Shown here: in pieces, positions 1 through 64,000 of the stretch
Numbering within the stretch: position 1 is the stretch's first letter
How the letters are laid out: each line of letters begins with the position of its first letter
Source of the DNA: an uncultured Syntrophaceae bacterium
Lineage (GTDB): Bacteria; Desulfobacterota; Syntrophia; Syntrophales; UBA2192
Length of the DNA: 64,000 nt
Direction: 5' to 3'
NCBI GenBank assembly: GCA_964628025.1
Contig: CAZVLL010000012.1
Coordinates: 12,784 to 76,783 of the forward strand
Made by a program: the position numbers and the translations under genes
The notes under the pieces: model-generated
Databases searched by the model: none
What the model saw: only the letters and a program-made list of their open reading frames with translations
What the model was told of the DNA's origin: nothing

Positions 1-150
1 GGGCTGGACGGGCTCGGCTGTCGCCACGGAAGCACGCTCAGGCTGCGGCTGCGATGCCGGAGAATCCTGTCCGGCCTTCACGGCGTACATGATGACTGCA
101 CCCGCAAGGAAGGCCAGGACGGACACGAGATAGGGTCGGATGCGTTTCAT
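1..150 (-). CDS. 5' part of a membrane-anchored or exported protein that runs off the window edge, downstream of the T2SS operon
   Basis: Manual translation from ATG at 150: MKRIRPYLVSVLAFLAGAVIMYAVKAGQDSPASQPQPERAS..., open to position 1. AAAGGAG RBS upstream. N-terminus is basic then hydrophobic. Confidence 0.7.
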   Translation of the reverse strand, partial: MKRIRPYLVSVLAFLAGAVIMYAVKAGQDSPASQPQPERASVATAEPVQP

Positions 151-294
151 CTCGGCGGGGTCTCCTTTAATCAAGCTTGGTGAATTCCTCGAAGTTTTTA
201 CTTTGTCATCCTGTAAAATGGTCTTTTCTGATTTTGTCCTCGAGGATCGCTGACGCGGCGGATAGAAACACACCGGCGGCCCGGAGAAGTCCCG

Positions 295-1029
295 TCATCG
301 TAGCTGATAAGCGGGGGCGGTGCGTCCTCTTCTCGAAGGTACTACATTGGGATTCTGCTCTGTGGAGACCGGAGGCTGAGTAAGTACGGTCGCCCCGGGC
401 TTCAACGGGGTTTGCACGGCGGTCCCCGGTTGCTGCGGGGCCGGCATGATAGAGGGTGCGGGCGGCGGGACGGCGGGCATGGGTCGGCTTGCTGCAGGCT
501 GCGCCGAGGCCTCTCCGGCGCGTCGGCTGTCTTTTGCATCGAGAGGGACAACGATGCGGTCATCCCCTCTGGTCAGGACGATCTGGTTCGGTCCCACCTC
601 CTGCAGGACATAGCCGCTCACGGTTTCACCCTTTTTGACGGCCATCTGCCGCTTGCCACGGCCGGGCGTCGAATAGGGTGCCTTTCGATCTTCCACGTAA
701 GCGATGCTTGTCTCCGACGTGATCAGGGTTCCGAAGAGGACCAGGTCGGGCCTCGGCACCTCTTTTTCTGCTTTGTCCGGGGGCATCTTTCGTTCGGGGT
801 GGAAAAGATTCTGCTCCGTGATCATGGCATAATCCAGGGGAGATCGGCTCGCAGCAAGGCCCGGCTCGCCTGTTGTTGCCGGGGCGGGTTCGACCACGGT
901 GGCGGGCGCGACGTCGATCCCGAGGCTGAAAAAGAGAGAGGCGGAGTAGATCATCGTGCCAAGCAGCATCGCCGCAAGGAGGATGTTCAGAAGGGTGAGG
1001 TTTCCTGCCAGCCTTCGCGCACGGGTCAT
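295..1029 (-). CDS. gspC: Type II secretion system protein C-like (TM + HR domain, Pro-rich tail, no PDZ)
   Basis: N-terminal TM helix; HR-like segment LVLFGTLI...AYVED...VKKGETVSGYVLQEVGPNQIVL; last gene of the gsp operon. Confidence 0.7.
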   Translation of the reverse strand: MTRARRLAGNLTLLNILLAAMLLGTMIYSASLFFSLGIDVAPATVVEPAPATTGEPGLAASRSPLDYAMITEQNLFHPERKMPPDKAEKEVPRPDLVLFGTLITSETSIAYVEDRKAPYSTPGRGKRQMAVKKGETVSGYVLQEVGPNQIVLTRGDDRIVVPLDAKDSRRAGEASAQPAASRPMPAVPPPAPSIMPAPQQPGTAVQTPLKPGATVLTQPPVSTEQNPNVVPSRRGRTAPAYQLR

Positions 1030-1030
1030 G

Positions 1031-1597
1031 TCAACGTCCTCCCGTCAGCCCCGAGACACGGAGCTTTACGGTCAGCTCCCGCGGTTCCCGGAAGTTGCGG
1101 AGCCTTGAGTCCATCTCCCGTACAACAAGAAAAGGGGTCTGGTTCTCGATGGCGTAAAGCGTCTCCGCCAGGGCCTTCGTGTCCGGAAAGACGGCGTCGA
1201 CGGTCACGCTGATGATCTTGAGTTTCCCGTAGTCCTCGGGCTTTTCGCTGCGCTCGCTGGCGATGGTTCCTCCCCGGGCAGTGATGATGCTCGAGAGGCT
1301 GTTCTGCAGCGCGGCGGCCGCCACGGAAGGGGTCTGACCCTGGATCAGCTTGACCTCCTCGGCCCTGCGAGCCTCCTTCAGGGAGGTCAGCTTCGTCTCG
1401 AGGGCGGGCTTTCGGGCCAGAAGGGTCAGCGATTTCTCGAGGGTCTTCATCTTGACCGCTGTAAGCTCCGTGGCCTGTCCGATTTCTTCTTCCAGACGGA
1501 GGTAGCCGTACTGGTAGACCACAAGCACCAGCAGAACGGCAACCGCCGGGATGGTCGCCACTAGGAACTTACTGCTTTTTATTCGGTTCCAGTCCAT
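1031..1597 (-). CDS. gspM: Type II secretion system protein M (GspM/PilO-like)
   Basis: Single TM, coiled coil and ferredoxin-like C-terminus; lies directly after gspL. Confidence 0.8.
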   Translation of the reverse strand: MDWNRIKSSKFLVATIPAVAVLLVLVVYQYGYLRLEEEIGQATELTAVKMKTLEKSLTLLARKPALETKLTSLKEARRAEEVKLIQGQTPSVAAAALQNSLSSIITARGGTIASERSEKPEDYGKLKIISVTVDAVFPDTKALAETLYAIENQTPFLVVREMDSRLRNFREPRELTVKLRVSGLTGGR

Positions 1598-3095
1598 CAC
1601 GCTTGAATCCTTCCAGTTCCATGCGGATTGTGAAACGATCGGAATTGAGTCTTGCGTCGCGGAACGTAGGCGACGCGAACTCCACCTTTTTGAAATAGGG
1701 AGACGCCTCGAGAAGAGGCAGGATCTCCGTTGCTGTTGCGGAGTATCCCTCGATGTCCATGGAGTCGTCGGTGATGCGAGCTCTCGAGAGCCAGGTGTTC
1801 TTCGGCATGATCGCCGTCATCTCCCTGAGAATTTCCAGATAGACCGGTCGCTGTTCTTTAAAACGGTAAATGGACGCGATGTCGGTCTCGATGGCCTCCA
1901 CCTCCCGCTTGATTGCATCGGCCTTGCGGACGTCATCTTTGTACAGATCGAGCTGCCGTTCGATTTCCGCGATCCGGCGTTCTTCGAGCTGCAGCGGTGA
2001 CACGAGAAGAAAAAGTCCCGCGGCCATCAGCGCCAGAACGAGAACTGCCGTCAGGGCGAGAGGAACCTTTTTCGCAGAGTGAACACCGCGCTCCAGTAGG
2101 TTCATCCCCCGGGCTTCCGGTGCGACCATAGCCACGATGCCCCCCAGAGCGGCCAGGGAGGTTCCTTTGGGCGTTTCGCCCATTCGGTCCCGGAGAATAT
2201 CCGTTTGTATGATTTTAACCGGCCGGCCCATCCTCTCGGCCAGGTCCTTCCCGGCCTCTTCGGTGCGCGCCGCGATGATCCACAGAGGATCCCCTCCCGG
2301 CAGATGCCTGTCCAGCAACCCCCGTATCTCTGTTGTCAGGTCCTGAGCCTTCCGCTGGAGATCCTTCGACAGGAAGGCCCCCGAGAAGGTGAGGGAGAGT
2401 ACCCCGTTTTCCAGAAGTCCCCCTTCGTATCCTTCCTCCGTTGGTTTCACGAAGACGCAGGATTCCGTCCGGTATGCGGCCCGGCAAAGCGACCCCAGGG
2501 CATCGAGTTCCGAGACGACCTTGCGAACTTCAATGCCTCGCTCTTTCAGGGCGTCCAGGTACGGATGGATTCGATCGATCCTCATGGCGGCCACGGCCAG
2601 CCGTATTTTTTCCGCATCCTGCCCGATGATGCCGTAATCGTAATAGGCCTCATCGGTGGCCAGAGGGGTCAGACGGTCCAGCTCGTATCCGACGACTTTT
2701 GACAGATGCTCGCCGACGGTCGGCGGCATCTCCGTTCTTCGGGTGATCACCCAGGACCCCGGCACGACCAGGATCACCTCGGCCCCTGCCGCCTTGAGGT
2801 CCGTCATGGCCAGTTTCAGATCGGCGGCCAGGGCCTGCGCCGGGTGAATGTTTCTCTCCTCGAGGGCGTAAAAACGCCGGCCGCCGAGGCGGGTCCGACC
2901 CATCGACCTCGTTGCGGACAGTACGTCAAGGCCGCCTTCGGCGACCACGGCGCAAAGGTATCCGGCGGGCCAGTACGCGTCGTCGGCAGCACTCATGGAG
3001 AGGACTTTCCAGAGGGCCTTGCCTATCCTTTCGGCATCCCGCGATGCTGCGGCGAACATGGACGAGGCCCGGTTCAACACCTCGGTTCTGTTCAT
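1569..3095 (-). CDS. gspL: Type II secretion system protein L (cytoplasmic actin-like domain + TM + PilN-like domain)
   Basis: YELDRLTPL...AYYDY motif, TM near residue 345, PilN-like WLSRARI...IEGYS...LEASPYFKKVEF. Confidence 0.85.
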   Translation of the reverse strand: MNRTEVLNRASSMFAAASRDAERIGKALWKVLSMSAADDAYWPAGYLCAVVAEGGLDVLSATRSMGRTRLGGRRFYALEERNIHPAQALAADLKLAMTDLKAAGAEVILVVPGSWVITRRTEMPPTVGEHLSKVVGYELDRLTPLATDEAYYDYGIIGQDAEKIRLAVAAMRIDRIHPYLDALKERGIEVRKVVSELDALGSLCRAAYRTESCVFVKPTEEGYEGGLLENGVLSLTFSGAFLSKDLQRKAQDLTTEIRGLLDRHLPGGDPLWIIAARTEEAGKDLAERMGRPVKIIQTDILRDRMGETPKGTSLAALGGIVAMVAPEARGMNLLERGVHSAKKVPLALTAVLVLALMAAGLFLLVSPLQLEERRIAEIERQLDLYKDDVRKADAIKREVEAIETDIASIYRFKEQRPVYLEILREMTAIMPKNTWLSRARITDDSMDIEGYSATATEILPLLEASPYFKKVEFASPTFRDARLNSDRFTIRMELEGFKRDGLEPNKKQ

Positions 3096-4084
3096 GGCTT
3101 CACCCCCGAAGGGCTTTTGTAGGACAGGATGCGATATCCCGGTGAGGTCTCAAACGTGACGGTGGCGGTGATCATGTGGCCCTTCTGTTCCTTGTCATGG
3201 TATCCCACGGCCGTCAGCGAGTACGTCGCGGACTCTCCGGTTCCCACATAAGGCGCCATAAGCGCGTAGTCCCCGCCGACGAGGTCTCTGATGTCATTGA
3301 GCCCCCGGATCTCCGCCGACTTCCGGTATTCGACGATCCGGTCGGCCGCGTCGGCCGCCATCCCGGGGATGGCCAGGAGCACCGGTCTCGGCGCCGCTCC
3401 CAGATTTACCTTGTCGATCTTCGACGCGATGGTGAGGAAGGGGTAGATCCCCTGCCTTCCCTCGGAGCCGTACAGGATGTCTGCGCTCATTCCCCTGACA
3501 AGCAGCAACTCCTCCAACGCCTCGAAGGGGGCGTTTCGAGGCTTGTAGGGGTTCGGCAGCGATGCGTAGTACTCGTCCTCGGCGCCGTTGAGCCGATGGA
3601 GGTTGTCTTCGTCTTTCCAGTCGAGGATGGAGTCGACGATAATATCCGCCTGCTCCGGCGTAACTTGTGACTGCGCCAGCAGGTTTTTCAGGACGATGCC
3701 CGTGGCGTCCGTCAGGGCATTGATATTGATTTTCCCTGATTCATCGAGGATGGAGACGCGGTAGTTCCCCTCGCCGAGCCGCTCATAGTAAGGCGTCCCG
3801 TCCGTTCGCCAGACCTCGCGACCCTCCAGGATCACGGTCTGGCCGCGGTTTACCCGCCGGTACTGGATCTCCATGATCCCTCTCTCCATCGCGGCTTCGG
3901 CGAGGAACTTGTTTTCCAGTCCCGTCCGAAAGGCCAGGGCTGCTGCCGTTTCCCCCCGCGTCTGGCCGGCGAAGGATAGGACGACGCCCATCAGGATGAT
4001 CATGACCCAGAGAACCAGCATCAGCGCAATGCCTCTCTCGGCCGCGAGACCTTTCCGATGATGGTTGTCCGCCTGCGTCGCCAT
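3092..4084 (-). CDS. gspK: Type II secretion minor pseudopilin K
   Basis: RGIALMLVLWV prepilin-like start without E5; DESGKININ, IVDSILDWKDED and helix-hairpin motifs. Start placed at the ATG 2 nt after the gspJ stop. Confidence 0.92.
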   Translation of the reverse strand: MATQADNHHRKGLAAERGIALMLVLWVMIILMGVVLSFAGQTRGETAAALAFRTGLENKFLAEAAMERGIMEIQYRRVNRGQTVILEGREVWRTDGTPYYERLGEGNYRVSILDESGKININALTDATGIVLKNLLAQSQVTPEQADIIVDSILDWKDEDNLHRLNGAEDEYYASLPNPYKPRNAPFEALEELLLVRGMSADILYGSEGRQGIYPFLTIASKIDKVNLGAAPRPVLLAIPGMAADAADRIVEYRKSAEIRGLNDIRDLVGGDYALMAPYVGTGESATYSLTAVGYHDKEQKGHMITATVTFETSPGYRILSYKSPSGVKP

Positions 4085-4086
4085 GA

Positions 4087-4743
4087 TCAGGATTTCCCTC
4101 CCGATTGTGTCCATGCTGTCGGCGTCAGATTTCCCATCGACCGCAGGGGCACCTCGATTGTCCTTCTCCAGGATCCCGAGGCCATGATGATACGCACTTT
4201 CCGGGGCAGATCCGTTCCATCCTGCCAGTCCTCGACCCACTGGTCCGTATCGGCCGTGAGCCCTTTGTGGAAATAGGAGAAGGACATTTCATTGAGACCA
4301 TCGAGAAGCCTTGTTTCCCGGAGTTGCTCGGTTCCGATAATCTGCTCCGTCAGGCGCAGGGACATTTTGCCGTCGATGTTTCTCTCGACCCGGTACGTGG
4401 CCACGACATAGCCCTTTTCCGCGCCCCAGAGAGAATGATTTGTTGAGAGCCGGAGCGTCGAGGAGTCGCCCTGAAAATAATACCGATCGGCATCGTTCTC
4501 TCTGTAGGTCAACGGCAGCATGGACTGGATCTGGGCGTCCAGCACTGAGACTGTCGAGCGGATCCGTTCGAGATGCTCGACCTTCCTGTCTCCCGACGCG
4601 ACAGAGCGCTGCCCCAGTCTCAGGGCTCCCGATGCGATGAGCACAACGGACAGAACCAGGACGACTGCGATGAGGATCTCCAGAAGGGTGAACCCCTTTT
4701 CGTCATTACGAGCCAAGCCTTGCGAGGCGTGGTAATCTTCCAT
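4087..4743 (-). CDS. gspJ: Type II secretion minor pseudopilin J
   Basis: Prepilin motif KG|FTLLEILIAV; operon position. Confidence 0.88.
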   Translation of the reverse strand: MEDYHASQGLARNDEKGFTLLEILIAVVLVLSVVLIASGALRLGQRSVASGDRKVEHLERIRSTVSVLDAQIQSMLPLTYRENDADRYYFQGDSSTLRLSTNHSLWGAEKGYVVATYRVERNIDGKMSLRLTEQIIGTEQLRETRLLDGLNEMSFSYFHKGLTADTDQWVEDWQDGTDLPRKVRIIMASGSWRRTIEVPLRSMGNLTPTAWTQSGGKS

Positions 4744-4779
4744 CGATAACTCCGTGCCCTTGGGGTCCGGGGCTCACAA

Positions 4780-5229
4780 CTATGCGCCGGACAGCGGGGC
4801 CTCTCCGCCCCGCACGGCCTTGTCGATAGTCTTGAGTGTGCGCAGGGTCAACTGCCGGTTTTTGGATCCCCAGTTCCAATGAAGCATCACGCTGATATCG
4901 AAAACGCGGACGGACAGACCCTCGGTCCGGTCCTTCAGCGTCTCGACGACGGCCACATCGATCCGGTGGCCTTCGCTGTCAACCTCCTGCCAGGCGGCTT
5001 CGACAAGGGATCCCGCTTCGACGATCTGGCGCAGCCGCGCCTCTCCGGCAAGAGATGCGGAAAGATAATCCTCCGATGCCGAAAGCGCCCGCGTGCCGGC
5101 CGCGAAGAGTTGCAGGATCATCGCGATGGAAATCCCGAGCAGCGCAAGGGCGACCAGGATCTCCAGCAGGGTAAACCCTTCTTCCCTGTCGTGTCTGGCA
5201 AGCATCTGCTTGATGTTCCATTTACTCAT
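4780..5229 (-). CDS. gspI: Type II secretion minor pseudopilin I
   Basis: Prepilin motif EG|FTLLEILVAL; short pseudopilin between H and J. Confidence 0.88.
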   Translation of the reverse strand: MSKWNIKQMLARHDREEGFTLLEILVALALLGISIAMILQLFAAGTRALSASEDYLSASLAGEARLRQIVEAGSLVEAAWQEVDSEGHRIDVAVVETLKDRTEGLSVRVFDISVMLHWNWGSKNRQLTLRTLKTIDKAVRGGEAPLSGA

Positions 5230-5259
5230 TCGTTAATGGCCTTGCCCTGAGCCCCATCT

Positions 5260-5282
5260 GTCACCCTGAGCCGGTCGAAGGG
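5260..5282. repeat. REP-like short repeat remnant (GTCACCCTGAGCCGGTCGAAGGG)
   Basis: Resembles the widespread CCCTTCGAC..GCTCAGGGTGAC intergenic repeat family; partial second copy GCCCTGAGCC just upstream; sits in the gspH-gspI gap. Confidence 0.45.
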
Positions 5283-5297
5283 TGCATCCCGAGTTCG

Positions 5298-5750
5298 CTA
5301 TTTTATCACCACGGCCCCGATGACGGGGTCCGTCTCGATCACGAGCTTCCGGCGCCCGCTCGTCAGCTGTATCGACCCGCCCCCGGCAGCACCGGACTCA
5401 TAAAACCGGATGGTATAACGCCCCCGTAGGACTTCCCCTTCAACAGGGTCAATGACTCGGACGCCTATTTCCGGTGGAATGTCGCGCTGCGCGAGGCCGC
5501 CGATCCCGTATTGCCGGGCGTCGAGATCGACGGTGAACGTCTTGCGCTCATTGTCGGTACGGGCCAGGGTCCTGGTGTAACGCATCGCTGCCGAAATCTC
5601 CCTTCCTGTCGCGTCAAGCCGGGCCGACGGCAGCCGGCCAGCGAAAAAGGGTGTCGCGACACCGAGGATGAGAACGATCAACAGGAGGACCAACAGGACC
5701 TCCAAGAGCGTGAACCCCTCGTTGTCTCTGCCTTGCCTGATGCTGCGCAT
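5298..5750 (-). CDS. gspH: Type II secretion minor pseudopilin H (GspH/FimT-like)
   Basis: EG|FTLLEVLLVL; C-terminal IRFYESGAAGGGSIQL...IETDPVIG. Confidence 0.88.
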   Translation of the reverse strand: MRSIRQGRDNEGFTLLEVLLVLLLIVLILGVATPFFAGRLPSARLDATGREISAAMRYTRTLARTDNERKTFTVDLDARQYGIGGLAQRDIPPEIGVRVIDPVEGEVLRGRYTIRFYESGAAGGGSIQLTSGRRKLVIETDPVIGAVVIK

Positions 5751-5774
5751 TGCCTTCCAGCCTTGCCTTTTCCC

Positions 5775-6968
5775 TCAGAAGGGCACTTCGGTGATGCTGA
5801 AAACGGCCATCAGCATCGAGACCACGATGAAGCCAATGAGGACGCCCATGACCAGGATCAGGACAGGTTCCAGCAGGCTGATGAATCGCTTCACGGCCTG
5901 CTTCAGGCTCTTTTCGTAGCTTCCGGCCACCTTGAGGAGCATTTCGTCGAGCCTGCCTGTCTCTTCGCCGACCTTGATCATGGACAGGGCGAGGGAGGGG
6001 AAGACCTTTGCGTCGGCGAGAGGGGCGGCGATTCCTTTGCCTTCCTTGGCTCCCCGGCTCACGTCCCGGATCGCCGCGGAGATCGCGCGGTTGCCGATGA
6101 CGTCGCGGGCGTTTTCCAGGGCCTGCAGCAGGGGTACCCCGCTTCGCAGCAGCGTGCCCAGTGTCCGGCAAAACCGGGCCGTTTCAAGTTTCCGAACCAG
6201 ATCGTCCATCAGGCGCAACTTTATCGCATCCCACCGGTAGCGTCCCTGCTCCGTCCGCAGATAGCCCCGGAATGCGATCCCGCCCGCTGCCGCAAGCAGC
6301 AGAAGAAGCCATCCATAGGCCTGCAGTCCTCCCGACACGGCGAGAAGAACCTTTGTGGGCACCGGCAGCGAGCTTCCCAGTTCGGCGAAGATCACCGAGA
6401 ACTTGGGGAGAACATAGGCAAGCAGAATGGCGATCGAAACGGCGCCCGTCACGGTCAGGATGGCTGGATAGATCATGGCCGAGACGACCTGATCCCGCAG
6501 TTCCTTTGTCGATTCGAGATACTCGTTAAGCTTGTCGAGGACCACGTCCAGAACGCCGCCCGCCTCGCCCGCCCGAATCAGGTTGACATAGAGCCGGGGG
6601 AAGACTCCCGGGTGACGCTGCAGGGCGTCCGAGAAGGAGCTTCCCTCCCGGATGGATTTCAGGATTGATTGGGTCACTTCCCGCATTTCCTTGCTTTCGG
6701 AGATCTCCGAGAGGATTCCGAGTCCGCGGTCCAGGGGAAGCCCTGCACCGAGAAGCGCCGAGAGCTCCGATGTGAAGGACAGCAGGTCGCCCTGACCGGA
6801 GCGCAGCCTTACCGGCAGGCGCCATTCCTCCCGGGGCACCTTTACCTCCAGAGGGATGAGGCCGCTCGAGCGCAGCTGCTCCACGGCCGCCTTTTCGTCG
6901 GGGGCTTCGATGACGCCGTCGGCCACAACGCCGTCCCGCGTGGTCGAGCGATAGGAAAATACAGCCAC
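5775..6968 (-). CDS. gspF: Type II secretion inner-membrane platform protein F
   Basis: MAVFSY..., two T2SSF repeats (AGEAGGVLD; VGEETGRLD), three TM helices. Confidence 0.96.
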   Translation of the reverse strand: MAVFSYRSTTRDGVVADGVIEAPDEKAAVEQLRSSGLIPLEVKVPREEWRLPVRLRSGQGDLLSFTSELSALLGAGLPLDRGLGILSEISESKEMREVTQSILKSIREGSSFSDALQRHPGVFPRLYVNLIRAGEAGGVLDVVLDKLNEYLESTKELRDQVVSAMIYPAILTVTGAVSIAILLAYVLPKFSVIFAELGSSLPVPTKVLLAVSGGLQAYGWLLLLLAAAGGIAFRGYLRTEQGRYRWDAIKLRLMDDLVRKLETARFCRTLGTLLRSGVPLLQALENARDVIGNRAISAAIRDVSRGAKEGKGIAAPLADAKVFPSLALSMIKVGEETGRLDEMLLKVAGSYEKSLKQAVKRFISLLEPVLILVMGVLIGFIVVSMLMAVFSITEVPF

Positions 6969-6969
6969 C

Positions 6970-8490
6970 TCATGCCTCCTGGGTCACTCTCAGAATCTCG
7001 CTCAGGGTCGTGACGCCGGCCGTTACCTTCTCGGCCCCGTCCTCGAGGAGCGTCTTCATTCCGCCCTGACGGGCCGCTTCGCGGATGTCGGCGGAGTCGG
7101 CGTTCTTGAGGATCAGCCGTCGGACCGCCTCGTCCACAACGAGAAGCTCGAAAATCCCGCTTCGCCCGTAGTATCCCGTGAAGGCGCATCGTTCGCATCC
7201 TCTGCCCCGGTAGAGGGTCGCCCCGGGTTCGATGCCCAGCAGTCGCAACTCCGCGCGCCTGGCCTCGTCAGGGTCTTCCTCCCGGCAGGACAGGCAGATG
7301 ACCCGCACGAGCCTCTGGGCGAGGATTCCCCGGACGGTCGACGACAACAGAAAATTCTCGACACCGATGTCCAGCAGCCTCGTGATGGAGCTGGGCGCAT
7401 CGTTGGTGTGAAGCGTCGAGAAGACCAGGTGTCCCGTGAGGGCGGACTGCACGGCGATCTCCGCCGTTTCGAGGTCCCGGATCTCGCCGATCATGATGAT
7501 GTCGGGGTCCTGCCTGACGATGTGGCGCAGGGCACCGGCAAAGGTAAGCCCGATCTGCGGTTTGACCTGGATCTGGTTGACGCCCTTGAGCTGGTATTCG
7601 ACGGGGTCCTCGACGGTGATGATCTTTCTGTCTGGCGAGTTAATCCGAGCGAGGGCGCCGTAGAGCGTCGTAGTTTTTCCGCTGCCCGTCGGGCCCGTGA
7701 CCAGGAGGATCCCGTTGGGTTTCGCGATGAGCTGCACAAAGGGCGCCAGGGTGCCGGGCGAGAAGCCGAGGCGGTCGAGGTCGATGACCACCTCGCCCCG
7801 GTCCAGGATCCGCATCACCACGCTTTCGCCGTACAGGACCGGAATGGTGGAAACCCGGAAGTCGATTTCCTTTTCGCTCACCCGCAGGCGGATGCGCCCG
7901 TCCTGGGGGAGCCTCCGCTCGGCGATGTTGAGCTTTGCCATGATCTTCACCCGCGAGACAACAGCGGCCTGGAGCCTTTTCGGCGCCGATTCGACGTCGT
8001 GAAGAACGCCGTCAATCCGGTAACGCACCCGGAGTTCGTCTTCGAAGGGCTCAATGTGAATGTCGCTGGCCCGGCTCTCGACGGCCCGGGTGATCAGCAG
8101 GTTGACGAGCTTGATGATGGGCGCCTCCGATGCCAGGTCCTTCAGGTGCCCGATATCCTCTTCTTCGTCCCGGATGAAATCGAGGCCTTTATCGTCGATA
8201 TTTTCGATGAGCTTGTTGATGTCCTGGGATTCCTGTCCGTAGAAGCGCGACAGGTAGTCGTCGATCATCTTCCCGTCGCCGGTGCAGATAACGACGTCCG
8301 CCGCGAGCGCGATGCGCAGGGCATCGATAACTCCCCGGTCGTCGGGGTCCGCCATGAGAACCTTCAGGACATTGTTTCGCAGCTCCAGCGGGACGACCCG
8401 GTTTTCGCGGATGAACCGGGTCGAAAGACCGTTGAGGACCAGGGGGACCTTTGGGAGATCCTCCGGCTGCAGGACGGAGATGGTGTTCAT
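6970..8490 (-). CDS. gspE: Type II secretion ATPase E
   Basis: ASDIHIEP, Walker A GPTGSGKTTTLY, RQDPDIIMIGEIRD, tetracysteine CLSC...CERC. Confidence 0.97.
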   Translation of the reverse strand: MNTISVLQPEDLPKVPLVLNGLSTRFIRENRVVPLELRNNVLKVLMADPDDRGVIDALRIALAADVVICTGDGKMIDDYLSRFYGQESQDINKLIENIDDKGLDFIRDEEEDIGHLKDLASEAPIIKLVNLLITRAVESRASDIHIEPFEDELRVRYRIDGVLHDVESAPKRLQAAVVSRVKIMAKLNIAERRLPQDGRIRLRVSEKEIDFRVSTIPVLYGESVVMRILDRGEVVIDLDRLGFSPGTLAPFVQLIAKPNGILLVTGPTGSGKTTTLYGALARINSPDRKIITVEDPVEYQLKGVNQIQVKPQIGLTFAGALRHIVRQDPDIIMIGEIRDLETAEIAVQSALTGHLVFSTLHTNDAPSSITRLLDIGVENFLLSSTVRGILAQRLVRVICLSCREEDPDEARRAELRLLGIEPGATLYRGRGCERCAFTGYYGRSGIFELLVVDEAVRRLILKNADSADIREAARQGGMKTLLEDGAEKVTAGVTTLSEILRVTQEA

Positions 8491-10613
8491 TTGGGCGTTT
8501 TCTCCCGCATGAGTTCCTCTTTCCGGATCCCTCCCTTGCTGGTCTCGGACATGTTGTCGACGAAGCCTGAGGTCACCGATGCCGCCTCCTCGGCCGATCG
8601 GATGACGCGCGGGGTCAGCAGGATGATGAGTTCCTGCCGGCTGTCCGAGTCATCCCAGGACCCGAAGGCCCAGCCGATGAGCGGAATCCGGGACAGGAAC
8701 GGGATGCCGGAGGCCGACTTGGTCTTGTCTTCCCGGATCAGGCCGCCGATGACGATGGTCTGGTTGTTCTGGACCACCACGTTGGTCGTGGCGTCCGTCT
8801 TGTTGATGATGATCTGCTTGTCGGCAATCCCGAGGGTGATCGTCTCGAAGGTTGACACTTCCTGGTAGATTTCGAGGGAGACAAGCCCGCCTTCATTGAC
8901 CCGTGGCTTCACCTTGAGGATGATACCGATGTCGCGATACTGGATTGTCTGCACCGGTGAGACGCCTGGAGTGCCGTAGGTCTGGGAGGTCACCAGGGGG
9001 ACTGCCTGGCCCACCTGGATCTTTGCCTCCCGGTTGTCGGAGACAAGGATGTGAGGGGTGGCCAGCAGCTTGGCTTTCGAGTCCGTGGCAAGCGCGGTGA
9101 TCAGCGCACGAACCTCTCCGGATGAATCGGTGCCGAGAAAGGTAAACCCGGTCTGTGACAGCTTTGCCGGATCGGTGGCGCTGAGTGCGCCCGGATTGAC
9201 GCCGAACTTCACGTCAAGGCCCCCGACGGTGCCTTTGAACATGGCCGCGACGCCGAGGCTGAGATTGTCCTTCAGGGTTACGGCGGCGATCATTCCCTCG
9301 ATGACGACCTGCCGGGGCACGATATCGATCCGCTCGATGGTCTTCTTGATCTGGTCGTATTCCTCCGGCGTCGACAGGATGATGATCGTGTTGGTGATCT
9401 CATCGGGAATGATCTTCGTCGACTCCGAGATGAGGGCTTCGCCGCTGGTGGAAGCGCCCAGGGGGGAAATCACCTGGGCCTGAGCGGGAGGGAGAGAAGC
9501 GGTGGCTGGCTGACCTGCTGACGGTGTCGTTGTCGTTCTTGCCGGCGCCCTTTCGACAGGCTGGCTCTTGGCGCCCGTGTAAACCTGCTGCAACAGGCCG
9601 GCGATATCCTTCGCCTTACCGTTCTGGACGTGGTGGACAAAGACCTGGGGCCGCTTTTTCAGCTGTTCGTTGTCGAAAATTTCGATGAGCCGCAGAAGCC
9701 TCTTCACGTTGGCGTCGGTATCGGCGATAATGATCTGGTTGCCCTTCGGGACATCGAGCAGTACGGCATTGGCCGATACGAAGGGCTGGATCAGCTTGAC
9801 CAGCTCCGTGGACGTGATGTACTGGACGGGAACGACCTGAAGCAGGGCCTTGCCGGTGACGAGAATCTTGGCGGGGTCCCTTCCGTGACCCACGGGCGAG
9901 GGCTCCCGGGAAATGTCGCTGATGGGGATAATCCGGTAAAGCCCGTTCTCTTCGATGATGCCGATGCCGTTGAGCCGGAAGATGACCTCCATGAGGGGAA
10001 GCACATTCTCGGCCGCGATGGGCGCCACGGAGCGGAAGGTAACTCTGCCCTTGACGCGGGCATCGACGACGTAATTGACCTTGAGCACGTCGCCGAAAAC
10101 GGTCTGGATGATGGTGTAGACGTCGGCATCGTCAAAGTTCAGATTGACCATGCCCCGCCGTGGCGCCACGGGGGGGATACCTGCCGGACTTCCGGGAGGT
10201 TGCCCGAGAACCGTCGAGCCGGGGCCGGGCGGCTGCGGCATTGTCGTCGACGGGACCGGCAGCGGCGCTCCGCCGGGTTGCATGGGTCCGGGGGCTTTAT
10301 CCTGAGCCGACCCGCCAGGCTGCTGCGGCATCGTGACGGCATTCCGGGATGGTGCAGGCGGAACGGATGCCTTTTCCGGTGCTGTCTGCGAGGGGATCGC
10401 ATCGGCAGGGACCTGCGGGAGCACCGAGGAACCCTGTGCCGGGGCGGCCGGCGTCAAGGGTGCAACGGATGGCGGCCCAGGCGGCGCCGCTTCGGGGGTC
10501 GCGGTCCAGAAGATCAGCAATGCGGACACGATCGGAGCAATGAGTATCAACAGGGTGCGACGGGGACTGGTAGTCACGAAGCCCCTCCTTTGCAATGGGT
10601 TGTTGAAAGTCAT
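8487..10613 (-). CDS. gspD: Type II secretion secretin D with a long Pro-rich N-terminal linker
   Basis: VNLNFDDADV N0 domain, DIVPRQVVIEG, secretin core (LLATPHILVSDNREAKIQVG; GIPFLSRIPLIG). Start at the ATGA overlap with the gspG stop. Confidence 0.95.
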   Translation of the reverse strand: MTFNNPLQRRGFVTTSPRRTLLILIAPIVSALLIFWTATPEAAPPGPPSVAPLTPAAPAQGSSVLPQVPADAIPSQTAPEKASVPPAPSRNAVTMPQQPGGSAQDKAPGPMQPGGAPLPVPSTTMPQPPGPGSTVLGQPPGSPAGIPPVAPRRGMVNLNFDDADVYTIIQTVFGDVLKVNYVVDARVKGRVTFRSVAPIAAENVLPLMEVIFRLNGIGIIEENGLYRIIPISDISREPSPVGHGRDPAKILVTGKALLQVVPVQYITSTELVKLIQPFVSANAVLLDVPKGNQIIIADTDANVKRLLRLIEIFDNEQLKKRPQVFVHHVQNGKAKDIAGLLQQVYTGAKSQPVERAPARTTTTPSAGQPATASLPPAQAQVISPLGASTSGEALISESTKIIPDEITNTIIILSTPEEYDQIKKTIERIDIVPRQVVIEGMIAAVTLKDNLSLGVAAMFKGTVGGLDVKFGVNPGALSATDPAKLSQTGFTFLGTDSSGEVRALITALATDSKAKLLATPHILVSDNREAKIQVGQAVPLVTSQTYGTPGVSPVQTIQYRDIGIILKVKPRVNEGGLVSLEIYQEVSTFETITLGIADKQIIINKTDATTNVVVQNNQTIVIGGLIREDKTKSASGIPFLSRIPLIGWAFGSWDDSDSRQELIILLTPRVIRSAEEAASVTSGFVDNMSETSKGGIRKEELMREKTPK

Positions 10614-11038
10614 TTCCAGCTTGCTACGTCGGCCGCTTCGCCCTCTCCCCCCGGCGCCCCGTCGGAGCCCAGGGAATAGAGGTCGTATTCGCCGTGTGTT
10701 CCGGGCTGCTGGTAGAGATAGGCCCGTCCCCAGGGGTCGACGGGCAATTCCTTCTTCAGGTAGGGGCCTTCCCACTTCTCGATGCCGGGATTCACCATGA
10801 GCGCGTTGAGACCCTCCTGTGTGGAGGGATAGCGCCCGACGTCGAGCCGGAGCTGGTCCAGTGCCTGCCCGAGGAGCTCGATCTGGGCCTTGGCGGCAGA
10901 TTGTTTTCCCTTGCCCAGTTTGGGAAACAGTCTCGGTCCTACCAGGGCTGCGATGAGGCCGATGATGACCATAACGACGAGGAGCTCCACCAGCGTGAAC
11001 CCCCGGTCAGGACATTTCCGCAAACCCTGTAACATCAT
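10610..11038 (-). CDS. gspG: Type II secretion major pseudopilin G
   Basis: RG|FTLVELLVVMVII, GRYPSTQEGLNAL, GPYLKKELPVDPWG, SLGSDGAPGG; AGGGGAGG RBS before ATG 11038. Confidence 0.96.
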   Translation of the reverse strand: MMLQGLRKCPDRGFTLVELLVVMVIIGLIAALVGPRLFPKLGKGKQSAAKAQIELLGQALDQLRLDVGRYPSTQEGLNALMVNPGIEKWEGPYLKKELPVDPWGRAYLYQQPGTHGEYDLYSLGSDGAPGGEGEAADVASWK

Positions 11039-11311
11039 GAAGCCTCCCCTCGGCATGCATCGGTGGTCGGCGTCTTGCGCTCGATGGCCGGGTATTCATA
11101 TTCAATAGGGAATTCGAGCCCGATTCACCATCGGCTGGAGGCTGAAGCCCTTGGCCGAAAAGTCTTAATTTTCCCTAAGCATATGGATGATCACAGGCAC
11201 AGACATTTCTTTAACATGCACAACATCCCTTGACAACAGGGAAAAGCTGTGACGTGATACCACCGACAGCCGCTGATGGCCGAGACACCCGGGGTGTAGG
11301 AGGAGCGTCGG

Positions 11312-14104
11312 TTGCACGGAGGTTTATCCCGGGAAGTGAGGGACGATATGGACAGCGGTCCTTGCGAAACGCTTGATTCGCTTATGAGACGAAAGGGCAG
11401 GATCGTCCCTGTGCCGATCTATGCCCTGGCTCTTCTTTCCCTTGTTTTCTATCTGGTTCCGGCGATGCGGACCACCGCATACGAAACGCCCTACCTGCTT
11501 TTGGCCATAAACATTCTTTTTGTGACACCGGTCTCCCTGTGGGTCGCCGCTATGGCCCTTCGGGCTTATCTGGCCAGCGGGTTTGACCGAATCCTCTTCG
11601 CGGGAAGCGCTGTCCTGGTCTTCGGGATCACCAGCCTGATCGCCAGCCTTCACGTTCTTGAAATCGATGGGCTGAATCACGCGGTGACGATTCATAACCT
11701 GGGAGTCCTCTGTGCCGCGGTCCTTCACTTCATGGGGTGTCTGCAGCGTCTCTGGCTGGGTGTTCCGAGGGGAAGCCTGCCGGTCAGGGTGTTTTCGGTC
11801 GCACGAAGCTACGGGGGCGTCCTGGTCTTGATGGGCCTCACCTGGGCGGCGATTGAGGGTGAGATACTCCCGCCCTTCGTAGTGCCGGGAGGCGAAATCA
11901 CGCACATCCGCCTGCTTGTGCTTACCGTTTCCATTCTCATTTTTTCGTTTAGTGCCCTTCTCGTGGATTACGAATTCAGAAAGATGCGGATTTTTTTTCT
12001 GCGGGTGTACGGTTTCGGGCTTGCTCTCATTGCGCTCGGTCTTTTGGGGGTTACTCTTGCGACCCCGGGCAGCATTCTGAGCTGGACAGGCCGATTCGCG
12101 CAGTATCTGGGCAATATCTACTTCTTTCTTGCCGCCATGATCCTCGTCCGGGAGGCACGACGGGAAGGCCTGGATATCGCGGAAGCCATCGCCGAGTTCT
12201 TCCTGCGTTCGGAGAGCCAGTACAGGGCGCTCGTAGATGCCTCCGCAAGCGCCATCATCTCCGTTGATACGGCGGGGAAGGTCTTTCTGTGGAACCCGGC
12301 GGCCGAAGCCTGCTTCGGGTTCTCGGCCGAGGACGCGGCCGGTCTGGATCTGCCGGAGCAGTTCGTCCCGCCGGAAGCCCGCGGGACCCTGCGCGATGCC
12401 ATGGCGAAAGACGAGACCACCCGGACCGAGATGACATTGCAACGACGGGACGGAAGAAGCTTTCCCGCGGGCATGTCCATTTATTCAACCGGGACGGGTC
12501 GAACCAAGGCTACGACATTCATTATCCGCGACATCTCCGAGCGCAAGGCGGCAAAAGAAGCCTTGCGCCTGAGCGAGCAGCGTTACCGCAGCCTTTTCAG
12601 CGAGATGACGGAAGGCTTTGCTCTTCATGAGATCATTCTGGACGATTGGGGCAAAGCCGTCGACTATCGTTTTCTGGAGGTCAACCCTGCCTTTGAGCGC
12701 TTAACCGGCCTGAAGGCTCAGGACGTGGTCGGGAAAACCGTCATCGAGGTTATGCCCGGCACTGAGCCGCACTGGGTTGAGACCTACGGCGAGGTCGCCC
12801 TTACGGGCAGGGCGGTCCATTTCGAAAATCATTCCTCGGCGCTCAATAAAGACTTCGAGGTATTCGCCTATCGACCCGCCCAGGGTCATTTCGCCACCGT
12901 CTTCCTGGACATTACCGACCGCAAGCGGGTCGAGCGAGCCCTGCGAATAACTACCGAAGATCTCAGCCTCGCCCAATCCGTGGCCCAGACGGGGAGCTGG
13001 CGGATGAACGTGCAGAAAAACGAGCTTCTCTGGTCCGACGAGAACCACCTGATTTTCGGAATTCTGAAGGGGACCCCCCTGACATACGAAACATTTCTGG
13101 CCACCATTCACCCCGATGACCGTGAATACGTTGACAGGAGATGGATGGCCGCTCTGTCGGGTGAACACTATGACATCGAGCACCGCATCGTTGTCGACGG
13201 CAGGGTGAAGTGGGTCCGCGAAGTGGCCATACTGGAGGTCGACGATAAAGGCGCCCTGCTGGGCGGGTTCGGGACCACGCAGGACATCACCGAGCGGAAG
13301 CAGATCGAGGAGGCACTGCGCAAGGCGAAGGAGAACCTCGAGGAGAAAGTCCACGAAAGGACAGAAGAGCTGGTGGCTCTCACGGAGGATCTCATCGCAA
13401 GCCGCGACCGCCTCCGCGTGCTGGCTTCTGAGCTTTCCCTGGCAGAGGAGAAAGAGCGAAAGCGGATCGCGGTGCTTCTCCACGATGAGGTGGCGCAAAC
13501 CCTCGCTGCGGCAAAAATGCGACTCGACTTCCTGCAGGCGGACGGGGGGCAGGAGTATGGCCGGAATGCGATGGGTGACATCGGCGATCTTCTGGCAAAG
13601 GCGATCCGGGAAACCCGGTCCCTGATGACGGACATCAGCCCCCCGCTGCTTTTCGACATGGGTCTGGCTGCAGCCTGCGAAGCGCTGGCGGAGCGACTGA
13701 TGGCCAAGCACAACATCCTGATCAACTGCGACATCCGGAGGGCCTTCGAGAACCTCGGCCAGGAGATGAGAATCCTCATTTTCCAGGCGATCCGGGAACT
13801 CTTGATCAATGCCGTGAAGCACAGCGGTGCCCGGAATATCCACGTCACGGTCGAGGAACATAACGGGGCCCTTCTGGTCAGAGTGAACGACGACGGGGCG
13901 GGGTTCGACCCGCAGGCTCTCGGGGCTCCCAGCGATGCCGGCGGATTCGGGCTCTTCAGCATCCGGGAACGCCTGATGGCTTTCAATGGGATCATGCAAA
14001 TCGAATCGGACCCGAAGGCAGGTACCCAGGTGACAATTGTCATGCCCCGTAAGGCGGAAGTCCGGAAAAAGAAGAAAAACACACGCAACAAGATCACCCG
14101 CTGA
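11312..14104 (+). CDS. Membrane-bound PAS/PAC sensor histidine kinase (MASE3-like TM region, about 3 PAS domains, HisKA_3/NarX-type kinase)
   Basis: About 8 TM helices; PAS motifs; H-box LLHDEVAQTL, N-box ELLINAVKHS, G-boxes DDGAGF and GFGLFSIRERL. AGGAGGAG RBS before the TTG start. Confidence 0.92.
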   Translation: MHGGLSREVRDDMDSGPCETLDSLMRRKGRIVPVPIYALALLSLVFYLVPAMRTTAYETPYLLLAINILFVTPVSLWVAAMALRAYLASGFDRILFAGSAVLVFGITSLIASLHVLEIDGLNHAVTIHNLGVLCAAVLHFMGCLQRLWLGVPRGSLPVRVFSVARSYGGVLVLMGLTWAAIEGEILPPFVVPGGEITHIRLLVLTVSILIFSFSALLVDYEFRKMRIFFLRVYGFGLALIALGLLGVTLATPGSILSWTGRFAQYLGNIYFFLAAMILVREARREGLDIAEAIAEFFLRSESQYRALVDASASAIISVDTAGKVFLWNPAAEACFGFSAEDAAGLDLPEQFVPPEARGTLRDAMAKDETTRTEMTLQRRDGRSFPAGMSIYSTGTGRTKATTFIIRDISERKAAKEALRLSEQRYRSLFSEMTEGFALHEIILDDWGKAVDYRFLEVNPAFERLTGLKAQDVVGKTVIEVMPGTEPHWVETYGEVALTGRAVHFENHSSALNKDFEVFAYRPAQGHFATVFLDITDRKRVERALRITTEDLSLAQSVAQTGSWRMNVQKNELLWSDENHLIFGILKGTPLTYETFLATIHPDDREYVDRRWMAALSGEHYDIEHRIVVDGRVKWVREVAILEVDDKGALLGGFGTTQDITERKQIEEALRKAKENLEEKVHERTEELVALTEDLIASRDRLRVLASELSLAEEKERKRIAVLLHDEVAQTLAAAKMRLDFLQADGGQEYGRNAMGDIGDLLAKAIRETRSLMTDISPPLLFDMGLAAACEALAERLMAKHNILINCDIRRAFENLGQEMRILIFQAIRELLINAVKHSGARNIHVTVEEHNGALLVRVNDDGAGFDPQALGAPSDAGGFGLFSIRERLMAFNGIMQIESDPKAGTQVTIVMPRKAEVRKKKKNTRNKITR

Positions 14105-14195
14105 CTCCCTTAGAGTACCCTCATACATTTCGAGCATGGAAATCCGTCGCCACCCGATGGCGGCCTTGCCCTGAAGCTGGTATGGAAGCACAGAA

Positions 14196-14555
14196 GTGCA
14201 GATCGTCTTCGCTGCAATCCGAGGGGAAAACGTGTTTCGCGGGAAAGACGAACAAACAGAATTCCGAGCAGTGCCGCCCGATGGAGCTGAGCGCGCCGGC
14301 GCCGTGCAGGATCTTCCCGTAAAGGTAAAAATGTGGACGGGTGTCGGGGCCATTGTCGTGGCCGTCTCCATCCCGGGCGTCGATCCCGATGACATGGAGT
14401 GCACCATCGGAGGAAACTGCCTGCAGATCAGGGGGGCGGGCCTGAGACGGGACTTCTGTCACGACATCCAGCTTCCCTGTACCATTGAAAACCAGCCGAT
14501 CATCATCAGCCAGGAGAAAAGCGAAGGCACCGTCTATCTCATGCTGAAAAAGTGA
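14196..14555 (+). CDS. Hsp20/alpha-crystallin-like small protein (divergent)
   Basis: IVVAVSIPGVDPDDMECTIGGNCLQIRG...IQLPCTI resembles the Hsp20 core. Start codon uncertain. Confidence 0.6.
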   Translation: MQIVFAAIRGENVFRGKDEQTEFRAVPPDGAERAGAVQDLPVKVKMWTGVGAIVVAVSIPGVDPDDMECTIGGNCLQIRGAGLRRDFCHDIQLPCTIENQPIIISQEKSEGTVYLMLKK

Positions 14556-14591
14556 CCCGGTGATTCCTCGCAAGACCGCAAGGCAAATCGA

Positions 14592-17126
14592 ATGCCACAG
14601 ATCGTGGATGCCCCCGACCGATTCTGGGCCGTATCGTCTCCGGATCTGATTCGTTCACTTCAGAGCACGGCGCAAGGCCTGTCGGCCGGCGAAGCGGCTC
14701 GTCGTCTCGCTTCCGGCGGAAAAAATATCCTGGAGACGAAGAAACGGACGGATATTCCCGCACTGCTTCTCTCGCAGTTTTCCAGCCCCATCATCCTGAT
14801 TCTTGTTTTTGCTGCCGTCGTGTCCATCCTCCTCGGGGATGCCACCGATGCCGTCATCATCCTGATTATCGTCGGGATTAGCGGACTGCTCGGTTTCTGG
14901 CAGGAACGGGGGGCCGCCCATGCCATGGAGAAGCTTCTTGCGATCGTCGAGGTGAAGGCGACGGTGCTTCGCGATCAAGCCGAGACGGTGGTTCTCCTCG
15001 AAGACGTGGTGCCGGGCGACGTCACCCTGCTGCGGGCCGGCAACACGATTCCCGGCGACTGCCTGATCCTGGAATCGAAGGATCTCTTCGTCGATGAAGC
15101 AACCCTCACGGGCGAAACATTCCCCGTTGACAAGTTGATCGGGGTTTTCCCGGAAAACACGCCGCTGGCCGGACGAACCAATGCCCTTTTCATGGGAACG
15201 CACGTGGTGAGCGGCACGGCCCGCGCCCTCGTCGTGAAGACGGGGATCCGGACCGAATTCGGCGGCATCTCGGAGCGGCTTCGGATCCGCCCGCCGGAGA
15301 CGGACTTCGAAGTCGGGGTGCGACGTTTCGGTTTTCTCCTCATGGAGATCACCCTTTTCATCGTCATTCTTATCTTCGGGTTCAACGTCTACCTCAAGCG
15401 GCCCGTCATGGATTCCTTCCTCTTTGCCATGGCGCTTGCGGTGGGGCTGACGCCGCAGCTTCTTCCCGCGATCATTACCGTGAACCTCTCTCATGGGGCC
15501 AGACGGATGGCGGAAAAGCGTGTCATCGTGAAGCGGCTCGCCTCCATCGAGAACTTCGGCAGCATGAACATCCTTTGCTCCGACAAGACAGGGACAATCA
15601 CCGAGGGCACCGTGCGGCTCCACGACGCCCTGGACATTGACGGCAAACGCAGCGAGCGGGTTCTGCTGCACGGCTGGCTCAACTCCTCCTTCGAGACAGG
15701 TTTCCCCAATCCCATCGACGATGCCGTCCGTTCTGCCGGCCGATTTGACATCGCCGGAACCGAGAAGCTCGATGAAGTTCCCTACGACTTTGTGCGCAAA
15801 CGCCTGAGCATCCTCGTTGCAAAGGACGGCAGGCATCTGATGATCACGAAGGGTGCCTTCGGGCACGTGCTCGAGGTCTGCTCGACGGCCGAATCTTCAG
15901 GTGGGCTCTCCGTTGACATGCAGGCCGTCCGCGCAAAGATGGAGGAGCGCTATCAGGATTTGAGCCGGCAGGGATTGCGGGTGCTGGGCGTGGCTGTCCG
16001 CGAACTGGACGAAGCCGTCATCGGGAAGGAAAGCGAAGAAGCCATGACCTTCCTCGGGTTTCTTGTCTTTGAGGACCCTCCCCGGGCAGGCATGGCCGAT
16101 ACGATCAGGAAACTCAGGGATCTCGGGGTCAGCCTGAAAATCATTACGGGCGACAACGGGATTGTCGCCGCCTCCATCGGACGGCAGGTGGGGCTTGACG
16201 GCTCGAAGGTGGTGACGGGCCTCGATCTGCGAACGATGAGCGATGAGGCCCTGGTACGGCGGCTGGTGGATGTGCAGATCTTCGCGGAGATCGAGCCGAA
16301 CCAGAAGGAGCGAATCATCCGCGCCCTGAAGAAGGCGGGAAACGTCGTCGGCTACATGGGTGACGGGATCAACGACGCCTCGGCACTGCATGCCGCCGAT
16401 GTAAGCATCTCCGTCGAAAGCGCCGTGGACGTGGCCAAGGAGGCCGCCGATATCGTTCTTCTGGACCGCAGCCTCGACATTCTCATCGACGGCGTGCGCG
16501 AGGGGCGAAAGACGTTTGCCAATACGATGAAGTACGTTTTCATGGCCACGAGCGCCAATTTCGGCAACATGTTCAGCATGGCAGGCGCCTCGCTTTTTCT
16601 TTCCTTTTTGCCGCTGTTGCCCAAACAGATCCTGCTGACGAACCTGATGACGGATTTTCCCGAGATGACCAGCTCCACGGACAGTGTGGATAGCGAGCTT
16701 GTCGAGCGGCCGCAGCGCTGGGACATCCGGTTTATCCGAAACTTTATGATCGTCTTCGGCGTCCTCAGCTCGGTCTTCGACTATCTGACGTTTGGCGTTC
16801 TTCTGTTCATCCTCGAAGCCACGCCGGAACTCTTCCGGACGGGGTGGTTCATGGAATCCGTCGTTTCGGCCTCGATGATCGTGCTCGTGATCCGGACCCG
16901 CAAGCCCTTTTTCCGGAGCCTGCCGGGGCGACTGCTTTTCATGGCCACGCTGACCGTAAGCGCTGCCGCGGTGCTCCTGCCCTTCACCCCGCTGGGCTCC
17001 CTTTTCGAATTCATTCCGATTCCGCTTCCGTTCATTGCCCTCATGGGCGCAATCGTGCTGCTCTACGTGCTGGCGGCGGAGCTGGCGAAGCGATGGTTCT
17101 ACGCCCGCATGTCATCGCCGCGTTAA
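14592..17126 (+). CDS. mgtA: Magnesium-translocating P-type ATPase
   Basis: TGET, phosphorylation site CSDKTGT, AVGLTPQLLP (subclass IIIB), KGA, GDGINDA, SANFGNMFS. Confidence 0.95.
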   Translation: MPQIVDAPDRFWAVSSPDLIRSLQSTAQGLSAGEAARRLASGGKNILETKKRTDIPALLLSQFSSPIILILVFAAVVSILLGDATDAVIILIIVGISGLLGFWQERGAAHAMEKLLAIVEVKATVLRDQAETVVLLEDVVPGDVTLLRAGNTIPGDCLILESKDLFVDEATLTGETFPVDKLIGVFPENTPLAGRTNALFMGTHVVSGTARALVVKTGIRTEFGGISERLRIRPPETDFEVGVRRFGFLLMEITLFIVILIFGFNVYLKRPVMDSFLFAMALAVGLTPQLLPAIITVNLSHGARRMAEKRVIVKRLASIENFGSMNILCSDKTGTITEGTVRLHDALDIDGKRSERVLLHGWLNSSFETGFPNPIDDAVRSAGRFDIAGTEKLDEVPYDFVRKRLSILVAKDGRHLMITKGAFGHVLEVCSTAESSGGLSVDMQAVRAKMEERYQDLSRQGLRVLGVAVRELDEAVIGKESEEAMTFLGFLVFEDPPRAGMADTIRKLRDLGVSLKIITGDNGIVAASIGRQVGLDGSKVVTGLDLRTMSDEALVRRLVDVQIFAEIEPNQKERIIRALKKAGNVVGYMGDGINDASALHAADVSISVESAVDVAKEAADIVLLDRSLDILIDGVREGRKTFANTMKYVFMATSANFGNMFSMAGASLFLSFLPLLPKQILLTNLMTDFPEMTSSTDSVDSELVERPQRWDIRFIRNFMIVFGVLSSVFDYLTFGVLLFILEATPELFRTGWFMESVVSASMIVLVIRTRKPFFRSLPGRLLFMATLTVSAAAVLLPFTPLGSLFEFIPIPLPFIALMGAIVLLYVLAAELAKRWFYARMSSPR

Positions 17127-17803
17127 CGCTCCATCCGCTGCCCGGTTCGTCCCGTCAGTCCCCGGATGTCGCTCCACCCGAGCCGGCAAGCCGCCAGGGC
17201 AACGGCAACGATTCCCAGAACGGCAGTCGGCATGGAGAGAACATCCTCCGGCAGATATTCGTAGAGGCCCCAGAACCCGAAGAGAATGAAGATGATTGCC
17301 GCGACCCATTTGACGGCCCTTTCCGGTATCTTTTTCCCCATCACAATCCCGATGCCGATTCCGATGGCATCGGCGATCAGCATGCCCAGCGTGGTTCCTG
17401 TCAAGACGGGCAGCACCGACTGGTATTTTGCCGCCAGCGCTATCGTGGCAAGCTGGGTCTTGTCGCCCATCTCGGCGATGAAAAAAGCGACGGCGACCGT
17501 CCAGAATGGGCTGAAGTGGAATCGCTTGTCTTCGCCGGCGAGTTCGTCTCCCCGGATCGTCCAGAGACCGAAGAGAATGAACGACACCGCGGCGGCGATC
17601 TGGATGTAGCGGATGGGCACGAGAGTTGTCATGTAATTCCCGGCGAGCACCGCGAGGAGATGGTTGAAGATCGTTGCCACGAAAACACCCCACATGACGG
17701 TCGAAGCCTTATAGCGTGTGGCGAATGCCATGGCCAGCAGTTGCGTCTTGTCCCCCATCTCGGCCAGGACGACGAACGCGAGGGAGGCGAGAAAAGCAGT
17801 CAT
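17123..17803 (-). CDS. TMEM165/GDT1 (UPF0016) Mn2+/Ca2+ exporter
   Basis: Two copies of the E-x-G-D-K-T-Q motif (AEMGDKTQL); preceded by a Mn riboswitch. Confidence 0.95.
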   Translation of the reverse strand: MTAFLASLAFVVLAEMGDKTQLLAMAFATRYKASTVMWGVFVATIFNHLLAVLAGNYMTTLVPIRYIQIAAAVSFILFGLWTIRGDELAGEDKRFHFSPFWTVAVAFFIAEMGDKTQLATIALAAKYQSVLPVLTGTTLGMLIADAIGIGIGIVMGKKIPERAVKWVAAIIFILFGFWGLYEYLPEDVLSMPTAVLGIVAVALAACRLGWSDIRGLTGRTGQRMER

Positions 17804-17825
17804 GAGATTTTCCTTTCCAGTGCAT

Positions 17826-17873
17826 AAAAAAGCGAGACCCGGTATGACAATTCGTCACACCGAAGGTCTCGCT
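17826..17873 (-). terminator. Intrinsic terminator forming the riboswitch expression platform
   Basis: Minus strand AGCGAGACC-UU-CGGUGUGAC-GAAUU-GUCAUACCG-GGUCUCGCU followed by a U run. The G-U pair only forms on the minus strand. The 5' arm overlaps the aptamer P1 3' strand. Confidence 0.85.
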
Positions 17874-17950
17874 AATTGGTATTCACCAACGGCAAGGCCA
17901 GGCGTTTCCGCCAGTATGTTGACCATTGCCTCGCTAGCTACTCCCCTTCA
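17861..17950 (-). ncRNA. yybP-ykoY manganese riboswitch aptamer
   Basis: Conserved blocks AAGGGGAGUAGC, GUCAACAUAC, GGC and GCGAGACCUU in the right order, upstream of a TMEM165 exporter. Confidence 0.92.
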
Positions 17951-18017
17951 GGAGAATCTGCTTTATAGGGAAATTCCGGCGTAAGGTCAAGGATTTTCCT
18001 GTATCCCCTTCTTTCGG

Positions 18018-18596
18018 TTATTTCGAGACGACGAGTTTCTGGCCAGGATGGACCGGATCCTCTTCGCCGAGCTTGTTGAGCTTACGGAGCTCTGCCGGCG
18101 TGATCCCGTATTTTTTACTGATTCGGTAGACTGTATCGCCCTTCTGGACGGTGTGGATCTTTTTGGCCGACGGCGCTGCTGCCGCTGCTTTTTCCACCTG
18201 GGCGGGCTTCGGCTTCTCCGGCACGACGGCGACGGGCTTTTTCTCCAGGGTCTCTACGCGCTGGGCAAGCGTATCGATTTTGCCGGCCAGGGACGAGACC
18301 GACTCGGTTCCTTCGGCCGGGATTCTTGCCTGCAGCTCTGCCTGCTGTTTTTCCAGGACCACGACCTTCTGCTCCAGGGAGCTGAGCTTCATCCCGAGAA
18401 GCCGGGCCTCCTCTCTGGAGATTCCTCCTCCGCTTCCCATCATCAGGTAAATGCCCCCGAAGACGGCAAAGACAACGGCTCCGACGGCGACGAAGAAGCC
18501 GACCTTTTTCTTGTCCGGCCCCATCCGTTTCCGCTCCGGTGAATAGACCTCATCCGTGTCCGCGTCGGACAATCGGATATCGGGATCTTCGGGCAT
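18018..18596 (-). CDS. Membrane-anchored coiled-coil protein with C-terminal LysM domain
   Basis: TM helix, coiled coil, IHTVQKGDTVYRISKKYGITPAELRKLN...GQKLVV. Confidence 0.9.
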   Translation of the reverse strand: MPEDPDIRLSDADTDEVYSPERKRMGPDKKKVGFFVAVGAVVFAVFGGIYLMMGSGGGISREEARLLGMKLSSLEQKVVVLEKQQAELQARIPAEGTESVSSLAGKIDTLAQRVETLEKKPVAVVPEKPKPAQVEKAAAAAPSAKKIHTVQKGDTVYRISKKYGITPAELRKLNKLGEEDPVHPGQKLVVSK

Positions 18597-18714
18597 GGCA
18601 CCTTCTCCTTCCTGGGTAATTTAGTCCCCTCAGCCCGGGAGCGATATACCATAAAATCACAGCAAGGAAAACGGAAAACGTCTCTCGTACCCGTTTTGCG
18701 CCCTGCGGCCGGGT

Positions 18715-19635
18715 TTAGAAGCTAACCTTGTCCAGCCCCTTCAATCCCAGGATCTGCCTTGCCTCGTCGGGGGTGGCCGGTTCATTGCCCAGTTCGCGAA
18801 CGATGCGGATGATCTTGGCAACCTGTTCGGCACTGCTTTTTGCGAGGACACCTTTTTCAAGGTACAGGCTGTCCTCGAGACCCACGCGGGCATGCCCCCC
18901 CATCAAAAGGGATCCGGTGCACATGGGGATCTGCGCACGGCCGGCTGCGCATACGGAGAACTGGAAGTCGCCGATCTGCTTGCGGGCCGTTTCCACCAGG
19001 TAGACCAGGTGTTCCAGGGTCGCCGGGATTCCGCCCAGGATGCCCATGACGAACTGGAGGTAGACAGGTTTTTTTGCGGTTCCCTTCTGGAGCAGGAAGG
19101 CAAGGTTGTTGATCATCCCCACATCGTAGATCTCGAACTCCGGCTTTGCCCCGTTGGCGTAGATGATCTCCAGGTACTGCCGCATGGTCTTGAAGGTGTT
19201 CGGGAAGATGAAGTCCTCCGTCAGATCGAGATACGCCTCCTCCCAGTCGTACTTGAACTCCTTGACCTGGTCCTTGATGTGGAACAGGGCGAAGTTGAGC
19301 GAGCCTGCGTTGAGGGAGGTCAGCTCCGGCTTGAGATTCGAGGCGACCCGGACCCGGTTCTCAACGGGTTCACCGAGTTTCCCGCCGGTGGTGAAGCACA
19401 TGACGACGTTGCAGCGTTTCCTGACGGCCGCCGCAATCTCCCGGTAGATGTTCTGGTCGGCGTTCGGCATGCCCGTTTCGGGATCCCTTACGTGAATGTG
19501 CACGACGGCGGCCCCCGCTTCGTAAGAACGGATGGCTTCGTCGATCAGCTGCTTCGGGGTCACCGGCAGGTACGGTGACATGCTTGGGGTGTGGATGGCG
19601 CCGGTCAGTGCGGCGGTAACGATTCTCTTGTTCAT
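18715..19635 (-). CDS. 3-keto-5-aminohexanoate cleavage enzyme family (BKACE/DUF849), paralog 1
   Basis: TAALTGA, metal-binding HIH (AGAAVVHIHVRD), EFEIYD, GGHARVGLED. Confidence 0.93.
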   Translation of the reverse strand: MNKRIVTAALTGAIHTPSMSPYLPVTPKQLIDEAIRSYEAGAAVVHIHVRDPETGMPNADQNIYREIAAAVRKRCNVVMCFTTGGKLGEPVENRVRVASNLKPELTSLNAGSLNFALFHIKDQVKEFKYDWEEAYLDLTEDFIFPNTFKTMRQYLEIIYANGAKPEFEIYDVGMINNLAFLLQKGTAKKPVYLQFVMGILGGIPATLEHLVYLVETARKQIGDFQFSVCAAGRAQIPMCTGSLLMGGHARVGLEDSLYLEKGVLAKSSAEQVAKIIRIVRELGNEPATPDEARQILGLKGLDKVSF

Positions 19636-19656
19636 GACAATCTTCCGCTTGCCTTT

Positions 19657-20619
19657 CTACACATAGAATTTTCTGTTCTGTTCGAATTCCCGGATAAAGT
19701 CTTCGACAAGCTTGACGAGAGGATAGGCAAGCTGCCAGCCCCACTCTTTCCGGGCGCACTCATCGCTGATCTTCAGGGTTCCGAGTTCGCGGAGAAGTCC
19801 CACGACGACAGGGTCCGGATTGAAGGAGAGTTTTGCGCCGGGGATTCGATTTTCGATGACTTCCGCCAGCTCGCCGGCGGAGTAAGGCGGCGTGATCCCG
19901 GCGATGTTGTAGATCCTCGTCTCGATCCGGGATGGATCGGCCGCAGAGAGCATCCTGAGGGCCATGGCGGCATCCTTGTAGTAGAGAGCCGGACAGCGTG
20001 TCCCCGGCTCGCAGTTGATCTCGTAGGGGAGTCCTTTGAGGGAATATTCAATCGCCCAGGCGTTGTAGATCGACATGTGCGCCGTTCTTGCGCCGGGCCC
20101 CACAATGGAGGGCAGGCGCACACCCCGGAAGTCGAGGCCGAAGCGCCGGTGATACCACCGGCCCAGCAGTTCGCCGAAGGTTTTCGTGATGCCATAGAAG
20201 CTCGTCGGACGCTGGATCGTGCAGTCGTTGATCGTATCCCCCGGAATGTCCTTGCTGTAGGTGGCAATCGTGCTGCCGTAGACCACCTGCTTCATTTTTT
20301 TTATCCGGGCTGCCTCCAGCACGTTCCAGGTGCCGACAGCGTTGGCGTCAAAGGCGGCCGACGGATTCTGTTCCGACGGCAGGGAGAGCATCCCCCCAAG
20401 GTGAAAAATGCGGTCGACACCATGCCGCTCGACGCAATCCATCAGGACGGGAAGGTGCGCAAGGCTTCCCCGTTCGAAAACGAAGTGATCGCTGTGCTCC
20501 GAAAGCGGCCCCTGAACCGGTGCGATGTCAAAGAGGACAGGCCGCTCCCCTTCGTCGATGAGAATCTTTGCAAGGCAGGCGCCGATAAAACCGGCCCCCC
20601 CGGTGATCATAGTTGCCAT
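19657..20619 (-). CDS. Extended SDR NAD-dependent dehydrogenase/epimerase, L-threonine 3-dehydrogenase-like
   Basis: TGGAGFIG, STIATY, YGITK (YxxxK); similar to SDR-type TDH. Confidence 0.85.
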   Translation of the reverse strand: MATMITGGAGFIGACLAKILIDEGERPVLFDIAPVQGPLSEHSDHFVFERGSLAHLPVLMDCVERHGVDRIFHLGGMLSLPSEQNPSAAFDANAVGTWNVLEAARIKKMKQVVYGSTIATYSKDIPGDTINDCTIQRPTSFYGITKTFGELLGRWYHRRFGLDFRGVRLPSIVGPGARTAHMSIYNAWAIEYSLKGLPYEINCEPGTRCPALYYKDAAMALRMLSAADPSRIETRIYNIAGITPPYSAGELAEVIENRIPGAKLSFNPDPVVVGLLRELGTLKISDECARKEWGWQLAYPLVKLVEDFIREFEQNRKFYV

Positions 20620-20658
20620 AGAAAATCCTGATAACGCTGCAATGTCGAATAGTGGATA

Positions 20659-20694
20659 GCCGGGGCAGGGGCACCCTCGAGCCCCTGCCCCGGC
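20659..20694. other. Perfect 14-bp GC-rich hairpin after the binding-protein gene
   Basis: GCCGGGGCAGGGGC-ACCCTCGA-GCCCCTGCCCCGGC with no clear U-tract. Confidence 0.75.
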
Positions 20695-20708
20695 GGAAAC
20701 GGCAACGG

Positions 20709-21911
20709 CTACTTCATCTTGCAGCCGGTCTGCTCACAGGGCACCTCGACGTCCTTTGCGGGGATCATCGTGGCGGGCCCCTCGAAGGCGTGCTCCTTGA
20801 AGAACTTGTTGTTTTTCACGATCTCGACGACCCAATAGGGGGTCTGCGCCTGGTGATCGCAGGCCCGCATGGTCCAGGTGCCGGCGATGCCATCGTAGGA
20901 GAGGCCTTCCCAGGCCTTGATAACGGCGGCCACATCGGTCGTACCGGCCTTCTTCACCGCCTCGGCCCAGAACATCGTGGCCATGTAGGACTTGCCGCGG
21001 AGCCACGTCGGGTAGTACCCCTTGTCTTTCTTGAATTTTGCGATGAATTCCTGGTTCTTCTTGTTGGGGATGGAGAGCACGTAGACCTCTGCACCCATGT
21101 CGCCGATGATGAGCTTGTCGTCACCGAGGGATTGGATCATGACCTCGTCGTTGATGTAGTAGGAGAACACCTTCTGCTTCAGACCCATGGGCCTGCCCTG
21201 CTTCAAGAGAAGCGTCAGGTCATTGCCCCAATTGGGCGTGAAGATGACGTCGGGCTTGGCTGCGATCAGCTGGCTCGCGTAGGGGGCGAAATCCTTCGTG
21301 CCGGCGGGATGGTATAGCTCGGCCACGATATTCGTCGAGGGGCTGAGCTGGGCAATCTTCTTCTTGAATGCTGCGACGGCTTCCTTGCCAAAGGAGTAGT
21401 CCTGGGCGATGATACCGACCTTCTTGTAGCCTTTCTTCACGATGAGCTGCGCCAGCGCGAAGGAACGGCCGTCGGTGCTCCCGCCGGGCCGGAAGAAGTT
21501 CTTGTTGCACTTCTCGCCGGTCATACTGGAGGCGTCCATGCCGTAGGTGAACATGATCACGTTCTGCTTTTCTGCAAGCTGGGCCATGGCCGCCCCGACG
21601 GAGCTGCCCGTGCCGCCGCAGAAGAACTTCACGCCGTCCTTCAGGATCAGGTTCTGAGCCTTGCGCGTGGCCACATCGGGCTTGAGCTCCGAGTCGATGG
21701 GGATGACTTCCACCTTCTTGCCGAGCAGTCCGCCGCTTTCATTGATCACCTTGGCGGCGTACACGACTCCCTCGAGATAACGCTCGCCGATGTCCTTGAA
21801 CGTTCCGGAGAGGGGCTCCGTTACGCCGATCTTGATCGTGTCCTGCGCTGCTGCGGGCACTGCCAGCATCAGCAGGACGGACAATACCGCCAGTCCTAAC
21901 ATCTTCTTCAT
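20709..21911 (-). CDS. ABC transporter substrate-binding protein (LivK/branched-chain amino acid family)
   Basis: Signal peptide; TIKIGVTEPLSG; INESGGLLGKKVE; QDYSFG; YHPAGTKDF. Confidence 0.92.
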   Translation of the reverse strand: MKKMLGLAVLSVLLMLAVPAAAQDTIKIGVTEPLSGTFKDIGERYLEGVVYAAKVINESGGLLGKKVEVIPIDSELKPDVATRKAQNLILKDGVKFFCGGTGSSVGAAMAQLAEKQNVIMFTYGMDASSMTGEKCNKNFFRPGGSTDGRSFALAQLIVKKGYKKVGIIAQDYSFGKEAVAAFKKKIAQLSPSTNIVAELYHPAGTKDFAPYASQLIAAKPDVIFTPNWGNDLTLLLKQGRPMGLKQKVFSYYINDEVMIQSLGDDKLIIGDMGAEVYVLSIPNKKNQEFIAKFKKDKGYYPTWLRGKSYMATMFWAEAVKKAGTTDVAAVIKAWEGLSYDGIAGTWTMRACDHQAQTPYWVVEIVKNNKFFKEHAFEGPATMIPAKDVEVPCEQTGCKMK

Positions 21912-22009
21912 AAATCCTTACCTCCCAGTTCTTAGACCGTCAGGTCTTGTGTTTTTCTCTTCACTCATGCACGTCCGCACTCATTCCCTTCTTCACTGGG
22001 TCCCGGACC

Positions 22010-22717
22010 CTACACTTCCAGATAGTTCTTTCGCACTTCCTCCGCCGCCAGCAGGGCCCCCGTGCCTCCCTCGAAGACCATCTGCCCCTTGCCCATGATG
22101 TAGAATCGGTCGGCCACCTTGATGGAGGCCTTGAAGTTCTGCTCCACCATGAGCACCGTTACCCCCGAGTTGCGCACGGCGGCGAGCATCTCCAGCACGT
22201 CCTTCACGATCAGGGGCGCAAGGCCCTCTGTGGGCTCGTCGACGAGGATGAGCTTGGGGTTTCCCATGAGGGTCCTCGCCACGGTGAGCATCTGCTGTTC
22301 CCCGCCGGAGAGGTGGCCGCCCTTGTTGTCTCGCCGGTCCTTGAGGCCGGGGAATTTTTCGTAGACTCTCTCGACGGTCCAGCCAGCGTTTTTCGCGGCG
22401 TCCTTCGAGCCCTTTACGCCCATGAGGAGATTCTCGTGGACGGAGAGGCTCCGGAAGATCCGCCGGTCCTCGGGGACGTAGCCGACGCCGAGACGGGCGA
22501 TCTCGTAGGGCTGCTTCCCGATCAGCTCCTGATCGTGAAAGCGGATGCTTCCCTCGCGGGGCCTCACGAGGCCCATGATGCTCTTGAGCGTGGTGGACTT
22601 TCCGACGCCATTTCGCCCGAGCAGGCAGACCAGCTCACCCTCGTTCAGGGTCATGGAGACGCCCTGGAGGATGTGACTCTTTCCATAATAGCTGTGGATG
22701 TCTTTTACCTCTAGCAT
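22010..22717 (-). CDS. livF: Branched-chain amino acid-type ABC transporter ATPase
   Basis: MLEVKDIHSYYG, GRNGVGKST, LSGGEQQML, DEPTEGLAP; start 2 nt after the livG stop. Confidence 0.94.
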   Translation of the reverse strand: MLEVKDIHSYYGKSHILQGVSMTLNEGELVCLLGRNGVGKSTTLKSIMGLVRPREGSIRFHDQELIGKQPYEIARLGVGYVPEDRRIFRSLSVHENLLMGVKGSKDAAKNAGWTVERVYEKFPGLKDRRDNKGGHLSGGEQQMLTVARTLMGNPKLILVDEPTEGLAPLIVKDVLEMLAAVRNSGVTVLMVEQNFKASIKVADRFYIMGKGQMVFEGGTGALLAAEEVRKNYLEV

Positions 22718-22719
22718 GG

Positions 22720-23463
22720 TTATCCGTCCCCCAGGTAGGCGTCCTTCACCCGCTGGTCGTTGCGGATCTCGTCGGGCTTGCCCGAGACGAGGATCGTGCC
22801 GTAGTGAAGGACCGAAATCGTGTCGGCAAGCGAGAACACCACGTCCATGTCGTGTTCGATGATGATCAGCGTTCGGCCCGCCGTAACCCGGTCGATCATC
22901 CGGATGGCCTGGCCCGTCTCCTCGCGCGTCATTCCCGCCGTGGGCTCGTCCAGCAGGATCAATTCGGGCTCTGTCGACAGGGTGATGCCGATCTCCAGGG
23001 CCCGCTGCTGGCCATAAGACAGGCCGCTGACGGGCATGTGCAGGACATCCTTCAGCCCGACCTCCTCGACGAGGGCTTGCGTGCGTTCGTTGATTTCCCG
23101 ATTGTGATCGGGCCTGCGGAAGAAGTGATACCGCATCCCGTAACGGGAGCGCACGCCGGAGCGGATGTTTTCGAAGGCGGAAAGCTCCTGGAACACGTTG
23201 GTGATCTGGAACGATCGCGACAGCCCGGAGCGGTTGAGGGCATGGGCGGGTTTGCCGGAGATGTCCCGGCCCTTGAACAGGATCGCGCCTGAACTGGCCT
23301 TGAACTTCCCGCTGATGATGTTGAAGAGCGTCGTCTTGCCCGCCCCGTTGGGGCCGATGACGGCGTGACGCTCCTTTTGTCTCACCGTGAAATCGACACC
23401 GGTGAGGACCTTGAGACCCGAGAAGTCCTTGTGGATGTCCTTGATGTGCAGGTATTCGCTCAT
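22720..23463 (-). CDS. livG: Branched-chain amino acid-type ABC transporter ATPase
   Basis: GPNGAGKTT, LSYGQQRALE, LLDEPTAG, IEHDMD, V..AYLG. Confidence 0.94.
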   Translation of the reverse strand: MSEYLHIKDIHKDFSGLKVLTGVDFTVRQKERHAVIGPNGAGKTTLFNIISGKFKASSGAILFKGRDISGKPAHALNRSGLSRSFQITNVFQELSAFENIRSGVRSRYGMRYHFFRRPDHNREINERTQALVEEVGLKDVLHMPVSGLSYGQQRALEIGITLSTEPELILLDEPTAGMTREETGQAIRMIDRVTAGRTLIIIEHDMDVVFSLADTISVLHYGTILVSGKPDEIRNDQRVKDAYLGDG

Positions 23464-24461
23464 GAGGATGCTTCCTTGACTGCGATCGGTTTGCCCGTGT
23501 TGCGCTTTCCCGCAAAGAGGGTTTTGATCGACTGGATGATCTGCGAGAGCCCGCCGGGGATGAAGAGAACCATGAAGACGAAGATCAGTCCCATGAACAG
23601 GGGCCAGCGGTCCGTGATGTCGCTCAGGTAGTTCTGGAGGATGATGTAGACGAGTGCCCCCAGCATCGGCCCCCAGAAGGTCCCCGTCCCGCCCACGAAG
23701 GTCATGAGCAGCACCGTCGTCGTCATGTCGACGCTGATGGCCGACTGGGAGACGAACTGGAAATGCAGCGTGTAGAATGCCCCGGCCAGCCCCGCCACGG
23801 CCCCCGTGAAGGTGAAGAGAATGAGCCGGCTGATGTTGGTGTTGTACCCGAGAAACTTCATCCGCTCCTCGTTTTCGCGCATCATCAGCACCGTCTGCCC
23901 CATGGCCGTCTTCGTGAAGTACCAGCAGAACACGATGGCCGCCCCGACGATGACGAGGGTGAAGTAGTAAAAGCTCTCGATTCCCGTCATGCTGATCGTG
24001 GTGAACCCCAGGCCAAGGTCGGGCCGCGTGACACTCAGGCCGTCATCGCCGCCCGTGACGGTGTGCCACTTCGTGGCCACGGCATAGAAAAGCGCGTTGA
24101 AGGCCAGGGTGAGCAGCGCGAAGTAGGAGCCCTTATGCCGCAGCAGCAGCCCCCCCGCGATGAAGCCGACGGCCGTCGTCATGGCGAGTGCCATCGCGAT
24201 GGCGCTCCACATGGAGAGCCCGGGGATGTGAATCAGGGCCACGGCGACGGTGAAGGCCCCGGTGCCGAAAAACATGGCGTGCCCGAAGGAGAGCAGGCCC
24301 GCATAGCCGAGCAGGAGGTTGTAGCTGACGGCAAAGAGGGCAAACACGATGATCTCCGTCAGCATGTTCAGGTGGTACTGCTTGATCAGCATCGGCATCA
24401 CGGCCCCGAGGGCGAAGAGGACTGCGATGAAGAGATAGGGTGCGTTTTTCTGGGTCATCAT
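23460..24461 (-). CDS. livM: Branched-chain amino acid-type ABC transporter permease
   Basis: SYNLLLGYAGLLSFGHAMFFG, TGGDDG, MRENEER...LG. Confidence 0.93.
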   Translation of the reverse strand: MMTQKNAPYLFIAVLFALGAVMPMLIKQYHLNMLTEIIVFALFAVSYNLLLGYAGLLSFGHAMFFGTGAFTVAVALIHIPGLSMWSAIAMALAMTTAVGFIAGGLLLRHKGSYFALLTLAFNALFYAVATKWHTVTGGDDGLSVTRPDLGLGFTTISMTGIESFYYFTLVIVGAAIVFCWYFTKTAMGQTVLMMRENEERMKFLGYNTNISRLILFTFTGAVAGLAGAFYTLHFQFVSQSAISVDMTTTVLLMTFVGGTGTFWGPMLGALVYIILQNYLSDITDRWPLFMGLIFVFMVLFIPGGLSQIIQSIKTLFAGKRNTGKPIAVKEASS

Positions 24462-25318
24462 TGTTTTTCACCAAAGAGTCCGGAGGGCTTGATGATCAGG
24501 ACGGCGGCCATGAGCAGGTAGACCAGGGCCAGGGAGAGCTTCGGGAAGAGCAGCACCCCGAAGGACTGCAGCTCGCCGATGAGCAGCGAGGCGATCACGG
24601 CGCCCCCGAGGCTCCCGAAGCCGCCGACGACGATCACAACGAAGGCGTCGATGAGGATCTCGTGGGCCATGCCCGGGTAGGTCGAGAGCAGCGGCCCCGC
24701 GATGACGCCGGCAAAGCCGGAGAGTGCCGCGCCGAAGGCAAAGACGCCGGTGAAGACCCGGGGGACGTTGACGCCCAGTGCGTTTACCATCTCGCCGTCG
24801 TTGACGGCCGCCCGCAGGATGATCCCGAGACGGGTCTTGTAGAGGATGAGCGCCATCACGATCCCCACGAGGATGGCGCAGACGAAGATGAAGATCCGAT
24901 AGACGGGGTAGGTGATGCCGATGATCTCGACCGTGTCGCCCAGGAAACCCCTGATGTTCACGGCCAGGGGGTAGTTGCCCCAACCCCACTTCACCACTTC
25001 CGTAATAATATACGCAAGGCCGAAGGTGAGCAGCAGTTCGTGCAAGTGCCCGTGGGCGTGGACGCGTCGCAGCAGGAACCGCTCGATGAGGGCGCCGAGG
25101 GCAAACAGCAGAAGGGGGCAGACCATCAGCGACAGCCAGAACTGGTCCGTCGCCTGCAGCATGGTATAGGAAAAATATGCGCCCAGCATGTACATGGCCG
25201 CGTGGGCGAAGTTCAGGACATTCATCATCCCGAAGACCAGGGTCAGACCCGCCGAGACAAGGAACAGCAGACCCGCGTAGGCCAGCCCATGGAGAAAGAA
25301 AACAGGGAAATCGCTCAT
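24458..25318 (-). CDS. livH: Branched-chain amino acid-type ABC transporter permease
   Basis: GLTLVFGMMNVLNFAH, AFVVIVVGGFGS, KPSGLFG. Confidence 0.93.
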   Translation of the reverse strand: MSDFPVFFLHGLAYAGLLFLVSAGLTLVFGMMNVLNFAHAAMYMLGAYFSYTMLQATDQFWLSLMVCPLLLFALGALIERFLLRRVHAHGHLHELLLTFGLAYIITEVVKWGWGNYPLAVNIRGFLGDTVEIIGITYPVYRIFIFVCAILVGIVMALILYKTRLGIILRAAVNDGEMVNALGVNVPRVFTGVFAFGAALSGFAGVIAGPLLSTYPGMAHEILIDAFVVIVVGGFGSLGGAVIASLLIGELQSFGVLLFPKLSLALVYLLMAAVLIIKPSGLFGEKQ

Positions 25319-25387
25319 GAGAGTTACCTCGACATTGATCCGGTGAAACCGCCACTCTACGCCTTTACGGCAGGGAACCCTGTCCCG

Positions 25388-26347
25388 TCAGCCGTGTTTC
25401 ACCCCTCCGATGATTTCGTAAAGAATGCGCAGCAGGACCGTGTCACGCTGCCGGATGATCTGCTGGACTTTATCGGGTGTCCACTCGTAGAATCCCCGTC
25501 CGGCCTTGACGCCGGTTGCCCCCTCGGAAACCAGGTTCTCCAGGACCGGTGACGGCTTGGTGGCCGAATCGAGGTAGGGGAAGAGGTATTTGTGGATGTC
25601 CCGTGTCAGGACGAGACCGGCCAGGTCCGCCGTCTCCATGGGACCGATGAAGGGCATCCGGGCCCCGAAGCCGTACTTGACGACCTTGTCGATGTCCTCG
25701 GCACTCGCGACGTTTTTCTCGCAAAGCGATATGGCCTCCCGCCACATGGCGTGCTGGAGGCGGTTGCCGAGAAAGCCCGGCACGTCCTTGAGAACGCGGA
25801 CGGGCACCTTGCCCACCTTCTCCATGAGGGTGTAGATCGTTTCGAAGGCCCCTTCCCCGGTGTGCTCGCCACGGATCACCTCCACGCAGGGCAGTACCTG
25901 GGGCGGGTTCCAGAAGTGGGTCCCCAGGAAGCGCCCCCTGTCCTTCAGGGCGGATCCGATCTCGGTGATGCTGATGGCCGAGGTGTTGCTCGAGAAAATG
26001 GCATCGGGGGCCGCATGGCGCTCGACCTCGGCAAAGATCTTCCTCTTCAGGTCGAGATCCTCCAGGACGGCCTCGATGATGTACTGGGGGCCTTTGCACA
26101 GGGCCTCGAGGGAAGGGCAGAGAGCGATCCGGCCGAGGCAGCTTGCGACATCATCCGGCTTGGCCAGGCCGAGGGCGATAAACGACTTGAAGTTCGCTTC
26201 GATCCTTCCCTTCGCAGCCTCGAGAGTGGCCTTGTCCGCATCATAGAGATTCACATCGTAGCCCGCCGAGGCAAAGACCTGTGCGATACCGTGCCCCATG
26301 AGGCCGGCCCCGATCACGCCGATGCTCCGGATGTCCTTGAGCTCCAT
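25388..26347 (-). CDS. 3-hydroxyacyl(-CoA) dehydrogenase family protein (HBD/carnitine/gulonate dehydrogenase-like)
   Basis: GAGLMG, EAVLEDLDLK, SNTS, GTHFWNP, PGFLGNRLQ, GPMETADL; start MELKDIR just after the regulator stop. Confidence 0.92.
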   Translation of the reverse strand: MELKDIRSIGVIGAGLMGHGIAQVFASAGYDVNLYDADKATLEAAKGRIEANFKSFIALGLAKPDDVASCLGRIALCPSLEALCKGPQYIIEAVLEDLDLKRKIFAEVERHAAPDAIFSSNTSAISITEIGSALKDRGRFLGTHFWNPPQVLPCVEVIRGEHTGEGAFETIYTLMEKVGKVPVRVLKDVPGFLGNRLQHAMWREAISLCEKNVASAEDIDKVVKYGFGARMPFIGPMETADLAGLVLTRDIHKYLFPYLDSATKPSPVLENLVSEGATGVKAGRGFYEWTPDKVQQIIRQRDTVLLRILYEIIGGVKHG

Positions 26348-26349
26348 GC

Positions 26350-26946
26350 CTATGCCTTCCTTTCCTTGCCGTTGGTGGGGTTGTAGATGACCATGAAGCA
26401 CTTGACCTCCGCGGGGCCGATGGACTCCCCGAAATGGGGGAGACCCGAATCGAAGTAGATGCAATCCCCCTCGTTAACGACATACTCCTCGTTGCTGTGC
26501 AGGAATTTCATCGTTCCCTGGATGACAAAGAGGATTTCCTCCCCCTCGTGCTGGTAGAGGGTCCGTTTCTTCGGTTTGACGGGGAGGGTGAGGATGAAAG
26601 GTTCCATGATCTTGTTCGGGTATTTATAGGCCATGGCCTCGTAGGAATACCCGAAGGCGGTGCCGTCCCTGGAGATGAGGGGACGTTCATCCTTCCGCAC
26701 AAGGCACAGGGATGTGCGGGGCGCTTCTTCGCCCAGGAGGGCCGAGATGGTGACGCCGAGGACCCGGGCGATGATCCCGAGCGTGGAGACGGGGGGGGAC
26801 TTTTTCGATTTTTCGACTTTCGACAGGTAACCCTTCGTGAAGCCCGCCTGCTTGGCCAGCTGCTCGAGAGTGATCCGTTTCTGCGTCCGGAAGGCCTTGA
26901 TCCGCTTGCCGATTTCGGCCTCGACGATCGCCTGTTCTTGTTTCAT
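26350..26946 (-). CDS. XRE-family HTH regulator with cupin sensor domain
   Basis: IGKRIKAFR...TLEQLAKQAGFTKGYLSKVE HTH; HEGEE...GDCIYFDSGLPH cupin. Confidence 0.93.
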   Translation of the reverse strand: MKQEQAIVEAEIGKRIKAFRTQKRITLEQLAKQAGFTKGYLSKVEKSKKSPPVSTLGIIARVLGVTISALLGEEAPRTSLCLVRKDERPLISRDGTAFGYSYEAMAYKYPNKIMEPFILTLPVKPKKRTLYQHEGEEILFVIQGTMKFLHSNEEYVVNEGDCIYFDSGLPHFGESIGPAEVKCFMVIYNPTNGKERKA

Positions 26947-27046
26947 TTCGGTTTACTTTCCCGATATGTCAGAGGGGAATGTTTGTGTAACTAGCTGATT
27001 TACATAACAAACAAGATGAAACAAAATGTATCCTTACGGGAAACTT

Positions 27047-27074
27047 ATTATCCGCACGCAGTGCATCCTGTCAA
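27047..27074 (-). promoter_or_regulatory. Sigma70-type promoter candidate for the XRE-dehydrogenase-liv operon
   Basis: Minus strand TTGACA-N16-GATAAT in an AT-rich intergenic region. Confidence 0.6.
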
Positions 27075-27127
27075 GGGTTTTTTAATGGAAATTCGATTTT
27101 CGTGAAACAGCGAGGGATGCTGGGGGG

Positions 27128-28051
27128 CTAGAAGTTCACCTTGTTTAAGCCTTTCAGCTCCAGGAGCTGCCTTGCCTCATCGGGAGTGGCCGGTTCGCTG
27201 CCCAGCTCCCGGATGATCCGGGCCATCTTGCGAACCGATTCGGCGTTGCTTTTCGCGAGCTGTCCTTTTTCCAGGTAGAGGTTGTCTTCGAGGCCCACGC
27301 GGCAGTGGCCGCCCAGGATGACGGACTGGGCGCACAGGGGGAATTGGGCTCGTCCCGCGACACAGACGGAAAACTCGAACTCACCGATGAGCTTCTTTGC
27401 GTAATCGACCAGGAAAAGGATGTTTTCAGGGCTGGGTGTGATGCCGCCCAGTACGCCCATGACAAACTGGAGATAAACTGGTCGCTTGATGTGCCCGCGG
27501 TCGATTAGGACGGCTAGGTTGTTCACCATGCCGGCGTCGTAGATCTCGAACTCGGGTTTCGTCTCGTTCAGGGTGAATATCCGGCTGAACTCACGCATGG
27601 ATTTGAAGGTGTTTGGAAAGATGAAGTCTTCTGTCATGGCGAGGTACTGGGGCTCCCAGTCGTGCTTGAAATCCTTCAACTTGTCCAGGGCGGGAAAGAG
27701 GGCGAAGTTCATAGAGCCGCCGTTAAGGGAAGCCATCTCCGGCCGGTAAAGAGACACGGGCGCCACGCGCTGATCCACCGTCATGCCGAGTCCTCCGCCC
27801 GTCGTGATACAGATTACCGCATTCGATCGGCCTTTGATGCTTCGTACGATCTCCCCCATGATGCCGACGTCTGATGAGGGCATCCCTGTCTCGGGGTTTC
27901 GACCGTGGACGTGGACGACGGCGGCACCGGCATCGCAGGCGGCCACAGCCTCATCGGCGATCTCCCGGGAAGTGAGGGGCAGATAGGGAGACATGGTGGG
28001 CGTGTGGATGCTTCCGGTGATGGCAGCGGTGATGATCGTCTTTTCCCTCAT
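27128..28051 (-). CDS. BKACE/DUF849 beta-keto acid cleavage enzyme, paralog 2
   Basis: TAAITGS, AGAAVVHVHGR, EFEIYD, GGHCRVGLED; colinear with 18715..19635. Confidence 0.93.
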   Translation of the reverse strand: MREKTIITAAITGSIHTPTMSPYLPLTSREIADEAVAACDAGAAVVHVHGRNPETGMPSSDVGIMGEIVRSIKGRSNAVICITTGGGLGMTVDQRVAPVSLYRPEMASLNGGSMNFALFPALDKLKDFKHDWEPQYLAMTEDFIFPNTFKSMREFSRIFTLNETKPEFEIYDAGMVNNLAVLIDRGHIKRPVYLQFVMGVLGGITPSPENILFLVDYAKKLIGEFEFSVCVAGRAQFPLCAQSVILGGHCRVGLEDNLYLEKGQLAKSNAESVRKMARIIRELGSEPATPDEARQLLELKGLNKVNF

Positions 28052-28195
28052 TTCCTTTTTCCTCCTTTGCTGTGCACCGACCCCTTTTGTAATGCGCGGA
28101 ATTTCAGCCAGGGGATTTTTCGAGATAGCGAATATATACAGGATTTTTTCGGAGACGGGAAGGTTTTGTCTTGTATTCCGGATCGGGAGGAATAG

Positions 28196-28246
28196 TTTTC
28201 AAAAAAAGCCCCGGGGTACGAGAAGTACCCCGGGGCTTTTGAAAAA
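28196..28246. terminator. Strong intrinsic terminator after the CoA-transferase gene
   Basis: TTTTC-AAAA...GCCCCGGGGTAC-GAGAA-GTACCCCGGGGC-TTTT-GAAAA; A and T tracts on both sides. Confidence 0.85.
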
Positions 28247-28253
28247 CGAGCGA

Positions 28254-29594
28254 TTACTTGTTGCCGTTCTTTCTCCAGATGTTCATTTTCTCCGCTTCTT
28301 TTACCAGCCCGTCCCGCAGGTCGGGGTGGGCGACGTTGATCAGCGCCTCCGCTCTCTGCCAGGTGGACTTGCCTGCCAGGTCGGCCACGCCGAATTCCGT
28401 CACGATCAGATGGGCCTGCGTGCGCGGCACGGTCACGATCGAGCCCTGGGGCAGCATGGGGGTGATCCGGGATTTAATGGCGCCTGTTTTCTTGTCCGTA
28501 TAGGCGGCGTTGCAGCAGATGAAGGACTTCCCGCCTTCGGACATGTAGGCGCCGGTTGCGAAATCGAGCTGTCCGCCGGTGCCGCTGATGTGCCGCGGCC
28601 CTGAGGATTCGGACGAAACCTGCCCGAAGAGGTCGACCTCGACACATGCGTTGATGGAGATCATGTTGTCGTGCTGGCACATGACATGGGGGGCGTTGGT
28701 GTAGGAGACAGGATAGGATGCCAGCGAGGGGTTCATGTCGATCCAGTCATAGAGGAACTGGCTGCCGGCGGCGAAGGCGTAGGCGCTCTTCTTCTTGTCC
28801 ACGCCCTTCTTTTTGTTCGTCAGCTTGCCGGCCTCGTGCATGTGGTAGTACGCATCGACGAGCATCTCCGTGTGGCAGCCCAGGTCCTTGAGATCCGAAT
28901 GGGCCAGCTGGCTCCCGACGAAATTGGGCAGACCGCCGATGCCCAGCTGGATGCAGGCGCCGTTGGGGATCATGGGGACGATGAAGCCCGCGATCTTCTT
29001 GTCGATCTCCGTCGGGGCGGCGGGGGGGATCACTTCCACCTTGGATTCGAACTCGACGATCGCATCGACTTCGGAAATGTGCACCGTCTCATCACGGCCG
29101 CCCATCGCCCAGGGGAGAAGCGGGTTGACTTCGACGATGATCTTCTGCGCAACGTCCATTGCCGCGCGCACCGCCGCGTTGCCCATGTGCGTGTTGAAGA
29201 ACCCGTCCTTGTCCATCTTGGTCACGCGGATCATCGCCACGTCGAGGGATTTGATACTCTTCCGGTAGAACAGGGGCTGGTTGCGGAAGATCATGGGGTG
29301 ATAATAGCATCGGCCCCGGTCATGGAGCTTCCGGGCATAGCCCGTGAAATGCCAATCCTGGTATGTGAACACGTCCCCTTCCGGGTCCGATTCCACGCAG
29401 GCATTGGGGGTCAGGCTCAGGCAGTGGCGGATATTGATATCCTTGAGCTCGTTCTTGCGAGCAGCCAGGGCCTTGTCCAGGGCGACCGGCTTGGTGTGGC
29501 CAAAGCCGTAATCGATCCAGTCTCCACTCTTCACCACTTTCACAGCTTCTTCGGGGGTTGTAAGTTTCCTCTTGTACTCTTCTGCGTAAGACAT
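28254..29594 (-). CDS. Acetyl-CoA hydrolase/transferase (butyryl-CoA:acetate / 4-hydroxybutyrate CoA-transferase family)
   Basis: IQLGIGG, GCHTEML (catalytic Glu), SGTGGQLDF, IVTEFGVA. Confidence 0.93.
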   Translation of the reverse strand: MSYAEEYKRKLTTPEEAVKVVKSGDWIDYGFGHTKPVALDKALAARKNELKDINIRHCLSLTPNACVESDPEGDVFTYQDWHFTGYARKLHDRGRCYYHPMIFRNQPLFYRKSIKSLDVAMIRVTKMDKDGFFNTHMGNAAVRAAMDVAQKIIVEVNPLLPWAMGGRDETVHISEVDAIVEFESKVEVIPPAAPTEIDKKIAGFIVPMIPNGACIQLGIGGLPNFVGSQLAHSDLKDLGCHTEMLVDAYYHMHEAGKLTNKKKGVDKKKSAYAFAAGSQFLYDWIDMNPSLASYPVSYTNAPHVMCQHDNMISINACVEVDLFGQVSSESSGPRHISGTGGQLDFATGAYMSEGGKSFICCNAAYTDKKTGAIKSRITPMLPQGSIVTVPRTQAHLIVTEFGVADLAGKSTWQRAEALINVAHPDLRDGLVKEAEKMNIWRKNGNK

Positions 29595-29927
29595 CGTCTA
29601 CCTCCCAGAGATTATTAGTATGTCCCCCAAGCAGGCTGCGCGCCCGAACCGGGATGATTCCGGTCTCTCCGTTCGTTGCCTTTCGGAATCCTTTCCCCTG
29701 CCGATTCTGCAATCGCGAGACCTAATAGGAGACGCGCTCCGCTACCACATCCATTTGCAAAAAACAATGTTGAATTTGAGCAAACGGCATGGTATGAGAA
29801 CTTGGCCCGCTTATCACGGAGTTCCGTATTTTCCACGCGGCATCCAGCATACAAAAAACGAGATGCGCTGTCCGGGATCCTTGTCAGAACGGGGATTGCG
29901 GGGAGGGATAGGCCGGGTGATTCTCTT

Positions 29928-31517
29928 TCACTTCGTCACTTTCAAGATCGCAAGCGCCGCCCGGCACTCCTCCGGGGTTCGATAGGGACCGACGAGGAGC
30001 CTGTACCACAATTTCCTGCCGGATACCTTTCTTGATACGATCTCACTGTTCTTGCCGTTGAGAACCAGCCCGTGGCGGTACTCCATGCCTTTGTCCTGCA
30101 CTGTGAATGTCCCGAGATGAATCGTGTAGGAGGCTTCCGAGAATTTCAGGATGGCCGTCGCATCGGTGATGTCCGGCAGCCGGATTCTCTGGCCCTGGAG
30201 GATGACGTCGAGATCGGTGATGTCCGGGTTCATCTCGAGAATCAGATCGAGAAGCATCGGACTCGAGTAGCCGTAATGGGCGACCGCAAGCGTCGTCAGG
30301 GTTGCATCCCGGGGGACGGTCAATATTTTTTTCGATTCGAAGGCGACCCGGGTATAGGGCCCTTGAAAATGAAAGCCCTCCCCGGCCGGGGACGCCTCCC
30401 TCTCTGTCGAGCCCCCTGTCGCGGGACTGGAAACCCGTTCCTCGTTGCGACCGGAACGTTCCACTATCCCTGGTTTTTCCGCTTCGACCGACGGGGGGAC
30501 GCTGTGTGAAACGGCGGACATATCTTCCCGGGGGGGCTTGCGCTTCCAGAAAAGATCCGATCCGGTGAGGAGGGATGCGGCATACACGAAAAGAGCCGAG
30601 ATCAAAACGGCGGATAACGCATAAAGGGCAGGCTTCAAGCGTCGATGCCGCAGACCGTTGAAGAAGCTTCCGGATCGACGGACGGGAACAATCGGCATTT
30701 CAGAGGTCAGGAAGGTCTCCTCGTTTCGAACGGCACGGACGACTGCTTCGGTGACAGGCCGTTCATTTCTGATATACCCTTCAACCATGGCGTTGTGGCA
30801 GAGACGGTCAATCGTTCCATGCAGTCCTGCGGCATAGGTGGCCATGAGAGTCACTGCCCCTTTTGTAAACAGGCAGTCGGCGCTCTTGCCGAGAAGCCGG
30901 GCCCGGTAATCGATGTAGGATATCGATTCGTCGTACGTCAGCGGGGTCATGCGATGCACGATACCAATCCGCTGCCGGAGTTGTCTCATGGTGTTCGCGG
31001 CGAGGATTTCCTCCAGCCCGGGCTCGCCGACGAAGATGATCTGGATGAGTTTCGTTCGACTCGTCTCCAGGTTCGAGAGCAATCGCAGATCCTCCAGAAC
31101 CTCGGGGTGGAGTTCATGGGCATCGTCGAGGATCAGCACACAATTCAATCCTGTGGACAGGGACTTGATCAGGTACAGATACAATTCATGCAGCATGGAG
31201 CCCCGGGACTGCCGTTCCAGTGGCAGGCCGACCTTGCCGAGAATTTCCTTCAGCAGGGAGTGAAAGGAGATGTTCCCCCCGGAAAGGGCGATGATCCGGG
31301 TATTGGAATCGGCGTCCTGCTCCACATGGCGGATCAGGGTTGTTTTGCCGACGCCTTTCTCTCCATAGAATGCAGCAAACCCCTTGCGGTTCCTGATGAC
31401 GTGAAGCAGGATCGCCAGCGCTTCCCGGTGGCTCTCGGTTGAGAGGACACGGCCTGGATCGGGAGTGGGGTCAAATGGATCGGTTTCGAGTTCGAAAAAC
31501 TCGAGGTATGCGTTCAT
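29928..31517 (-). CDS. ExeA/GspA-like AAA ATPase with TM helix, LysM-like and SPOR-like domains
   Basis: FFELETDPFD, Walker A GEKGVGKTT, LILDDAHEL, QIIFVGEP, LRQRI; C-terminal NPDITDLDVILQGQRIRLP and WYRLLVGPY. Start uncertain (31517, 31598 or 31628). Confidence 0.85.
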   Translation of the reverse strand: MNAYLEFFELETDPFDPTPDPGRVLSTESHREALAILLHVIRNRKGFAAFYGEKGVGKTTLIRHVEQDADSNTRIIALSGGNISFHSLLKEILGKVGLPLERQSRGSMLHELYLYLIKSLSTGLNCVLILDDAHELHPEVLEDLRLLSNLETSRTKLIQIIFVGEPGLEEILAANTMRQLRQRIGIVHRMTPLTYDESISYIDYRARLLGKSADCLFTKGAVTLMATYAAGLHGTIDRLCHNAMVEGYIRNERPVTEAVVRAVRNEETFLTSEMPIVPVRRSGSFFNGLRHRRLKPALYALSAVLISALFVYAASLLTGSDLFWKRKPPREDMSAVSHSVPPSVEAEKPGIVERSGRNEERVSSPATGGSTEREASPAGEGFHFQGPYTRVAFESKKILTVPRDATLTTLAVAHYGYSSPMLLDLILEMNPDITDLDVILQGQRIRLPDITDATAILKFSEASYTIHLGTFTVQDKGMEYRHGLVLNGKNSEIVSRKVSGRKLWYRLLVGPYRTPEECRAALAILKVTK

Positions 31518-31718
31518 CTCCTCCGGTGCCTTTCGGTGAACTCGGGACTGGTGTTCAGGGTGACCATACGGGCTTTTTTCGAGGTCGTCAATCATCAATG
31601 CGAGATAACCTTGGGGATCACCCGGCAAGACTCATCGGTGGCTGTTCCATGTGATTTCTGGTATAGGTAGCGCTATCTTGGATTCCCGGAAAACAAAACC
31701 CACCCAAGGAGGGAGCCT

Positions 31719-33047
31719 ATGAAATCTCACACAAATCAACGGTTGCGTGTCGGGTTCGTGGTTGCGGCGTTTGTTTGTGCAATCCTTTTTTCTGCACAAT
31801 CCGTCCTGGCGGTGGACATTGCCTTTCGTAATTTCAGCCCGGCAGCGGCAATCGGTCCTCCCGCCGATGAATATGCCGCCAAGCTGCTGAGCGTTTCGAC
31901 GACCACTCTCGGCGCCGCCGGACAGGTCCGGTTCACCAAGTACTCGCCGACCCCGGCGATTCCCAAAGCATTCAAAGACATCATGGCTGCCGTCGCGGCC
32001 GGGGGGCCCCTGGCGGGGGGAACGGGTTTCGACGCTGTCTACATTTCGGGTTCGGACATCAACCCGGCCTGGGGGTTCATTTACAATTCGGGTGTGCCCT
32101 TCGGGCCTACCTTTGATGAGTTCGTCGGTTTCCTCTATGGGAACTCCATAAACGGCACCGAGAGCGGTCTCGATCAGCTCCAGAAAATATTGGACAAAAA
32201 CGGTGCGAATGTTGTCGCCATGCCCATCGTCGGAAGCAGCCAGCAGGTCTCGGGCTACTTCAAACTTCCCGTCGGCAATGCCGGGTCAACGCCCGGTATC
32301 GGCCTGGCCGGGCTCTGTCAGCAGAACTGGACATTCCGGTATTTGCCGCCTGCCCAGTACGTCCTCGAACGTGCCTGTGACAACCTGGTGGCGCGCGGGG
32401 TCATCACGAAAAAGAACATCAAGTTTATCCAGGCCCTCGCGGGGGGCGGATCTCTGGTGAAGGCCGTTGCCGACGGCCAGCTCCAGGCATTCGAGTTCGC
32501 CACGCCCGTCGACGATTACTCCCAGCTTTTCGGCCTTCCCGAGGGCAATCCCGGCACGGTGGGAAATCGATACCTGCACTTCCCCGGCTGGCATCAGCAG
32601 TTCCTGATCACCTACATGGTCATCAATAAGAATGTCTGGAATAAGTTGAGCCCGGCCCAGCAGGCGCTGGTAAAGAGCGTCGCTCGCGACCATGTCCTGT
32701 CGTCCTACGGCGAAAATGTCAGGCGGCAGGGCGCCAGGCTGCAGCAGATCCTGACGGCCAACGATGGCGACAAGATTGCCGAAAACGACCTGGTGCTGGT
32801 GCAGTGGCCCCAGAATGACCTGATGCTGCTCAGAGACGCGACCATTCAGTTCCTGAACGGCCAGGTCTCCGATGCGGCACTCAGCGAACGGGATCGAAAA
32901 GACTATGCCGTGATCCTCGAATCGCTTCGCGCGTATGTGAGCAGCAACAGCGGGTACTGGAAGGTGCGTGATGTTCCCACCGCCCTTCGTTTCCAGGGCT
33001 GGAAGGATCCGGACGGCAAGAAGAACTGGGATCAGGAAATGAAGTAA
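31719..33047 (+). CDS. TRAP transporter substrate-binding protein (DctP/TakP-like), orphan
   Basis: Signal peptide; G.LQAFEF...DD; FPGWHQQ..ITY.VINK.VWNKL. No dctQ/dctM adjacent. Confidence 0.7.
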   Translation: MKSHTNQRLRVGFVVAAFVCAILFSAQSVLAVDIAFRNFSPAAAIGPPADEYAAKLLSVSTTTLGAAGQVRFTKYSPTPAIPKAFKDIMAAVAAGGPLAGGTGFDAVYISGSDINPAWGFIYNSGVPFGPTFDEFVGFLYGNSINGTESGLDQLQKILDKNGANVVAMPIVGSSQQVSGYFKLPVGNAGSTPGIGLAGLCQQNWTFRYLPPAQYVLERACDNLVARGVITKKNIKFIQALAGGGSLVKAVADGQLQAFEFATPVDDYSQLFGLPEGNPGTVGNRYLHFPGWHQQFLITYMVINKNVWNKLSPAQQALVKSVARDHVLSSYGENVRRQGARLQQILTANDGDKIAENDLVLVQWPQNDLMLLRDATIQFLNGQVSDAALSERDRKDYAVILESLRAYVSSNSGYWKVRDVPTALRFQGWKDPDGKKNWDQEMK

Positions 33048-33074
33048 ACCGGGGTCGATGACAGACGAAACAAG

Positions 33075-33110
33075 GAAGGCAGGGCTATTGACGGCCCTGC
33101 CTTCTTCGTT
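33075..33110. terminator. Intrinsic terminator between convergent genes
   Basis: GAAGGCAGGGC-TATTGACG-GCCCTGCCTTC followed by TTCGTT. Confidence 0.75.
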
Positions 33111-33126
33111 CTGCCCGTTGTTTGGT

Positions 33127-33468
33127 TCAGGCAGGGATTCCGTGCGACGGAAGAAAATAATAGGCGTTGAAAATCGGATTATCCCGATAATTGAAGTTAT
33201 GATGTTGAAGATGGAATTGACGGAGACTGACGTCGATTTCCCGGTGGAGGTCCTTTGCGCGCACCTCGCCGCGGAGAAATCGGACCTTGGTCATTTCTAT
33301 GGAGCTTATCAACTTGATGATTTCACGCTTGAAGGACATGGCCGTTTTTCCATCATCGAAACGGGCGACGACCCTTTCGATTTCACGGCTCAAATCTGCA
33401 TCGAGATTCTTGCTGTGAACGACTTTCAGGATCTCGTCTTTGATGACGAACAGTTTTTCGTATGACAT
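33127..33468 (-). CDS. Hypothetical helical protein (113 aa)
   Basis: AT-rich ORF with RBS (GGAGAAAAG) upstream; no family recognised. Confidence 0.6.
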   Translation of the reverse strand: MSYEKLFVIKDEILKVVHSKNLDADLSREIERVVARFDDGKTAMSFKREIIKLISSIEMTKVRFLRGEVRAKDLHREIDVSLRQFHLQHHNFNYRDNPIFNAYYFLPSHGIPA

Positions 33469-33498
33469 CGCTTTTCTCCCGACCTCGATTTCCGACCC

Positions 33499-33801
33499 TT
33501 AATGGCGAACCAAGCCGAAGTAATCACAGACCTTCGTGAAGAATTGATGGATTTCCTGTTTATCGGTCACCTTGACCGTTATGTTCTTTCCGTTGAAAAG
33601 GGCTTTTCCCAATGCATCCGCACAGGAGGAATCCTCTTCGGAGGTTATCACGGTTATCTCATTGCGGCCTTTTTCCAGCACAACAAGATCTCTGACCGAG
33701 CAAAATCTTTCACCCATCATTGAACCGAGATCGGCAGGCGTAAAATACTGGGGAAAGGGAAGCTGTTCGCTCAAGTAGACCATGGAAATTTCCTGCTGCA
33801 T
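33499..33801 (-). CDS. Small protein resembling a stand-alone GspE/PilB N-terminal (T2SSE_N) domain
   Basis: AGAGGTG RBS; aligns by eye with residues about 20-85 of this window's GspE (RF..vvLE..N.i.V....D....DAL..AL...I..f). Confidence 0.6.
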   Translation of the reverse strand: MQQEISMVYLSEQLPFPQYFTPADLGSMMGERFCSVRDLVVLEKGRNEITVITSEEDSSCADALGKALFNGKNITVKVTDKQEIHQFFTKVCDYFGLVRH

Positions 33802-34064
33802 GGTGACACCTCTCTTTTGTTTTGCTTTCCCCTGAAGATAGCATCCTCCATGCCCGATCCCGCACTTCCGTTAATCAATAATAATATCATCTAGTTATAA
33901 AAAAAGAATTCTCGCCTGTTGATTTTGTGCTTTCGTTTTATAGTCCAGGTTGGCATGCCGAAAATAAAATGCTGTTTCTTTTTCGGGAGATAGACAGACG
34001 TGCCATAACGGCACAGTCCGAGGTGGAAGGGAGGCTTGGGGGCGTTATCGATGCGAGTTGGGCC

Positions 34065-34961
34065 TCAGAGAAGAGGGGCGAGGGTCGAGTGGATTTTTTG
34101 GATGACTTCGTTTCGGACCCCGACGTTCCATTTTTTTGCCGCGTTGGCCGATCCGTAGATGTTTCCCAGGTAGAACGGGACCCCGATGCCCCCGACGATG
34201 CCGGCCACAGCGTAGTTTTCCTGATGGATTGCCGTCACCGTTCCCGCGATAAAGAGACCGTTGATGAGAAAAGCCGTGATTCCATCTCCGTAGTGTTCGG
34301 CATAAATGTAGCCCGATCCGGGCAGGATGGCCGACATCACCCCGGCTAGGACGGGGGATTTTTCGGGAAGTTCCTGATACCGGTCGAGCTGCGCGGCGGC
34401 CTCTTTGACGTTCTCCTCGCCGGGATGTCCCGGGTACCGGTCTAGAAATCGCTTCAATGCTCGGAGGCTCACCTCCGTCTTGTTTTCATCGAGAGCCGCC
34501 AGGCAGATCACTACGAGCGAGCGGGGGGCATAGTCCGACTCAGGGTGCTTCTCGGCAAGGGCCTCCAGCGCCACCCGCGCCCTGTCGTAATTCTTCAGCT
34601 TCCATTGGCTGGACCCTTCAAGATAGCCGGCCTGGATCGCGTAGCGGCTTTCGGGATATTTTTCGCGCAAGGCCAGGAAGGACCGTACGGCCGTACCGTA
34701 CTCCTCGCCCTTGAAATAGGCCATGCCGATCTCGAAGGCGGCATAGTCCGCCTTTCCGGAATCCGGGAAGAGGATCAGGAATTTCTTGTATTCCGTGACT
34801 GCCCGGTAGTACTCGCCCTCCTCCATGAAGGCGTCGGCGATCTTCAGCTGGACATCCCCGGTAAAAAAGACGGCCCCGTCATCGGCATGAAGCGGGGAAA
34901 CAGAGGCGAGAACCAGCAACAGCAAATAGGATATCGGCAGAAGCCGGTGCAATAATTTCAT
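34065..34961 (-). CDS. Exported tetratricopeptide-repeat protein (BamD/YfiO-like repeats) with C-terminal TM2-like membrane segment
   Basis: Signal peptide; repeated Y..A...F..f...YP.S TPR units; SAILPGSGYIY. ATGA overlap with the upstream gene. Confidence 0.85.
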   Translation of the reverse strand: MKLLHRLLPISYLLLLVLASVSPLHADDGAVFFTGDVQLKIADAFMEEGEYYRAVTEYKKFLILFPDSGKADYAAFEIGMAYFKGEEYGTAVRSFLALREKYPESRYAIQAGYLEGSSQWKLKNYDRARVALEALAEKHPESDYAPRSLVVICLAALDENKTEVSLRALKRFLDRYPGHPGEENVKEAAAQLDRYQELPEKSPVLAGVMSAILPGSGYIYAEHYGDGITAFLINGLFIAGTVTAIHQENYAVAGIVGGIGVPFYLGNIYGSANAAKKWNVGVRNEVIQKIHSTLAPLL

Positions 34962-35410
34962 TTTTTGAAGAGCAGGTTGTTCGAAACGGGATCGTAGAGC
35001 TTCCCGTTGGGGAGCAGCGGGTAATCCGGTCCCGGTTCCTTGAAGATGTTGCACCGGGTCTGCCGGTCTCCTATCATCATGATCCCCACGATGGGCCCCT
35101 GCTCCTGTATGGCCTGGTAGCCATAGCGGGAGCAGCTTGGCCGGAAACCGCAGCGGTCGACTCCGCCGACGGGTGACGCGAAGCGCTGATACATTTGGAT
35201 CAAACCGAGAAACGCAACACGGACAGACGAGGTTTCTGTTCCGTCACTCCGCCCGGGAACACGCAATTCTTCTCTGGGTCCCTTCATCGTGAAGTCCGAC
35301 CCGAATGCGTTGGCAGCCGGGATCAGGAGGCAGATAGCGACAAAGACAAACATGACAATAGGCATTGCCTGTCTCCTGATGCCTTGATCGATCTGATCCG
35401 TCTCTGCCAT
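34958..35410 (-). CDS. YidD/DUF37-like membrane protein insertion efficiency factor domain with N-terminal signal-like segment
   Basis: YQRFASP...CGFRPSCSRYGYQAIQEQG...RCN (three conserved Cys). Start 35410 or 35365. Confidence 0.85.
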   Translation of the reverse strand: MAETDQIDQGIRRQAMPIVMFVFVAICLLIPAANAFGSDFTMKGPREELRVPGRSDGTETSSVRVAFLGLIQMYQRFASPVGGVDRCGFRPSCSRYGYQAIQEQGPIVGIMMIGDRQTRCNIFKEPGPDYPLLPNGKLYDPVSNNLLFKK

Positions 35411-35505
35411 TGCTTTTCGCCGAGGCTCCCGAAGGTCCCAAGCACTCCTGGGGGGAGAAAATATCGGGGGGTTCGGGTATCCACCTTTCATCCCCCCGAT
35501 GATGC

Positions 35506-35745
35506 TTACTTGGGCTGAGCGGCGGCCTTATCCATAATGTCTTTTTTGAGCTTATCGTATTCTTCTTTTGTGATCGCTTTGTTCTTGTACGCTGTGTCGA
35601 GATCTTGCAGTTGGTCTCCCACAGTCGGCTGGCTGATGACTTGTGTTTGTTTCTCTTGCACGGTGGTGCCGCCGCCGCAACATGCGGCGATGTTCAACGC
35701 AAACACGACGGCCATAAGCACTGCGCACAGTTTCACGAATCTCAT
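35506..35745 (-). CDS. Small lipoprotein with SHOCT domain
   Basis: Lipobox-like IAAC; QLQDLDTAYKNKAITKEEYDKLKKDI. Confidence 0.85.
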   Translation of the reverse strand: MRFVKLCAVLMAVVFALNIAACCGGGTTVQEKQTQVISQPTVGDQLQDLDTAYKNKAITKEEYDKLKKDIMDKAAAQPK

Positions 35746-35904
35746 AGATTTCCCCTCCCTGAATGATTATTTGTAAATAATTAACATTTATTGACCATCA
35801 CGGCAATATTGGAAAAGCAAAAAATATTGCACGCCTTCCTTTTCCTCGCCTGTCGTGGTATGAAAACACCCCAATGTCCAGATATCATTTCCGGTGCTGA
35901 TACT

Positions 35905-36798
35905 ATGTCCGATTATCTCCTCCGCGTCTTGAGCGATAAAGCGAATGTCATCGGCCTGGCCTGCCGAACAACGGATCTCGTCAACCTGGCCTGCCGGCTC
36001 CACGGGACGACGCCGACGGCCTCTGCGGCCCTGGGCAGGGCCCTCACCGGCGGGCTTCTCCTGGGAGCGCTCGCCAAGCCGGGCCTCCGGGTAGGCCTCA
36101 AGTTCGAGGGAAATGGTCCCCTGAAAAAAATCCTTGTCGAAGCCGACAGCGAGGGAACCGCCAGGGGCTTTGTGGGGGTCCCTGACATCGACGTGATGGT
36201 GAAGGACGGAAAACTCCATGTTTCCGGTGCCCTGGGGACGGAGGGGTACCTCACCGTTTTCAAGGACGTGGGCCTCGATGAGCCCTACCAGGGAATCGTG
36301 AAGCTTCGGACGGGCGAGATTGCCGAGGACATCGCCTGCTATTTCGTCGAATCCGAGCAGATTCCGTCGGCTGTGGGGCTTGGAGTGTATGTCGAGACCG
36401 ACGGGCAGGTCTCGGCGGCGGGCGGGTTTCTCATCCAGTCGCTGCCGCCCTCGGAGGAGACGACGATCGGCCAGCTGATCATCAATATCCGGAAGATTCG
36501 CTCGGTGACCGATGTCCTGCGGGAAGGAAAGTCGCCCGAGGATCTTCTTGATTTGATCTTCGAAGGAATTCCCTTCAAGTCTCTCGAGAAGAAGGAACTC
36601 TCCTTCCGCTGTGCCTGCACCCGCGAACGGATCGAGGGTGTGCTCATCTCGCTTGGCTGTGAAAATCTGACGCACGTGCTTTCGGAGCAGGGTGAAGCCG
36701 AAATCACCTGCGAGTTCTGCCGGACGGCGTATCACTTCAACCGCGGACAGCTCGAACAGTTGATCCGGGAAATCGAGTGTGCCGGGACACAGGCGTAA
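35905..36798 (+). CDS. hslO: Hsp33 redox-regulated chaperone
   Basis: ALGRAL, G.GPL...VEADSEG..RG, ESEQIPSA, zinc motif CAC...CEFC. Confidence 0.95.
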   Translation: MSDYLLRVLSDKANVIGLACRTTDLVNLACRLHGTTPTASAALGRALTGGLLLGALAKPGLRVGLKFEGNGPLKKILVEADSEGTARGFVGVPDIDVMVKDGKLHVSGALGTEGYLTVFKDVGLDEPYQGIVKLRTGEIAEDIACYFVESEQIPSAVGLGVYVETDGQVSAAGGFLIQSLPPSEETTIGQLIINIRKIRSVTDVLREGKSPEDLLDLIFEGIPFKSLEKKELSFRCACTRERIEGVLISLGCENLTHVLSEQGEAEITCEFCRTAYHFNRGQLEQLIREIECAGTQA

Positions 36799-36831
36799 AC
36801 AGGCTGACGGGCTCGGGACGACGGGAAGTTG

Positions 36832-37107
36832 TTACTTTACGACAAGGACGCAGTTCTCGCCTCCGTACTGGTTCCAGCAGCGGGTGGTGCAGCAGGGGTC
36901 ATCGGTCCAGATGCCGTCGACAACATACCGGTACTCGTATTTCCCGGGCTTGAGGTAGAAACTGACCGTCCAGTTTCCGGCGTCCTCTCGTTTCAGGGGG
37001 CGGGTGGAAGGGTCCCAGTTGTTGAACGTCCCTGCCACGGCGACCTCGCGGGCATGGGGTGCATGGACGTTAAAGGTGGCCTTTTTCTTGCCAAGGTTGT
37101 GTGCCAT
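36832..37107 (-). CDS. Stand-alone glycogen-binding (CBM48/AMPK-beta-like) protein
   Basis: AREVAVAGTFNNW...GNW...LKPGKYEYRYVVDGIW..DP. Confidence 0.9.
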   Translation of the reverse strand: MAHNLGKKKATFNVHAPHAREVAVAGTFNNWDPSTRPLKREDAGNWTVSFYLKPGKYEYRYVVDGIWTDDPCCTTRCWNQYGGENCVLVVK

Positions 37108-37275
37108 AAATCACCTCCCGAGAGCAGGAAAATGATAGCACAGACGATTCGCAGACTTCAACGTTTCTTGCTGTGAAGGAATAGCCGGCGTATTGGCCGG
37201 CGAGTCTTTCGCACTTGCCTGCGACCGTGAAACCGGGGTAAAAAGAAGAACGATTTGTTCATAAAGGAGACGGGT

Positions 37276-37773
37276 ATGACCGATCAGACGCGTGCCAACG
37301 TCGAGGCGGCCTTTGTGGGAGAGGCCAAGGCCTATTTCCGGCTGCTGGCCTTTGCCGAGAAGGCCGAGGAAGAGGGGTACCCGCAGGTTGCCCGGCTTTT
37401 TCGCGCCGTCGCCGCCGCCGAGGCCGTTCATGCGAAGAGCCATTTCGATCTGCTCGAAGAGGTCCATTCCACGGAGGAAAACTTGAAACTTTCCTTCGAG
37501 AAAGAGACCTTCGTCAACGAGGTGGCCTACCCGGCGTTTCTGAAACAGGCCTGGGCCGATGAGGACAAGCTTTCCATCTGGTATTTTACCAAGGCCCGCA
37601 ACGCCGAGGAGCGCCACGCCCATCTCTACAAACTGGTCATTTCCGACATGGCGAGCGACAAGGAAACGCAGTATTTCGTCTGCTCCTACTGCGGCTGGGT
37701 TGAAACGCTTGCGAGGCCCGAAAAGTGTCCAAACTGCGGCCGGGCACAGGAACTCTACCGTGAGATTCAATAA
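37276..37773 (+). CDS. rbr: Rubrerythrin
   Basis: AFVGEAKA, AEAVHA, AEERH diiron motifs; C-terminal CSYC...CPNC; AAGGAG RBS before ATG 37276. Confidence 0.93.
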   Translation: MTDQTRANVEAAFVGEAKAYFRLLAFAEKAEEEGYPQVARLFRAVAAAEAVHAKSHFDLLEEVHSTEENLKLSFEKETFVNEVAYPAFLKQAWADEDKLSIWYFTKARNAEERHAHLYKLVISDMASDKETQYFVCSYCGWVETLARPEKCPNCGRAQELYREIQ

Positions 37774-37882
37774 AGGTAATTTTCCGCATGAATCTGCCGA
37801 TAAGCAGAAGAAATTGCCCCGCGAGCTTGCGAAAAACGCCGCCGGTGCTTACATTGTGTAGCGAAAAGGGAAGGGGTTCATT

Positions 37883-37920
37883 CCCCCTCACCCCGACCCT
37901 CTCCCTCCAGGGGAGAGGGA
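37883..37920. repeat. BoxC-like intergenic repeat
   Basis: CCCCCTCACCCCGACCCTCTCCC-TCCAG-GGGAGAGGG matches the widespread CCCTCACCC.AACCCTCTCCC...GGGAGAGGG element. Confidence 0.7.
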
Positions 37921-37954
37921 GTCTGAATAGTCTTACATTGTTCTAGGAGGTGTT

Positions 37955-38929
37955 ATGTCGATCAATCGCTGGCTGTTGAAAGGACTCATGCTCTTTACGC
38001 TGTTTTTCTTTCTTTGCTTTTTAATCCCTGATGATGCCTTCTCCCGAGCGGGCGGAGGAACCTCTTCAGGCAGCCGGGGATCCAGGACATACTCGGCACC
38101 GAGGACAACGACGTCTCCCACACCCACGTCACCCGGACCATCGCAGGCCGTTTCTCCGTCGCCAACGGCTCCTGTGCCCCAGCCGGCCCCCCAGTACAGC
38201 TTCTGGCGAAGCATGGCCGGCGGCGTCGTCGGAGGCCTCGTGGGCGGTATGTTGTTCCGGAGTCTCGGTTTCGGGGCCCCCGACGGAGGCGGCATGTTCG
38301 GCGGGATCGGAATTTTCGAGATCATCCTGATCGGAGGCATCCTGTATTTCATCTACCGGTTTGTCAAGAAACGCCGCGAGCAGGCAGCCACGGCCGGGGC
38401 CTATTCCCAGGGCCAGTCCGTGGACACCGCTTCCCCGTCCTATGCCCCGTCTGGGGGAAGCCCCGCTCCGGAATCCAATGATGTCGAGCGCGGAATTTCG
38501 CACGTCCGCCAGATGGATGCGGCGTTCGACGAAAAGCGTTTCACCGATGCCTGCATGGATGTTTTTTTCCAGATCCAGGGTGCCTGGTCGAACCGCGACA
38601 TGTCCACGGCAAGGAATGTCCTGACCGAGGAGATGTACGGCATCCTCTCCGGTGACGCCCAGAAAATGAAGGCGGAAAAGAAATTCAACCGACTGGAGAA
38701 CATTGCCGTCCGCTCTATCGACATCACAGAGGCCTGGCAGGAGGGGGGGCAGGATTATATCACCGTGAAATTCTATGCCAACCTGCTGGACTACACGGTG
38801 GATGAATCCACAAAGCAGGTGCTGTCGGGGAGCAGGACGGAGCCCGTGAAATTTGAAGAGTACTGGACCTTCACGAGAACCGTCGGGAGCAACCCCTGGA
38901 AGCTGTCGGCCATTCAGCAGGCACAATGA
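37955..38929 (+). CDS. Tim44/TimA domain-containing membrane protein
   Basis: A.ARAGGGTSSGSRGSRT start, Gly-rich TM region, C-terminal FEEYWTFTR...W.LSAIQQ. Confidence 0.93.
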   Translation: MSINRWLLKGLMLFTLFFFLCFLIPDDAFSRAGGGTSSGSRGSRTYSAPRTTTSPTPTSPGPSQAVSPSPTAPVPQPAPQYSFWRSMAGGVVGGLVGGMLFRSLGFGAPDGGGMFGGIGIFEIILIGGILYFIYRFVKKRREQAATAGAYSQGQSVDTASPSYAPSGGSPAPESNDVERGISHVRQMDAAFDEKRFTDACMDVFFQIQGAWSNRDMSTARNVLTEEMYGILSGDAQKMKAEKKFNRLENIAVRSIDITEAWQEGGQDYITVKFYANLLDYTVDESTKQVLSGSRTEPVKFEEYWTFTRTVGSNPWKLSAIQQAQ

Positions 38930-38964
38930 GAAAGGGCCGAGGGCTGTGGGTCGAGGGTTTTGGC

Positions 38965-39005
38965 AAAAGAAAGAGGCCCTTGCGGATTTCTGCAAGGGCC
39001 TTTCC
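38965..39005. terminator. Bidirectional terminator between convergent genes
   Basis: AAAGAAAG-AGGCCCTTGC-GGATTTCT-GCAAGGGCCT-TTCC. Confidence 0.75.
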
Positions 39006-39049
39006 ATTTATGTTTCTTGCCTACACGCCACACGCTATACGCTGTGCGC

Positions 39050-39451
39050 TCAGTGTGTCTGCTTGATATGGGTACGGGCCCATTCGATGAGTTCCTGGAT
39101 GGTCGTGCCCATGGAGAAGAACTGGACGATCCCGACTTCCTTGAGCCGGGGGATGTCTTCATAACTGAGAAACCCGCCCGCCGTCACCCCGATGTCCCGG
39201 GCACCGGCCCTTTCGAGCAGTTCCATGACTTTCCGGATATCGTCGATTTTCGCGCCGGGAAGCGTTGTGATGCCGATATGATCCACATCCTCTTGTATTG
39301 CGGATGACACGATGGCTTCCGGCGTCTGGGTTTCCGTGTAGATGATCTCGAATCCCGACTCCCGGAAAGCCAGTGCAAGCTTCACGACGGAGTTCTCGAA
39401 CCCCTCCCCGAATTTGGCCATGAGAATCCTGACCCTTTTTTCGTGCAGCAT
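39050..39451 (-). CDS. Stand-alone cobalamin-binding domain (methylmalonyl-CoA mutase C-terminal-like) lacking the DxHxxG motif
   Basis: RILMAK.G...FRESGFEIIY...TPEAIVSSAIQEDVDHIG...AGG...L...G...F..GT fold signature; EGFENS replaces DGHDRG. Confidence 0.85.
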   Translation of the reverse strand: MLHEKRVRILMAKFGEGFENSVVKLALAFRESGFEIIYTETQTPEAIVSSAIQEDVDHIGITTLPGAKIDDIRKVMELLERAGARDIGVTAGGFLSYEDIPRLKEVGIVQFFSMGTTIQELIEWARTHIKQTH

Positions 39452-39490
39452 CGGTTCCCCCTTTTTCCTGAGCCCTGTTCCTGCGTCCTG

Positions 39491-39518
39491 TGTATAGAAA
39501 ACCACGGGAGCGTGTCAA
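39491..39518 (-). promoter_or_regulatory. Sigma70-type promoter candidate for the B12-binding-domain gene
   Basis: Minus strand TTGACA-N16-TATACA about 40 nt upstream of the ATG. Confidence 0.55.
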
Positions 39519-39725
39519 GGGAATTAAAAATTTCTGCATAACAGCAGAAGCCGATTGACTTTTTTGTATGTTCCGGCTTATTAACCATCTTTACCTTTGG
39601 GCCGCATCCGTGCCCAGCACCCAATTTGCATGCCTTCCTTTCGGGAGAAGCCTTCGGCATCTGCATTATTTCCCGGGGGACGCAAGGGACGACGGCAACA
39701 CGGAATACCTTGCGGGGTGACCATC

Positions 39726-40943
39726 ATGATCACAGACAACATCTATCTCAGTGAGCTTCTGGGTCGTCCCCTCTTGGACAAGAAAGGGGATGCCATCGGA
39801 AAGATCCGAGACCTCAATGTGGTACCCGGTGACCCATTCCCTTTCGTGGAGGGGCTCTACGTCAAGACCCCCCAAGGGACCGCCTACATTTCGATGAAGG
39901 AGATCAACGTCCTCAACAAGAGGGTTGTCACGATGCGGGGAGATGCCGGAACCATCGTCTACGCGGAGCCCCGGGAGAAGGAAATCCTGATCGCGAAGCA
40001 CATCATGGACAAGCAGATCGTCGATATCAACGGGGTCAAGGTCGTGCGGGTCAATGACGTGCAGCTCGGCCAGGTCAACGATCATTTCGGGATGCTGGCC
40101 ATCGATGTGGGGTTCGGAGGGATCATCCGAAGGCTCGGCTTCGGAAAGGCGCGGAAAGGAACCCTCATCCCCTGGAAGTACGTCACAACGCTGGAGCCGG
40201 GCCTTGACCGCCTCACGCTGACGATGACCCGGAAAAGCCTTGCCGAGATGCACCCCGTCGACATGGCGGAGATCCTCTCCCAGGTATCGATGCAGGAAAG
40301 AACGGCCCTTCTCAGCTCACTGGACGAAGAAACAGCGGGCGATGTGATTGGAGAGCTGGACGAGGAAACGGCGGCCAAGATCATCAGCGAGATGGAACCG
40401 GAAAAAGCCGCCGACGTGCTCGAACAGATGGATCCCGATGAGGCCGCCGACGTTCTTGGCGATCTTCCCGAGAAGAAGGCCGTGGAACTGCTCAGTCGCA
40501 TGGACAAGGAAGAGGCCGAGGAGGTCCGGGAACTCCTCGAGCACGACGAGGATACGGCGGGCGGCCTCATGACAACGGACTACATCTGCTTCCCGCCCGA
40601 CATGTCGGCAGAGGACGTGATGAAGGAGCTGCGGCTCCTGGCTCCCGATATCGAAATGATCTACTACCTCTACGTGGTAGACCGGGAAGAGCATTTGCTC
40701 GGGGTCCTCTCGCTCAAAGACCTGATCCTGGCTTCGCCCGGATCGATGCTCAGCAGCTTCATGGTAACAAACCCCAAGACGGTGCTTGCAACGGAAGACA
40801 AGAAAGAAGTGGCCGAGATGGTCTCGCGCTACAATCTTTATGCCATCCCGGTCGTCGATGAGGAAGATCACATTCTCGGCATCATTACCGTCGACGATGT
40901 GGTGGACATGCTCCTGCCCTCGCCGATCAGAAGGAAACGCTAG
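39726..40943 (+). CDS. Soluble PRC-barrel + MgtE intracellular N-domain + CBS pair protein (no membrane domain)
   Basis: Two PRC barrels, HPVDMAEIL...MDPDEAADVL, EDTAGGLMTTDY, GIITVDDV; ends immediately after the CBS pair. Confidence 0.9.
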   Translation: MITDNIYLSELLGRPLLDKKGDAIGKIRDLNVVPGDPFPFVEGLYVKTPQGTAYISMKEINVLNKRVVTMRGDAGTIVYAEPREKEILIAKHIMDKQIVDINGVKVVRVNDVQLGQVNDHFGMLAIDVGFGGIIRRLGFGKARKGTLIPWKYVTTLEPGLDRLTLTMTRKSLAEMHPVDMAEILSQVSMQERTALLSSLDEETAGDVIGELDEETAAKIISEMEPEKAADVLEQMDPDEAADVLGDLPEKKAVELLSRMDKEEAEEVRELLEHDEDTAGGLMTTDYICFPPDMSAEDVMKELRLLAPDIEMIYYLYVVDREEHLLGVLSLKDLILASPGSMLSSFMVTNPKTVLATEDKKEVAEMVSRYNLYAIPVVDEEDHILGIITVDDVVDMLLPSPIRRKR

Positions 40944-40946
40944 GCC

Positions 40947-42200
40947 ATGCTCAGGTGGCTGAAAACAATCGACCGGAAGAGCCTTCTGTTCTTCTTCAGC
41001 ATCGTCGGGCCGGGAATCATCACGGCCAACGTGGACAACGATGCGGGAGGGATTACTACATATTCCCTTGCGGGGGCTCATTACGGCTACTCCCTTCTCT
41101 GGTCCATGATCCCCATTCTCATCGTCCTGATCCTGATCCAGGACATGGTGGCTCGGCTGGGTGTCGTTACCGGGAAAGGACTTTCCGATCTCATCCGCGA
41201 GAAGTACGGCGTCCGGACCACCGTTTTTACCATGCTGGCCCTCCTCATCACCAACTTCGGCAACATCACCGCCGAGTTCGCGGGGCTTGCCGCAAGCCTG
41301 GAAATATTCGGTATCAGCCGGTATATCTCGGTTCCGCTGGGTGCAGCGGCGGTCTGGTATCTTGTGGTGAAAGGAAATTACCGGATCGTCGAAAAAGTGT
41401 TTCTCTTCGCCTGCACGGTCTATCTTTCCTATATCATCTCCGGGTTCATGGCCAACCCACCCTGGGGAGAGGTCCTGCTGGCAATGGTCAAGCCCACGTT
41501 TCATATGAACACGGACTACCTGATGATGCTGATCGGTGTCGTGGGGACAACGATCGCCCCCTGGATGCAGTTCTATCAGCAGGCATCCATCGTGGAGAAG
41601 GAGATCCGCGTGGAGGACTACCGTTACGTTCGGTGGGATGTGATTGTCGGCTGCATCTTTGCCGTTGTCGTTGCCTTTTTCATCGTCGTGGCCTGCGCGG
41701 CAACGCTCCACGCCAACAACATCCGAATCACCTCCGCCGAAGATGCCGCCGTAGCCCTGGCACCACTGGCAGGCCAGTACGCGAGCATCCTCTTTGCCAT
41801 CGGACTGGCCAACGCCTCTCTTTTTGCGGCGTCCATTCTTCCGCTGAGTACAGCCTATTCCGTCTGCGAAGGGATGGGATGGGAAACAGGCATCGGAAAA
41901 GACTTCCAGGAAGCCCCACAGTTCATGGGTCTCTATACGGGCCTCGTCATCCTGGGCGCGGGGCTCATCCTGATCCCCGGTGCTCCTCTCATCGGGATCA
42001 TGCTGGTCTCCCAGGTCATCAACGGGATCCTTCTTCCCTTCATCTTGATCTTCATTCTCCTTCTGGTAAACAATGAAGAACTGATGGGCTCCCACGTGAA
42101 CAGCCGCTTTTACAACTGGGTTTCCTGGGCATCCGTGCTGGTACTGATTTTTCTCAGCGTTGCCCTGGTGATTCAGCCGATCCTGCAGATATTTGCCTAG
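40947..42200 (+). CDS. NRAMP-family divalent metal transporter, Mg-transporting NRMT-like clade
   Basis: TM1 GPGIITANVDNDAGG (not DPGN), TM6 GTTIAPWMQFY (not ATIMPH); 3 nt after the CBS gene. Confidence 0.88.
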   Translation: MLRWLKTIDRKSLLFFFSIVGPGIITANVDNDAGGITTYSLAGAHYGYSLLWSMIPILIVLILIQDMVARLGVVTGKGLSDLIREKYGVRTTVFTMLALLITNFGNITAEFAGLAASLEIFGISRYISVPLGAAAVWYLVVKGNYRIVEKVFLFACTVYLSYIISGFMANPPWGEVLLAMVKPTFHMNTDYLMMLIGVVGTTIAPWMQFYQQASIVEKEIRVEDYRYVRWDVIVGCIFAVVVAFFIVVACAATLHANNIRITSAEDAAVALAPLAGQYASILFAIGLANASLFAASILPLSTAYSVCEGMGWETGIGKDFQEAPQFMGLYTGLVILGAGLILIPGAPLIGIMLVSQVINGILLPFILIFILLLVNNEELMGSHVNSRFYNWVSWASVLVLIFLSVALVIQPILQIFA

Positions 42201-42248
42201 AATATCCCCGGCCGTGGTATCCGTTACCTCCTGTGCTGAAGGAGTTTC

Positions 42249-43157
42249 ATGAAGCGGGAAAACAAACTTCTCCTGATATTATCTTTCAATGTAAGTCTCA
42301 TGATCCTGGAGATCATCGGGGGACTGATCAGCAACAGCCTAGCCCTCCTCAGCGATGCGGGGCACATGTTGACGGACTCGCTTGCTGTCTTTCTCAGCTA
42401 CATGGCCATCCACTGGACCCGGAAACCGGCGGACCACCGGAAGACGTTCGGCTATCACCGCGCCGAGATCCTCGTCGCCCTGGCCAACGGTGTCGCCCTG
42501 CTCGTCATCGCCGGGTACATCTTCTACGAGGCTGTCCAGCGATTTTTCAGCCCCCAGGAGATCCGGACGGGCGTCCTCCTGGCCATCGCGACCATCGGCC
42601 TGGCGGGGAATCTTTTCGGGCTCTTCATCCTGAGAGGGGAGAGCCATGACAACCTCAATATCCGGAGTGCCTTCTTCCACATCTTGGCCGATACGCTGTC
42701 TTCGGTGGGGGTCATCGTCGGTGGTGTCATCATCTGGTTCACCGGCTGGTATCTCGTCGACTCACTCGTCGGCGTGCTCATCGGGGGCATCGTGCTGAGG
42801 GGTGCCGTCGAACTGATCCGGGAGTCGGGCGAAATCCTGCTCGAGGCCACACCCCGCGACATCGATATTGCGGAGTTACGGCAGGAGGTCGAAAAAATCC
42901 CCGGCGTGAAGGGCCTGCACGACGTCCATATCTGGACGATTGGCTCCGGCCTGCGGGCGCTCAGTGCCCACGTGCTCACCGATGACATCACGACAAGAGA
43001 GAGTCAGGAGATCGCCTGTCTTGTCCGGGCCGTCCTGGGCGGGAAGTACAACATTACCCACACAACCCTCGAAGTGGAGTGCGAGAGTTGCATGGACCGG
43101 GCATGTGACATGATTCTGACCGAGAAGGATTTGGACAACATGCGACCTCGGGGCTAG
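42249..43157 (+). CDS. czcD: Cation diffusion facilitator (CzcD/ZitB-like Zn/Co/Cd efflux)
   Basis: SLALLSDAGHMLTD, TFGYHRAE, LNIRSAFFHILAD, HDVHIW, HTTLEVE. Confidence 0.92.
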   Translation: MKRENKLLLILSFNVSLMILEIIGGLISNSLALLSDAGHMLTDSLAVFLSYMAIHWTRKPADHRKTFGYHRAEILVALANGVALLVIAGYIFYEAVQRFFSPQEIRTGVLLAIATIGLAGNLFGLFILRGESHDNLNIRSAFFHILADTLSSVGVIVGGVIIWFTGWYLVDSLVGVLIGGIVLRGAVELIRESGEILLEATPRDIDIAELRQEVEKIPGVKGLHDVHIWTIGSGLRALSAHVLTDDITTRESQEIACLVRAVLGGKYNITHTTLEVECESCMDRACDMILTEKDLDNMRPRG

Positions 43158-44101
43158 GGCCGGGCCTGCACGAGTTCGGCGAACCCCAGAAGGGTCTCGG
43201 CGTCTCCCACGTAGACCGGTCGAATGTCCTTTCGAATATTCTTGATGAGTCCGGACAGGACCCTCTTGGGGCCGATTTCAATTATGGTATCGATGCCCAT
43301 CTCCGCCATCTTTTCTACCGTTTCCTGCCAGCGGACCGGGGAGATGATCTGCTTTCTCAACAGCTCTGCGGCATTTTCCGTCGTGTAATAAAGGGAAGGG
43401 TCGCAATTGGGAATGACGGGGATTTCAAAGGGTTTGAAATGAACCTTGGCAAGGTCCTTGGTGAAGAGGTCGGACGCCCCCGTGAGCAGCCTCGAGTGGC
43501 AGGGGGCGCTGATCGGAAGGCGGACGACCAGTTTCGCTCCGATCTCTTTTGCGCGTTCCATGAGGCGTTCCACTGCGCCGGCATGACCGGAAACAACGGC
43601 CTGAATCGGGGCATTTAGATTTGCCAGATCGACGGGCTCGTTTTCCCGGGAGCACTCCCGAACGAGATCTTTCATTCGGTCCAGGGTGAGGCCGACGATA
43701 GCGGCCATGGCACTGAGACCCGGCGGCACGGCTTCCTCGTGGTGTTTCGCCCTCGCATGGACAAGGCGCAGCACATCATCCAGTTCCAGTGCCCCCGAGG
43801 CGTAAATGGCGCTGAACTCGCCCAGGCTGTGACCCGCGATGACCGCAGGGTGCAGGACGTCGAGTTCCCTTACGGTCTCGAAGACGGCAATCTCAAACGA
43901 GAGGACGGCAAGCTGTGTGTTGACGGACTGGTCAAGGACCTCTTTAGGCCCTTCCAGGCACAGAGACAGGATGTCCCTGCCAAGGATCTCCCGGGCCCGA
44001 TCAAATATTTTTCTGAAGGGTTTGTGCAGATCGCAGAGATCTTTCCCCATTCCCACGAACTGGGAGCCCTGCCCGGGAAAAACAAGACCAATCCTGCCCA
44101 T
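43154..44101 (-). CDS. fabD: Malonyl-CoA:ACP transacylase
   Basis: FPGQGSQ, catalytic GHSLGE, conserved Arg (VHARA), APCHS, PVRWQETV, EIGP..VLSGL. Confidence 0.95.
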   Translation of the reverse strand: MGRIGLVFPGQGSQFVGMGKDLCDLHKPFRKIFDRAREILGRDILSLCLEGPKEVLDQSVNTQLAVLSFEIAVFETVRELDVLHPAVIAGHSLGEFSAIYASGALELDDVLRLVHARAKHHEEAVPPGLSAMAAIVGLTLDRMKDLVRECSRENEPVDLANLNAPIQAVVSGHAGAVERLMERAKEIGAKLVVRLPISAPCHSRLLTGASDLFTKDLAKVHFKPFEIPVIPNCDPSLYYTTENAAELLRKQIISPVRWQETVEKMAEMGIDTIIEIGPKRVLSGLIKNIRKDIRPVYVGDAETLLGFAELVQARP

Positions 44102-44110
44102 ACGAAACCT

Positions 44111-45757
44111 TCAACTTTCCATTACGTAGGATCCCGGCGCTTCTTCGAGGGCCGGGTACTTCCGGGATCCCATCGGGGGAGGTTTCCCCGGCGACAGGCT
44201 TCTCTCGCGCATCCATTCCGTCCAATCCTCCCACCAGGATCCCCTTTTTTCTTCCTGACGGCCCAGCCACCGATCGGCATCCGTCTCACCGCCGGCCTCG
44301 CCGGCCCAGAACTTTCTTCTTGAGGTCTCCGACGGTGGATTCACAATACCTGTGATGTGGCCTTCACTCGACAGGGCATACCGTACGGGGCCGTCGATTC
44401 GATCGCACACCTTAAATGTGCCTTTCCAGGGGCAGATGTGATCGAGTTGGGTTCCAACCGCATAAAGCGGCTGGCGGATACGGCCGAGGTCGATGGGGCG
44501 GTCCCCGAGGTGAAGGGCATCCTTCTCCACCAGCTTGTTGTTCAGATAGAATTCCCGGAGGTAAAAGGAGCACATCGCTTCCGGCAGGCGGGTGCTGTCA
44601 TTGTTCCAGAACAATAGATCCGATTTCGGCGGAGACATGCCGTTGAGAACACCGTTGGTGAAATTGCGCCAGATCAGGCTGTCCGACCCGAGAAGACGGA
44701 ACACGAGCTGGATGTACTTTTCGCTGAGAAACCCTTCCGTTTTCATCATCGCTTCTACCAGTTCGACGGATTGCTGGGTCAGGAGAAACCCGATATCCCC
44801 CGGCTCGGAAAAATCCACGAGGGAAGAGAAAAGGGACCAGTCCGCTACGGGAAACGGCTGCGTATTTCCTTGCGATTCGTAATTCAGCCAGGCCATGAGG
44901 GCCGAGAGGGCCGTTCCCCCGATGCAGTACCCCGCCGCGTGGACCGGCGCACCCCCGCAGATGGAACTGGAAACCTGGATGGCCTGCAGGGCGCCTCGAA
45001 GCATGTAGTCATCGAAAGTCACGGCGCGCATGTGGGAATCGGGGTTTTTCCAGCTGATGATGAACACGGTGAACCCCCGATCCCGCAAATGGCGGACAAA
45101 ACTCATCGGGGGCGTGAGATCGAAAATGTAGTACTTGTTGATCCAGGGCTGGATGAACACGACGGGGACGGCGTATGTCGTGTCGGTTGTCGGCGCATAC
45201 TGAATGAGTTCCATGAGATCATTGCGGAATACAACGCTACCCGGGCTGGTAGCAATGTTACTGCCCACCTTGAATGCCTGGACATCGACCATCCGCATTA
45301 AAAAATTGCCTTCCAGAAGATCCTCTGTCCAGTACTTAAGCCCCTGGGACAGGCTTTCCCCATTGCTGTCCATGAAGCGCTGCACGGCGCCAGGATTTGT
45401 CCAGAAGAAATTGGAGGGCGAAAGGCTGTTGGTGACCTGGCGGGTCCAGAAACGCATCCGTTCCCGCTGCCGCTCGTGAAGCCCCGGCGCCTGCTCGATG
45501 AGATCGCTCAGCCATTCCTGGTAAATGGAGTGATGCCGCCGGGCCAACTGAGCGCCTGACTTCAGCGTATCGAAAAAGTCCGGCTTTCGGGGTTCCGGAA
45601 CCGCTTCCCCGATACCCAGGCACTGCTTCAACGCTTCCATTGTCGCTTCCTGAAGCTTCAACGACAAGGTTGCCTGCTTGCGCGCCAGCTCCAGCGGGCG
45701 ATCCTGCCAGGCGTGCTGCACATCCGTCAGTGCAGAGAAGACTCCGAAGAGGTCCAT
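44111..45757 (-). CDS. phaC: Polyhydroxyalkanoate synthase (class I/II-type single subunit)
   Basis: SPSNF..TNP, G.NIATSPG.VVFRNDLMELIQY, INKYYIFDL, lipase box GYCIGG, LDHICPW (Asp), GHITGIVNPP (His), SWW.DW..W, APGSYV. Confidence 0.95.
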   Translation of the reverse strand: MDLFGVFSALTDVQHAWQDRPLELARKQATLSLKLQEATMEALKQCLGIGEAVPEPRKPDFFDTLKSGAQLARRHHSIYQEWLSDLIEQAPGLHERQRERMRFWTRQVTNSLSPSNFFWTNPGAVQRFMDSNGESLSQGLKYWTEDLLEGNFLMRMVDVQAFKVGSNIATSPGSVVFRNDLMELIQYAPTTDTTYAVPVVFIQPWINKYYIFDLTPPMSFVRHLRDRGFTVFIISWKNPDSHMRAVTFDDYMLRGALQAIQVSSSICGGAPVHAAGYCIGGTALSALMAWLNYESQGNTQPFPVADWSLFSSLVDFSEPGDIGFLLTQQSVELVEAMMKTEGFLSEKYIQLVFRLLGSDSLIWRNFTNGVLNGMSPPKSDLLFWNNDSTRLPEAMCSFYLREFYLNNKLVEKDALHLGDRPIDLGRIRQPLYAVGTQLDHICPWKGTFKVCDRIDGPVRYALSSEGHITGIVNPPSETSRRKFWAGEAGGETDADRWLGRQEEKRGSWWEDWTEWMRERSLSPGKPPPMGSRKYPALEEAPGSYVMES

Positions 45758-45778
45758 GGTTCGTGTCCTGTTTTCCGG

Positions 45779-46024
45779 TCAGTTCTTCTTGACGTATCTT
45801 CCGATATAGGCCGCCAGCTCCCCCAGGGGCATCTCCGCGCTCAGCATGTCGAGGGACACCTTGAGGGGGAAATTCTCCTCCAGGAAGGTCTGGAGATTAA
45901 CGGCCGCCATGGAATCATAGTTGGGAATCGCTCCCAGGCACATCTCCGCCGTAATTGGTGCCTTCCCGATCTCGGGAAAGAGATCAAGGATGCCGTACCT
46001 GATCTTTTCCATAATCTCGTTCAT
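45779..46024 (-). CDS. Dedicated acyl carrier protein
   Basis: 81 aa acidic protein; IPNYDSMAAVNL with Ser38 as phosphopantetheine site; differs from the housekeeping AcpP GADSLD motif. Confidence 0.88.
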   Translation of the reverse strand: MNEIMEKIRYGILDLFPEIGKAPITAEMCLGAIPNYDSMAAVNLQTFLEENFPLKVSLDMLSAEMPLGELAAYIGRYVKKN

Positions 46025-46058
46025 TGGTTCGCTTCTCCTTTTTCATCCAGGGAATGGG

Positions 46059-47039
46059 TCAGAGTCGAATCAGGTTTGCCCCCCAGGAAAGTCCCCCGCC
46101 GAATGTGGCAATCACGACAAGGTCCCCCTGCACCAGGCACCCCTGGGAGATCGCCTCGTCCAGTGCGATGAGGACCGACGCGCTGGCCGTATTCCCGTAA
46201 CGGTCCAGATTGACGAAAAATCGCTCCCTCGGTATCCCGAGCAGTCCGGCAATCCCGTGAAGAATGTTGATGTTAGCCTGGTGGCAGATGAAACACTTCA
46301 CATCGTCCGCTGCCACACCGGCCTCCTCGAGCAGACGGAGAATGATCTTCGGTCCCTTGTCCATCGTGAAGGCAAAGACCTCTTCGCCCTTCATCCGAAA
46401 AAAGGCCGATCGGGGGCCGGGCATCTTCTCGAAGGGCATCATCGTCCCGCCGCCGGGGACACAGATGGTGTCGTTTCCGCTGCCGTCAGTTCCCAGGCAG
46501 GAATGCAGGACACCCCTTGCGCCGTCCGGTTCCGCCTGGAAAAGAATCGCACCGGCGCCGTCTCCAAAGAATGGGTACGTCGAGAAATCCTTGCTATTCA
46601 GGATTTTCGAGTACATCTCGGCGGCAATAAAGAGGATTGTGCGATAATTTCCCGACCGGATCAGGGAGTCGACGACAGCAATGCCGAAGGAGCCGCCGGA
46701 GCAGACGGAATTGATATCGAAGGCGAAGGCGTTTCTTGCCCCCAACTCGTTTTGTACGCGTGTGGCCGTGGCAGGCTGCATGCGGTCCGGCGATGAGGTG
46801 GAAAGGAGGATGCCTTCAATGTTATCCGGCGAGAATTCGACTTTTTGCAAACACCTGCGGGCGGCGGCGATGGCCAGGTCGGAGGTGCACTCCGATTCAG
46901 CGGCGTGCCGTCTCGTCCGAACCCCTGTTTTTTCTGCGATCAGTTTGCGGGCTTCCGGCGAAAACTGCGAGAGGTCCTCGTTTGATATGACCCGGTCGGG
47001 AAGAAAACTGCCAGTGGAAAGGATGCCGGCTCTTTGCAT
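46059..47039 (-). CDS. fabH: 3-oxoacyl-ACP synthase III
   Basis: KTGVRTRR, triad Cys (NSVCSG), His (CHQAN), Asn (YGNTASAS), FGDGAGA, FGGGLSWG. Confidence 0.95.
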   Translation of the reverse strand: MQRAGILSTGSFLPDRVISNEDLSQFSPEARKLIAEKTGVRTRRHAAESECTSDLAIAAARRCLQKVEFSPDNIEGILLSTSSPDRMQPATATRVQNELGARNAFAFDINSVCSGGSFGIAVVDSLIRSGNYRTILFIAAEMYSKILNSKDFSTYPFFGDGAGAILFQAEPDGARGVLHSCLGTDGSGNDTICVPGGGTMMPFEKMPGPRSAFFRMKGEEVFAFTMDKGPKIILRLLEEAGVAADDVKCFICHQANINILHGIAGLLGIPRERFFVNLDRYGNTASASVLIALDEAISQGCLVQGDLVVIATFGGGLSWGANLIRL

Positions 47040-47137
47040 CTCTCAATCCTTATTCGGGTAAGGAGTCAGGTTACATGTTCCGTCTCCGGGTCATTCATTT
47101 CACAATGTCTATTGTAGTGGGTCATTGATGAATTGTT

Positions 47138-47154
47138 TGCAAATCCCATGCCTT
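47138..47154 (-). promoter_or_regulatory. Sigma54 (-24/-12) promoter candidate for fabH-acp-phaC-fabD
   Basis: Minus strand AAGGCATGGGATTTGCA: GG-N10-GC with GGCA and TTGCA blocks, about 100 nt upstream of the fabH ATG. Confidence 0.7.
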
Positions 47155-47261
47155 GCCTTGCGACATCCGGGGAGGTGTGTTTCATTGATTGAATCGCGGG
47201 GAAACGAAGATGAGATTCAAAGGAAAGCACATCTATTGCAATGATAGCAGAACCATTGTGC

Positions 47262-47501
47262 TCAAGTCAATTGCCTTTCGGTCCAGAATTCGTATTCTTC
47301 ACCCCGGTCGTTGACGAGGACGGACGTCACGTCACCGAATCTCAGCTTGATGTGCTTTCCCTCGAACTCGTATCCCCAGGGGCACCAGCCCTTCTTGGCG
47401 TCGAGAACCCATTGCTCACCGCTTGCGCGTTCCACGATCAGCTCCCCCGTGTGAAGGTCTTCGACGAGGAGCGCTTCCTCCAGGGCCTGTTTGTCTTCCA
47501 T
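47262..47501 (-). CDS. Hypothetical small acidic protein
   Basis: MEDKQALEEALLVEDLHTGELIVERASGEQW...; plausible codon usage; follows the disulfide reductase gene. Confidence 0.6.
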   Translation of the reverse strand: MEDKQALEEALLVEDLHTGELIVERASGEQWVLDAKKGWCPWGYEFEGKHIKLRFGDVTSVLVNDRGEEYEFWTERQLT

Positions 47502-47572
47502 TGGCGGATTCTCCGAAACAAATTTCCCTTGGTGACAGGGCCCCCTTCGGTTAAACGAAAAAGCAGGGGCGG

Positions 47573-49036
47573 TCAAGATGAAACCCGATCCATCTCGCAG
47601 GCCCTTCCCCTCAGGTTAAAAAATAGCTTGAGTCCCTTTTTTACCGGTTCAGAGAACAGCTTGGTGGACAGGAACGTCCCGGCCACTCTCTTGTTGATTT
47701 CCCCCAGAGTGGGATAGGGGTGCACGGCCGCGGCCAGTGTCGAAAGCCCCATTTTGCCGTTCATGACGGCGACCCATTCCGCGATGAGATCGCCCGCCCT
47801 GTGTCCCAGGATCTGTACACCAATCGGCATTTCTTTTTCGTCGAGGAGCATCTTGATTTTGCCGGATGCTTCCCTTTCGGCAAGTGCCCGGTCGTTATCG
47901 CGGAAGTTCTCAACCCAGACACTGTACCGGATCCCTGCTTCCATCGCACCCTTTTCATTCATGCCGATGCTTGCAAGCTCCGGATCGGTGTAGGTGCACC
48001 AGGGAAGGTACGTATAGTCGATCTTCCGGGGAAGGCGGAAAACGGCATTGGTTACGACAACGCCCCCTTCGTGACCGGCGGCATGGGTGAACTGGTATCC
48101 TCCGGTAACATCCCCGGCCCCATAGATGTGTTTTTGCGTGGTCCGGAGCCTGTCATCGAGTCTGAGGCCCCGGCCGTCAAACTCGACGCCGACACCTTCC
48201 AGGCCGAGTCCCTCAAGATTGGCCTTCCGTCCCGCAGCGACGAGGATCGTCTCGGTACGCAAGGTTTCTATTGCGCCGCCGATGGAGAGCAGAACCTCCC
48301 GCTCGCTTCCAAGATCGGTTACCCCCATGATTGCGGCATTGAGGTGGAACCGAACTCCCTCGGTCTGCAGGGTAGCCATGACCTGATCGGCCATGTCTTT
48401 GTCCTCCTTCGGGAGGATAGCAGCGCCCAGCTCGATGACCGTTACGGTCGTGCCGAGGCGGTTGAAGGCCTGCCCCATCTCGATGCCGATGGGTCCTCCG
48501 CCGATGATGATCATCGATTTCGGGAGGCGGTCGAGGGCGAAGATGTCCCGGTTGGTGAGGCAGGACGCATTTTCAAGACCCGGGATCGACGGGATGGCCG
48601 GGGAGGATCCCGATGCGATGACCCAGCTCTTCGCGGTAACGGGGGTGCCGTCGAGACTCACACGGTGATTGCCGATAAAAACAGGATTCCCGAAGTCCAC
48701 ACGAGCGCCGAGCCCGCAGAATCGCTCCACTGAATCGTGCCTCTGGATCGTACCGATGACGGATCGGATACGGTCTCTGACCCTTGCAAAGTCAACAGGC
48801 TTTACGTCTACCTCGGGGAGGCCGTAGGCCTTCGCATTTTTCGTCTGGTGATAGACTCTGGCCGCTTTGATCAGGGTTTTGCTCGGTACGCATCCAAAAT
48901 GGAGGCAGTCGCCCCCCAGCTCTTTTTCTTTTTCGATGAGAAGGGTCTTCGCCCCGAGCCGGGCTGCCCCTGCAGCGACGGTGAGTCCCGCCGATCCTCC
49001 ACCGATGATGCCGATGTCAAAGTCGTACGCTGGCAT
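47573..49036 (-). CDS. Class I pyridine nucleotide-disulfide oxidoreductase (MerA/E3-like, no C-terminal Cys pair)
   Basis: GGGSAG, GGDCLHFGCVPSK redox dithiol, GGGPIGIE, YGAGDV, HPYPTLGE. Confidence 0.92.
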   Translation of the reverse strand: MPAYDFDIGIIGGGSAGLTVAAGAARLGAKTLLIEKEKELGGDCLHFGCVPSKTLIKAARVYHQTKNAKAYGLPEVDVKPVDFARVRDRIRSVIGTIQRHDSVERFCGLGARVDFGNPVFIGNHRVSLDGTPVTAKSWVIASGSSPAIPSIPGLENASCLTNRDIFALDRLPKSMIIIGGGPIGIEMGQAFNRLGTTVTVIELGAAILPKEDKDMADQVMATLQTEGVRFHLNAAIMGVTDLGSEREVLLSIGGAIETLRTETILVAAGRKANLEGLGLEGVGVEFDGRGLRLDDRLRTTQKHIYGAGDVTGGYQFTHAAGHEGGVVVTNAVFRLPRKIDYTYLPWCTYTDPELASIGMNEKGAMEAGIRYSVWVENFRDNDRALAEREASGKIKMLLDEKEMPIGVQILGHRAGDLIAEWVAVMNGKMGLSTLAAAVHPYPTLGEINKRVAGTFLSTKLFSEPVKKGLKLFFNLRGRACEMDRVSS

Positions 49037-49060
49037 GAGAGAACCTTGCAATTTCGTTAC

Positions 49061-49795
49061 TCAAAATTCCTTGCCGAAATCACTGGGCGATATCCCGCCT
49101 TCACCACGCTTCAGGTGCCGGATGCCGCTTGCGCCGGCAACAATCACGTCCGAAGCCAGGCCCAGGAAAAGCCCGTGCTCCACGATTCCGGCCCGGTTCT
49201 TGATCTTTTCCGCCAGGACGTGGGGCCTCTCGATGGGGCCGAAGTTGCACTCAAATATCCAGTTGCCGCAGTCTGTGTTAAAGGGGCTGCGGTCGGCGTT
49301 CCGCCGCATGTTCACCTTTGCGCCAAGCGATTCGAGGAACAGGGCCTGTGATTTCCATCCGAAGGGAACCACCTCCACGGGCACGCATCGTTTCCGGCCG
49401 AGGACGGGGGTGAGCTTTGCCTCGTCAACGACAATGATCTCACGCCGGCTGGCCTGGGCGATGATTTTTTCGCGCAGGAGAGCCCCGCCCCCCCCTTTGA
49501 TCAGGTTGAGCTGCGGGTCCACCTCATCGGCCCCGTCGATGGTCAGATCGATGAGGGGGTTCTCGTCGAAGGCCCTGAGGGGCAGGCCGTACCGCAGGGC
49601 TTCTTCCTCGACCTGGTAAGAGCAGGGCACCCCGATCACATCCTTCAACTGTCCGGTTTTCATTTTTTCAGCGAGCATTTCCACGACGTGAATGGCTGTG
49701 CTGCCGTGGCCGAGTCCGACGATCATTCCCGATTGAACGAGATCGACGGCATAGGCCGCCGCCTGTTTTTTCAACTGAGCAACGTCGATAGTCAT
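49061..49795 (-). CDS. rpiA: Ribose-5-phosphate isomerase A
   Basis: GLGHGST, DLTIDGADEVD, IKGGGGALLREK, TDCGN, GIVEHGLF. Confidence 0.96.
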   Translation of the reverse strand: MTIDVAQLKKQAAAYAVDLVQSGMIVGLGHGSTAIHVVEMLAEKMKTGQLKDVIGVPCSYQVEEEALRYGLPLRAFDENPLIDLTIDGADEVDPQLNLIKGGGGALLREKIIAQASRREIIVVDEAKLTPVLGRKRCVPVEVVPFGWKSQALFLESLGAKVNMRRNADRSPFNTDCGNWIFECNFGPIERPHVLAEKIKNRAGIVEHGLFLGLASDVIVAGASGIRHLKRGEGGISPSDFGKEF

Positions 49796-49805
49796 AGGTT
49801 CCTCC

Positions 49806-51527
49806 TTATAAAATTCCTTCCGTTAGAAGAGCAAGCCGTCCAATCTTGTCCGGACCCAGGTGGAGCCGCAGGACCCTCCGACCCCTTCCTGTCAGGGCCT
49901 GCCGGTCTCCCATGGCCTGGGCTGTCTTGAGGATCCCGAAGGTGATCGACGAGGTTGCCGATTCGGGATCGTCGGGAATCGGGACATCGTCGGTGTCGTC
50001 GGCCGTAAGCTGGATGAAAAATCCCTGTCCGCCGTCGCCCTTGTGAAGCTGCCCCGTCGAGTGAAGGAAACGGGGCCCATATCCCACGGTCACGGGAACG
50101 CGATAGCGGTCGCGAAGCCTCGTGCGAAAAACCTGGAGCAGGATATCCGTCTCGTCAGAGGGGGTCAGGTAGGCCATGATAGCGATGTATTTCCCCGGCA
50201 CCGTTTCTTCCAGGAACCCTTCCAGGGCACTCATCGTATCCTTTCCTTTCACCGTTCCGTACACATCGACCCCGCCGAAACGAAGCGCCGGCGCCTCCTC
50301 CGGCAGCCTGCCGCTTTCCACGAAGGCCGTCACGGCCTCCCGGGCATTCACCTTGGCGGCTTCCACGTCGGGCTGGTCGAAGGGGTTGATTCCCAGAAGA
50401 TGGCCTGCCACGGCCGTGGCCATCATCCAGAGGAAAAATTGCCCGCCCAGATCATAGAGGTCGTGAAGATGCAGAATCTCCACGGGGTGGCCGGCTTCCT
50501 CCATGGCCCGGATAAACGTCGTCGGGAACGGTTCCCCGGCCAGCTTGAATCCCACAAAAAACCGATCCGGTCCATAGACCCCGGGCTTGCCCGGAGCTTC
50601 GCGGTGCACGGGCAGGATTCCTTTTCCTTCCTTCCCGGTGCTTTCGGCAATGAGCTGCTCCACCCAGTCGCCGAAATACTGGATGCCGGGGGGCATGATC
50701 AGGGTGAGCTTGTCACGCCCGAGCTGTGCGAGGCGCCCCAGGTACGCGCCCAGCCTTGCGCTGCGGTTGTCACCTCCTTCCGGGCAATGGGAGGCATCAC
50801 CGTTGGCCGCCATCGTTACGGCCCGTTCGAGAATCGTTTTGATATCGACACCGATGAGCGCCGCCGGCACCAGGCCAAAGAAGGAAAGCACCGAAAAGCG
50901 GCCGCCGATGTCCGGATCGTTCAGGAAGACCTGCCGAAAACGACATTCACGGGCAAGGTCTGCAAGCGTGGATCCCGGGTCGGTGATAGCCACAAATTGT
51001 TCACCGGCCTTTTCCCTGCCCAGCCTCTCGACGGCTTGACCGTAGAAGAACTTGAAAAAAGAGTGGACCTCGACGGTCGCTCCCGACTTCGACGAGACGA
51101 TGAAAAGGGTTCTTGCCGGATCGAGCGTTTCTGCCTGGCGAAGCACGGCGGAAGGGTCCGTGCTATCCAGGATGGAAAGAGACGGGTATCCGGGCTGACT
51201 TCCGAATGTCTTTGCAAACACTTCCGGGGCAAGACTCGATCCGCCCATTCCGAGCAGAAGTGCATGGGTGAATCCCGCCGAGAGGACGTTCTTCACGAAG
51301 GTCTCGATCTCGTCAAGGCGACCCATCATGTCGGAGGTGCTTGTGAGCCAGCCAAGCCGATTCGCGATCTCCTTCGGGTCCGGTTTCCAGACGGTATGAT
51401 CCTTTGCCCGGATGCGGTCGATGATGCGGTCCTTCCTGAGCTCGGACAGGGCCTCGTCGATCCTCTCGCGGAAGGCCCCGGCGTCAATGGACTGGCCGGT
51501 TTTGTTCGGTTCATTGATGCTGCTCAC
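49806..51527 (-). CDS. pgi: Glucose-6-phosphate isomerase (type found as the C-terminal half of Tal/Pgi fusions)
   Basis: LLGMGGSSL, SSKSG.T.E, DIGGRFSV, EQLIAESTGK, INPFDQPDVE, GPRFLHSTGQ; GTG start with AAGGAGG RBS. Confidence 0.88.
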   Translation of the reverse strand: MSSINEPNKTGQSIDAGAFRERIDEALSELRKDRIIDRIRAKDHTVWKPDPKEIANRLGWLTSTSDMMGRLDEIETFVKNVLSAGFTHALLLGMGGSSLAPEVFAKTFGSQPGYPSLSILDSTDPSAVLRQAETLDPARTLFIVSSKSGATVEVHSFFKFFYGQAVERLGREKAGEQFVAITDPGSTLADLARECRFRQVFLNDPDIGGRFSVLSFFGLVPAALIGVDIKTILERAVTMAANGDASHCPEGGDNRSARLGAYLGRLAQLGRDKLTLIMPPGIQYFGDWVEQLIAESTGKEGKGILPVHREAPGKPGVYGPDRFFVGFKLAGEPFPTTFIRAMEEAGHPVEILHLHDLYDLGGQFFLWMMATAVAGHLLGINPFDQPDVEAAKVNAREAVTAFVESGRLPEEAPALRFGGVDVYGTVKGKDTMSALEGFLEETVPGKYIAIMAYLTPSDETDILLQVFRTRLRDRYRVPVTVGYGPRFLHSTGQLHKGDGGQGFFIQLTADDTDDVPIPDDPESATSSITFGILKTAQAMGDRQALTGRGRRVLRLHLGPDKIGRLALLTEGIL

Positions 51528-51682
51528 GAGGGTCCTCCTTGAGCAAGACGGGCGTACGGGCAAGAAGCGGAAGAAAAGGAAAAGCAGCGTACAGTCACGC
51601 TGCTTTATTTATACACAAACCTCCAGGAGAATACAAGCATACCCACAAGAAGCAGGCAGAATGCCGGGAGCGAAAGGCTGCG

Positions 51683-52105
51683 TCACTTCACATAATAACC
51701 GGACACCCGCCATTTGCCGTCCTTGTCCAGCATGGAGGTGACCGTCTCGACAGCGGATTGCTTATTCTCAAAGGATGTCTTGTACTGCATGACAACATAT
51801 TCCCCGTCGGGGGCTCCTGGCAGGGTTCGGGCGTATTTCGACGAGGAGAGTTTCCTTGATTTGATTGTCCCGAGGGGCTGCCTGACACTCCTCATCATTT
51901 GCTTCCAGTTCTCTTCCGTCACAGCCGCTTTGAAGTACGATGCCGCCTCAGTCCAGCTCTCGGCGTATTTCCCCTGGTCGACGAGCGACAACCATATCCG
52001 GGCTGTGGCTTCGGCGGCCTTTTCCTTGTTCGAATCTGCCGGCGCAGTTTGAACCCAGGAAGCCACAAGAATCGCCGACAGGAACAGAACGAGCAAATTC
52101 TTCAT
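51683..52105 (-). CDS. DUF4019-family exported protein
   Basis: Signal peptide; WLSLVDQGKYAESW...LPGAPDGEYVV..Y.T.F...E.VT...DG.WRV.GY. Confidence 0.85.
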   Translation of the reverse strand: MKNLLVLFLSAILVASWVQTAPADSNKEKAAEATARIWLSLVDQGKYAESWTEAASYFKAAVTEENWKQMMRSVRQPLGTIKSRKLSSSKYARTLPGAPDGEYVVMQYKTSFENKQSAVETVTSMLDKDGKWRVSGYYVK

Positions 52106-52111
52106 TTCGAG

Positions 52112-54166
52112 TTATTCCTTTCCGATCAGCCTGAGCGCTTTTTTCACGACGTTTTCCACGGTAAAGCCGAATTTCTCGAAGAGAACATCGCCCGGCGCGG
52201 AAGCCCCGAAGTGATCAAGACCGATCACGTCGCCCTCGTCGCCCACCCATCGCCACCATCCCAAGGTGGCCCCGGCCTCGATGGCCAGACGTTTTTTCAG
52301 ATTGGGCGGGAGCACTGCATCCCGGTAGCTCTGTCCCTGCTCGCGGAAGAGCTCCCACGACGGCATGGAGACGACCCGTGCGCGAATCTTTTTCACCGCG
52401 AGCTCGTCGGCCGCCCTCAGTGCGAGCGACACCTCGGACCCCGTGGCGATGAGGATAATATCCGGATTGTCACCCCCGTCCACAAGGACGTAGGCCCCGC
52501 GGCCCACCCCATCGACAACGGGGTATTTCGTGGCATCGAGGATCGGCAGGTTCTGCCGCGAAAGGACGAAGACAGTGGGGTTGCGGCGCTGGAGGGCCAC
52601 TTTCCAGGCGGCAAGCGTTTCGTTGGCATCGGCTGGCCGGAGCACCGTCAGGTTCGGAATGGCGCGTAGGCTCATGAGATGCTCGATGGGCTGGTGCGTG
52701 GGACCGTCCTCGCCCACGCCGATGCTGTCGTGTGTGAATAGGAACAGGACACGGAGCTGCGAGATGGCGGCCAGCCGGATCGGGGGACGCATGTAATCGG
52801 AAAAAACGAAGAAGGTTCCCGTGAACGGGAGGATCCCGCCATAGGCCGCAAGACCGTTGGAGATGGAACCCATGGCGTGCTCCCTCACCCCGAAGTGGAT
52901 GTTCCGGCCGCCGTAGCCCCATTCGCCGCCGACGGCGCCCTGCACGCCCGCGGGCTTTTCCCCGGGCTTCTGGAAGTCGCCCATGCCCTTGAGCCAGGCG
53001 AAGACGGAATTGTTGAGGTCGGCCGTGCCGCCGACAAGCTCCGGGATATTCTTGCCGAGAATCTGCAGAATGTCCTCGGAAGCCTTCCGGGTGGCAACGG
53101 ACTTTCCCGCTGCGTATTCCGTCAGACCCCTGTCCCAGCCTTCCGGGAGGAGATCGGCCATCCGCCGCTTGAACTCGTCGGCCATCTCGGGGAAAGACTT
53201 TTCGTAGCGGTCAAGCAGGCCGGCCCACCGGCCTTCGGATTTCTTGCCCCTTGACTGGGCCCCGCGGAAGATCTGCAACGCCTCTTCGGGCACATGGAAT
53301 CCGGGTTCCAGGGGCCAGCCGAGATTTTTCTTGGTTTCCTCAGTTTCCCTGGGTCCCAGCGGGGCCCCGTGGGCTTCGTAGCTTCCCTGCTTGTGGGGTG
53401 AGCCGAAGCCGATGGTTGTCCGCACGCAGATGAGGGAAGGCTTGCCGGTCTGATTCTTTGCCGCTTCGATGGCGGCATCGATGGCGGCGACGTCGTTGCC
53501 GTCCATGACCGTTTGGACATGCCAGCCATAGGCATCGTAATGCTTGGCGTGGTCCTCGGTGAAGGAGAGGTCGGTGCTTCCCGCCAGCGAAATCCGGTTG
53601 TCATCGTGCAGAACGATGAGCTTGCCCAGGCCCAGGTGGCCGGCAAGGGCGCAGGCCTCGTTTGCAACGCCCTCCATCAGGTCGCCGTCACTGGCGAGAA
53701 CGTAGGTGTAGTGATCGACGAGAGGGAATCCCTCGCGGTTGATACGGGCCGCCATGTGGGCCTCGCCGATGGCAAGCCCCACGGCATTTGAGATCCCCTG
53801 GCCCAGGGGGCCCGTGGTGACTTCGATGCCCTCGCCGATTTCCCGCTCGGGGTGTCCCGGTGTTTTGCTGTCCCACTGGCGGAAATTCCTGATCTCAGCG
53901 AGCGGAAGATCGTAGCCTGTCAGGTGCAGCAGCGCATAGAGAAGCATGGAGCCGTGGCCTCCGGACAGGACGAAACGGTCGCGGTTGGGCCAGCGCGGGG
54001 TTGCGGGGTTGAAACGCAAGTGACGCGTCCACAGGACGTAGGCCATGGGCGCCGCCCCCAGGGGAAGGCCCGGGTGGCCGGATTTCGCCTTCTCGATGGC
54101 ATCGATGGCGAGCATGCGGATCGTGTTGATACAAATATTATCCAGTTGCTTCGTTTCCTGCGTCAT
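52112..54166 (-). CDS. tkt: Transketolase
   Basis: [45 protein letters not shown]. Confidence 0.97.
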
Positions 54167-54176
54167 GATCTTTTCC

Positions 54177-55169
54177 TTAGCTCAGTTTTGGCTTCAATCC
54201 CCGCGCCGCCGCTCCCAGGAGGGCCGCTTTCGGGTTTGTGATGACATGGACGGGTATCCGGTTGACGAGATCCTGCATTCGCCCCTTTCGGAGGAATCTC
54301 TCCATGAATGTTGCTTTTTCCAGAAACGGGAGAACCCGCGGAGGGATCCCTCCTCCGAGGTAGACGCCCCCCGTCGCCAGAATTCTGAGGGCCGTGTTAC
54401 CCGTTTCGGATCCAAGTATGGCGGTGAACAGGTCCAGTGTTGCGACACAGATATCACAGGAAATTTCCCGGTCAAGCGCTTTTTCGACGATGATGGGAAC
54501 GGGGTCTGCGGTCCGGGCAAGTTCCCCGGAAAGCCAGTCGGGTTCTTTCGCGTGACCGTTGTCTTTCAGGAAGCGGTATAGGTTGACGATCCCGATGCCG
54601 GAACAGACTCTCTCGCAGCTCACGTGACCATGCATCCCGCGGAGGAAGGACAGGAGTTCACTTTCCAGTTCCGTCGCCGGTGCGAAATCGGCATGTCCGC
54701 CTTCGGAGGGATGTGCGACGTAGCGCGTTCCATCCCATGTGAGAAAGGCCTCACCGAGGCCCGTCCCCGGTGCGATCACGGCGAGGTTGCCGTGGCGGAT
54801 GGGAGATCCTTTCCGGAGAGTAAAGAAATCCTCCTGCCGCAGGAAGGGCACAAAACAGGCGACGGCCTCCACGTCGTTGATTACATCCAGAACCTTCATC
54901 TTGAGGGTCTTCCGCAGACGAGCCCCGTCAATGGTCCAGGGGAGGTTCGTGATCTGCGATGTTCCTCCGAGCACCGGTCCTGCAATGCCGAATACGGCAT
55001 TGGTTGCACGGAGGCCTGTCTCGTCGAAGAAGCGATGTACGGCCTCCTCGAGGCTGTCGAGATCGGCACTGCGGTAGACGACCTCGGCCAGAGGCCGGCG
55101 AAGTCCCCGTTCCTTCGAGAAGAGACCAAAATGGATCTTGGTGCCTCCGATGTCGCCCGCTAGTAACAT
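54177..55169 (-). CDS. glk: Glucokinase
   Basis: [37 protein letters not shown]. Confidence 0.94.
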
Positions 55170-55180
55170 TTCTTCTCCTT

Positions 55181-55891
55181 TCAGGCTCCCTCTCCCCGCT
55201 TTTCCTTTTCTCTCAGCTTGCCTCTCGCGAAACGCACGGCCAGGATGACGACGGCCATGGCGGCAACGAACACTCCGACAATCACCCAGGGCACCGTTCC
55301 TGTCGTGGCCGCACTGATCAGGACGTCGGTCCCCACAAGGTAGACGATGGTCCCCGGCAGCATGCAGAGCCAGGACCAGAAAACGTAGGTCGGGAAAGGA
55401 ACCCTTGTGAGACCGAACCCGTAGTTCAGCAGATTGAAGGGAAACAGGGGCACCAGTCGCGTAATCGCGACGATGACGGCTCCGTGCTCCTCCGTCAACC
55501 GGTCGAGGCGCTGGAACTTCTCGTTTTCCGAAAGTCGCCGTATGATGGCATCGCGGGCGAGGTAGCGAGCCACCAGGAAAGCGAGGCTTGCTCCGAGGGT
55601 GGATCCGATGCTCACCAGGATCACCCCCTTCAAGGCACCGAAGATGGCCGATCCGGCGATTGAGATGGGCAGTCCCGGTACGGCGGCCACGACGGCAACG
55701 ACATAGAGTCCCACAAAGACCACCATACCCGGGTTGCCCAGGGACTCGATCCAGCCGCGAAGTTCCTGCAGGCGATCGCCCAGTCCGAAGACACGGGCAA
55801 GTACAATCAGGGAAAGAACGACTGCCGCAAAGAGGACCAGCTTCCAAATGTCCTTTACCCTTGCCCCGGCAGTGCCCCGCTTGTTCTCCAT
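55181..55891 (-). CDS. TVP38/TMEM64 (DedA superfamily) membrane protein
   Basis: GSTLGASLAFLVARY, RLVPLFPFNLLNYGFG..., LPGT. Confidence 0.93.
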   Translation of the reverse strand: MENKRGTAGARVKDIWKLVLFAAVVLSLIVLARVFGLGDRLQELRGWIESLGNPGMVVFVGLYVVAVVAAVPGLPISIAGSAIFGALKGVILVSIGSTLGASLAFLVARYLARDAIIRRLSENEKFQRLDRLTEEHGAVIVAITRLVPLFPFNLLNYGFGLTRVPFPTYVFWSWLCMLPGTIVYLVGTDVLISAATTGTVPWVIVGVFVAAMAVVILAVRFARGKLREKEKRGEGA

Positions 55892-55901
55892 GCATTCCCT
55901 T

Positions 55902-56606
55902 TCAGTGATTTTTATAGAAGCGCGCCAGGTTTTCCGGGGACATTCCCAGGAAGTACAGTGTGATGATCGTCCAGTTTCTCAGCGTGCAAAAGACGATGCC
56001 TTCCTTTTCCTGGCGTCGGGCTGATGAGGTCACAGGCTCCGGCAGAATAAAAATGCAGTCGCCGCGGTCCTTGATCCGGCGCATGATCTCCACGTCCTCC
56101 ATCAAGGGGATGTCCAAAAATCCGCCGAGGATTTCGAAATAGTCCCGCCGGAAGAACTGCGCCTGGTCGCCGTAGGGGATCCGGGTCAGCCGCGATCGGA
56201 AGCAGGCCGCCCGGGCGATAACGCGGATCGACGGCCGGGTTGTTCCATATCGCAGATCGAAGGCCCCGGCCACGTAGCGGCCGTTCGAGAGGGTCTCGGC
56301 GATGCGCCGGAAGGCACCCTGTGGAAGTCGGGTGTCGGCATGGAGGAAAAGAAGGAACTCCCCTTTTGCCGCGGCAGCCCCGGCATTCATCTGCCGGGCC
56401 CGTCCCGCAGAGGCGGTTAGAAGGGTCACGTCCTTGCGGAAAATGCCTTTGATGGTCTCCCCGTCAGGGTTACCGTCGACGACGATGATATCGACGGGCC
56501 CGCCCTCCGCGATCCGAAGGACGTGATCGATGAGCGAATCGATCTGGTGGGCTTCCCGCAGAACGGGGATGACAACGGAAACGGAAAAGTTGCTCTGCAG
56601 TGTCAT
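55902..56606 (-). CDS. GT2 glycosyltransferase, TIGR04283-like (rSAM/selenodomain-associated transferase 2)
   Basis: SVVIPVL, VVDG, GRARQMNAGA, FLHADT, PYGDQ, PLMEDV, SARR. Confidence 0.9.
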   Translation of the reverse strand: MTLQSNFSVSVVIPVLREAHQIDSLIDHVLRIAEGGPVDIIVVDGNPDGETIKGIFRKDVTLLTASAGRARQMNAGAAAAKGEFLLFLHADTRLPQGAFRRIAETLSNGRYVAGAFDLRYGTTRPSIRVIARAACFRSRLTRIPYGDQAQFFRRDYFEILGGFLDIPLMEDVEIMRRIKDRGDCIFILPEPVTSSARRQEKEGIVFCTLRNWTIITLYFLGMSPENLARFYKNH

Positions 56607-57049
56607 CGGTGCCCCGCAAACCGCTTGCAAATTTCTTCCATCCGGTTGCGGTTGACTTTGAAATCGTAAGACCCCGTGCGCGAGGCAGAACGGAAATGGA
56701 TGAGCCCGGCGCTGTCATCGAGGAGAAACTCCACGTCGTCGACGAATTCGAAGACGGCGGAGCGGAATTCGACGTGAATGTAGTCCTCATCGGCCGTGAT
56801 GATGGTTGAGCGTGCCATGGATTGGAGGACCATCAGGAGTTTCTCCCGGGCTTCCTTCCTGGTACCGGTATAGCGGATGGGTTCGATCCGGTGGCTTTCC
56901 ACCGGGTCTTGTGTACAGACACAGTTGGGCCTGTCCGGACAGGGTCGAAGCTTGCCGTCCGTCAGACCCGTCGTTTCCGCAATTGTTTGCTGGCATCCCG
57001 CCATGGTGATCAGGCCGAAGATCAGGAAAGGAAAAAACAGGAGCTTCAT
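56603..57049 (-). CDS. DUF1499 lipoprotein
   Basis: Lipobox MAGC; L.PCPDRPNCV; FVDDVEF; RSASR.G..D..VNR.R. Confidence 0.9.
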   Translation of the reverse strand: MKLLFFPFLIFGLITMAGCQQTIAETTGLTDGKLRPCPDRPNCVCTQDPVESHRIEPIRYTGTRKEAREKLLMVLQSMARSTIITADEDYIHVEFRSAVFEFVDDVEFLLDDSAGLIHFRSASRTGSYDFKVNRNRMEEICKRFAGHR

Positions 57050-57117
57050 CGAACACCCCCGACGGAAAAGCACATTTTAAAGAAATACCACCGTGGCCGT
57101 GAAAATTCAATGCGCGC

Positions 57118-58023
57118 CTATTTTCCGTCTTTCGGTGCGCCGGAGGCCGTATCGGAAATCTCTTTTTCTTTTTCCGCGGAAGGATGGGGCGGGGCATCCG
57201 TTCTCTCGGCGAACTCCGCCGTACCGGACGTATGTCCCGGCAGTTTGGGGGCTCCCGAGTCCGGCGGTGGTCCGTCGGAAGGCGCCGTCATGATCTCCTC
57301 GTACTCTTCGATGACGATGCCTCGCTTGACCATAATCCCGTAAACGATCTCGGCGCGCTTCTCCACATATTTCGATGTGCCCGTGGGGTTGTATCGGAGC
57401 GGGTTGGGAAGAACGACGGCAAGCCGTGCCGCCTCCTGCGGAGTCAGTTCTTCCGCCGACTTTCCGAAGTAGTGGCGCGAAGCGGCCTCAATGCCGAAAA
57501 TCCCGTCGCCCCACTCGGCCACGTTCAGGTAAAGCTCGAGGATGCGCCGCTTGGAGAGGGTGTTCTCGAGGCGCCACGTAAGGAGGGCCTCTTTGGCCTT
57601 CCGCAGGGGATTTTTCGAAGGAGTGAGAAAGAGGTTCTTGGCGAGCTGCTGGCTAATCGTGCTTCCGCCATACTTGAGCTTGCCCGCCTTGATGTCTTTC
57701 TCGAGTGCCTTCTGCATGGCCTCGAAATCAAATCCCTCGTGCGCAAAGAACTTGTCGTCCTCGGCGATGAGCACGGCCTTTACGGCATAGGGAGAGATCT
57801 TCGAGAGGGGTACCCATACCTGGGTTATCTTCTTGTTCTTGAGACCCTTGTACTCCCAATCAAATTCCCGGTGGGTCATGAAGGAGGTCTTCGGGGGGTT
57901 TTTCTTCTTGAGTTCGCCGACATCATAATAGAAAAAAGCCATGGCGGTGTAAACAAGGACCGCCCCCGCCAGAAGGAAGACCGCGATGAGGAGAAAACGG
58001 GTTAATTTTTTCAGGACATCCAT
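57118..58023 (-). CDS. mtgA: Monofunctional peptidoglycan transglycosylase
   Basis: AEDDKFF.HEGFD, GGSTISQQLAKNLFL, RKAKE, ILELYLNVAEWG; acidic/Pro-rich C-terminal tail. Confidence 0.93.
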   Translation of the reverse strand: MDVLKKLTRFLLIAVFLLAGAVLVYTAMAFFYYDVGELKKKNPPKTSFMTHREFDWEYKGLKNKKITQVWVPLSKISPYAVKAVLIAEDDKFFAHEGFDFEAMQKALEKDIKAGKLKYGGSTISQQLAKNLFLTPSKNPLRKAKEALLTWRLENTLSKRRILELYLNVAEWGDGIFGIEAASRHYFGKSAEELTPQEAARLAVVLPNPLRYNPTGTSKYVEKRAEIVYGIMVKRGIVIEEYEEIMTAPSDGPPPDSGAPKLPGHTSGTAEFAERTDAPPHPSAEKEKEISDTASGAPKDGK

Positions 58024-58179
58024 AGGGTCAAGACCGAGGGTTGCATGAAAACGTGCTTTTATCGCCAATGAACGGGGAAAGCAATAAGCATTTTTTGCCT
58101 TCGAAGAAGACTGGAATAAAGCATGGTAATCCGTTATAAAAATAAAGGGATAACTCACTGAAAAGACGGAGGCTCGATC

Positions 58180-59565
58180 ATGGCGGAATTAACCATCATC
58201 ACGGCGGACGATTCCTATGAAAGGACAAAATCGGGGGAAGCCCTCCTGGTCTGCGCTTACGAAGACAAAGAGCGATTTGAGAATTTCCATCTCGAAGGCG
58301 CGATTTCTTTCAGGGAATTTGAATCGAGGATTTCAACGCTGCCCAAAGATAGGCAGATAATATTCTACTGCGCCTGACCGGAGCAGGCGACCTCTGTCCG
58401 TCGGGCAGAGCAATACAAGGAGGTGGGCTTTACGAACATCAAAATCCTCTGGGGCGGCGTCAAGGCCTGGGAAAAGGCGGGGTATCCGCGGAGAAAGGAA
58501 TCCGCCAGGGGCAGCGAGAAGAAGAATCAACGATTCGTTCCCGGCAAGGGTCGGGCAAAAAAAGGTGTCAATCTGGCTCTTCAGGGTGGTGGTGCTCACG
58601 GTGCCTTCACCTGGGGTGTCCTTGACCGGATATTGGAAGAAGAACTGCTTTATATAGAAGCCATCAGCGGCACAAGCGCCGGGGCAATGAATGCCGTTGT
58701 CGTGGCCGACGGCCTCATGAAAAACGGCAAAGAGGGTGCCCGCCAGGCACTGCGGGAGTTCTGGAAGGCAGTGAGCGACGCCGCACGGTTCAGCCCGCTT
58801 CAACGGATGCCGGCCGACAGGATGGCAGGGAACTGGAATCTTGACCGTTCACCGGGCTATCTGTTTTTCGGACTGCTTGAGCAACTGGCGTCGCCGTACC
58901 AGTTGAATCCATGGAACATCAACCCGTTGCGGGACATATTGGCAAAGCAGGTTGATTTTGAACGGGTTCGCAGTTGCAACCTCGTGAAGCTGTTCATTTC
59001 CGCGACAAAAGTAAAGACGGGAAGGGCAAAACTTTTCGAACGGACGGAATTAACGTTGGACATGGTCATGGCCTCGGCCTGCATTCCGCAGCTGTTTCAG
59101 GCCGTGGAGATTGACGGGGAAGCCTACTGGGATGGCGGGTACATGGGAAACCCCGTTCTCTATCCCTTCGCATACCACTGCACGTCGAGGGATGTCATTC
59201 TCGTCCAGATCAATCCCGTGCAAAGGGATGAAATCCCGAAAACGGCCCAGGAGATCATGAATCGCGTCAATGAAATCACGTTTAACGGCGCACTGATGAG
59301 AGAGCTCAGGGCCATCGAATTTGTAGGTCGGTTGCTCGACAAGGAAAGCGTCGACCCTGTCCAGTATAAAAAGATGCTCCTCCACGTCATCAGCGCGGAA
59401 GACGTGTTGAAGGGCCTAAATGCCTCGAGCAAGCAAAATGCCGAATGGGAATTTCTCGTTCATCTGCATGACATGGGTAGAACGACTGCGGCAGAATGGC
59501 TGGAGAAAAATTATCAATCCGTGGACCAGGAATCCAGCGTGGATCTCCGTTCGCTTTTCCAGTAA
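58180..59565 (+). CDS. Predicted selenoprotein: rhodanese-like domain (C-A-U, Sec66 at TGA 58375-58377) fused to a patatin-like hydrolase (461 aa)
   Basis: The rhodanese fold continues through the TGA (IIFYCA*PEQATSVRRAEQYKEVGFTNIKILWGGVKAWEKAGYP) in frame with patatin (LQGGGAHGAF, GTSAG, DGG). SECIS-like hairpin follows. GGAGG RBS before ATG 58180. Confidence 0.85.
58392..58410 (+). promoter_or_regulatory. Bacterial SECIS-like stem-loop
   Basis: CTCTGTCC-GTC-GGGCAGAG: 8-bp stem with one G-U pair; apical loop starts with GU, 22 nt after the UGA. Confidence 0.75.
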
Positions 59566-59587
59566 ACGCAAGGGTCAATGCTCCATT

Positions 59588-61240
59588 TCATTCGGCCATG
59601 ATCCTCTCGCTGTCGTTGATGTCGCGCCAGCGGTAGGGAACAGACTCGCGTATCGCCTCCGGGATCTTCCCGAATTTCCCCTCGAAGGCCTCCAGGAACT
59701 GCTCGCGGCCACGGAAGAAATCGGTAAGTTTCTTCTTCAGCAGCTCCTTGTCGGGGAAGAGCCGGTGGGCGATCATGAGATCCAGGTTTGCCCTGTCGCA
59801 CTTGATCGGGTAGTGCAGTCCCAGGTAGTCCGGCTCGTAACTGAAGCGAAGCTGGTAGCGCAGCAGGTCGTTGTAGGCCGCAAGCGACTGCCGAAGCGCC
59901 ACCTTCAGATCGTCCTGGCCGATGGTCCCCGTGTTGGCGAGGTAGCACTTGATGCGGCTCTTCCTGAGGATCTCATAGAAAATCATGGCGTGCTCGAGCC
60001 GGTCGCCCGCTACGAAGGGGTCGAGAAAGAACTCGCGTTTGAACCTGCCTGCCTCCTCGGGAATCCCGCCTGAGCTCTCGATGGACTCGCCATAGATGAA
60101 CTGCATGGTTGCCTGCTCAGGCGTGAGCTTGCTGATCACGTTGGCCAGCGGGTTTCGCGTGAGCATGACGATGTAGTGGAGCCTGTCGGCGCGAAGCCCG
60201 GGGCTTGCGATCTCGAGCTTCTCCCGCGTCACAATGGCGCGGCCGTTGCCGGTCTTGCGGGTATCCATGAAGTCCGGCATGTAGGGGTATCGGGTGATGG
60301 CCACGTTTTCCAGGAAGGCGTCCTTCGACTCGGCCGCCCGGAGGATCTCGGGCTGGCTCTGATCAAGGCCTTCCGTTTTCACATAGAGCCCGCCGATCTC
60401 GAAGGCGGCGTAGCCGCCGTCGAAGGCGAAGGTCCCGCCGTCGTCGCCTATCATCTCGGAGGTCTCCCGGGGCAGGCGGGCAAGGCGGCGGCACAGCGTC
60501 GTCGTTTTCCCGGTGGCCGTGAGTCCCGAGATGGCCGTGACGACTTCCGTCAGCTCCGGCCGTTCCGTCTCGAGGTCGTAAATCCAGAGGAAGTCCCTGC
60601 GGGCGCCGGCATGGAGGAAGATGCCTGTCTTGTCGATGGCCTTCACACGCCAGTCCTCGAACATGAAGACACCCTTCTTCCCCTCGCCCAGGTAGATGGT
60701 GTTGCGGCAGATCTTGACCTGCTCCCCTCTCTTGTCGCCCATCCAGAGGCGCACCGCGATGTCCTTGTCCAGGAGTTTCTTCTTCTTGTTCGGCTCGAAG
60801 GCCTCGTCGGTGAAGAAAATGATGGTGTAGGTGGGCTCTTCGACGACCCTTGCCGCAGGGTAATCCATGAGGAGCTTGAGCCCATAGGCGATCTGCGCGT
60901 ACTGCTCGGGCATGATGAAGCGCGCCGTGACCCCATCGCGCCCGTCGCCCACCATCGTGTCGAGGCAAACGATCTTTTCCTTGGATAGTCGCTCCACGGC
61001 CTGGCGGGCAAGCCTCTCCTCCGCTTCGCCGAAGGGGTGGTCGACGTTGTTGAAGGTGTGGGGAGCGCAACGGTTCATGGGCTCCGAGTCGGCAGCGACA
61101 GAGCCCGCCTGCGTCTGGATCACGCCCTCGTGGCGCAGGGCGATGCGCTTGAGTTCATCGAGAGTGCGGCCCTCGGTCAGGCGCTTCTCTTTTTTGGCGT
61201 CGATGTATATCTTGATGGCGGCCTGTTTGAAGGTGCTCAT
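59588..61240 (-). CDS. pckA: Phosphoenolpyruvate carboxykinase (ATP)-like, divergent
   Basis: GEGKKG (K212/K213 equivalent), FLHA (Mn-binding His), P-loop GLTATGKTT, IGDD, GGLYVK, NGRA. Confidence 0.75.
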   Translation of the reverse strand: MSTFKQAAIKIYIDAKKEKRLTEGRTLDELKRIALRHEGVIQTQAGSVAADSEPMNRCAPHTFNNVDHPFGEAEERLARQAVERLSKEKIVCLDTMVGDGRDGVTARFIMPEQYAQIAYGLKLLMDYPAARVVEEPTYTIIFFTDEAFEPNKKKKLLDKDIAVRLWMGDKRGEQVKICRNTIYLGEGKKGVFMFEDWRVKAIDKTGIFLHAGARRDFLWIYDLETERPELTEVVTAISGLTATGKTTTLCRRLARLPRETSEMIGDDGGTFAFDGGYAAFEIGGLYVKTEGLDQSQPEILRAAESKDAFLENVAITRYPYMPDFMDTRKTGNGRAIVTREKLEIASPGLRADRLHYIVMLTRNPLANVISKLTPEQATMQFIYGESIESSGGIPEEAGRFKREFFLDPFVAGDRLEHAMIFYEILRKSRIKCYLANTGTIGQDDLKVALRQSLAAYNDLLRYQLRFSYEPDYLGLHYPIKCDRANLDLMIAHRLFPDKELLKKKLTDFFRGREQFLEAFEGKFGKIPEAIRESVPYRWRDINDSERIMAE

Positions 61241-61297
61241 GGGCCTGTCCCTTTCGGATGTCCGCTTGTTGTGCGGCGAAATTTTGTCTGGAAATCA

Positions 61298-61326
61298 AGT
61301 CTAGGGAAGCGGTACCGGGCTGTCAA
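61298..61326 (-). promoter_or_regulatory. Sigma70 promoter candidate for the PEPCK-like gene
   Basis: Minus strand TTGACA-N17-TAGACT about 58 nt upstream of the ATG. Confidence 0.7.
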
Positions 61327-61357
61327 GGATAAAGCATCCATGACAAACGTGTTACGC

Positions 61358-61987
61358 TCACACTCGCGCGGAGATGAACCGGACGAGTCCCAACAGGCCT
61401 AAGCGGCGGTTTTCGAGGATTTCAAAGCCGGACGAACGCACAAGATCATCCATCCGGTGATTGATGTGCTCCCCCGCGAGGCGGACCGTCAGGGTGTTGA
61501 GCCGGTCCATGAAAGAGCCGATCAACGGGAGATCGATCCGCACGTGATCGAGAAGGAGGATCCGTCCGTCCGTCCTCGTCACCCGGCCCATCTCCCGCAG
61601 GCAGGGGACCGGATCCGGGACGGAGCAAAAGACAAAGGTTGCCACAGACGTGTCGAAGGAACCATCGGCGAAAGGCAGGTTGCAGAGGTCCGCTTCCTCA
61701 AATACGACCTCTCTTTTCTGCTCCCGGGCACGCTCACGTGCCTTCCTCAGCATGGCCCCGGAAAGATCCGTTGCCGTAACCCGGGCGTCCGCCGGATAGA
61801 AGGCGATGTTGAGCCCTGTCCCGGCGCCTGCCTCGAGAATCCGCCCCGACGCGCGCGCCCAGAGGATCTTCCGAAAGGATCTCAGATACCACTCAGAGAG
61901 CCTTTCGACGAGTCCGTAGTATTTTGCCAGACGGTCCCATCGCGCCTTCGTTTCCGCTGCGAGCGTTCTTTCCCGGTCCTCTATCAC
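61358..61987 (-). CDS. Class I SAM-dependent methyltransferase (PmtA/UbiE-like)
   Basis: ILEAGAGTG, TDLSGAML, LPFADGSFD...FVFCSVPDP...LREMGRV...GRILLLDH. Confidence 0.92.
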   Translation of the reverse strand: MIEDRERTLAAETKARWDRLAKYYGLVERLSEWYLRSFRKILWARASGRILEAGAGTGLNIAFYPADARVTATDLSGAMLRKARERAREQKREVVFEEADLCNLPFADGSFDTSVATFVFCSVPDPVPCLREMGRVTRTDGRILLLDHVRIDLPLIGSFMDRLNTLTVRLAGEHINHRMDDLVRSSGFEILENRRLGLLGLVRFISARV

Positions 61988-62106
61988 AATCCGATTCCGC
62001 CTGCGTTATTCTGTTGCATGCCCCGATTACTTTATTATATGAATGTCACATTGTCCATCGGTTGATCCTTTCTCATTCACCGTCGAAACCAGTGTGAGGC
62101 AGCCTC

Positions 62107-63489
62107 ATGAAGATCACCTTTCTCGGCGCGGCGCGAAAAGTAACCGGTTCCTGCTACCACCTTTCCACAAACGGCCTGCAGCTTCTCGTGGACTGCGGGA
62201 TGCATCAGGGGCATGATTCCGACGATTTGAACCGGGAGCCTTTCCGGTTCAACCCGAAGGAGATTGACTCCGTCTTTCTGACCCACGCCCACATCGATCA
62301 CACAGGACTTGTTCCGCGCCTGGTCCGGGAAGGCTTTCGCGGGAAAATCATCACGACGGCCGCCACGGCCGAGCTTGCGAGGGTCATGCTGGCCGACTCG
62401 GCCCACATCCAGGAGATGGATGCCCAGTGGATGACGAAAAAGGCCCGTCGGGCAGGAAGCGAAAAAGTCATCGAACCGCTGTACACCGTTGAAGACGCCA
62501 TCGCCTCCATTCCCTTCTTCGAGAAGAAACAATACGGAGAGGTCTATTCGCTCGACAGGGGCATCCGCTACAACTTCTGCGATGCGGGGCACATCCTCGG
62601 GTCGGGGACCCTGGAGCTCTGGTACCGGAACGATCCGGAAAAGAAAATCATTTTTTCCGGCGACATCGGGAAGAAGGGAAACCCCATTATCCAAGACCCC
62701 CAGCACGCGACCGAGGCCGACTACGTCGTGGTGGAATCTACCTATGGAAACCGTCTCCACAAGGGTGCCGAGGACAGCATCGATGAGCTCGTGAAGGCCG
62801 TCGAAACCACCTTCAAACGGGGAGGGAACGTGTACATTCCCTCTTTTGCGGTGGGCCGGACGCAGGATCTTCTGTATATCTTCAGTAAGCTCGTCCGGGA
62901 TGGCCGTCTTGCGTCGCCCCTCGATATCTACGTGGACAGCCCGCTTGCCGAAGAGGCCACGAAGGTCTATTATTCCCATCCGGAGCTCTTCGACGAGGAT
63001 GCTCGGCGTCTGTTCGGGGGAAAGAAAAGCAAAGCTGCCCGTGTGCATTTCACCTCCTCCGTCGACGCGTCCAGAAAGCTCAACCGAATCACATCGGGAA
63101 TCATCGTCCTGGCCGGCAGCGGGATGTGCGATGGCGGGCGCATCCGTCACCACCTCAAGCATAACCTCTGGCGTCCCGAGTGCAGTGTCATTTTTGTCGG
63201 GTTCCAGGCTCGGGGAACGTTGGGAAGGGCCATCGTCGACGGGGCAAAAGAAGTCTATATCCTGGGCGAGAAGGTGGCGGTTCGGTCCCGTGTCTTCACC
63301 ATCGGCGGCTTTTCCGCCCATGCCGACCAGAAGGAACTTCTGGAATGGCTGGGACTGTTCCGGAACAAGCCCGAGGTCTTCATCGTTCACGGCGAAGAAG
63401 CGGCAACCCTGGAGTTCGAAAGGCTGGTGAAGGAAAAGCTGGGTTTTACCACGCACGTGCCGGCGCTGGGGGAGAGTTACGAGATATAG
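62107..63489 (+). CDS. MBL-fold metallo-hydrolase with beta-CASP domain (RNA-processing family)
   Basis: VTGSCY, DCGMHQG, LTHAHIDHTG, AGHILGS, ESTYG, FAVGRTQ, FSAHAD, VHGE. Confidence 0.94.
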   Translation: MKITFLGAARKVTGSCYHLSTNGLQLLVDCGMHQGHDSDDLNREPFRFNPKEIDSVFLTHAHIDHTGLVPRLVREGFRGKIITTAATAELARVMLADSAHIQEMDAQWMTKKARRAGSEKVIEPLYTVEDAIASIPFFEKKQYGEVYSLDRGIRYNFCDAGHILGSGTLELWYRNDPEKKIIFSGDIGKKGNPIIQDPQHATEADYVVVESTYGNRLHKGAEDSIDELVKAVETTFKRGGNVYIPSFAVGRTQDLLYIFSKLVRDGRLASPLDIYVDSPLAEEATKVYYSHPELFDEDARRLFGGKKSKAARVHFTSSVDASRKLNRITSGIIVLAGSGMCDGGRIRHHLKHNLWRPECSVIFVGFQARGTLGRAIVDGAKEVYILGEKVAVRSRVFTIGGFSAHADQKELLEWLGLFRNKPEVFIVHGEEAATLEFERLVKEKLGFTTHVPALGESYEI

Positions 63490-63516
63490 GGAAAAGGGGC
63501 TAAGGAAAACAGGAAA

Positions 63517-63972
63517 TCAGCTTTTCTTCAATGACAGATTGCCGGAGCGGGAGAAAGGAAACGTGCGGTCGAAGAGGCCGGCCTTCACAAGGGCCTTGCC
63601 CTCGATCCGATAGGGCAACTCCTGGCCGGTGATATAACTTTGTGCGATGGCCCCCAGGCTACCGAAACGGGCCGTCACGGGAATCTCGACCGGGGCCGAG
63701 GAGGAGGGGGGAACGGAAATTTCCTTCTTCAACGAGCCGCCGCCCATCTCGCGGTCGTTGATGTAAAGGATGTAGTCGAGAGTCTTCAGGCGCAGTTCAT
63801 AGGAGTTCGGGTTCTGGATCTCGGCAACAAAGACGAGTGACGCGTCGGTAAGGGAAAGCTGCTGGATGTGGACCTCTTTCAGGGTGAGGGTGGGCTCCTC
63901 GAAGAAAAGCCCGGCGCACCCCGCAACCATCAACATGCCCGATAGGAGTATCGTCGCGTTTCGTCGATGCAT
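63517..63972 (-). CDS. LEA type 2 (WHy domain) lipoprotein
   Basis: Lipobox VAGC; IQNPNSYEL.L..LDY.L.IN...GG...Y.IEG. Confidence 0.88.
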   Translation of the reverse strand: MHRRNATILLSGMLMVAGCAGLFFEEPTLTLKEVHIQQLSLTDASLVFVAEIQNPNSYELRLKTLDYILYINDREMGGGSLKKEISVPPSSSAPVEIPVTARFGSLGAIAQSYITGQELPYRIEGKALVKAGLFDRTFPFSRSGNLSLKKS

Positions 63973-64000
63973 GGAAACCCCTCCGCGCTTCTTCTATGTG

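Follow-up and report, generated by a model that had tools for sequence, protein, structure and literature searches.

A widely conserved yet uncharacterised operon of a subsurface Syntrophales bacterium appears to serve the import of a small 3-hydroxy acid, its oxidation, and the cleavage of the product with acetyl-CoA into acetoacetate and an acyl-CoA. On balance, we lean towards this reading, in which the minus-strand genes between positions 18715 and 26946 of the window (the whole 64,000-nucleotide stretch that was analysed) form one operon that begins with an XRE-cupin regulator gene of its own, and an upstream BKACE gene, BKACE-A, is a separate, lineage-specific neighbour outside the conserved unit. 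As judged from sequence comparisons, the substrate is most likely a small neutral 3-hydroxy-monocarboxylate and not an amino acid. The preliminary description of the locus as an uncharacterised import-and-degrade cluster built on dehydrogenase and BKACE chemistry is supported, and comparison with the lysine fermentation, carnitine, phloroglucinol and deoxyribonate pathways gave no gene-for-gene match.

Organization and conservation of the gene cluster

The locus comprises eleven genes, all on the minus strand, including two BKACE paralogs. Their identity, order and common strand had been described correctly, as the ORF borders, identical to those given before, and the Pfam assignments confirm. 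The earlier list omitted the upstream neighbour, a butyryl-CoA:acetate CoA-transferase-like gene.

18715-26946, minus: conserved unit and putative operon (XRE-cupin, HADH, LivHMGF, binding protein, TDH-like SDR, one BKACE)
18715-19635, minus: BKACE-B, 306 residues, last gene of the operon (Pfam PF05853, 341 bits)
19657-20619, minus: extended SDR with TDH-like fold, 320 residues (Pfam Epimerase)
20709-21911, minus: periplasmic substrate-binding protein of Liv/HAAT type, 400 residues (Pfam Peripla_BP_6, 275 bits)
22010-22720, minus: LivF ATPase (Pfam ABC_tran)
22720-23463, minus: LivG ATPase (Pfam ABC_tran)
23460-24461, minus: LivM permease (Pfam BPD_transp_2)
24458-25318, minus: LivH permease (Pfam BPD_transp_2)
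25388-26347, minus: HADH-family dehydrogenase, 319 residues (Pfam 3HCDH_N and 3HCDH)
26350-26946, minus: XRE-family HTH and cupin regulator, 198 residues, first gene of the operon (Pfam HTH_3 and Cupin_2)
27047-27074, minus: sigma-70-type promoter-like site TTGACA-16-GATAAT (11 of 12 matches in a consensus scan; a consensus match only)
27128-28051, minus: BKACE-A, 307 residues, upstream BKACE (Pfam BKACE, 340 bits)
28254-29594, minus: CoA-transferase of the acetyl-CoA hydrolase/transferase family, 446 residues (Pfam AcetylCoA_hydro and AcetylCoA_hyd_C)

The liv genes overlap or abut one another, and the start of the HADH gene overlaps the stop codon of the XRE gene. The promoter-like site occupies part of the 181 bp that separate BKACE-A from the regulator gene. 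In a single study, four metagenome runs yield unitigs that span the junction between these two genes without differences; three of these runs are possibly the source of the assembly. The binding protein carries a signal peptide. It scores far under the curated cut-offs for urea and LIV binding proteins, and matches to the nearest proteins of solved structure stop at 114 bits.

Comparison with about 60 related loci indicates that this arrangement is more than chance, because the same cassette (XRE-HADH-livHMGF-SBP-SDR-BKACE) is present again in at least 11 further genomes of the Desulfobacterota, each time with one BKACE. The order of the liv genes is kept in 12 loci, and the XRE-cupin regulator heads the cassette in 11. 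A search from BKACE-A found the cassette in L045, L048 (Desulfacinum infernum DSM 9756), L058 and L080. An independent search from the SDR across 400 sampled genomes of the phylum yielded nine loci with an SDR identity of at least 46% and enough flanking DNA; a BKACE gene adjoins the SDR gene in eight of them, and seven contain the full cassette with a single BKACE in each. In more distant loci, the three-enzyme set of BKACE, HADH and SDR is kept and the carrier is a DctPQM TRAP transporter, the binding protein of which has lactate- and keto-acid-binding proteins as its nearest relatives. The cassette-linked BKACEs are not monophyletic in a quick tree, suggesting that substrates may differ from locus to locus.

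The two BKACE proteins

BKACE-A and BKACE-B are 62% identical over a gap-free alignment. As described previously, they are colinear and have an insert in common, containing the peptides KDFKHDWEPQYL and KEFKYDWEEAYL. These peptides belong to a segment, about 22 residues long, that is missing from the Kce-type paralog encoded in the same genome. The insert is a trait of the whole 310-residue subfamily, including PDB 3lot, 3e02, 3e49 and 8rio, and is not peculiar to the pair. Assignment to a subgroup places both proteins with BKACE15 of Paracoccus denitrificans (PDB 8RIO, 8RIP, 9HNF; PMC11961710), which cleaves neutral C5-C6 beta-keto acids. BKACE15, 3LOT, 3E02 and 3E49 match with scores of 247-353 bits and agree with the pair in the N-terminal pocket motif TGAIHTPSMSPYLP as well as in the residues for Zn binding and catalysis. 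Both BKACEs keep the Zn ligands (His-x-His and Glu) and the equivalents of the catalytic Glu E171 and of Arg R254 in BKACE15, and both have the TG[AS]IHTPSMSPYLP motif in common with BKACE15. However, no Liv importer and no TDH-like SDR is linked to BKACE15. Its physiological role is itself unassigned, and an aromatic-degradation context has been proposed (PMC11961710).

The preliminary description envisaged both BKACEs in one pathway, each with one dehydrogenase per substrate or stereoisomer. Two dehydrogenases and two BKACEs do lie next to each other on one strand, and BKACE-A has no neighbouring dehydrogenase gene of its own in this genome. No terminator was detected after BKACE-A, and since the promoter-like site is a consensus match only, read-through from BKACE-A is possible. 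However, the unit in every other genome consists of two dehydrogenases and only one BKACE, and wherever the sequence upstream of another cassette extends far enough, a second BKACE is absent. The two proteins belong to different starred clades of the quick tree. Orthologs of BKACE-B close the same cassette in other genomes, whereas the clade-mates of BKACE-A follow the genes for a GntP permease and two HADHs in GntP-HADH-HADH-BKACE modules. The nearest ortholog of BKACE-A (84%, L001) directly precedes a LysM gene with no cassette between them. The promoter-like site ahead of the regulator also argues against the pairing. Moreover, different keto acids would call for different BKACEs, whereas a single BKACE suffices for two enantiomers, since both yield one keto acid. 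The pairing is therefore quite unlikely, and BKACE-A probably serves a different dehydrogenase. A candidate partner is an HADH2-type gene on another contig, C5, where an HADH2 ortholog (59%) lies beside genes for an MFS transporter and a sigma-54 activator.

The two dehydrogenases

The HADH-family protein keeps the catalytic Ser, His, Glu and Asn motifs. In the alignment, Lys56 of HBD corresponds to Leu61, and Asn221 of HBD to Gly228, which lies beside a 3-residue insert. The loss of these CoA-contact residues is common to all cassette HADH orthologs, whereas canonical HBDs in the same alignment keep both Lys56 and Asn221. Because the CoA-contact residues of true 3-hydroxybutyryl-CoA dehydrogenases are missing, ordinary beta-oxidation with a dehydrogenase acting only on CoA esters is unlikely, and the predicted substrate is a free 3-hydroxy acid and not a CoA ester. 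The free-acid enzyme TfD of Clostridium scatologenes has also been reported to lack the residues corresponding to Lys56 and Asn221 (PMC10470551).

The best PDB matches of the SDR are SDR-type L-threonine 3-dehydrogenases (141 bits). It shares with these enzymes (for example PDB 3A4V, 4YR9, 8GJB) the extended-SDR fold, the catalytic Thr and the YxxxK motif. However, the TDH loop PGGGTTDYA is gone, with a 4-residue deletion and PGARTAHMSIYN in its place. Both this loop and the C-terminal SWP motif, which is likewise replaced here, are found in the phylum's genuine TDH-like genes, and the cluster has no kbl partner gene. The SDR thus belongs to a distinct subfamily and is predicted to be a second NAD-dependent hydroxy-acid dehydrogenase. 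It could oxidise a second hydroxyl group, act as an epimerase or reduce acetoacetate.

The TDH-like SDR had led the preliminary description to lean towards an amino acid, and the substrate would then be a beta-hydroxy amino compound such as a threonine analogue, carnitine or a lysine-derived amino-keto acid. The Liv-type importer and the SDR fold are consistent with such a substrate, and so is the HADH family, which includes carnitine dehydrogenase. Lysine fermentation by Kdd and Kce also pairs a dehydrogenase with a BKACE, as do carnitine dehydrogenase and the dehydrocarnitine cleavage enzyme. Ornithine cyclodeaminase-family genes flanking two related loci leave some room for an amino-acid link. 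However, these known systems act on amino or trimethylammonium substrates, and the BKACE pocket position that corresponds to the amino-group-binding Glu14 of Kce is occupied by Ile here. All specific NCBIfam cut-offs are missed, widely so for Kce (264 against 382) and carnitine dehydrogenase (130 against 414). The loss of the TDH loop counts against an amino substrate as well, and the cassette contains no aminotransferase, ammonia-lyase or thioesterase gene. Related loci have TRAP and GntP carriers, and the lactate- and keto-acid-type TRAP proteins of the distant three-enzyme sets suggest a carboxylate, although this argument is indirect because the TRAP-linked SDRs have another loop motif, PGVKTPGIVQYN. 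An amino compound is thus highly improbable.

Substrate class and fate of acetoacetate

A small neutral 3-hydroxy-monocarboxylate is suggested by the grouping with BKACE15 and, in related loci, by the TRAP proteins and acetoacetate-CoA ligase. The Liv-type ABC importer and its binding protein would take up a 3-hydroxy-monocarboxylate of the C5-C6 class whose side chain is uncharged, for which 3-hydroxyvalerate, 3-hydroxyhexanoate and 3-hydroxy-5-oxo- or 3,5-dihydroxyhexanoate are candidates. The HADH-type enzyme would oxidise it, in the S form by family precedent, to the 3-oxo acid, and the SDR may take either a second hydroxyl group or the R enantiomer, in which case one keto acid would arise from both enantiomers. 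BKACE-B would then convert the 3-oxo acid and acetyl-CoA into acetoacetate and an acyl-CoA two carbons shorter, thereby activating the carbon skeleton with no ATP spent. A comparable route is the oxidative 2-deoxy-D-ribonate pathway of Pseudomonas simiae and Paraburkholderia, in which a transporter, an NAD-dependent dehydrogenase acting on a free 3-hydroxy acid and a BKACE yield acetoacetate and an acyl-CoA, followed by acetoacetate activation (PMC6365646). However, the deoxyribonate route relies on a single classical SDR, a lactonase and MFS transporters, with glycerate kinase downstream, and the cassette contains none of these.

Among the candidates, (S)-3-hydroxy-5-oxohexanoate or 3,5-dihydroxyhexanoate would imply a lower pathway of phloroglucinol type, in which oxidation at C3 and C5 by the two dehydrogenases yields 3,5-dioxohexanoate (triacetate), from which BKACE forms acetoacetate and acetoacetyl-CoA. 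In the anaerobe C. scatologenes, TfD oxidises a free (S)-3-hydroxy acid to triacetate, and the BKACE TAL cleaves the keto acid with acetyl-CoA into acetoacetate and an acyl-CoA (PMC10470551). BKACE15, a fellow member of the 310-residue subfamily, accepts 3,5-dioxo- and 5-hydroxy-3-oxohexanoate. A doubly oxidised substrate would also suit two dehydrogenases per BKACE, and peat and fen MAGs are the source of many homologous loci. The NCBIfam equivalog for 3,5-dioxohexanoate:acetyl-CoA transferase (NF053538, cut-off 430) gives 417 bits with BKACE-A and 411 bits with BKACE-B, but scores across the subfamily form a continuum of 387-433 bits, so that closeness to the cut-off has little meaning. Phloroglucinol reductase and a cyclase-family ring hydrolase are absent in and near the cluster, which also has no dihydrophloroglucinol cyclohydrolase and adds an ABC importer and a TDH-like SDR, and the two cyclase-family genes of the genome lie on other contigs in unrelated contexts. 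Furthermore, the characterised TAL gene has 847 nt and encodes about 282 residues of the short Kce-like type, in contrast to the 306-307 residues with insert here. We know of no natural source of free 3,5-dihydroxyhexanoate. A phloroglucinol-type pathway is thus unlikely, albeit not negligible.

The favoured reading ends with acetoacetate activation, which in relatives would proceed via an adjacent acetoacetate-CoA ligase and here perhaps via the upstream CoA-transferase. A ligase homologue adjoins the cassette or the three-enzyme set in six related loci. The only two scored, in L109 and L087, exceed the cut-off of 639 bits with 911 and 903 bits, and that of L109 lies immediately after the SDR gene.

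Alternatively, HADH alone would oxidise the imported acid, and the SDR would reduce the acetoacetate made by BKACE to 3-hydroxybutyrate for activation by the CoA-transferase. NADH would then be recycled, where a syntroph has scarce room. Threonine is 2-amino-3-hydroxybutyrate, and a TDH-like enzyme without the TDH loop could therefore plausibly take 3-hydroxybutyrate or acetoacetate. An HADH-family (S)-3-hydroxybutyrate dehydrogenase reportedly occurs in BKACE contexts. Acetoacetate inhibits BKACE15 with an IC50 of 1.45 mM, and a CoA-transferase gene is adjacent. However, the ligase homologues of the six related loci point to direct activation of acetoacetate, and such a redox-neutral scheme is very unlikely.

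The CoA-transferase lies outside the conserved cassette and may be an accessory enzyme that activates acetoacetate or shifts CoA between acyl groups. It scores 561 bits on TIGR03948 (butyryl-CoA:acetate CoA-transferase; cut-off 675). The genome has six paralogs elsewhere, and the presence of closer paralogs there counts against the accessory role. Weak CoA-transferase homologs are found near some BKACE-A-type genes.

Gene order and conservation of the operon

The region consists of eleven consecutive genes, all on the minus strand. Their assignment with Pfam and NCBIfam confirmed the gene calls of the preliminary description:

28254-29594, minus strand: CoA-transferase of the acetyl-CoA hydrolase/transferase family (561 bits with TIGR03948, butyryl-CoA:acetate CoA-transferase, vs a cut-off of 675)
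27128-28051, minus strand: upstream β-keto acid cleavage enzyme, BKACE-A (Pfam PF05853)
26350-26946, minus strand: XRE HTH and cupin regulator (Pfam)
25388-26347, minus strand: HADH-family dehydrogenase (Pfam 3HCDH domains)
22010-25318, minus strand: LivH, LivM, LivG and LivF (Pfam)
20709-21911, minus strand: Peripla_BP_6 binding protein with a signal peptide (Pfam)
19657-20619, minus strand: extended SDR (Pfam)
18715-19635, minus strand: second β-keto acid cleavage enzyme, BKACE-B (Pfam PF05853)

From the regulator to BKACE-B, neighbouring genes overlap or are separated by gaps of no more than 98 bp. A wider gap of 181 bp lies between BKACE-A and the regulator, and it contains the best promoter-like site of the region (TTGACA-16-GATAAT, 27074-27047, by consensus match). 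The flanking genes are unrelated, being an AAA_22/SPOR protein gene on one side and a LysM protein gene on the other. In four metagenome runs belonging to one study, unitigs span the junction between BKACE-A and the regulator gene without differences; three of these runs may be the source of the assembly. The importer, of the HAAT/Liv type, is complete in one cluster, with a binding protein, two BPD_transp_2 permeases and two ATPases; none of these proteins reaches the LIV- or urea-transport cut-offs of NCBIfam.

Eighty related loci were fetched with BKACE-A as the query and then searched with all proteins of the window. The full set of regulator, HADH, LivHMGF, binding protein, SDR and BKACE is present in four of them (L045, L058, L080 and L048, the last from Desulfacinum infernum DSM 9756), and the set of HADH, SDR and BKACE is found in L024, L032 and L055. 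To counter the bias of this query, 400 sampled genomes of the phylum were searched with the SDR and 40 neighbourhoods were fetched. The full cassette occurs in seven of these (G178, which is L048, and G042, G096, G161, G191, G059 and G330), each with exactly one BKACE. SDR homologs of 44-47% identity mostly lie in the three-enzyme set of BKACE, HADH and SDR. This set is accompanied by a DctPQM TRAP transporter in eight or nine loci and stands beside an acetoacetate-CoA ligase homologue in six, two of which were scored (L109, 911 bits; L087, 903 bits; cut-off 639). Such recurrence of genes across loci points to a conserved functional core of two dehydrogenases, one BKACE and a carboxylate-type importer, often with acetoacetate activation adjacent.

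Crudely called ORFs in the flanks of L048, L058 and L080 gave no match to Pfam, and these are probably shadow ORFs in GC-rich DNA. Other genes flank the HADH-SDR-BKACE set in two loci from marine Desulfobacterales MAGs (L032:3928-5361 and L024:1083-3839). The flank in L032 contains a homolog of the LarA-family nickel-pincer hydroxy-acid isomerases (445 bits, under the cut-off), and both loci have ADP-forming acyl-CoA synthetase-like genes; these flanking genes may point to a role for hydroxy-acid stereochemistry and to the recovery of ATP from the acyl-CoA product. Genes of the ornithine cyclodeaminase/mu-crystallin family adjoin two otherwise dissimilar BKACE loci (L045:11034-12161 and L015:3091-4074).

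A 7-bp inverted repeat 3' of the promoter-like site, TGTTTGT ... ACAAACA, was considered as an operator and discarded, the pattern being missing from the orthologous loci; a repeat finder run at length 8 did not report it. In all four runs, the contig depth rises about five-fold at 23182-23595 of the window, in the 5' part of livG. This is likely due to conserved ABC ATPase sequence from other organisms of the metagenome and not to a copy-number feature.

Relationship and active sites of the two BKACEs

Both BKACEs match PF05853 over its full length (340 bits for BKACE-A and 341 bits for BKACE-B, cut-off 24.8, model positions 1-274) and align with each other without gaps over 304 residues at 62% identity. 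They had been described as colinear with a common insert. The colinearity holds and the quoted peptides are present, but the insert is not private to the pair. The stretch of about 22 residues that carries these peptides is missing from the Kce-type BKACE of the same genome on contig C10, Kce being the BKACE of lysine fermentation, and is a trait of an entire 310-residue subfamily, including PDB 3LOT, 3E02, 3E49 and 8RIO. Both enzymes keep the Zn-binding His-x-His and Glu, the catalytic Glu (E171 of BKACE15 from Paracoccus denitrificans) and an Arg (R254); H47, H49, E169, R251 and E255 (BKACE-A numbering) are invariant in the paralogs and align with the residues named for 8RIO. The N-terminal motif TG[AS]IHTPSMSPYLP is common to BKACE15 and both BKACEs.

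A phylogenetic tree of 86 homologs places BKACE-A and BKACE-B in different well-supported clades. Clade-mates of BKACE-A typically lie 3' of two HADH-like genes, preceded in L015 by a gene for a GntP-family permease. The nearest BKACE-A ortholog (84%, L001) directly precedes a LysM gene with no cassette between them, and the nearest BKACE-B orthologs (L061 and L069) likewise precede LysM. In view of the clade split and these neighbourhoods, the presence of a BKACE on each side of the operon is a lineage-specific trait. A model of two pairs, with one dehydrogenase and one BKACE for each substrate or stereoisomer, had been proposed earlier; it does not fit conserved loci with a single BKACE, nor the placement of BKACE-A in another clade. 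Elsewhere, a second type of HADH gene, HADH2, normally sits just upstream of BKACE-A-type genes, and an ortholog (59%) is found on contig C5 of the source genome. This dehydrogenase is a candidate in-trans partner of BKACE-A, and with HADH2 on C5 the BKACE-A module thus appears to be split between two contigs. On C5, at 151998-156055 (locus L126:5998-10055), the divergent HADH2-type dehydrogenase stands in a row with an MFS transporter and a sigma-54 activator that has a PAS domain.

The NCBIfam equivalog NF053538 (3,5-dioxohexanoate:acetyl-CoA (acetone) transferase, 310 positions) gives 417 bits with BKACE-A and 411 bits with BKACE-B, both under the curated cut-off of 430. Among sampled Bacillota, members of the 310-residue subfamily score 387-433 bits without gaps, and a search of 400 Bacillota genomes produced a single match over the cut-off, with scores running on continuously beneath it. 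By these scores the model fails to separate functions in this subfamily, and annotation based on it near the cut-off may be arbitrary. The characterised gene of this function, TAL of the phloroglucinol pathway in Clostridium scatologenes (CsTAL), is 847 nt long and of the short Kce-like type (PMC10470551 supplement). Because of the score continuum and the length of this gene, the equivalog's name is withheld from both enzymes. Trp16 of CsTAL was dropped as a marker, given the short type of its gene, and Trp at this position was found in no sampled 310-residue homolog.

The Kce model of NCBIfam is also missed, with 264 and 260 bits for the two BKACEs against a cut-off of 382. Glu14 of Kce binds the 5-amino group of the substrate (PMC10470551). 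The corresponding position is occupied by Ile in both BKACEs (TG[SA]IHTP vs TGAETT in 2Y7D).

The third BKACE of the genome, a protein of 285 aa outside the window (C10:80368-82613, locus L083), is of the short Kce-like type with Arg at the position of Kce Glu14. Directly upstream lies a 449-aa ORF that resembles class-III aminotransferases as judged by its N-terminal sequence, and the two may form a separate amino-keto-acid module.

Active sites of the two dehydrogenases

The HADH protein scores 207 and 80 bits with the 3HCDH models of Pfam, and its catalytic Ser, His, Glu and Asn are present in the motifs NTS, THFWNP, VEVI and GNRL. It misses every cut-off of the NCBIfam models for 3-hydroxybutyryl-CoA dehydrogenase (HBD) and falls short of the carnitine dehydrogenase equivalogs (130 vs 414 bits and 149 vs 592 bits). 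An HADH-family (S)-3-hydroxybutyrate dehydrogenase has reportedly been described. In HBD, CoA is contacted by Lys56 and Asn221 (C. butyricum HBD numbering), which are missing in TfD, the free-acid dehydrogenase of the phloroglucinol pathway (PMC10470551). Both contacts are also absent from the HADH protein, in which Lys56 is replaced by Leu61 and Asn221 by Gly228, the latter in a GFGxR motif with a 3-residue insert. This loss is common to the HADH orthologs of all cassettes and three-enzyme sets, whereas canonical HBDs in L071 and L010 retain KGK and GCNHP in the same alignment.

The SDR has the extended SDR fold and keeps the catalytic Thr and YxxxK (GSTIATY and YGITK). Its best PDB matches are SDR-type L-threonine 3-dehydrogenases (TDH). 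The substrate loop of TDH, PGGGTTDYA, is replaced by a 4-residue deletion and PGARTAHMSIYN, with the motif PGA[KR]TAHMSIYN. Of eight TDH-like genes taken from this phylum as controls, six retain GGTTDYA. As to a partner such as kbl (2-amino-3-ketobutyrate CoA ligase), none of the eleven cluster genes encodes an aminotransferase-fold enzyme.

Known pathways and the probable substrate

The underlying principle, in which a dehydrogenase supplies a BKACE that yields acetoacetate and an acyl-CoA, is already known. Comparison with the phloroglucinol, deoxyribonate, lysine fermentation and carnitine systems gave no gene-for-gene match to a characterised pathway, and the earlier view of the pathway as uncharacterised is thereby upheld. 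The anaerobic phloroglucinol cluster (PGR, DPGC, TfD and TAL) differs in its PGR and DPGC, which are missing here, and the 2-deoxy-D-ribonate pathway differs in having a classical SDR, a lactonase and MFS transporters. The curated cut-offs of the lysine fermentation and carnitine systems are missed widely by the enzymes of this cluster. Orthologs of BKACE-B abound in environmental Desulfobacterota, with more than 7000 sequence clusters at E <= 1e-60, and the source names shown for these clusters are only generic ('DUF849 family', '3-keto-5-aminohexanoate cleavage protein'). The cluster is thus a genuine orphan catabolic operon, conserved and abundant in the environment. Automatic annotation would interpret it as branched-chain amino acid transport, lysine fermentation, beta-oxidation and a sugar epimerase, and each of these four interpretations is probably wrong.

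We have moderate confidence that the substrate is a neutral C5-C6 3-hydroxy-monocarboxylate. The neutral pocket of the BKACE favours a small monocarboxylate, uncharged in its side chain, over an amino compound. The loss of the amino-binding features of Kce and TDH and the lack of an aminotransferase, a lyase and a thioesterase in the cassette also argue against an amino compound. Related modules swap the ABC system for TRAP and GntP carriers, and the binding protein of the TRAP system has its closest relatives among lactate- and alpha-keto-acid-binding proteins; both observations argue for a monocarboxylate. The leaning towards amino acids in the preliminary description is not supported in view of the Ile at the Kce Glu14 position, the replaced TDH loop and these carriers.

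The presence of two dehydrogenases per BKACE may be explained in two ways. The enzymes may be stereo-convergent, the HADH being specific for the S form and the TDH-derived SDR for the R form; at C3, L-threonine shares the configuration of (R)-3-hydroxybutyrate. The other possibility is that the pair oxidises two hydroxyls of a single substrate. The recurrent acetoacetate-CoA ligase homologue of the related loci confirms acetoacetate as a product and also speaks against acetoacetate reduction as the main role of the SDR. A specific form of the stereo-convergent reading, which we put forward as tentative and rather doubtful, is that the cassette serves the salvage of short 3-hydroxyalkanoates: the S-specific HADH and the R-specific SDR would lead to one 3-oxo acid, which the BKACE would thioesterify with acetyl-CoA, not ATP. 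Substrates would be, for example, the polyhydroxyalkanoate monomers 3-hydroxyvalerate and 3-hydroxyhexanoate. If true, such salvage would amount to a way of activating acids that saves energy and is widespread among syntrophs and sulfate reducers living under energy limitation, and it would establish two new enzyme subfamilies.

Knowledge of the substrate would give functions to a cassette that is abundant in anaerobic sediments, peat and the subsurface. It would also delimit two subfamilies, one of HADH enzymes independent of CoA and one of TDH-like SDRs that do not act on threonine, and reveal how anaerobes limited in energy can activate hydroxy acids with no use of ATP. Because the cassette is carried by a cultured organism, Desulfacinum infernum DSM 9756, the question is directly testable.

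Two cyclase-family (PF04199) genes, located elsewhere in the genome on contigs C1 and C5, were considered as ring-hydrolase candidates and rejected, as they lie away from any BKACE. At C5:67843-71081, unlinked to the BKACE operon, a 211-aa cyclase-family protein stands beside a 466-aa ORF, whose N-terminal DDDPTG motif resembles that of the DUF1537 acid-sugar kinases, and this stretch may be an acid-sugar module.

Follow-up and report, generated by a model that had tools for sequence, protein, structure and literature searches.

B12 reaches acyl-CoA mutases by way of three players, an adenosyltransferase, a G-protein chaperone and the mutase itself, and replacement of the axial histidine cripples AdoCbl mutases. 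The beta chain of Propionibacterium shermanii methylmalonyl-CoA mutase, MutA, is a full-length large-subunit paralog with an inactive, degenerate B12 domain fused to it and no bound cobalamin. The cobalamin signature has been quoted as DxHxxG(41)SxL(26–28)GG (PMC2702500). Base-off domains that are not His-on occur in OxsB, TsrM, TokK and CFeSP, where a non-ligating uncharged or bulky residue fills the lower axial space (PMC13331322). The isolated cobalamin-binding domain of MCM docks on MeaB and stimulates its GTPase 25-fold (PDB 8dpb), and in IcmF the G-protein domain touches the B12 domain through E56, Q75-E76-D77 and strand 55–59 (PMC9974510).

Here we describe a small B12-binding-domain protein encoded in the window, by which we mean the whole 64,000-nucleotide stretch of contig CAZVLL010000012.1 that was analysed, in the genome that we call G000.

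39050–39451 including the stop codon, minus strand: coding sequence of a stand-alone B12-binding-domain paralog of 133 aa (open reading frame list, profile matches and alignments)

The paralog recalls MutA in being a mutase-derived B12-type domain that does without the canonical His ligand and is presumably not itself catalytic; unlike MutA, it stands alone, and its tail-pocket motifs are under strong constraint. Compared with the small subunits of split mutases (HcmB, 4r3u; Aeropyrum pernix MCM, 2yxb; TIGR00640), it has the same length and fold and holds K13, G15, G17, GFEVIYT, QE.VD, G60, L64, GG and F112 in common with them, whereas the loop of its family reads [E/D]-G-[Y/F/H]-[E/D]-x-[A/S], one residue shorter than DxHxxG, a second one-residue deletion lies ahead of QxPE, SxL has become TTLP, H58 and W124 are invariant, and the gene never lies beside a large subunit or MeaB. 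With OxsB, TsrM, TokK and CFeSP the paralog has in common a B12-type Rossmann domain that lacks the DxHxxG His, and theirs is the binding mode that we propose for the Tyr and Phe forms of the family; unlike it, those proteins are large multidomain enzymes from other branches of PF02310 with no close sequence relationship to it, and no radical SAM or methyltransferase partner of the paralog was found. The MCM domain that docks on MeaB resembles the family in its edge strand and its acidic and QED contacts, which appear to be conserved, and differs from it in being an engineered fragment with an intact His loop, as opposed to a natural stand-alone paralog.

Fold, ligand loop and conserved positions

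Profile and fold alike place the paralog in the B12-binding-domain superfamily and in the TIGR00640 subfamily. It scored 44.1 bits against Pfam PF02310 (cut-off 32.1) and 94 bits against NCBIfam TIGR00640, acid_CoA_mut_C (E 7e-27, cut-off 57.45), with model positions 1–130 of 132 covered. The AlphaFold2 model, computed from a 28-sequence alignment (pLDDT 89.6), predicts a five-stranded Rossmann/flavodoxin-like fold that is superposable on solved small subunits, its best matches being HcmB (4r3u_C; TM 0.88, rmsd 1.6 Å) and 2yxb (TM 0.86) at 34–36% identity. CheY-type receivers were only weak fold matches of the model (TM 0.71–0.74), and their features, an acidic pocket following beta1, a phospho-acceptor Asp closing beta3 and conserved Thr/Ser and Lys, were not found in the sequence, which has no Pfam Response_reg match and in which beta3 ends T-T-L-P-G. 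Also absent is the N-terminal four-helix cap, PF02607, of methyltransferase corrinoid proteins and CarH-AerR-type sensors; the 133 aa hold PF02310 only and have no N-terminal extension. Databases label the clade 'methylmalonyl-CoA mutase C-terminal domain' or 'cobalamin-dependent protein', an ESM Atlas search returned generic B12-binding clusters only, and a literature search found no paper on this subfamily.

The peptide quoted in the earlier note, AKFGEGFENSVVKLALAFRESGFEIIY, is found exactly in the translation, and the replacement of DxHxxG by EGFENS in an otherwise conserved domain is borne out by the HMMER alignment to 2yxb and 4r3u HcmB, in which the query reads AKFG-EGFENS and canonical GLDGHDRG becomes G-EGFENS. 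The window protein thereby differs from the canonical loop by a one-residue deletion and by the changes D>E, H>F and G>S, and it lacks the cobalt-ligating His that marks His-on small subunits.

K13-F14-G15-E16-G17-F18-E19-N20-S21: ligand loop that replaces the canonical DxHxxG loop (HMMER alignment)

General features of the loop across the family are the deletion, G17, acidic residues at 16 and 19, and Ala or Ser for the last Gly. Position 18 varies: Tyr in 85 members, Phe in 35, His in 16, and Arg and Gly in one each (n = 138). Although Tyr, Phe or His thus occupies this position in 136 of 138 members, at least 32 switches of state are needed on the tree, and His alone needs 5–11 changes, so that the constraint is 'aromatic' and not 'cobalt ligand'. 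All three states occur within the window's own genus (Phe in the window, Tyr in L009 and others, His in L018 and L019), and the codons for Tyr, Phe and His are neighbours by a single base change. The loss of the cobalt-ligating His claimed for this protein accordingly stands for the window protein, with its F18, and fails as a trait of the family, where His is present in 16 of 138 members, L018 and L019 included; as far as the sequences indicate, 'lost His' fits the window genome and not the family as a whole. At the axial-ligand site of a mutase small-subunit scaffold the clade, whose role is putative, alternates naturally between His, Tyr and Phe, which is unusual.

The remainder of the cobalamin signature has a close counterpart in the paralog, [E]xFxxS(40)TxL(27)GG, with spacings of 40 and 27. 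T62-T63-L64 stands in place of SxL, a conservative change from Ser to Thr, G92-G93 corresponds to GG, and G115-T116 is retained. In the family as a whole T62, G92 and G93 are conserved at 100%, L64 at 99% and T116 at 97%, so the SxL and GG motifs of canonical small subunits are here invariant or nearly so. The putative nucleotide-tail motifs are kept, and the ligand loop appears to be the only part of the signature that has been remodelled. A position-by-position comparison of 137 family members with 109 canonical small subunits gave the following classes.

K13, G15, G17, G33, E35, V36, Y38, T39, P44, Q53, E54, D57, G60, L64, G66, G92, G93, G107, F112: invariants shared by the family and canonical subunits (137 vs 109)
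R20, K23, T43, H68, P96, L103: canonical invariants relaxed in the family (137 vs 109)
L25, F29, I59, T62 (for Ser), P65 (for Ser), T90, A91, F111, T116, W124 (137 vs 109), and also H58: family-specific invariants or fixed switches

Strand periodicity would place H58 on the same face of beta3 as G60, T62 and L64, that is, on the tail-pocket face, deeper in the domain. The IcmF contacts, mapped onto the paralog by motif identity, fall on E35, Q53-E54-D55 and strand 34–38; E35, Q53 and E54 are kept by the family as well as by canonical subunits, and D55 is Asp, Ser or Ala within the family.

Gene, transcription signals and neighbourhoods

The 133-aa reading frame starts at an ATG with AAGGGGGAACCG just before it, and the same Met starts the orthologs. 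A longer frame of 151 aa from a GTG at 39505 was ruled out as the product, since orthologs begin at the Met of the 133-aa form. The signals that surround the gene are as follows.

39456–39463, minus strand: Shine-Dalgarno-like AAGGGGGA, 5 nt upstream of the ATG (read from the sequence)
39491–39518, minus strand: sigma-70-type promoter, with -35 TTGACA at 39518–39513, a 16-nt spacer and -10 TATACA at 39496–39491
38972–39003, both strands: bidirectional intrinsic-terminator hairpin between the convergent Tim44-like gene (plus) and the paralog gene (minus)

An alignment of upstream regions found a G-rich element ahead of the start in all orthologs, and the promoter element CTTGACA...TTTTCTATA(A/C)(A/G) was kept in 18 ortholog loci from the genera g1 and g2. 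This block, CTTGACA...TTTTCTATAAR, is the best-conserved non-coding block upstream of the 18 orthologs of the two genera; the 5' leaders of orthologs differ in length and in sequence. An automatic promoter scan had passed over the element at 39518–39491 because its -10 hexamer ends in A. The hairpin at 38972–39003 is GC-rich and forms 14 pairs on the plus strand and 10 on the minus strand, with T-runs on both sides, and no Rfam match to a riboswitch or other RNA was obtained upstream of the gene at E values up to 1. The earlier reading of a gene with its own promoter and terminator agrees with these findings: TTGACA-16-TATACA on the minus strand is conserved in orthologs of two genera, the 14-bp bidirectional hairpin follows the gene, and the transcription unit reads as monocistronic.

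The convergent Tim44-like gene, to which the hairpin is common, occupies window positions 37955–38929 on the plus strand and encodes 324 aa, with an N-terminus of signal-like or TM-like character, then a long linker rich in Gly, Pro and Ser, and a Tim44-like domain at the C-terminus. On the other side, a cation module of three genes is arranged divergently from the B12-domain gene (window 39720–43157, plus strand). Its first gene (39720–40943) encodes a soluble protein with PRC-barrel, MgtE_N and CBS-pair parts and no membrane domain, its second (40947–42200) an NRAMP-family transporter with the metal-site motifs DNDAGG and TIAPW in place of DPGN and MPH, which we take to resemble the NRAMP-related Mg2+ transporters, and its third (42249–43157) a CDF efflux protein. 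Only in genera g1 and g2 is the module kept back to back with the B12-domain gene.

Clustering of open reading frames at 19 loci and then at 5 more, with about 30 loci examined overall, gave no conserved neighbour beyond lineage-specific synteny, and in 30 or more loci the gene was never beside a mutase large subunit. The synteny takes a different form in each lineage: g1 and g2 have the MgtE_N/CBS-NRAMP-CDF operon, the Desulfosoma/Desulfacinum group has ruvAB, Desulfobacteraceae have RtcB and archease, and the Syntrophobacter group has a histidine kinase. In the Syntrophobacter-type subclade the kinase gene immediately precedes the family gene, on the same strand (L034:8152–9963, L036:8096–9808, L035:11–793). 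Pfam confirmed its GAF, PAS, HisKA and HATPase domains in L034 and L036, and in L035 the kinase was recognised by reading of the sequence only; kinase and family gene could form a lineage-specific operon.

Distribution, selection and the mutase systems of the carriers

A word-indexed search returned 330 relatives of like length, the best 120 of the 330 at 55–93% identity, and the loop change is present in hundreds of independent assemblies. In an exhaustive profile search of 1.84 billion cluster representatives the family formed a compact set of about 11–13 clusters at 50% identity, with the mass of canonical subunits below it, and whole genomes showed the same gap in profile score, with the family at 157 bits or more and canonical subunits at 133 bits or less. 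A maximum-likelihood tree computed with the loop columns omitted separated all 139 family rows from seven canonical small subunits by a branch with an SH-aLRT of 99. Named sources of the family are Syntrophales, Syntrophobacteraceae, Syntrophobacter, Desulfosoma, Desulfacinum and Desulfobacteraceae.

Of 17 genomes from the window's genus, 16 carry an ortholog at 61–92% identity, as do 4 of 4 genomes of genus g2 and also G030, which belongs to the same order as the window's organism and whose copy is near-identical to proteins labelled Syntrophales. At the threshold used, 27 of 29 high-quality relatives had a small-subunit-type match, and outside the ortholog carriers these were only canonical matches at about 40%. 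In an even sample of 401 genomes from the phylum, 10 carried the family, and these belong to five taxonomic families. One genome of this sample, G397, has two family copies (C56:156615–157007 and C34:1037–1402, at 223 and 157 bits) and a canonical small subunit as well.

Pairwise dN/dS against 13 same-genus orthologs was 0.055–0.124, at dS of 0.4–1.4, values that point to strong purifying selection on a functional gene as opposed to decay or a sequencing error. The collection of homologs proposed in the earlier note thus places the substitution in a conserved clade with more than 130 relatives, and it is not unique to this genome.

The G000 genome is 98.9% complete and has a single PF01642 large-subunit match, C9:68745–70433, which lies on a different contig from the paralog, in keeping with the earlier statement that no mutase large subunit is nearby. 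The operon on C9 comprises the large subunit, a canonical small subunit (68317–68721) with 37% identity to the paralog, MeaB (67330–68301) and an adenosyltransferase of CobO type (66605–67162), so the catalytic system is complete without the paralog. Canonical small subunits are encoded with a large subunit, or needed by one that has no other B12 subunit, and neither holds for the paralog. Glutamate mutase E was not found in G000, nor was lysine aminomutase alpha, the latter being a weak negative in that the PF09043 control matched nowhere.

At least one split-mutase large subunit was present in G000 and in each of ten family-bearing genomes (G030, G202, G232, G258, G299, G305, G328, G351, G397 and G018), and family-bearing genomes other than G000 often have two to four PF01642 genes. 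Among the 22 large-subunit matches, those with readable surroundings or coordinates, which are all except G305:C163 at the edge of its contig and two in G299, adjoin a canonical small subunit. The five large-subunit loci that were fetched all have MeaB alongside the large subunit; a canonical GLDGHDRG small subunit was read in L141, L142 and L144, is presumed from an antisense reading frame in L143 and was not seen in the ORF map of L145. The second large subunits of G202, G232, G258, G351 and G397 likewise mostly have a canonical small subunit alongside. An orphan large subunit was for this reason rejected as the partner of the paralog wherever the loci are readable, the large subunits mostly having canonical small subunits of their own.

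A second MeaB paralog of G000 (C18:65–1129) was also rejected as a partner, being present in G022 and G024, which have no family member, and absent from the family-bearing g2 genomes and from G030. Taken together, the genomic searches yielded no partner. This MeaB/ArgK-type GTPase, 39% identical to the MeaB of the mutase operon, heads an operon at G000:C18:65–4523 whose further genes encode a VOC protein resembling methylmalonyl-CoA epimerase, a carboxyltransferase of 511 aa and a decarboxylase membrane subunit that resembles OadB. Contig C18 begins just upstream of the GTPase, and earlier genes of the operon may be missing.

Candidate roles of the paralog

The paralog is probably a B12-handling helper and not an enzyme subunit. 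The specific form of this idea that we favour, tentatively and with somewhat less than even confidence, is an accessory protein that holds or escorts cobamide, binds it base-off without needing the His and may work with MeaB. On this proposal, the small (cobalamin-binding) subunit of acyl-CoA mutases gave rise to a neofunctionalised paralog that stands alone and would still take up cobamide in base-off mode, with the nucleotide tail in the conserved pocket of TxL, GG and GT, and with a cobalt that has no obligatory His and would sit above a planar aromatic residue (Tyr, Phe or His, interchangeably) placed under the corrin by the one-residue-shorter loop. It would hold or escort the cobamide for the B12 enzymes of the cell, the likeliest client being the split mutase together with its MeaB chaperone, for which the docking edge is apparently retained, and it would not act as a catalytic mutase subunit. 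The combination of invariant tail motifs, an aromatic and interchangeable residue at the ligand site and relaxed invariants on the face towards the corrin and the large subunit argues for a base-off cobamide binder without AdoCbl catalysis; a domain without a cofactor would be expected to lose its tail motifs, so their retention favours cobamide binding, and the surviving tail-pocket motifs fit a protein that can bind corrinoid without His. The paralog is unlikely to be catalytic, given that the operon around the single large subunit of G000 is complete and already includes a canonical small subunit. Corrinoid binding, the place of residue 18 beneath the cobalt, the contact with MeaB and the physiological role are all proposals that we infer from comparison of this kind.

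The same descent can be read differently. The paralog derives from mutase small subunits, keeps their fold and has many core positions in common with them, and all ten genomes searched for PF01642, together with G000, hold at least one split-mutase large subunit; it might then be an alternative small subunit that competes with the canonical one, giving an inactive, regulated or retuned mutase, or serving as a decoy, a regulator or a placeholder for the apo large subunit. We regard this as rather unlikely, because each of the five loops that face the corrin and the large subunit has been rewritten to a family-specific sequence, with R20, K23, T43, H68 and P96 relaxed, because the gene never adjoins a large subunit in 30 or more loci, and because split mutases are near-universal in these clades, which makes the co-occurrence uninformative; the general effect of axial His replacement on AdoCbl mutases speaks against it too. 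Slightly less likely still in our judgement is a domain free of corrinoid, its scaffold recruited for another ligand, for protein interaction or for signalling, for example with a histidine kinase as partner. The dispensable ligand His is consistent with such a recruitment, as are H58, a new invariant on the strand that bears TxL, the occurrence of CheY-type receivers among the weaker fold matches and, as a weak hint, the kinase directly upstream in the Syntrophobacter-type subclade (L034, L035 and L036). That adjacency is, however, confined to one subclade of related organisms, the protein has no receiver-type acidic pocket, and the invariant tail motifs TxL, GG and GT would be left without explanation. 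The His18 found in 16 of 138 members, two same-genus orthologs among them, is what a genuine His-on B12 protein would lead one to expect, with Tyr and Phe as a lineage-specific loss of function and the window copy as a decaying gene or a sequencing error, yet this we hold to be highly improbable: the low dN/dS (0.055–0.124), the intact reading frames and the conserved promoters extend to the Phe, Tyr and His forms alike, Tyr and Phe predominate and occur throughout the tree, with Phe forms filling whole well-supported subclades, and the change recurs in hundreds of independent assemblies.

Several points also weigh against the accessory cobamide-holding protein itself. The G, T and L residues of the motifs might have been retained solely to stabilise the fold, the one-residue deletion and the change of G21 to Ala or Ser could stop the loop from approaching the corrin, and the residues of the MeaB edge, which were assigned by motif matching, might be conserved for other reasons. 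No conserved neighbour at the loci examined, and no fusion or riboswitch, connects the gene with B12 metabolism, the distribution of the second MeaB paralog does not match that of the family, and the invariance of H58 is not accounted for by the model. A more detailed version of the accessory role, which we consider unlikely as it stands, would make the paralog a hitherto unrecognised type of cobamide-handling protein, a free-standing B12 'parking' domain, derived from mutase small subunits, that holds the nucleotide tail, caps the corrin with an aromatic residue so as to favour four- or five-coordinate cobalt, docks on MeaB and serves in loading or repair of the split mutase in syntrophic and sulfate-reducing Thermodesulfobacteriota.

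Were the accessory role true, a conserved fourth protein with a transcript of its own, built from the cofactor domain of the mutase itself, would join B12 trafficking as a new element of delivery, storage or regulation, in organisms whose energy metabolism depends on the methylmalonyl-CoA pathway. If instead no corrinoid is bound, the clade would be a case of cofactor-domain recycling, and its annotations as 'cobalamin-dependent protein' would be wrong. The family also offers a natural experiment in which one scaffold accepts any of His, Tyr or Phe at the site of the axial ligand, and which may serve to separate the role of the lower ligand in binding from its role in catalysis.

A search of longer proteins, which is weak evidence, gave no fusion proteins of the family and just two canonical B12 domains fused to carboxyltransferase. 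In these two proteins, P0122 and P0123, a canonical His-on B12-binding domain is fused N-terminally to acyl-CoA carboxyltransferase domains (PF01039/PF03255), an unusual architecture that brings the cofactor domain of mutases together with the carboxylase step of the methylmalonyl-CoA pathway.

Follow-up and report, generated by a model that had tools for sequence, protein, structure and literature searches.

Organisation of the locus

The locus described here raises the question of how a PHA synthase is supplied with monomers when its gene is grouped with fabH, fabD and the gene for an acyl carrier protein (ACP). The window, i.e. the whole stretch of 64,000 nucleotides that was analysed, is derived from an uncultured Syntrophaceae bacterium and carries four co-oriented ORFs on the minus strand (43154-47039) in the order fabH-acp-phaC-fabD (Table 1). 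The intergenic gaps, read directly from the sequence, are 34, 21 and 9 nt, and this arrangement, described in an earlier sequence-only reading of the DNA, was borne out by both the ORF calls and the sequence. The same reading had held that no pha gene or ketoreductase adjoins the set, and none was found within ~7 kb of it. One flank encodes CDF, Nramp and MgtE-like transporters and the other an FAD oxidoreductase, rpiA, pgi/tal and tkt. Two sigma-70-like promoter sites were found against 1.4 expected by chance.

Table 1. Features of the cassette and its upstream region, in window coordinates
Feature	Position	Strand	Remarks
sigma-70-like promoter candidate	47241..47270	-	TTGACT-18-TATCAT with upstream TG; ~200 nt upstream of fabH; consensus match only
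fabH, dedicated KAS III, 326 aa	46059..47039	-	NF006829; Cys-His-Asn triad intact; CoA-adenine and AcpP-docking residues replaced
acp, private acyl carrier protein, 81 aa	45779..46024	-	predicted phosphopantetheine-site Ser38 in DSM motif
phaC, class-I-like PHA synthase, 548 aa, distinct clade	44111..45757	-	catalytic C278, D439, H467
fabD, malonyl-CoA:ACP transacylase, 315 aa	43154..44101	-	TIGR00128; only canonical FabD left in genome

The acyl carrier protein

The small 81-aa protein is a true ACP, with the helical-bundle fold of carrier proteins and a DS(L/M) serine. Its match to Pfam PF00550 (E=0.04, 14.6 bits) lies under the cut-off of 20.8 bits, and a profile built from 11 orthologues matched solved ACPs with E-values down to 5e-8. 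Ser38 is placed at the N-terminus of helix II in the AF2 model (pLDDT 87.6), for which all 50 of the top 50 Foldseek matches in the PDB were carrier proteins (TM ~0.7-0.8). The pair D37-S38 is invariant, in keeping with the initial claim that all catalytic residues are intact, which held equally for FabH, FabD and PhaC. The conserved motif was IP-x-[FWY]-DSM-x-x-VN; the DSM of the previously noted 'YDSM' was therefore retained, while its Tyr varies (F/W/Y). The family is small, comprising 297 proteins among 5.8 billion, most of them on contigs that also bear the PhaC clade described below, and one homologue was located outside any cassette. The end of acp and the beginning of phaC are close in most loci, the stop of the one and the start of the other either overlapping or being separated by 0-12 nt. 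A private ACP dedicated to the cassette is supported. Two PPTase genes are present in the genome (C6:111680 and C13:12917), both outside the cassette.

FabH and FabD

Window FabH passes the cut-off of family NF006829 (320.3 bits, cut-off 249) and falls slightly under that of TIGR00747 (286.1 bits, cut-off 292.1), with Cys, His and Asn kept at the positions of E. coli C112, H244 and N274. In E. coli FabH, W32 and R151 hold the CoA adenine, and the basic patch K214, R249 and K256/K257 reportedly docks AcpP (Zhang et al. 2001, J Biol Chem). The adenine clamp and the docking patch, which together mark a housekeeping-type FabH, are both missing from the cassette enzymes: the window protein carries the changes W32L, R36K, F87Q, R151F, K214A, R249N and K256G/K257L (E. 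coli numbering), and 11 of 11 cassette FabHs have L32, F/Y151, N/H249 and non-basic residues at 214, 256 and 257. The clamp and patch residues are retained in three housekeeping FabHs of cassette-bearing Syntrophobacteraceae and Desulfobacterales and in PDB entries 4dfe and 2ebd. Their roles were assigned in part from PMC10054515. Given the loss of the basic docking residues, the cassette FabH could equally use no ACP substrate whatsoever.

No FabH above the family cut-off was found in cassette-free Syntrophales genomes, two of the same genus included, and Syntrophobacteraceae and Desulfobacterales possess a separate housekeeping FabH (~420 bits) besides the cassette copy. The view of FabH as merely a housekeeping gene was rejected on these two grounds; because Syntrophales are without a canonical housekeeping FabH, the cassette enzyme is, judging from genome comparison, dedicated to the cassette.

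Window FabD passes the TIGR00128 equivalog (285.1 bits, cut-off 260.9), and its translation contains the GHSLGE nucleophile motif, the malonyl-binding Arg in LVHARAKH and the catalytic His in APCHS. Of the housekeeping fabD in this genome a remnant of ~190 nt is left, and the cassette copy is the only canonical FabD, which is therefore not private. Several Syntrophus-like genomes show the same situation, their housekeeping fabD (and in some of them fabG too) being eroded. To this extent the view of FabD as merely a housekeeping gene was partly true. Several cassette variants are without any fabD. The 'dedicated FabH-ACP-FabD module' initially described accordingly stands for FabH and ACP and has to be given up for FabD, and the core unit is fabH-acp-phaC.

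The PHA synthase

The single-subunit PhaC, with its N-terminal domain, conforms to class I in length and domain content (~550-600 aa). It scored 174 bits against PhaC_N (PF07167) and 290-340 bits against solved class I PhaCs (PDB 9knj, 340 bits, aligned residues 85-545); against the class I model TIGR01838 it scored 513.3 bits, below the cut-off of 622.65. The motif GYC278IGG, D439 and H467 were invariant in 128 clade members and 71 other PhaCs. A phylogeny, foreseen in the sequence-only reading as a check, grouped the cassette PhaCs in one clade (SH-aLRT 100, stem 0.44), the nearest relatives outside it being ordinary proteobacterial class I PhaCs.

The clade is set apart by S379, found in 128/128 members versus Phe in 69/71 others, and by further fixed substitutions around the lid and the active site (K/R378, R364, T469, C/S442, and E/D465, which lies two residues ahead of the catalytic His). 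Near the catalytic His and Asp, the clade departs from residues that do not vary among other class I enzymes (S->E at 465, A->T at 469, A->C at 442 and E/D->L/Q at 438), and across the clade several basic residues are gained and acidic ones lost. The substituted positions fall on lid, dimer-interface and pantetheine-contact residues of the Chromobacterium PhaC-CoA complex (PMC7214940). In that enzyme M225 and P229 hold the CoA adenine (PMC7214940), and this hydrophobic pocket is kept in window PhaC as F212 and P216, a conservative retention that is compatible with the use of either ACP or CoA. Since PhaC keeps the adenine pocket and an ordinary class I appearance, CoA thioesters are still plausible substrates, and direct use of 3-hydroxyacyl-ACP by PhaC is no more than hinted at by the substitutions peculiar to the clade in PhaC and FabH.

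Conservation and variants of the cassette

Conservation of synteny, on which the sequence-only reading had made its proposal depend, was found for fabH-acp-phaC, with fabD being variable: the three genes are kept together in all loci with a PhaC at least 51% identical and a flank available, though the neighbouring genes differ. These loci, counted only where the flank was available, belong to Syntrophales, Syntrophobacteraceae and Desulfobacterales. Among ~70 PhaCs at 49% identity or below, none showed the fabH-acp arrangement. These comparisons support the view that the genes form a functional unit under conservation and do not lie side by side by chance. Its distribution is patchy (9/61 Syntrophales genomes), and it is missing from two genomes of the same genus; when the insertion site was compared with a same-genus genome, the flanks were non-syntenic and gave no gain-or-loss boundary. 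In anaerobic digesters a closely related cassette, with an ACP 86% identical, is abundant and has entries in 182 index blocks. Genes for tailoring, export or other biosynthetic steps do not recur beside the cassette across the compared loci. A sister PhaC clade without the cassette was seen at loci L026 and L028, and locus L103 of genome G064 carries a second FabH-like/PhaC pair; the gene neighbourhoods of these loci were uninformative.

In some variants an SDR of the 3-ketoacyl-ACP-reductase type is added, between the cassette genes or after phaC, and one such protein passes NF006072 (3-ketoacyl-ACP reductase; 306.9 bits, cut-off 298). The keto-to-hydroxy reduction assumed initially is thus matched by an in-cassette SDR in several lineages, but the window cassette is without a reductase of its own. 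Other variants have, in place of fabD, an SDR together with a small phasin-like ORF. In the Syntrophobacteraceae variant the small ORF is homologous (34%, 1e-14) to small ORFs adjoining the class III phaEC of the present genome, which are probably phasins; the 88-aa phasin-like ORF matched no NCBIfam or Pfam model, its identity being taken from this homology alone.

A check for pha genes elsewhere in the genome revealed a classical class III phaE-phaC with a MaoC/PhaJ-like locus and four PhaA-like thiolases. A housekeeping FabG is encoded on contig 18.

Proposed route and alternatives

On balance, gene content and comparative data make it rather probable that the operon is a self-contained, malonyl-ACP-driven, thiolase-independent monomer supply for the PHA synthase. 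We infer every chemical step of this route; what was observed is the gene content and its conservation, the fact that the small ORF encodes a carrier protein, the intactness of the active sites and the substitutions specific to the clade. FabD would move malonate from malonyl-CoA to the private ACP, and the dedicated FabH would join an acetyl (or other short acyl) primer to malonyl-ACP with decarboxylation, yielding 3-ketoacyl-ACP. A 3-ketoacyl-ACP reductase, in-cassette in some relatives, would convert this to (R)-3-hydroxyacyl-ACP; because the window cassette has no reductase of its own, that enzyme would have to act in trans here, e.g. the housekeeping FabG. The class-I-like PhaC would then polymerise the monomer. 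Through the private ACP and the altered surface of FabH, this pool would stay separate from AcpP-based fatty-acid synthesis. For the final hand-over, direct uptake of the monomer from the ACP by PhaC is slightly favoured over prior transacylation to CoA. The stronger proposal is that enzymes of the PhaC clade take the (R)-3-hydroxyacyl units for polymerisation straight from the dedicated ACP, and that FabH, the ACP and the lid of PhaC have evolved together into an orthogonal channel, free of CoA, that leads from malonyl-ACP to PHA. This proposal is tentative and on present evidence rather doubtful; if true, the clade would be the first carrier-protein-dependent polyester synthase.

Three other explanations were weighed against the proposed monomer supply. 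The PhaC homologue might be an ACP-dependent ester-forming or release enzyme instead of a storage-polymer synthase, its product being an oligoester, acylated metabolite or unusual lipid made from a 3-keto/3-hydroxy acid built by FabH and ACP. The long stem of the clade, the score of 513 against a class I cut-off of 622.65, the replacements at 465, 469, 442 and 438 beside the catalytic His and Asp, and the classical class III locus already present in the genome would all fit such an enzyme. However, PhaC keeps the full class I architecture, N-terminal domain and catalytic triad, its closest relatives outside the clade are ordinary class I enzymes, the cassette of Syntrophobacteraceae comes with a phasin-like ORF, and conserved adjoining tailoring, export or further biosynthetic genes were not found, so that we regard this explanation as unlikely.

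In a second explanation, FabH could be an NphT7-type acetoacetyl-CoA synthase acting on acetyl-CoA and malonyl-CoA, PhaC would work on ordinary CoA monomers, the ACP would serve as primer, anchor or regulator, and FabD would simply be co-located. The CoA-adenine pocket kept in PhaC and the variants without fabD agree with this, as does the loss from all cassette FabHs of the basic patch (K214, R249, K256/K257) said to dock AcpP; yet FabH has also lost W32 and R151, which contact the CoA adenine, and is not obviously a better fit for CoA substrates. An NphT7-type role appears quite improbable, since no partner of phaC is linked to it more tightly than the ACP, whose DS site is invariant, and since the reductases encoded within cassettes belong to the 3-ketoacyl-ACP reductase type. 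Alternatively the linkage could be regulatory, with fabH and fabD serving general fatty-acid synthesis and being co-transcribed with phaC, e.g. to balance lipid against storage carbon. FabH and FabD both pass family cut-offs, and the cassette FabD is the only canonical one here and in several Syntrophus-like genomes whose housekeeping fabD (and in some also fabG) has decayed, but same-genus genomes lacking the cassette are without a canonical FabH, which is therefore not needed for growth, and Syntrophobacteraceae and Desulfobacterales have their separate housekeeping FabH (~420 bits). That the cassette brings its own ACP, and that its FabH has lost the residues docking AcpP, likewise speaks against a role with AcpP, and a regulatory linkage is considered very improbable.

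Relation to known systems

To our knowledge, all established natural PHA routes deliver CoA thioesters, by PhaA/PhaB, PhaJ, or PhaG plus a ligase. Nothing in the literature searched, which comprised journals open without subscription, describes the operon, and this agrees with the earlier claim that the architecture is undescribed. The conserved operon in syntrophic anaerobes points to an undescribed natural feeding of polyester synthesis from malonyl units. Coupling of a PHA synthase to a decarboxylative KAS III/ACP/FabD module would constitute a new monomer-supply route. Such a route would be irreversible, would not depend on the thiolase step with its unfavourable thermodynamics, and could plausibly benefit syntrophs that live with little acetyl-CoA and energy. 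Should PhaC accept monomers bound to ACP, the range of substrates assumed for its family would have to be revised, and a compact four-gene module for bioplastic engineering would become available.

The cassette PhaC shares with that of class I phaCAB (Cupriavidus necator type) a single subunit of ~60 kDa, PhaC_N, the GxCxGG lipase box and the Cys-Asp-His triad, but it forms a separate clade with fixed changes at the lid and catalytic His and a score below the TIGR01838 cut-off, and its linked partners are KAS III, ACP and FabD instead of a thiolase and acetoacetyl-CoA reductase. The pseudomonad PhaG/FabG link to mcl-PHA resembles the proposed route in that monomers arise as (R)-3-hydroxyacyl-ACP by type II FAS chemistry; there, however, the housekeeping AcpP pool, PhaG (thioesterase/transacylase) with a CoA ligase and a class II PhaC are used, whereas the cassette has a private ACP, a dedicated FabH, no linked PhaG or ligase and a class-I-like PhaC. 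In engineered E. coli, overexpression of FabH and FabD feeds PHA monomers. Such strains, including those in which NphT7 feeds PhaC, share with the proposed route malonyl-driven, thiolase-independent C4 monomers for PHB, but are artificial and end in CoA thioesters, while the cassette is natural and conserved and includes a carrier protein of its own. A similar three-part scheme, in which a KAS III and a FabD-type acyltransferase work with a private ACP and so insulate a starter or short-chain pool from bulk FAS, is found in the priming modules of type II PKS/FAS; those lead on to a KS/CLF elongation system, the cassette to a polyester synthase.

Organisation and conservation of the cassette

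The sequence-only reading had described four co-oriented genes, fabH-acp-phaC-fabD, with tight spacing and intact catalytic residues, and ORF, family and residue checks upheld this description. The genes are separated by 34, 21 and 9 nt, a plausible ribosome-binding site precedes every ORF, no terminator signals above chance expectation were found inside the cassette, and the active-site residues of FabH, FabD and PhaC were intact on translation and alignment. The PhaC homologue scored 513 bits against the class I model (TIGR01838), below the cut-off of 622.65. One flank carries metal transporters and the other an FAD oxidoreductase and the pentose-phosphate genes rpiA, pgi/tal and tkt, all unrelated. 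The last 44 residues of a 158-aa ORF overlapping the 3' end of an opposite-strand oxidoreductase gene are kept in one same-genus genome, which the overlapping gene may alone explain.

Coordinates of the cassette genes and of other loci discussed in the text (C-numbers, contigs; L-numbers, extracted loci; G064, a relative's genome)
Feature	Location	Strand	Description
fabH	window 46059-47039	minus	326 aa; NF006829 320 bits, cut-off 249, passed
private acp	window 45779-46024	minus	81-aa ORF
phaC homologue	window 44111-45757	minus	548 aa; PhaC_N 174 bits
fabD	window 43154-44101	minus	315 aa; TIGR00128 285 bits, cut-off 260.9, passed
158-aa ORF	window 47241-47717	plus	no family match
oxidoreductase gene	window 47573-49051	minus	FAD-dependent pyridine-nucleotide-disulfide oxidoreductase
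housekeeping fabD remnant	C18:14014-14202 (L008 8015-8203)		own genome, outside the window; between rpmF and fabG
second FAS-like cluster	C13:4400-13200 (L006)		own genome; FabD-like (N-terminal extension), acyl-CoA dehydrogenase, FabH-like (~175 bits), FabA-like, FabG-like, FabZ-like, FabF-like, ACP, acyltransferase, PPTase
conventional CoA-type PHA locus	C5:141400-151100 (L007 3430-13082)		own genome; two phasin-like small ORFs, 527-aa hydrolase (GFCQGG box), PhaE, class III PhaC, GAF protein, MaoC/PhaJ-like hydratase, methyltransferase, 617-aa PhaC-like protein
private-ACP homologue	L107 5001-5252		45% identical; not in any cassette
ligase-PhaC locus	G064:C39:14000-24000 (L103)		one Syntrophales genome; AMP-dependent ligase, FabH-like protein, DUF4147/MOFRL protein, small ORF, ordinary class I PhaC

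Relatives of the cassette PhaC number in the thousands, and the best 120 (49-98% identical) came from metagenome bins of Syntrophales, Syntrophobacteraceae and Desulfobacterales. Linkage of all four proteins was scanned at 80 genome loci from a clade-profile search and at the loci obtained from look-ups. Where PhaC was at least 51% identical, fabH and acp lay directly upstream of phaC in every locus with the flank present, a strongly conserved synteny, and no fabH, acp or fabD partner was found at any of the ~70 loci with PhaC at most 49% identical (Betaproteobacteria, Alphaproteobacteria and others). The acp stop and phaC start overlap or are a few nucleotides apart in most loci. Phylogenetic analysis of 82 PhaCs grouped the proteins from cassettes in a single clade (SH-aLRT 100, stem 0.44), sister to a betaproteobacterial clade without the cassette. 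Flanking genes vary by lineage (ribosomal genes, pta-ackA, a protease or glyoxylate-cycle genes), so it is the cassette that is conserved as a unit. It is accessory in Syntrophales, being present in 9 of 61 genomes (4 of 24 families), and in an even sample of the phylum a PhaC at least 54% identical occurred in 4 of 401 genomes.

The private ACP

Pfam PF00550 matched the 81-aa ORF at E=0.04 only. A profile of 11 orthologues matched solved ACPs (best E=5e-8), and alignment of these with the genome's own AcpP showed Asp37-Ser38 to be invariant. The AF2 model (pLDDT 87.6) reproduces the ACP helices and places Ser38 where helix II begins, and the best 50 Foldseek matches in the PDB were all ACP or PCP structures. 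Profile, modelled fold and invariant motif thus identify the ORF as a carrier protein, as first proposed. Its orthologues are acidic (pI 4.0-4.6). At the positions of AcpP helix II Asp38, Glu41 and Glu49 the private ACP carries Ala, Asn and Asn, of which Asn43 is invariant. A search of 5.8 billion proteins recovered 297 members of this small family at E<=1e-5; they are annotated at source as ACP and belong to Syntrophales, Syntrophobacteraceae and Desulfococcaceae. Two of three ACP-first look-ups fell inside cassettes, ordered pta-ackA-fabH-acp-phaC-fabD and, in Syntrophobacter sp. SbD1, fabH-acp-phaC-89aa-SDR; the third fell outside. The homologue at L107 is encoded directly 3' of a gene whose product combines Cyanophycin_syn and response-regulator domains.

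FabH and FabD in relation to housekeeping fatty-acid synthesis

The genome (2.75 Mb, 98.9% complete) encodes one FabH and one FabD above family cut-offs, both inside the window. No canonical FabH was found in cassette-less Syntrophales genomes, among them two same-genus and two closed ones; their only FabH-like protein (~175 bits) lies within the second FAS-like cluster. In Syntrophobacteraceae and Desulfobacterales the cassette FabH is accompanied by a normal housekeeping one (~420 bits). The cassette FabH is therefore dedicated, as had been proposed. In E. coli numbering, all 11 cassette FabHs have L32, K36, Q87, F/Y151 and N/H249, with non-basic residues at 214, 256 and 257. W32, R36, R151 and R249 are kept in three housekeeping FabHs of cassette-bearing relatives, in E. 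coli FabH and in the two closest solved FabHs, as are F87, K214 and K256/K257 where those positions were tabulated. In E. coli FabH, W32 and R151 hold the adenine of CoA between them, and the AcpP-docking patch consists of K214, R249 and K256/K257.

The FabD fared otherwise. The housekeeping locus of relatives reads yceD-rpmF-fabD-fabG-acpP-fabF-rpiB, and a same-genus genome has an intact fabD at that position, whose product is 47% identical to the cassette FabD. In the genome studied only a ~190-nt remnant is left, encoding 'MAGHCLGEYGALCAAGVLSFADAP...' ('MAGHCLGEY...'), in which Cys takes the place of the nucleophile Ser. Four Syntrophus-like cassette-bearing genomes (G019, G002, G003 and G009; loci L110-L113) have lost fabD there together with most or all of fabG, so that the locus reads yceD-rpmF-(C-terminal fabG fragment or nothing)-acpP-fabF-rpiB. 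In genomes with an eroded housekeeping fabD, the cassette FabD most likely also charges AcpP. Of the dedicated FabH-ACP-FabD module originally envisaged, the FabH and ACP parts thus stand and the FabD part does not, given this remnant and the several variants without fabD.

The second FAS-like cluster was present in 22 of 22 genomes checked. Its FabD-like protein, the only one in one closed cassette-less genome, may substitute for the lost housekeeping FabD. Since Syntrophales have no canonical FabH, and neither plsX nor fabH lies in their rpmF-fabD interval, their fatty-acid synthesis may also be initiated by this cluster.

PhaC residues and other PHA genes

Residues of 128 cassette-clade PhaCs were compared with those of 71 others, and the substitutions fixed in the clade are tabulated.

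Positions distinguishing the cassette PhaC clade
PhaC position	Cassette clade	Other PhaCs	Equivalent site or location
364	Arg	Ser/His/Pro	
378	Lys/Arg	Pro/Ala	
379	Ser (128/128)	Phe (69/71)	C. necator F420, Chromobacterium F387
442	Cys/Ser	Ala	Chromobacterium V450
465	Glu/Asp	Ser	two residues before the catalytic His
469	Thr	Ala/Leu	C. necator A510

Position 379 corresponds to a site at the lid/alpha-C junction and dimer interface, and position 442 to a pantetheine contact (PMC7214940). Acidic residues have also been lost at positions 327 and 438, and basic ones gained at 74, 420 and 482. All these changes fit altered substrate delivery, possibly through a basic docking surface for an acidic ACP, and are suggestive only, because the CoA-adenine pocket is kept.

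A search for phaA/phaB elsewhere in the genome yielded four PhaA-like thiolases and the CoA-type locus on contig 5, with its class III phaE-phaC and hydratase; the genome thus has two synthase systems, of which the cassette is the second and is fed in a different way.

Cassette variants and the proposed route

In most Syntrophales fabD lies 3' of phaC. One Syntrophaceae genome has an SDR between the two (NF006072 3-ketoacyl-ACP reductase, 306.9 against a cut-off of 298, passed), Syntrophobacteraceae have, in place of fabD, an SDR whose best-matching family is the same, preceded in most loci by an 88-89-aa ORF, and one Syntrophales family has fabH-acp-phaC alone. Comparison of the variants therefore defines KAS III, ACP and PhaC as the conserved core. 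Homology (34%, 1e-14) links the 88-aa ORF to the two small ORFs immediately 5' of the class III phaE-phaC in this genome; all three are probably phasins by this homology and position, and the family-model search returned no confirming model for the 88-aa ORF. Ketoreductase, FabD and granule-protein candidate have thus been recruited in different lineages, and the variants combined would supply a complete parts list for a route from malonyl-ACP to polyester.

The best-supported mechanism, which we consider reasonably probable, would feed the PHA synthase with (R)-3-hydroxyacyl monomers from a private line driven by malonyl-ACP, which would be converted to 3-ketoacyl-ACP, 3-hydroxyacyl-ACP and finally polyester. 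Direct reading of the ACP thioester by PhaC is a tentative proposal, itself rather doubtful; the monomer may instead have to be moved to CoA before PhaC takes it. A CoA route of the NphT7 type, with the ACP in another role, is favoured by the kept CoA-adenine pocket of PhaC and opposed by the substituted W32 and R151 positions of FabH, and is judged quite unlikely. The cassette product being a non-polymer ester is also unlikely; the altered PhaC positions speak for it and the phasin candidates against it. Mere co-regulation with fatty-acid synthesis, favoured by the loss of the housekeeping fabD and opposed by the private ACP and the substituted docking residues of FabH, seems very improbable. 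No published description of a fabH-acp-phaC operon was found in the searchable open literature, in keeping with the initial statement that no described natural operon of the four-gene architecture was known, and there is a realistic chance that the cassette PhaC uses a class of substrate new to PHA synthases.

At the ligase-PhaC locus, the FabH-like protein is without the His and Asn of the triad and the class I PhaC is 37% identical.

Follow-up and report, generated by a model that had tools for sequence, protein, structure and literature searches.

The locus 58180–59565 from an uncultured Syntrophaceae bacterium most likely encodes a single cytoplasmic two-domain selenoprotein in which a CxU rhodanese is fused to a patatin hydrolase; we put the probability of this reading, together with the explanation proposed below as a whole, at roughly 0.85. 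All coordinates (Table 1) are those of the window, the whole stretch of 64,000 nucleotides that was analysed. A single open frame on the plus strand runs from ATG 58180 to the TAA at 59563–59565 and contains one in-frame TGA only, in the context FYCA-TGA-PEQATS, so that the translated frame comprises 461 residues, U66 included. An earlier note on this DNA had proposed such a 461-aa selenoprotein fusion, starting from a 65-aa ORF that ends (...IIFYCA-TGA) inside the active-site loop of a rhodanese, with the remainder of the rhodanese and a patatin domain following in the same frame. These details hold, given that the frame stays open to the TAA and Pfam recognizes both domains, and the proposal as such is supported by the conservation of the TGA and of the frame, the existence of homologs with cysteine, a covarying SECIS hairpin and the presence of selenocysteine (Sec) machinery.

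Table 1. Coordinates of the features discussed, numbered within the window
Feature	Position	Strand	Basis or remark
GGAGG, putative ribosome-binding site	58168..58172	+	7 nt 5' of ATG 58180; from sequence
Predicted complete selenoprotein gene	58180..59565	+	461 codons and TAA, one in-frame TGA
Annotated 65-aa ORF	58180..58377	+	terminates at the TGA
Rhodanese domain, residues 1–105	58180..58494	+	PF00581, NF041203 best match, AF2, Foldseek
Cys64 (TGC)	58369..58371	+	
Predicted Sec66 (TGA)	58375..58377	+	canonical catalytic-Cys position; conserved TGA, alignment with 6mxv
Putative SECIS hairpin	58392..58410	+	helix 58392–58398/58404–58410, loop 58399–58403, invariant G 58400
GTG taken as patatin start by gene callers, probable artefact	58423..58425	+	codon for Val82, within the rhodanese fold
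Basic variable linker, residues 106–127	58495..58560	+	sequence and length variable, no stops
Patatin-like hydrolase domain, residues 128–461	58561..59562	+	PF01734, motifs, Foldseek
Ser166 codon	58675..58677	+	
Asp318 codon	59131..59133	+	
PhaC_N protein gene	44111..45757	-	12 kb upstream of the fusion

The N-terminal domain is recognized by the Pfam profile PF00581, Rhodanese, at residues 29–99, across the TGA, with the E-value of 7.7e-9. The AF2 model of this domain has a pLDDT of about 90, and a Foldseek search started with it retrieves single-domain rhodaneses with rmsd of 2.7–3.1. The active-site loop, C64-A65-U66-P67-E68-Q69, is flanked by a strand (residues 59–63) and a helix (70–81); U66 is aligned with the catalytic cysteine of the solved rhodanese 6mxv and, together with Cys64, makes up the CxU motif. 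The best NCBIfam match is NF041203 (rhodanese_LYCAU), with 58.6 bits vs a cutoff of 115 over profile positions 54–124 of 126; a stand-alone paralog from the same genome scores 61.5 bits, and the [LF]YCAU motif of this family is present as FYCAU at residues 62–66. Judged by these profile matches, the rhodanese part is related to NF041203 but stays below its cutoff. Homologs with a cysteine aligned to the TGA, which the earlier note had suggested looking for, exist in the form FYCACP in Methylomirabilota, Nitrospiraceae, Steroidobacteraceae, Rhodocyclaceae and other MAGs, and one Cys form of the rhodanese was found in the phylum sample.

Rhodanese-like selenoproteins with the CxU motif have been predicted previously as ‘form 3’ or as COG0607 form 2 (PMC13188914, PMC9312934), and a UxU variant has been described (PMC1976440). 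The NF041203-type proteins, which are found in Sec-rich anaerobic Desulfobacterota, resemble the N-terminal part of the fusion in the [LF]YCAU motif, in the Sec at the catalytic loop and in the SECIS hairpin at the same place, with the stem sequence itself shared by the stand-alone members from Syntrophales. However, the known members stand alone at about 105–126 aa, whereas the fusion continues into a 340-aa hydrolase domain, and its loop reads UPEQATS-VRR instead of UP/TxExxxA-G. The tethering of one rhodanese to a catalytic partner has parallels among the structural matches of the N-terminal domain, namely CoADR-RHD (3icr), NADH-dependent persulfide reductase (3nt6) and a beta-lactamase-fold/rhodanese protein (3tp9), but these use Cys rather than Sec and are joined to flavoprotein reductases or metallo-hydrolases, whereas the partner here is a patatin Ser-Asp hydrolase.

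The C-terminal domain matches PF01734, Patatin, at residues 132–326 with the E-value of 2.8e-23 (83.6 bits vs the gathering score of 27.7). It contains the motifs GGGAHG (136–141), GTSAG (164–168, including Ser166) and DGG (318–320, including Asp318), all of which are invariant among 29 sequences. A patatin fold is predicted with a pLDDT of about 88, and Foldseek identifies the same fold in PlpD (5fya), CapV and CapE (8zr9, 9ion) and potato patatin (1oxw), with the E-value of 3e-10 and probability of 1.0; PlpD is also matched at the sequence level (E-value of 2.4e-10), with identity to the solved patatin-fold lipases of just 13–21%. There is strong support, at the level of motifs and predicted fold, for the patatin part being a catalytically complete Ser-Asp acyl hydrolase. 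The resemblance to CapV does not extend to membership of the CBASS effector lipases, given a score of 32.2 bits vs the cutoff of 200 for NF041079, and there are no genes for a CD-NTase or a cyclic-nucleotide system near the fusion.

The search for further rhodanese-patatin fusions, also suggested in the earlier note, yields 11 distinct relatives from independent assemblies of Smithella, Smithellaceae, Syntrophaceae and other Syntrophales; they are 66–79% identical to the present protein and share the TGA, the frame and the hairpin. Within the order, full-length matches with exactly one TGA are present in 6 of 300 genomes. The fusions are 461–468 aa long, and their linkers (22–29 aa) differ by indels of whole codons only. 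In the phylogenetic tree, the fusions form a clade (support 98/91) whose sister is a stand-alone patatin of Syntrophales, and this topology supports a single origin of the fusion inside Syntrophales, from a stand-alone Sec-rhodanese and a stand-alone patatin. Among the sequences found, the predicted rhodanese-patatin selenoprotein architecture is confined to this order. No Cys form of the fusion was detected by a word-indexed search with residues 1–118 for full-length candidates, by an exhaustive HMMER search of 1.84 billion representatives, or when ten patatins with N-terminal extensions were scanned with Pfam. One apparent 650-aa fusion was rejected, being merely a high-GC open frame that surrounds a stand-alone gene. 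The gene itself lies in a non-syntenic spot: it is flanked here by a transglycosylase-like gene and, on the opposite strand, a 550-aa gene, the neighborhood is different in each relative, and no synteny was found with the 50%-identical patatins from the same genus.

The earlier note had suggested that the CxU site could switch the hydrolase through redox or persulfide chemistry, and such an effect of the rhodanese may be conceived by inference only. It could also be that the Sec-containing fusion is real but the rhodanese is an independent sulfur- or selenium-transfer enzyme that is merely co-expressed or co-localized with the patatin and switches nothing. This possibility, which we rate as rather unlikely, fits a linker that is variable and predicted to be disordered (pLDDT below 50 at residues 108–123), the patatin domain in which no fusion-specific cysteine that might serve as a partner was found, and the occurrence of each half also as a stand-alone protein within the same order. 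Retention of the fusion at the above level of identity over five Syntrophales families, and four substitutions by which the patatin domain of the fusions stands apart (R203Q, R235Q, P315A and G389E), speak against mere co-localization.

The genes for stand-alone homologs that are 63–65% identical to the patatin domain share 4 nt with the end of a gene for 3-hydroxybutyrate dehydrogenase (378 bits on TIGR01963), with an acetoacetate decarboxylase gene located upstream. This presumed translational coupling of the stand-alone orthologs suggests that the domain most likely hydrolyzes lipid esters or hydroxyalkanoates in oligomeric or polymeric form. A passage in PMC4549902, citing Aurass 2009, mentions a Legionella bdhA-patD mutant that is unable to degrade PHB. 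The patatin of the fusion shares its Ser-Asp dyad motifs with the bdhA-coupled stand-alone homologs; unlike such patatins of the PatD type (Legionella pneumophila bdhA-patD operon), the fusion has no bdhA neighbor and carries the additional N-terminal Sec-rhodanese, and BdhA is not detected above the cutoff in the present genome.

A more specific assignment, in which the patatin domain would serve the PhaC encoded upstream as its dedicated depolymerase, appears unlikely. It draws on the PhaC_N protein gene within the window, on the ties of this patatin clade to bdhA and adc elsewhere, and on PhaC homologs in 3 of the 5 other fusion genomes tested. The co-occurrence is inconsistent, however: two Smithella-type fusion genomes, G269 (99% complete) and G268, lack a PhaC homolog at E<=1e-30, whereas several genomes that lack the fusion possess one. 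Furthermore, the pha genes never adjoin the fusion in the relatives, and the negative result for BdhA in the present genome also counts against this assignment.

The case for Sec at position 66 is comparative. The TGA is invariant in the 11 fusions and in more than 40 stand-alone homologs, and it is followed by a hairpin that is common to the fusions and the stand-alone CxU rhodanese selenoproteins. The hairpin is a 7-bp helix that begins 14 nt past the TGA and has GUCG in the apical loop from 58400, i.e., 22 nt past the TGA, where the earlier note had placed a loop starting with GU. Bacterial SECIS elements reportedly follow a spacing rule, ascribed to Zhang and Gladyshev in 2005, of 16–37 nt to the loop. 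Across the aligned fusions and stand-alone genes, the loop G is invariant and the loop U is present in most sequences; 89.6% of the helix cells in the alignment are paired, vs 30–52% in slid controls, and the covariation score is 0.373 vs 0.08–0.16. Two compensatory pairs occur in the helix (UA<->CG and UA<->GC), and in the fusions alone a U-A pair changes to C-G at 58395/58407, both synonymous third positions, at least two times on the tree. The recurrence of the TGA, the frame and the hairpin in 11 assemblies, combined with this covariation, puts the pattern beyond chance. The folding energy of the hairpin is -11.3 kcal/mol, but the whole 75-nt region folds no better than shuffled sequences (z = -0.79), so that the support for the hairpin is comparative rather than thermodynamic. 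When the locus was searched against Rfam at E<=10, there were chance matches only and no SECIS family.

The genome encodes SelA (608 bits), SelB (359 bits) and SelD (379 bits), all above the curated cutoffs; selD itself contains a TGA, and there are two more TGA-rhodanese genes. The expectation of the earlier note that selA, selB, selC and selD should be present is thus borne out for three of the four genes. The gene for tRNA-Sec (selC) was not found in the 33-contig assembly by ARAGORN with default and relaxed settings, by a search with RF01852, at two relaxed-threshold candidates, in the region syntenic to that of selC in a congener, or by BLAST with the tRNA-Sec gene of the congener. All 5 relatives tested, two of them of the same genus, have tRNA-Sec, and the assembly holds only 33 tRNAs, which makes an assembly gap the likely, albeit unproven, cause. 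The missing tRNA-Sec is what could be cited in favor of readthrough that does not involve Sec, by near-cognate insertion of Trp or Cys or under a reassigned code. This explanation is very improbable considering the intact selA, selB and selD, the conserved SelB-type hairpin, the tRNA-Sec of the congeners and the use of TGA as the main stop codon: TGA is the most common stop among the long ORFs of the genome (595 of 1201) and also terminates the fusion genes of several relatives, and hence is no general sense codon.

Public records split these genes into a 65-aa orphan ORF and a ‘patatin-like phospholipase’ of 356–397 aa, with the called starts scattered through the rhodanese domain or the linker. 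At the present locus, the called start is GTG 58423, and, as the earlier note remarked, an AGGAGG (58418–58423) overlaps this codon, by one base; with zero spacer, the motif is unusable as a ribosome-binding site for this GTG, and it is missing from the relatives. The corresponding codon is GTG, TTG, CTG or TCG among the relatives, i.e., the internal start is not conserved, whereas the N-terminal start M[APST]EL[TI][IV]I is kept in all of them. A sequence scan from 58426 to approximately 58600 found no in-frame ATG, GTG or TTG, as the earlier note had it for the interval up to the patatin core. Over the 15 codons that separate the TGA from this GTG, the variation at codon positions 1/2/3 is 4/3/12, and 11 of the 15 residues are invariant, which indicates that this segment is translated. 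It is hardly credible, then, that the locus yields two products, a 65-aa peptide ending at the TGA and a 380-aa patatin from GTG 58423, with the rhodanese a broken relic: gene callers do produce exactly such a split in five sources and AAGGAGG directly precedes the GTG, but codon-periodic purifying selection acts on the 45-nt ‘gap’, the GTG gives way to CTG or TCG, the TGA and hairpin are kept in all fusions and in dozens of stand-alone genes, and the stops or frameshifts that a relic would be expected to gather, and that the earlier note had proposed checking for between the domains, are not seen.

Under the fused-selenoprotein reading, which is strongly supported, translation would begin at ATG 58180, SelB and tRNA-Sec would recode UGA 58375 as selenocysteine under the guidance of the hairpin, and the ribosome would proceed through the remainder of the rhodanese fold, the 22-residue disordered basic linker and the patatin-like hydrolase; failed recoding would leave a 65-residue fragment. 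The dependence of patatin synthesis on UGA recoding, as anticipated in the earlier note, follows mechanically, because in the absence of a conserved internal start the hydrolase domain would be produced only upon recoding. The CxU rhodanese might then serve as a portable module with chalcogen or redox reactivity, in this case tethered to an ester hydrolase, with the Sec site carrying a sulfane-sulfur or selenium adduct or forming a Se-S bond. By analogy to the bdhA-coupled homologs, the most likely role of the protein would be to hydrolyze lipid esters or hydroxyalkanoate oligomers or polymers, and the state of the Sec site would tune the activity or the choice of partner. A bolder generalization, which we consider a long shot, is that the CxU rhodanese is a chalcogen-sensing module repeatedly recruited to effector domains, which in Syntrophales would gate a storage-polyester or lipid esterase. 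The mobilization of carbon reserves in these syntrophs would thereby be tied both to selenium supply, as UGA must be recoded, and to the sulfane-sulfur or redox state of the cell, via a selenenylsulfide or perselenide switch made up of Cys64 and Sec66.

The 2022 and 2026 selenoprotein catalogs consulted contain no patatin, lipase or phospholipase selenoprotein, and a literature search for patatin combined with rhodanese or selenocysteine found nothing relevant. Should the gating hypothesis prove true, no lipase or esterase selenoprotein and no selenium-gated hydrolase would have preceded the fusion. The annotation of these genes as a 65-aa ORF and a patatin appears to be a systematic error, which the present reading corrects. 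The fusion would extend the prokaryotic selenoproteome by a new architecture and provide a directly testable instance of a hydrolase that is made only if UGA is recoded. It would also tether the CxU rhodaneses, a family of unknown function, to a partner whose activity can be assayed and which could reveal the chemistry of the Cys-x-Sec site.

With the TGA counted as a residue, the fusion gene encodes 461 residues in a single frame that runs through a rhodanese domain, a linker and a patatin domain, the TGA falling in the context IIFYCA-TGA-PEQATSVRRAEQY. An ORF listing under translation table 11 splits this gene into a 65-aa ORF that ends at the TGA and a 380-aa ORF from GTG 58423. The AGGAGG at 58418-58423 shares one base with this GTG and thus leaves no spacer, and no in-frame ATG, GTG or TTG follows before well inside the patatin core. 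All statements about the sequence in an earlier note, made from the sequence alone, were borne out.

Features of the fusion gene, its surroundings and related loci (plain positions are those of the window; G000 is the genome of the organism itself, C6, C9 and C23 are its contigs, and L numbers are loci of homologues)
Feature	Location	Strand	Score	Remark
PhaC_N protein, 548 aa	44111-45757	-	E 2.9e-51	12 kb upstream of the fusion
Transglycosylase-like protein	57118-58158	-		putative, by eye (GGSTISQQLAKN motif); flanks the fusion
Ribosome-binding site GGAGG	7 nt upstream of ATG 58180	+		read from the sequence
Fusion gene	ATG 58180 to TAA 59563-59565	+		one interruption only, TGA 58375-58377
Rhodanese domain	residues 29-99		Pfam E 7.7e-9	TGA inside
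Patatin domain	residues 132-326		Pfam E 2.8e-23
550-aa protein	59588-61240	-		flanks the fusion
L058, stand-alone 105-aa CxU rhodanese	G000:C6:48556-48873	+		outside the window; predicted selenoprotein
L059, stand-alone rhodanese	G000:C9:118167-118457	-		outside the window; FY-TGA-A-TGA-P (UxU), two in-frame TGAs
selD	G000:C23:25204-26136		379 bits (TIGR00476, cutoff 125)	one in-frame TGA
Acetoacetate decarboxylase, 3-hydroxybutyrate dehydrogenase, patatin string	L116:1783-5041; L118:2414-5041			4-nt bdhA/patatin overlap

The nearest database proteins are 'patatin' ORFs of 356-397 aa, most of which start inside the rhodanese fold, and in every case the contig carries a 64-65-aa ORF just 5' of them. 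Translated with TGA as U, these relatives yield single frames of 461-468 aa in which U lies within the invariant block IIFYCAUPEQATS[VT]RRA. Among 300 genomes of this order searched in all six frames, six, from five GTDB families, contain a full-length match, with exactly one TGA in each; by name, the fusion records belong to Smithella sp., Smithellaceae, Syntrophaceae, a 'Syntrophus aciditrophicus' MAG and a complete Syntrophales chromosome. When nine fusions are aligned by codon, the 15 codons that separate the TGA from the called GTG start contain 4, 3 and 12 variable columns at codon positions 1, 2 and 3, respectively, and 11 of the 15 residues are invariant. In the linker (residues 106-127), nearly every position varies, and so does the length, but all length changes are multiples of a codon and no stop occurs. 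A stop or frameshift between the domains in close relatives, which the earlier note had named as speaking against its reading, is thus not seen. The codon at the supposed internal start is GTG, TTG, CTG or TCG, depending on the relative.

The annotation as two genes, a 65-aa ORF followed by a patatin that starts at the GTG, is excluded by this comparative evidence, as is a sequencing error as the source of the TGA. A pseudogene is likewise excluded by the retained TGA and frame, the codon-position pattern, the whole-codon changes in the linker and the unconserved internal start. A code in which TGA is a regular sense codon is ruled out because TGA is the most frequent stop among the long ORFs of the genome (595 of 1201) and also ends the fusion genes of several relatives.

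The hairpin that the earlier note placed 3' of the TGA is present, 14 nt downstream, with the stem CUCUGUC/GGCAGAG enclosing the loop CGUCG (-11.3 kcal/mol) or, in an alternative register, with a bulged U and a GUCG loop. The Rfam scan of the locus gave no family match to the hairpin, and the folding stability of the wider region around it is not unusual; the case for a putative SECIS element is a comparative one. Stand-alone TGA-rhodanese genes from the same order and phylum carry a hairpin too, and it falls on precisely these codons. When 9 fusions are aligned without gaps to 13 stand-alone genes, 89.6% of the cells are paired in the helix as drawn vs 30-52% in slid registers, the covariation score is 0.373 vs 0.08-0.16, and none of 500 shuffles reaches the pairing or the score of the real alignment. 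Compensatory changes are seen at two pairs (UA to or from GC, and UA to or from CG); the loop has an invariant G as its second base, in most cases with a U after it. Within the fusions alone, the pair 58395/58407 is U-A in some and C-G in others, through synonymous third-position changes in a Ser and an Ala codon that require at least two events on the protein tree.

The genome encodes most of the machinery for selenocysteine (Sec) insertion for which the earlier note had proposed a check: SelA (608 bits, cutoff 268), SelB (359 bits, cutoff 242) and SelD score above their cutoffs, and SelD itself is, judging from its in-frame TGA, a predicted selenoprotein. The tRNA-Sec was not found in this assembly by ARAGORN, an Rfam model or BLAST. 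ARAGORN detects only 33 assembled tRNA genes despite 98.9% CheckM-type completeness, and tRNA-Sec exceeds the Rfam threshold in all five relatives tested, two of them from the same genus (76 bits each, with a second, weaker match of about 50 bits) and two fusion-bearing; the gene is probably missing because of an assembly gap. The genome also contains two further, stand-alone TGA-rhodanese genes. L058 shows 47% identity to fusion residues 7-103, and its hairpin (CUCUGCC-GGUCU-GGCAGAG) has a stem that differs very little from the fusion's; in L059, a hairpin of the same kind follows the TGAs. The UxU form, described for Olavius symbionts (PMC1976440), is represented in this genome by L059. A homologue from another genome (L069, G538) has the motif FY-TGA-G-TGA-P.

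The best NCBIfam match of the rhodanese part is NF041203, 'rhodanese_LYCAU, rhodanese-related (seleno)protein', with 58.6 bits, below the cutoff of 115, and covers only the C-terminal two-thirds of the profile; the stand-alone paralogue behaves in the same way. By sequence, this part corresponds to the predicted selenoprotein 'form 3 / COG0607 form 2, CxU' of the 2022 and 2026 selenoproteome reviews (PMC9312934, PMC13188914). A HMMER alignment places U66 at the catalytic Cys of the solved rhodanese 6mxv (loop C-G-S-G-F-R-S) and C64 two residues before it; in the AlphaFold model, C64-A-U-P-E-Q lies between strand 59-63 and helix 70-81 and is the predicted active-site loop. Both kinds of homologues that the earlier note proposed to look for, rhodaneses with Cys in place of Sec and further rhodanese-patatin fusions, were found, but no Cys-form fusion was: none was detected in a word-indexed search of 5.8 billion proteins with the rhodanese region only, nor among the best 150 matches of an exhaustive HMMER search against 1.84 billion representatives. 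When 185,579 species genomes were scanned for the pattern, the Cys-form motif FYCAC-P turned up in stand-alone proteins of Methylomirabilota and, in MAGs of several Proteobacteria, Nitrospiraceae, Blastocatellia and Actinomycetota, at the C-terminal end of longer proteins of membrane type. In six such loci (L085, L088, L089, L093, L095 and L100), the FYCACP rhodanese is C-terminal in open frames of 317-620 aa that contain hydrophobic, membrane-like stretches.

In the patatin part, the GGGxHG, GTSAG and DGG motifs are all invariant, and the confidently predicted fold matches PlpD, CapV/CapE and patatin; the score against the CBASS lipase model is far below its cutoff. Among stand-alone proteins, the nearest relative comes from Syntrophales; it has 361 aa, starts at an ATG of its own and is not preceded by a rhodanese. 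Homologues with 63-65% identity from other phyla overlap the end of a bdhA gene by 4 nt in two of the three loci examined; this gene encodes 3-hydroxybutyrate dehydrogenase (TIGR01963, 378 bits) and is itself preceded by one for acetoacetate decarboxylase. In Legionella, where PatD, a patatin that may or may not belong to this clade, is likewise linked to bdhA, a bdhA-patD mutant is reportedly defective in PHB breakdown (PMC4549902). Some of the relatives with the fusion have a PhaC homologue and others do not, and the same holds for relatives without it. The link of the fusion to the PhaC gene in its vicinity is weak because no PhaC homologue was found in two fusion-bearing Smithella-type genomes and no BdhA above the cutoff in the genome studied here.

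In the tree of patatin domains, all of the fusions fall into a single clade (support 98/91), the sister of which is a stand-alone Syntrophales patatin, a topology consistent with a single fusion event. The clade includes three entries that at first seem to stand alone: two are fusions with late-called starts, and the third (database entry P0012, 81% coverage), which starts inside the rhodanese fold, may be another. The fusion was not found in sixteen other genomes of the same genus, which contain only patatins of about 50% identity at non-syntenic loci. The fusion gene looks inserted between the transglycosylase-like gene and the 550-aa gene: these two are directly adjacent in two congeners (L113 and L115; gap of about 170-180 nt), and other genes occupy this spot in the closest congener (L107). 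Thus, the spot is variable, pointing to a lateral gain of the gene within the order. The neighbours differ in every relative, so the gene is a self-contained unit. On an ENA metagenome contig (L021:3398-4821, and L022), the fusion gene is followed after about 300 nt by a 99-aa catalase-fragment ORF and a gene for a 375-aa bacterial eRF1-like protein of the baeRF family; the location of a release-factor-like gene beside a UGA-recoding gene may be a coincidence.

Taken from sequence comparison, SelB-dependent recoding of UGA 58375, which would yield one polypeptide, is strongly supported; otherwise, only the 65-residue fragment would be made, and no hydrolase. The Sec/Cys pair would be the reactive site, forming a selenenylsulfide or a perselenide/persulfide adduct, in a domain tethered to an ester hydrolase by a basic linker that is probably disordered (pLDDT below 50 at residues 108-123 of the AlphaFold model). 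The Sec site may regulate the hydrolase, or it may merely work beside it. No fusion-specific Cys was found in the patatin domain, where only four substitutions (R203Q, R235Q, P315A and G389E) are specific to the fusions. Ten N-terminally extended patatins have no Pfam domain in their extensions. The two selenoproteome reviews list five rhodanese forms and no patatin, lipase or phospholipase, and full-text literature searches that paired patatin with rhodanese or selenocysteine gave no relevant record. The rhodanese module and its SECIS are already known; what is new is the patatin as a fusion partner and the resulting hydrolase, predicted to be selenium-dependent.
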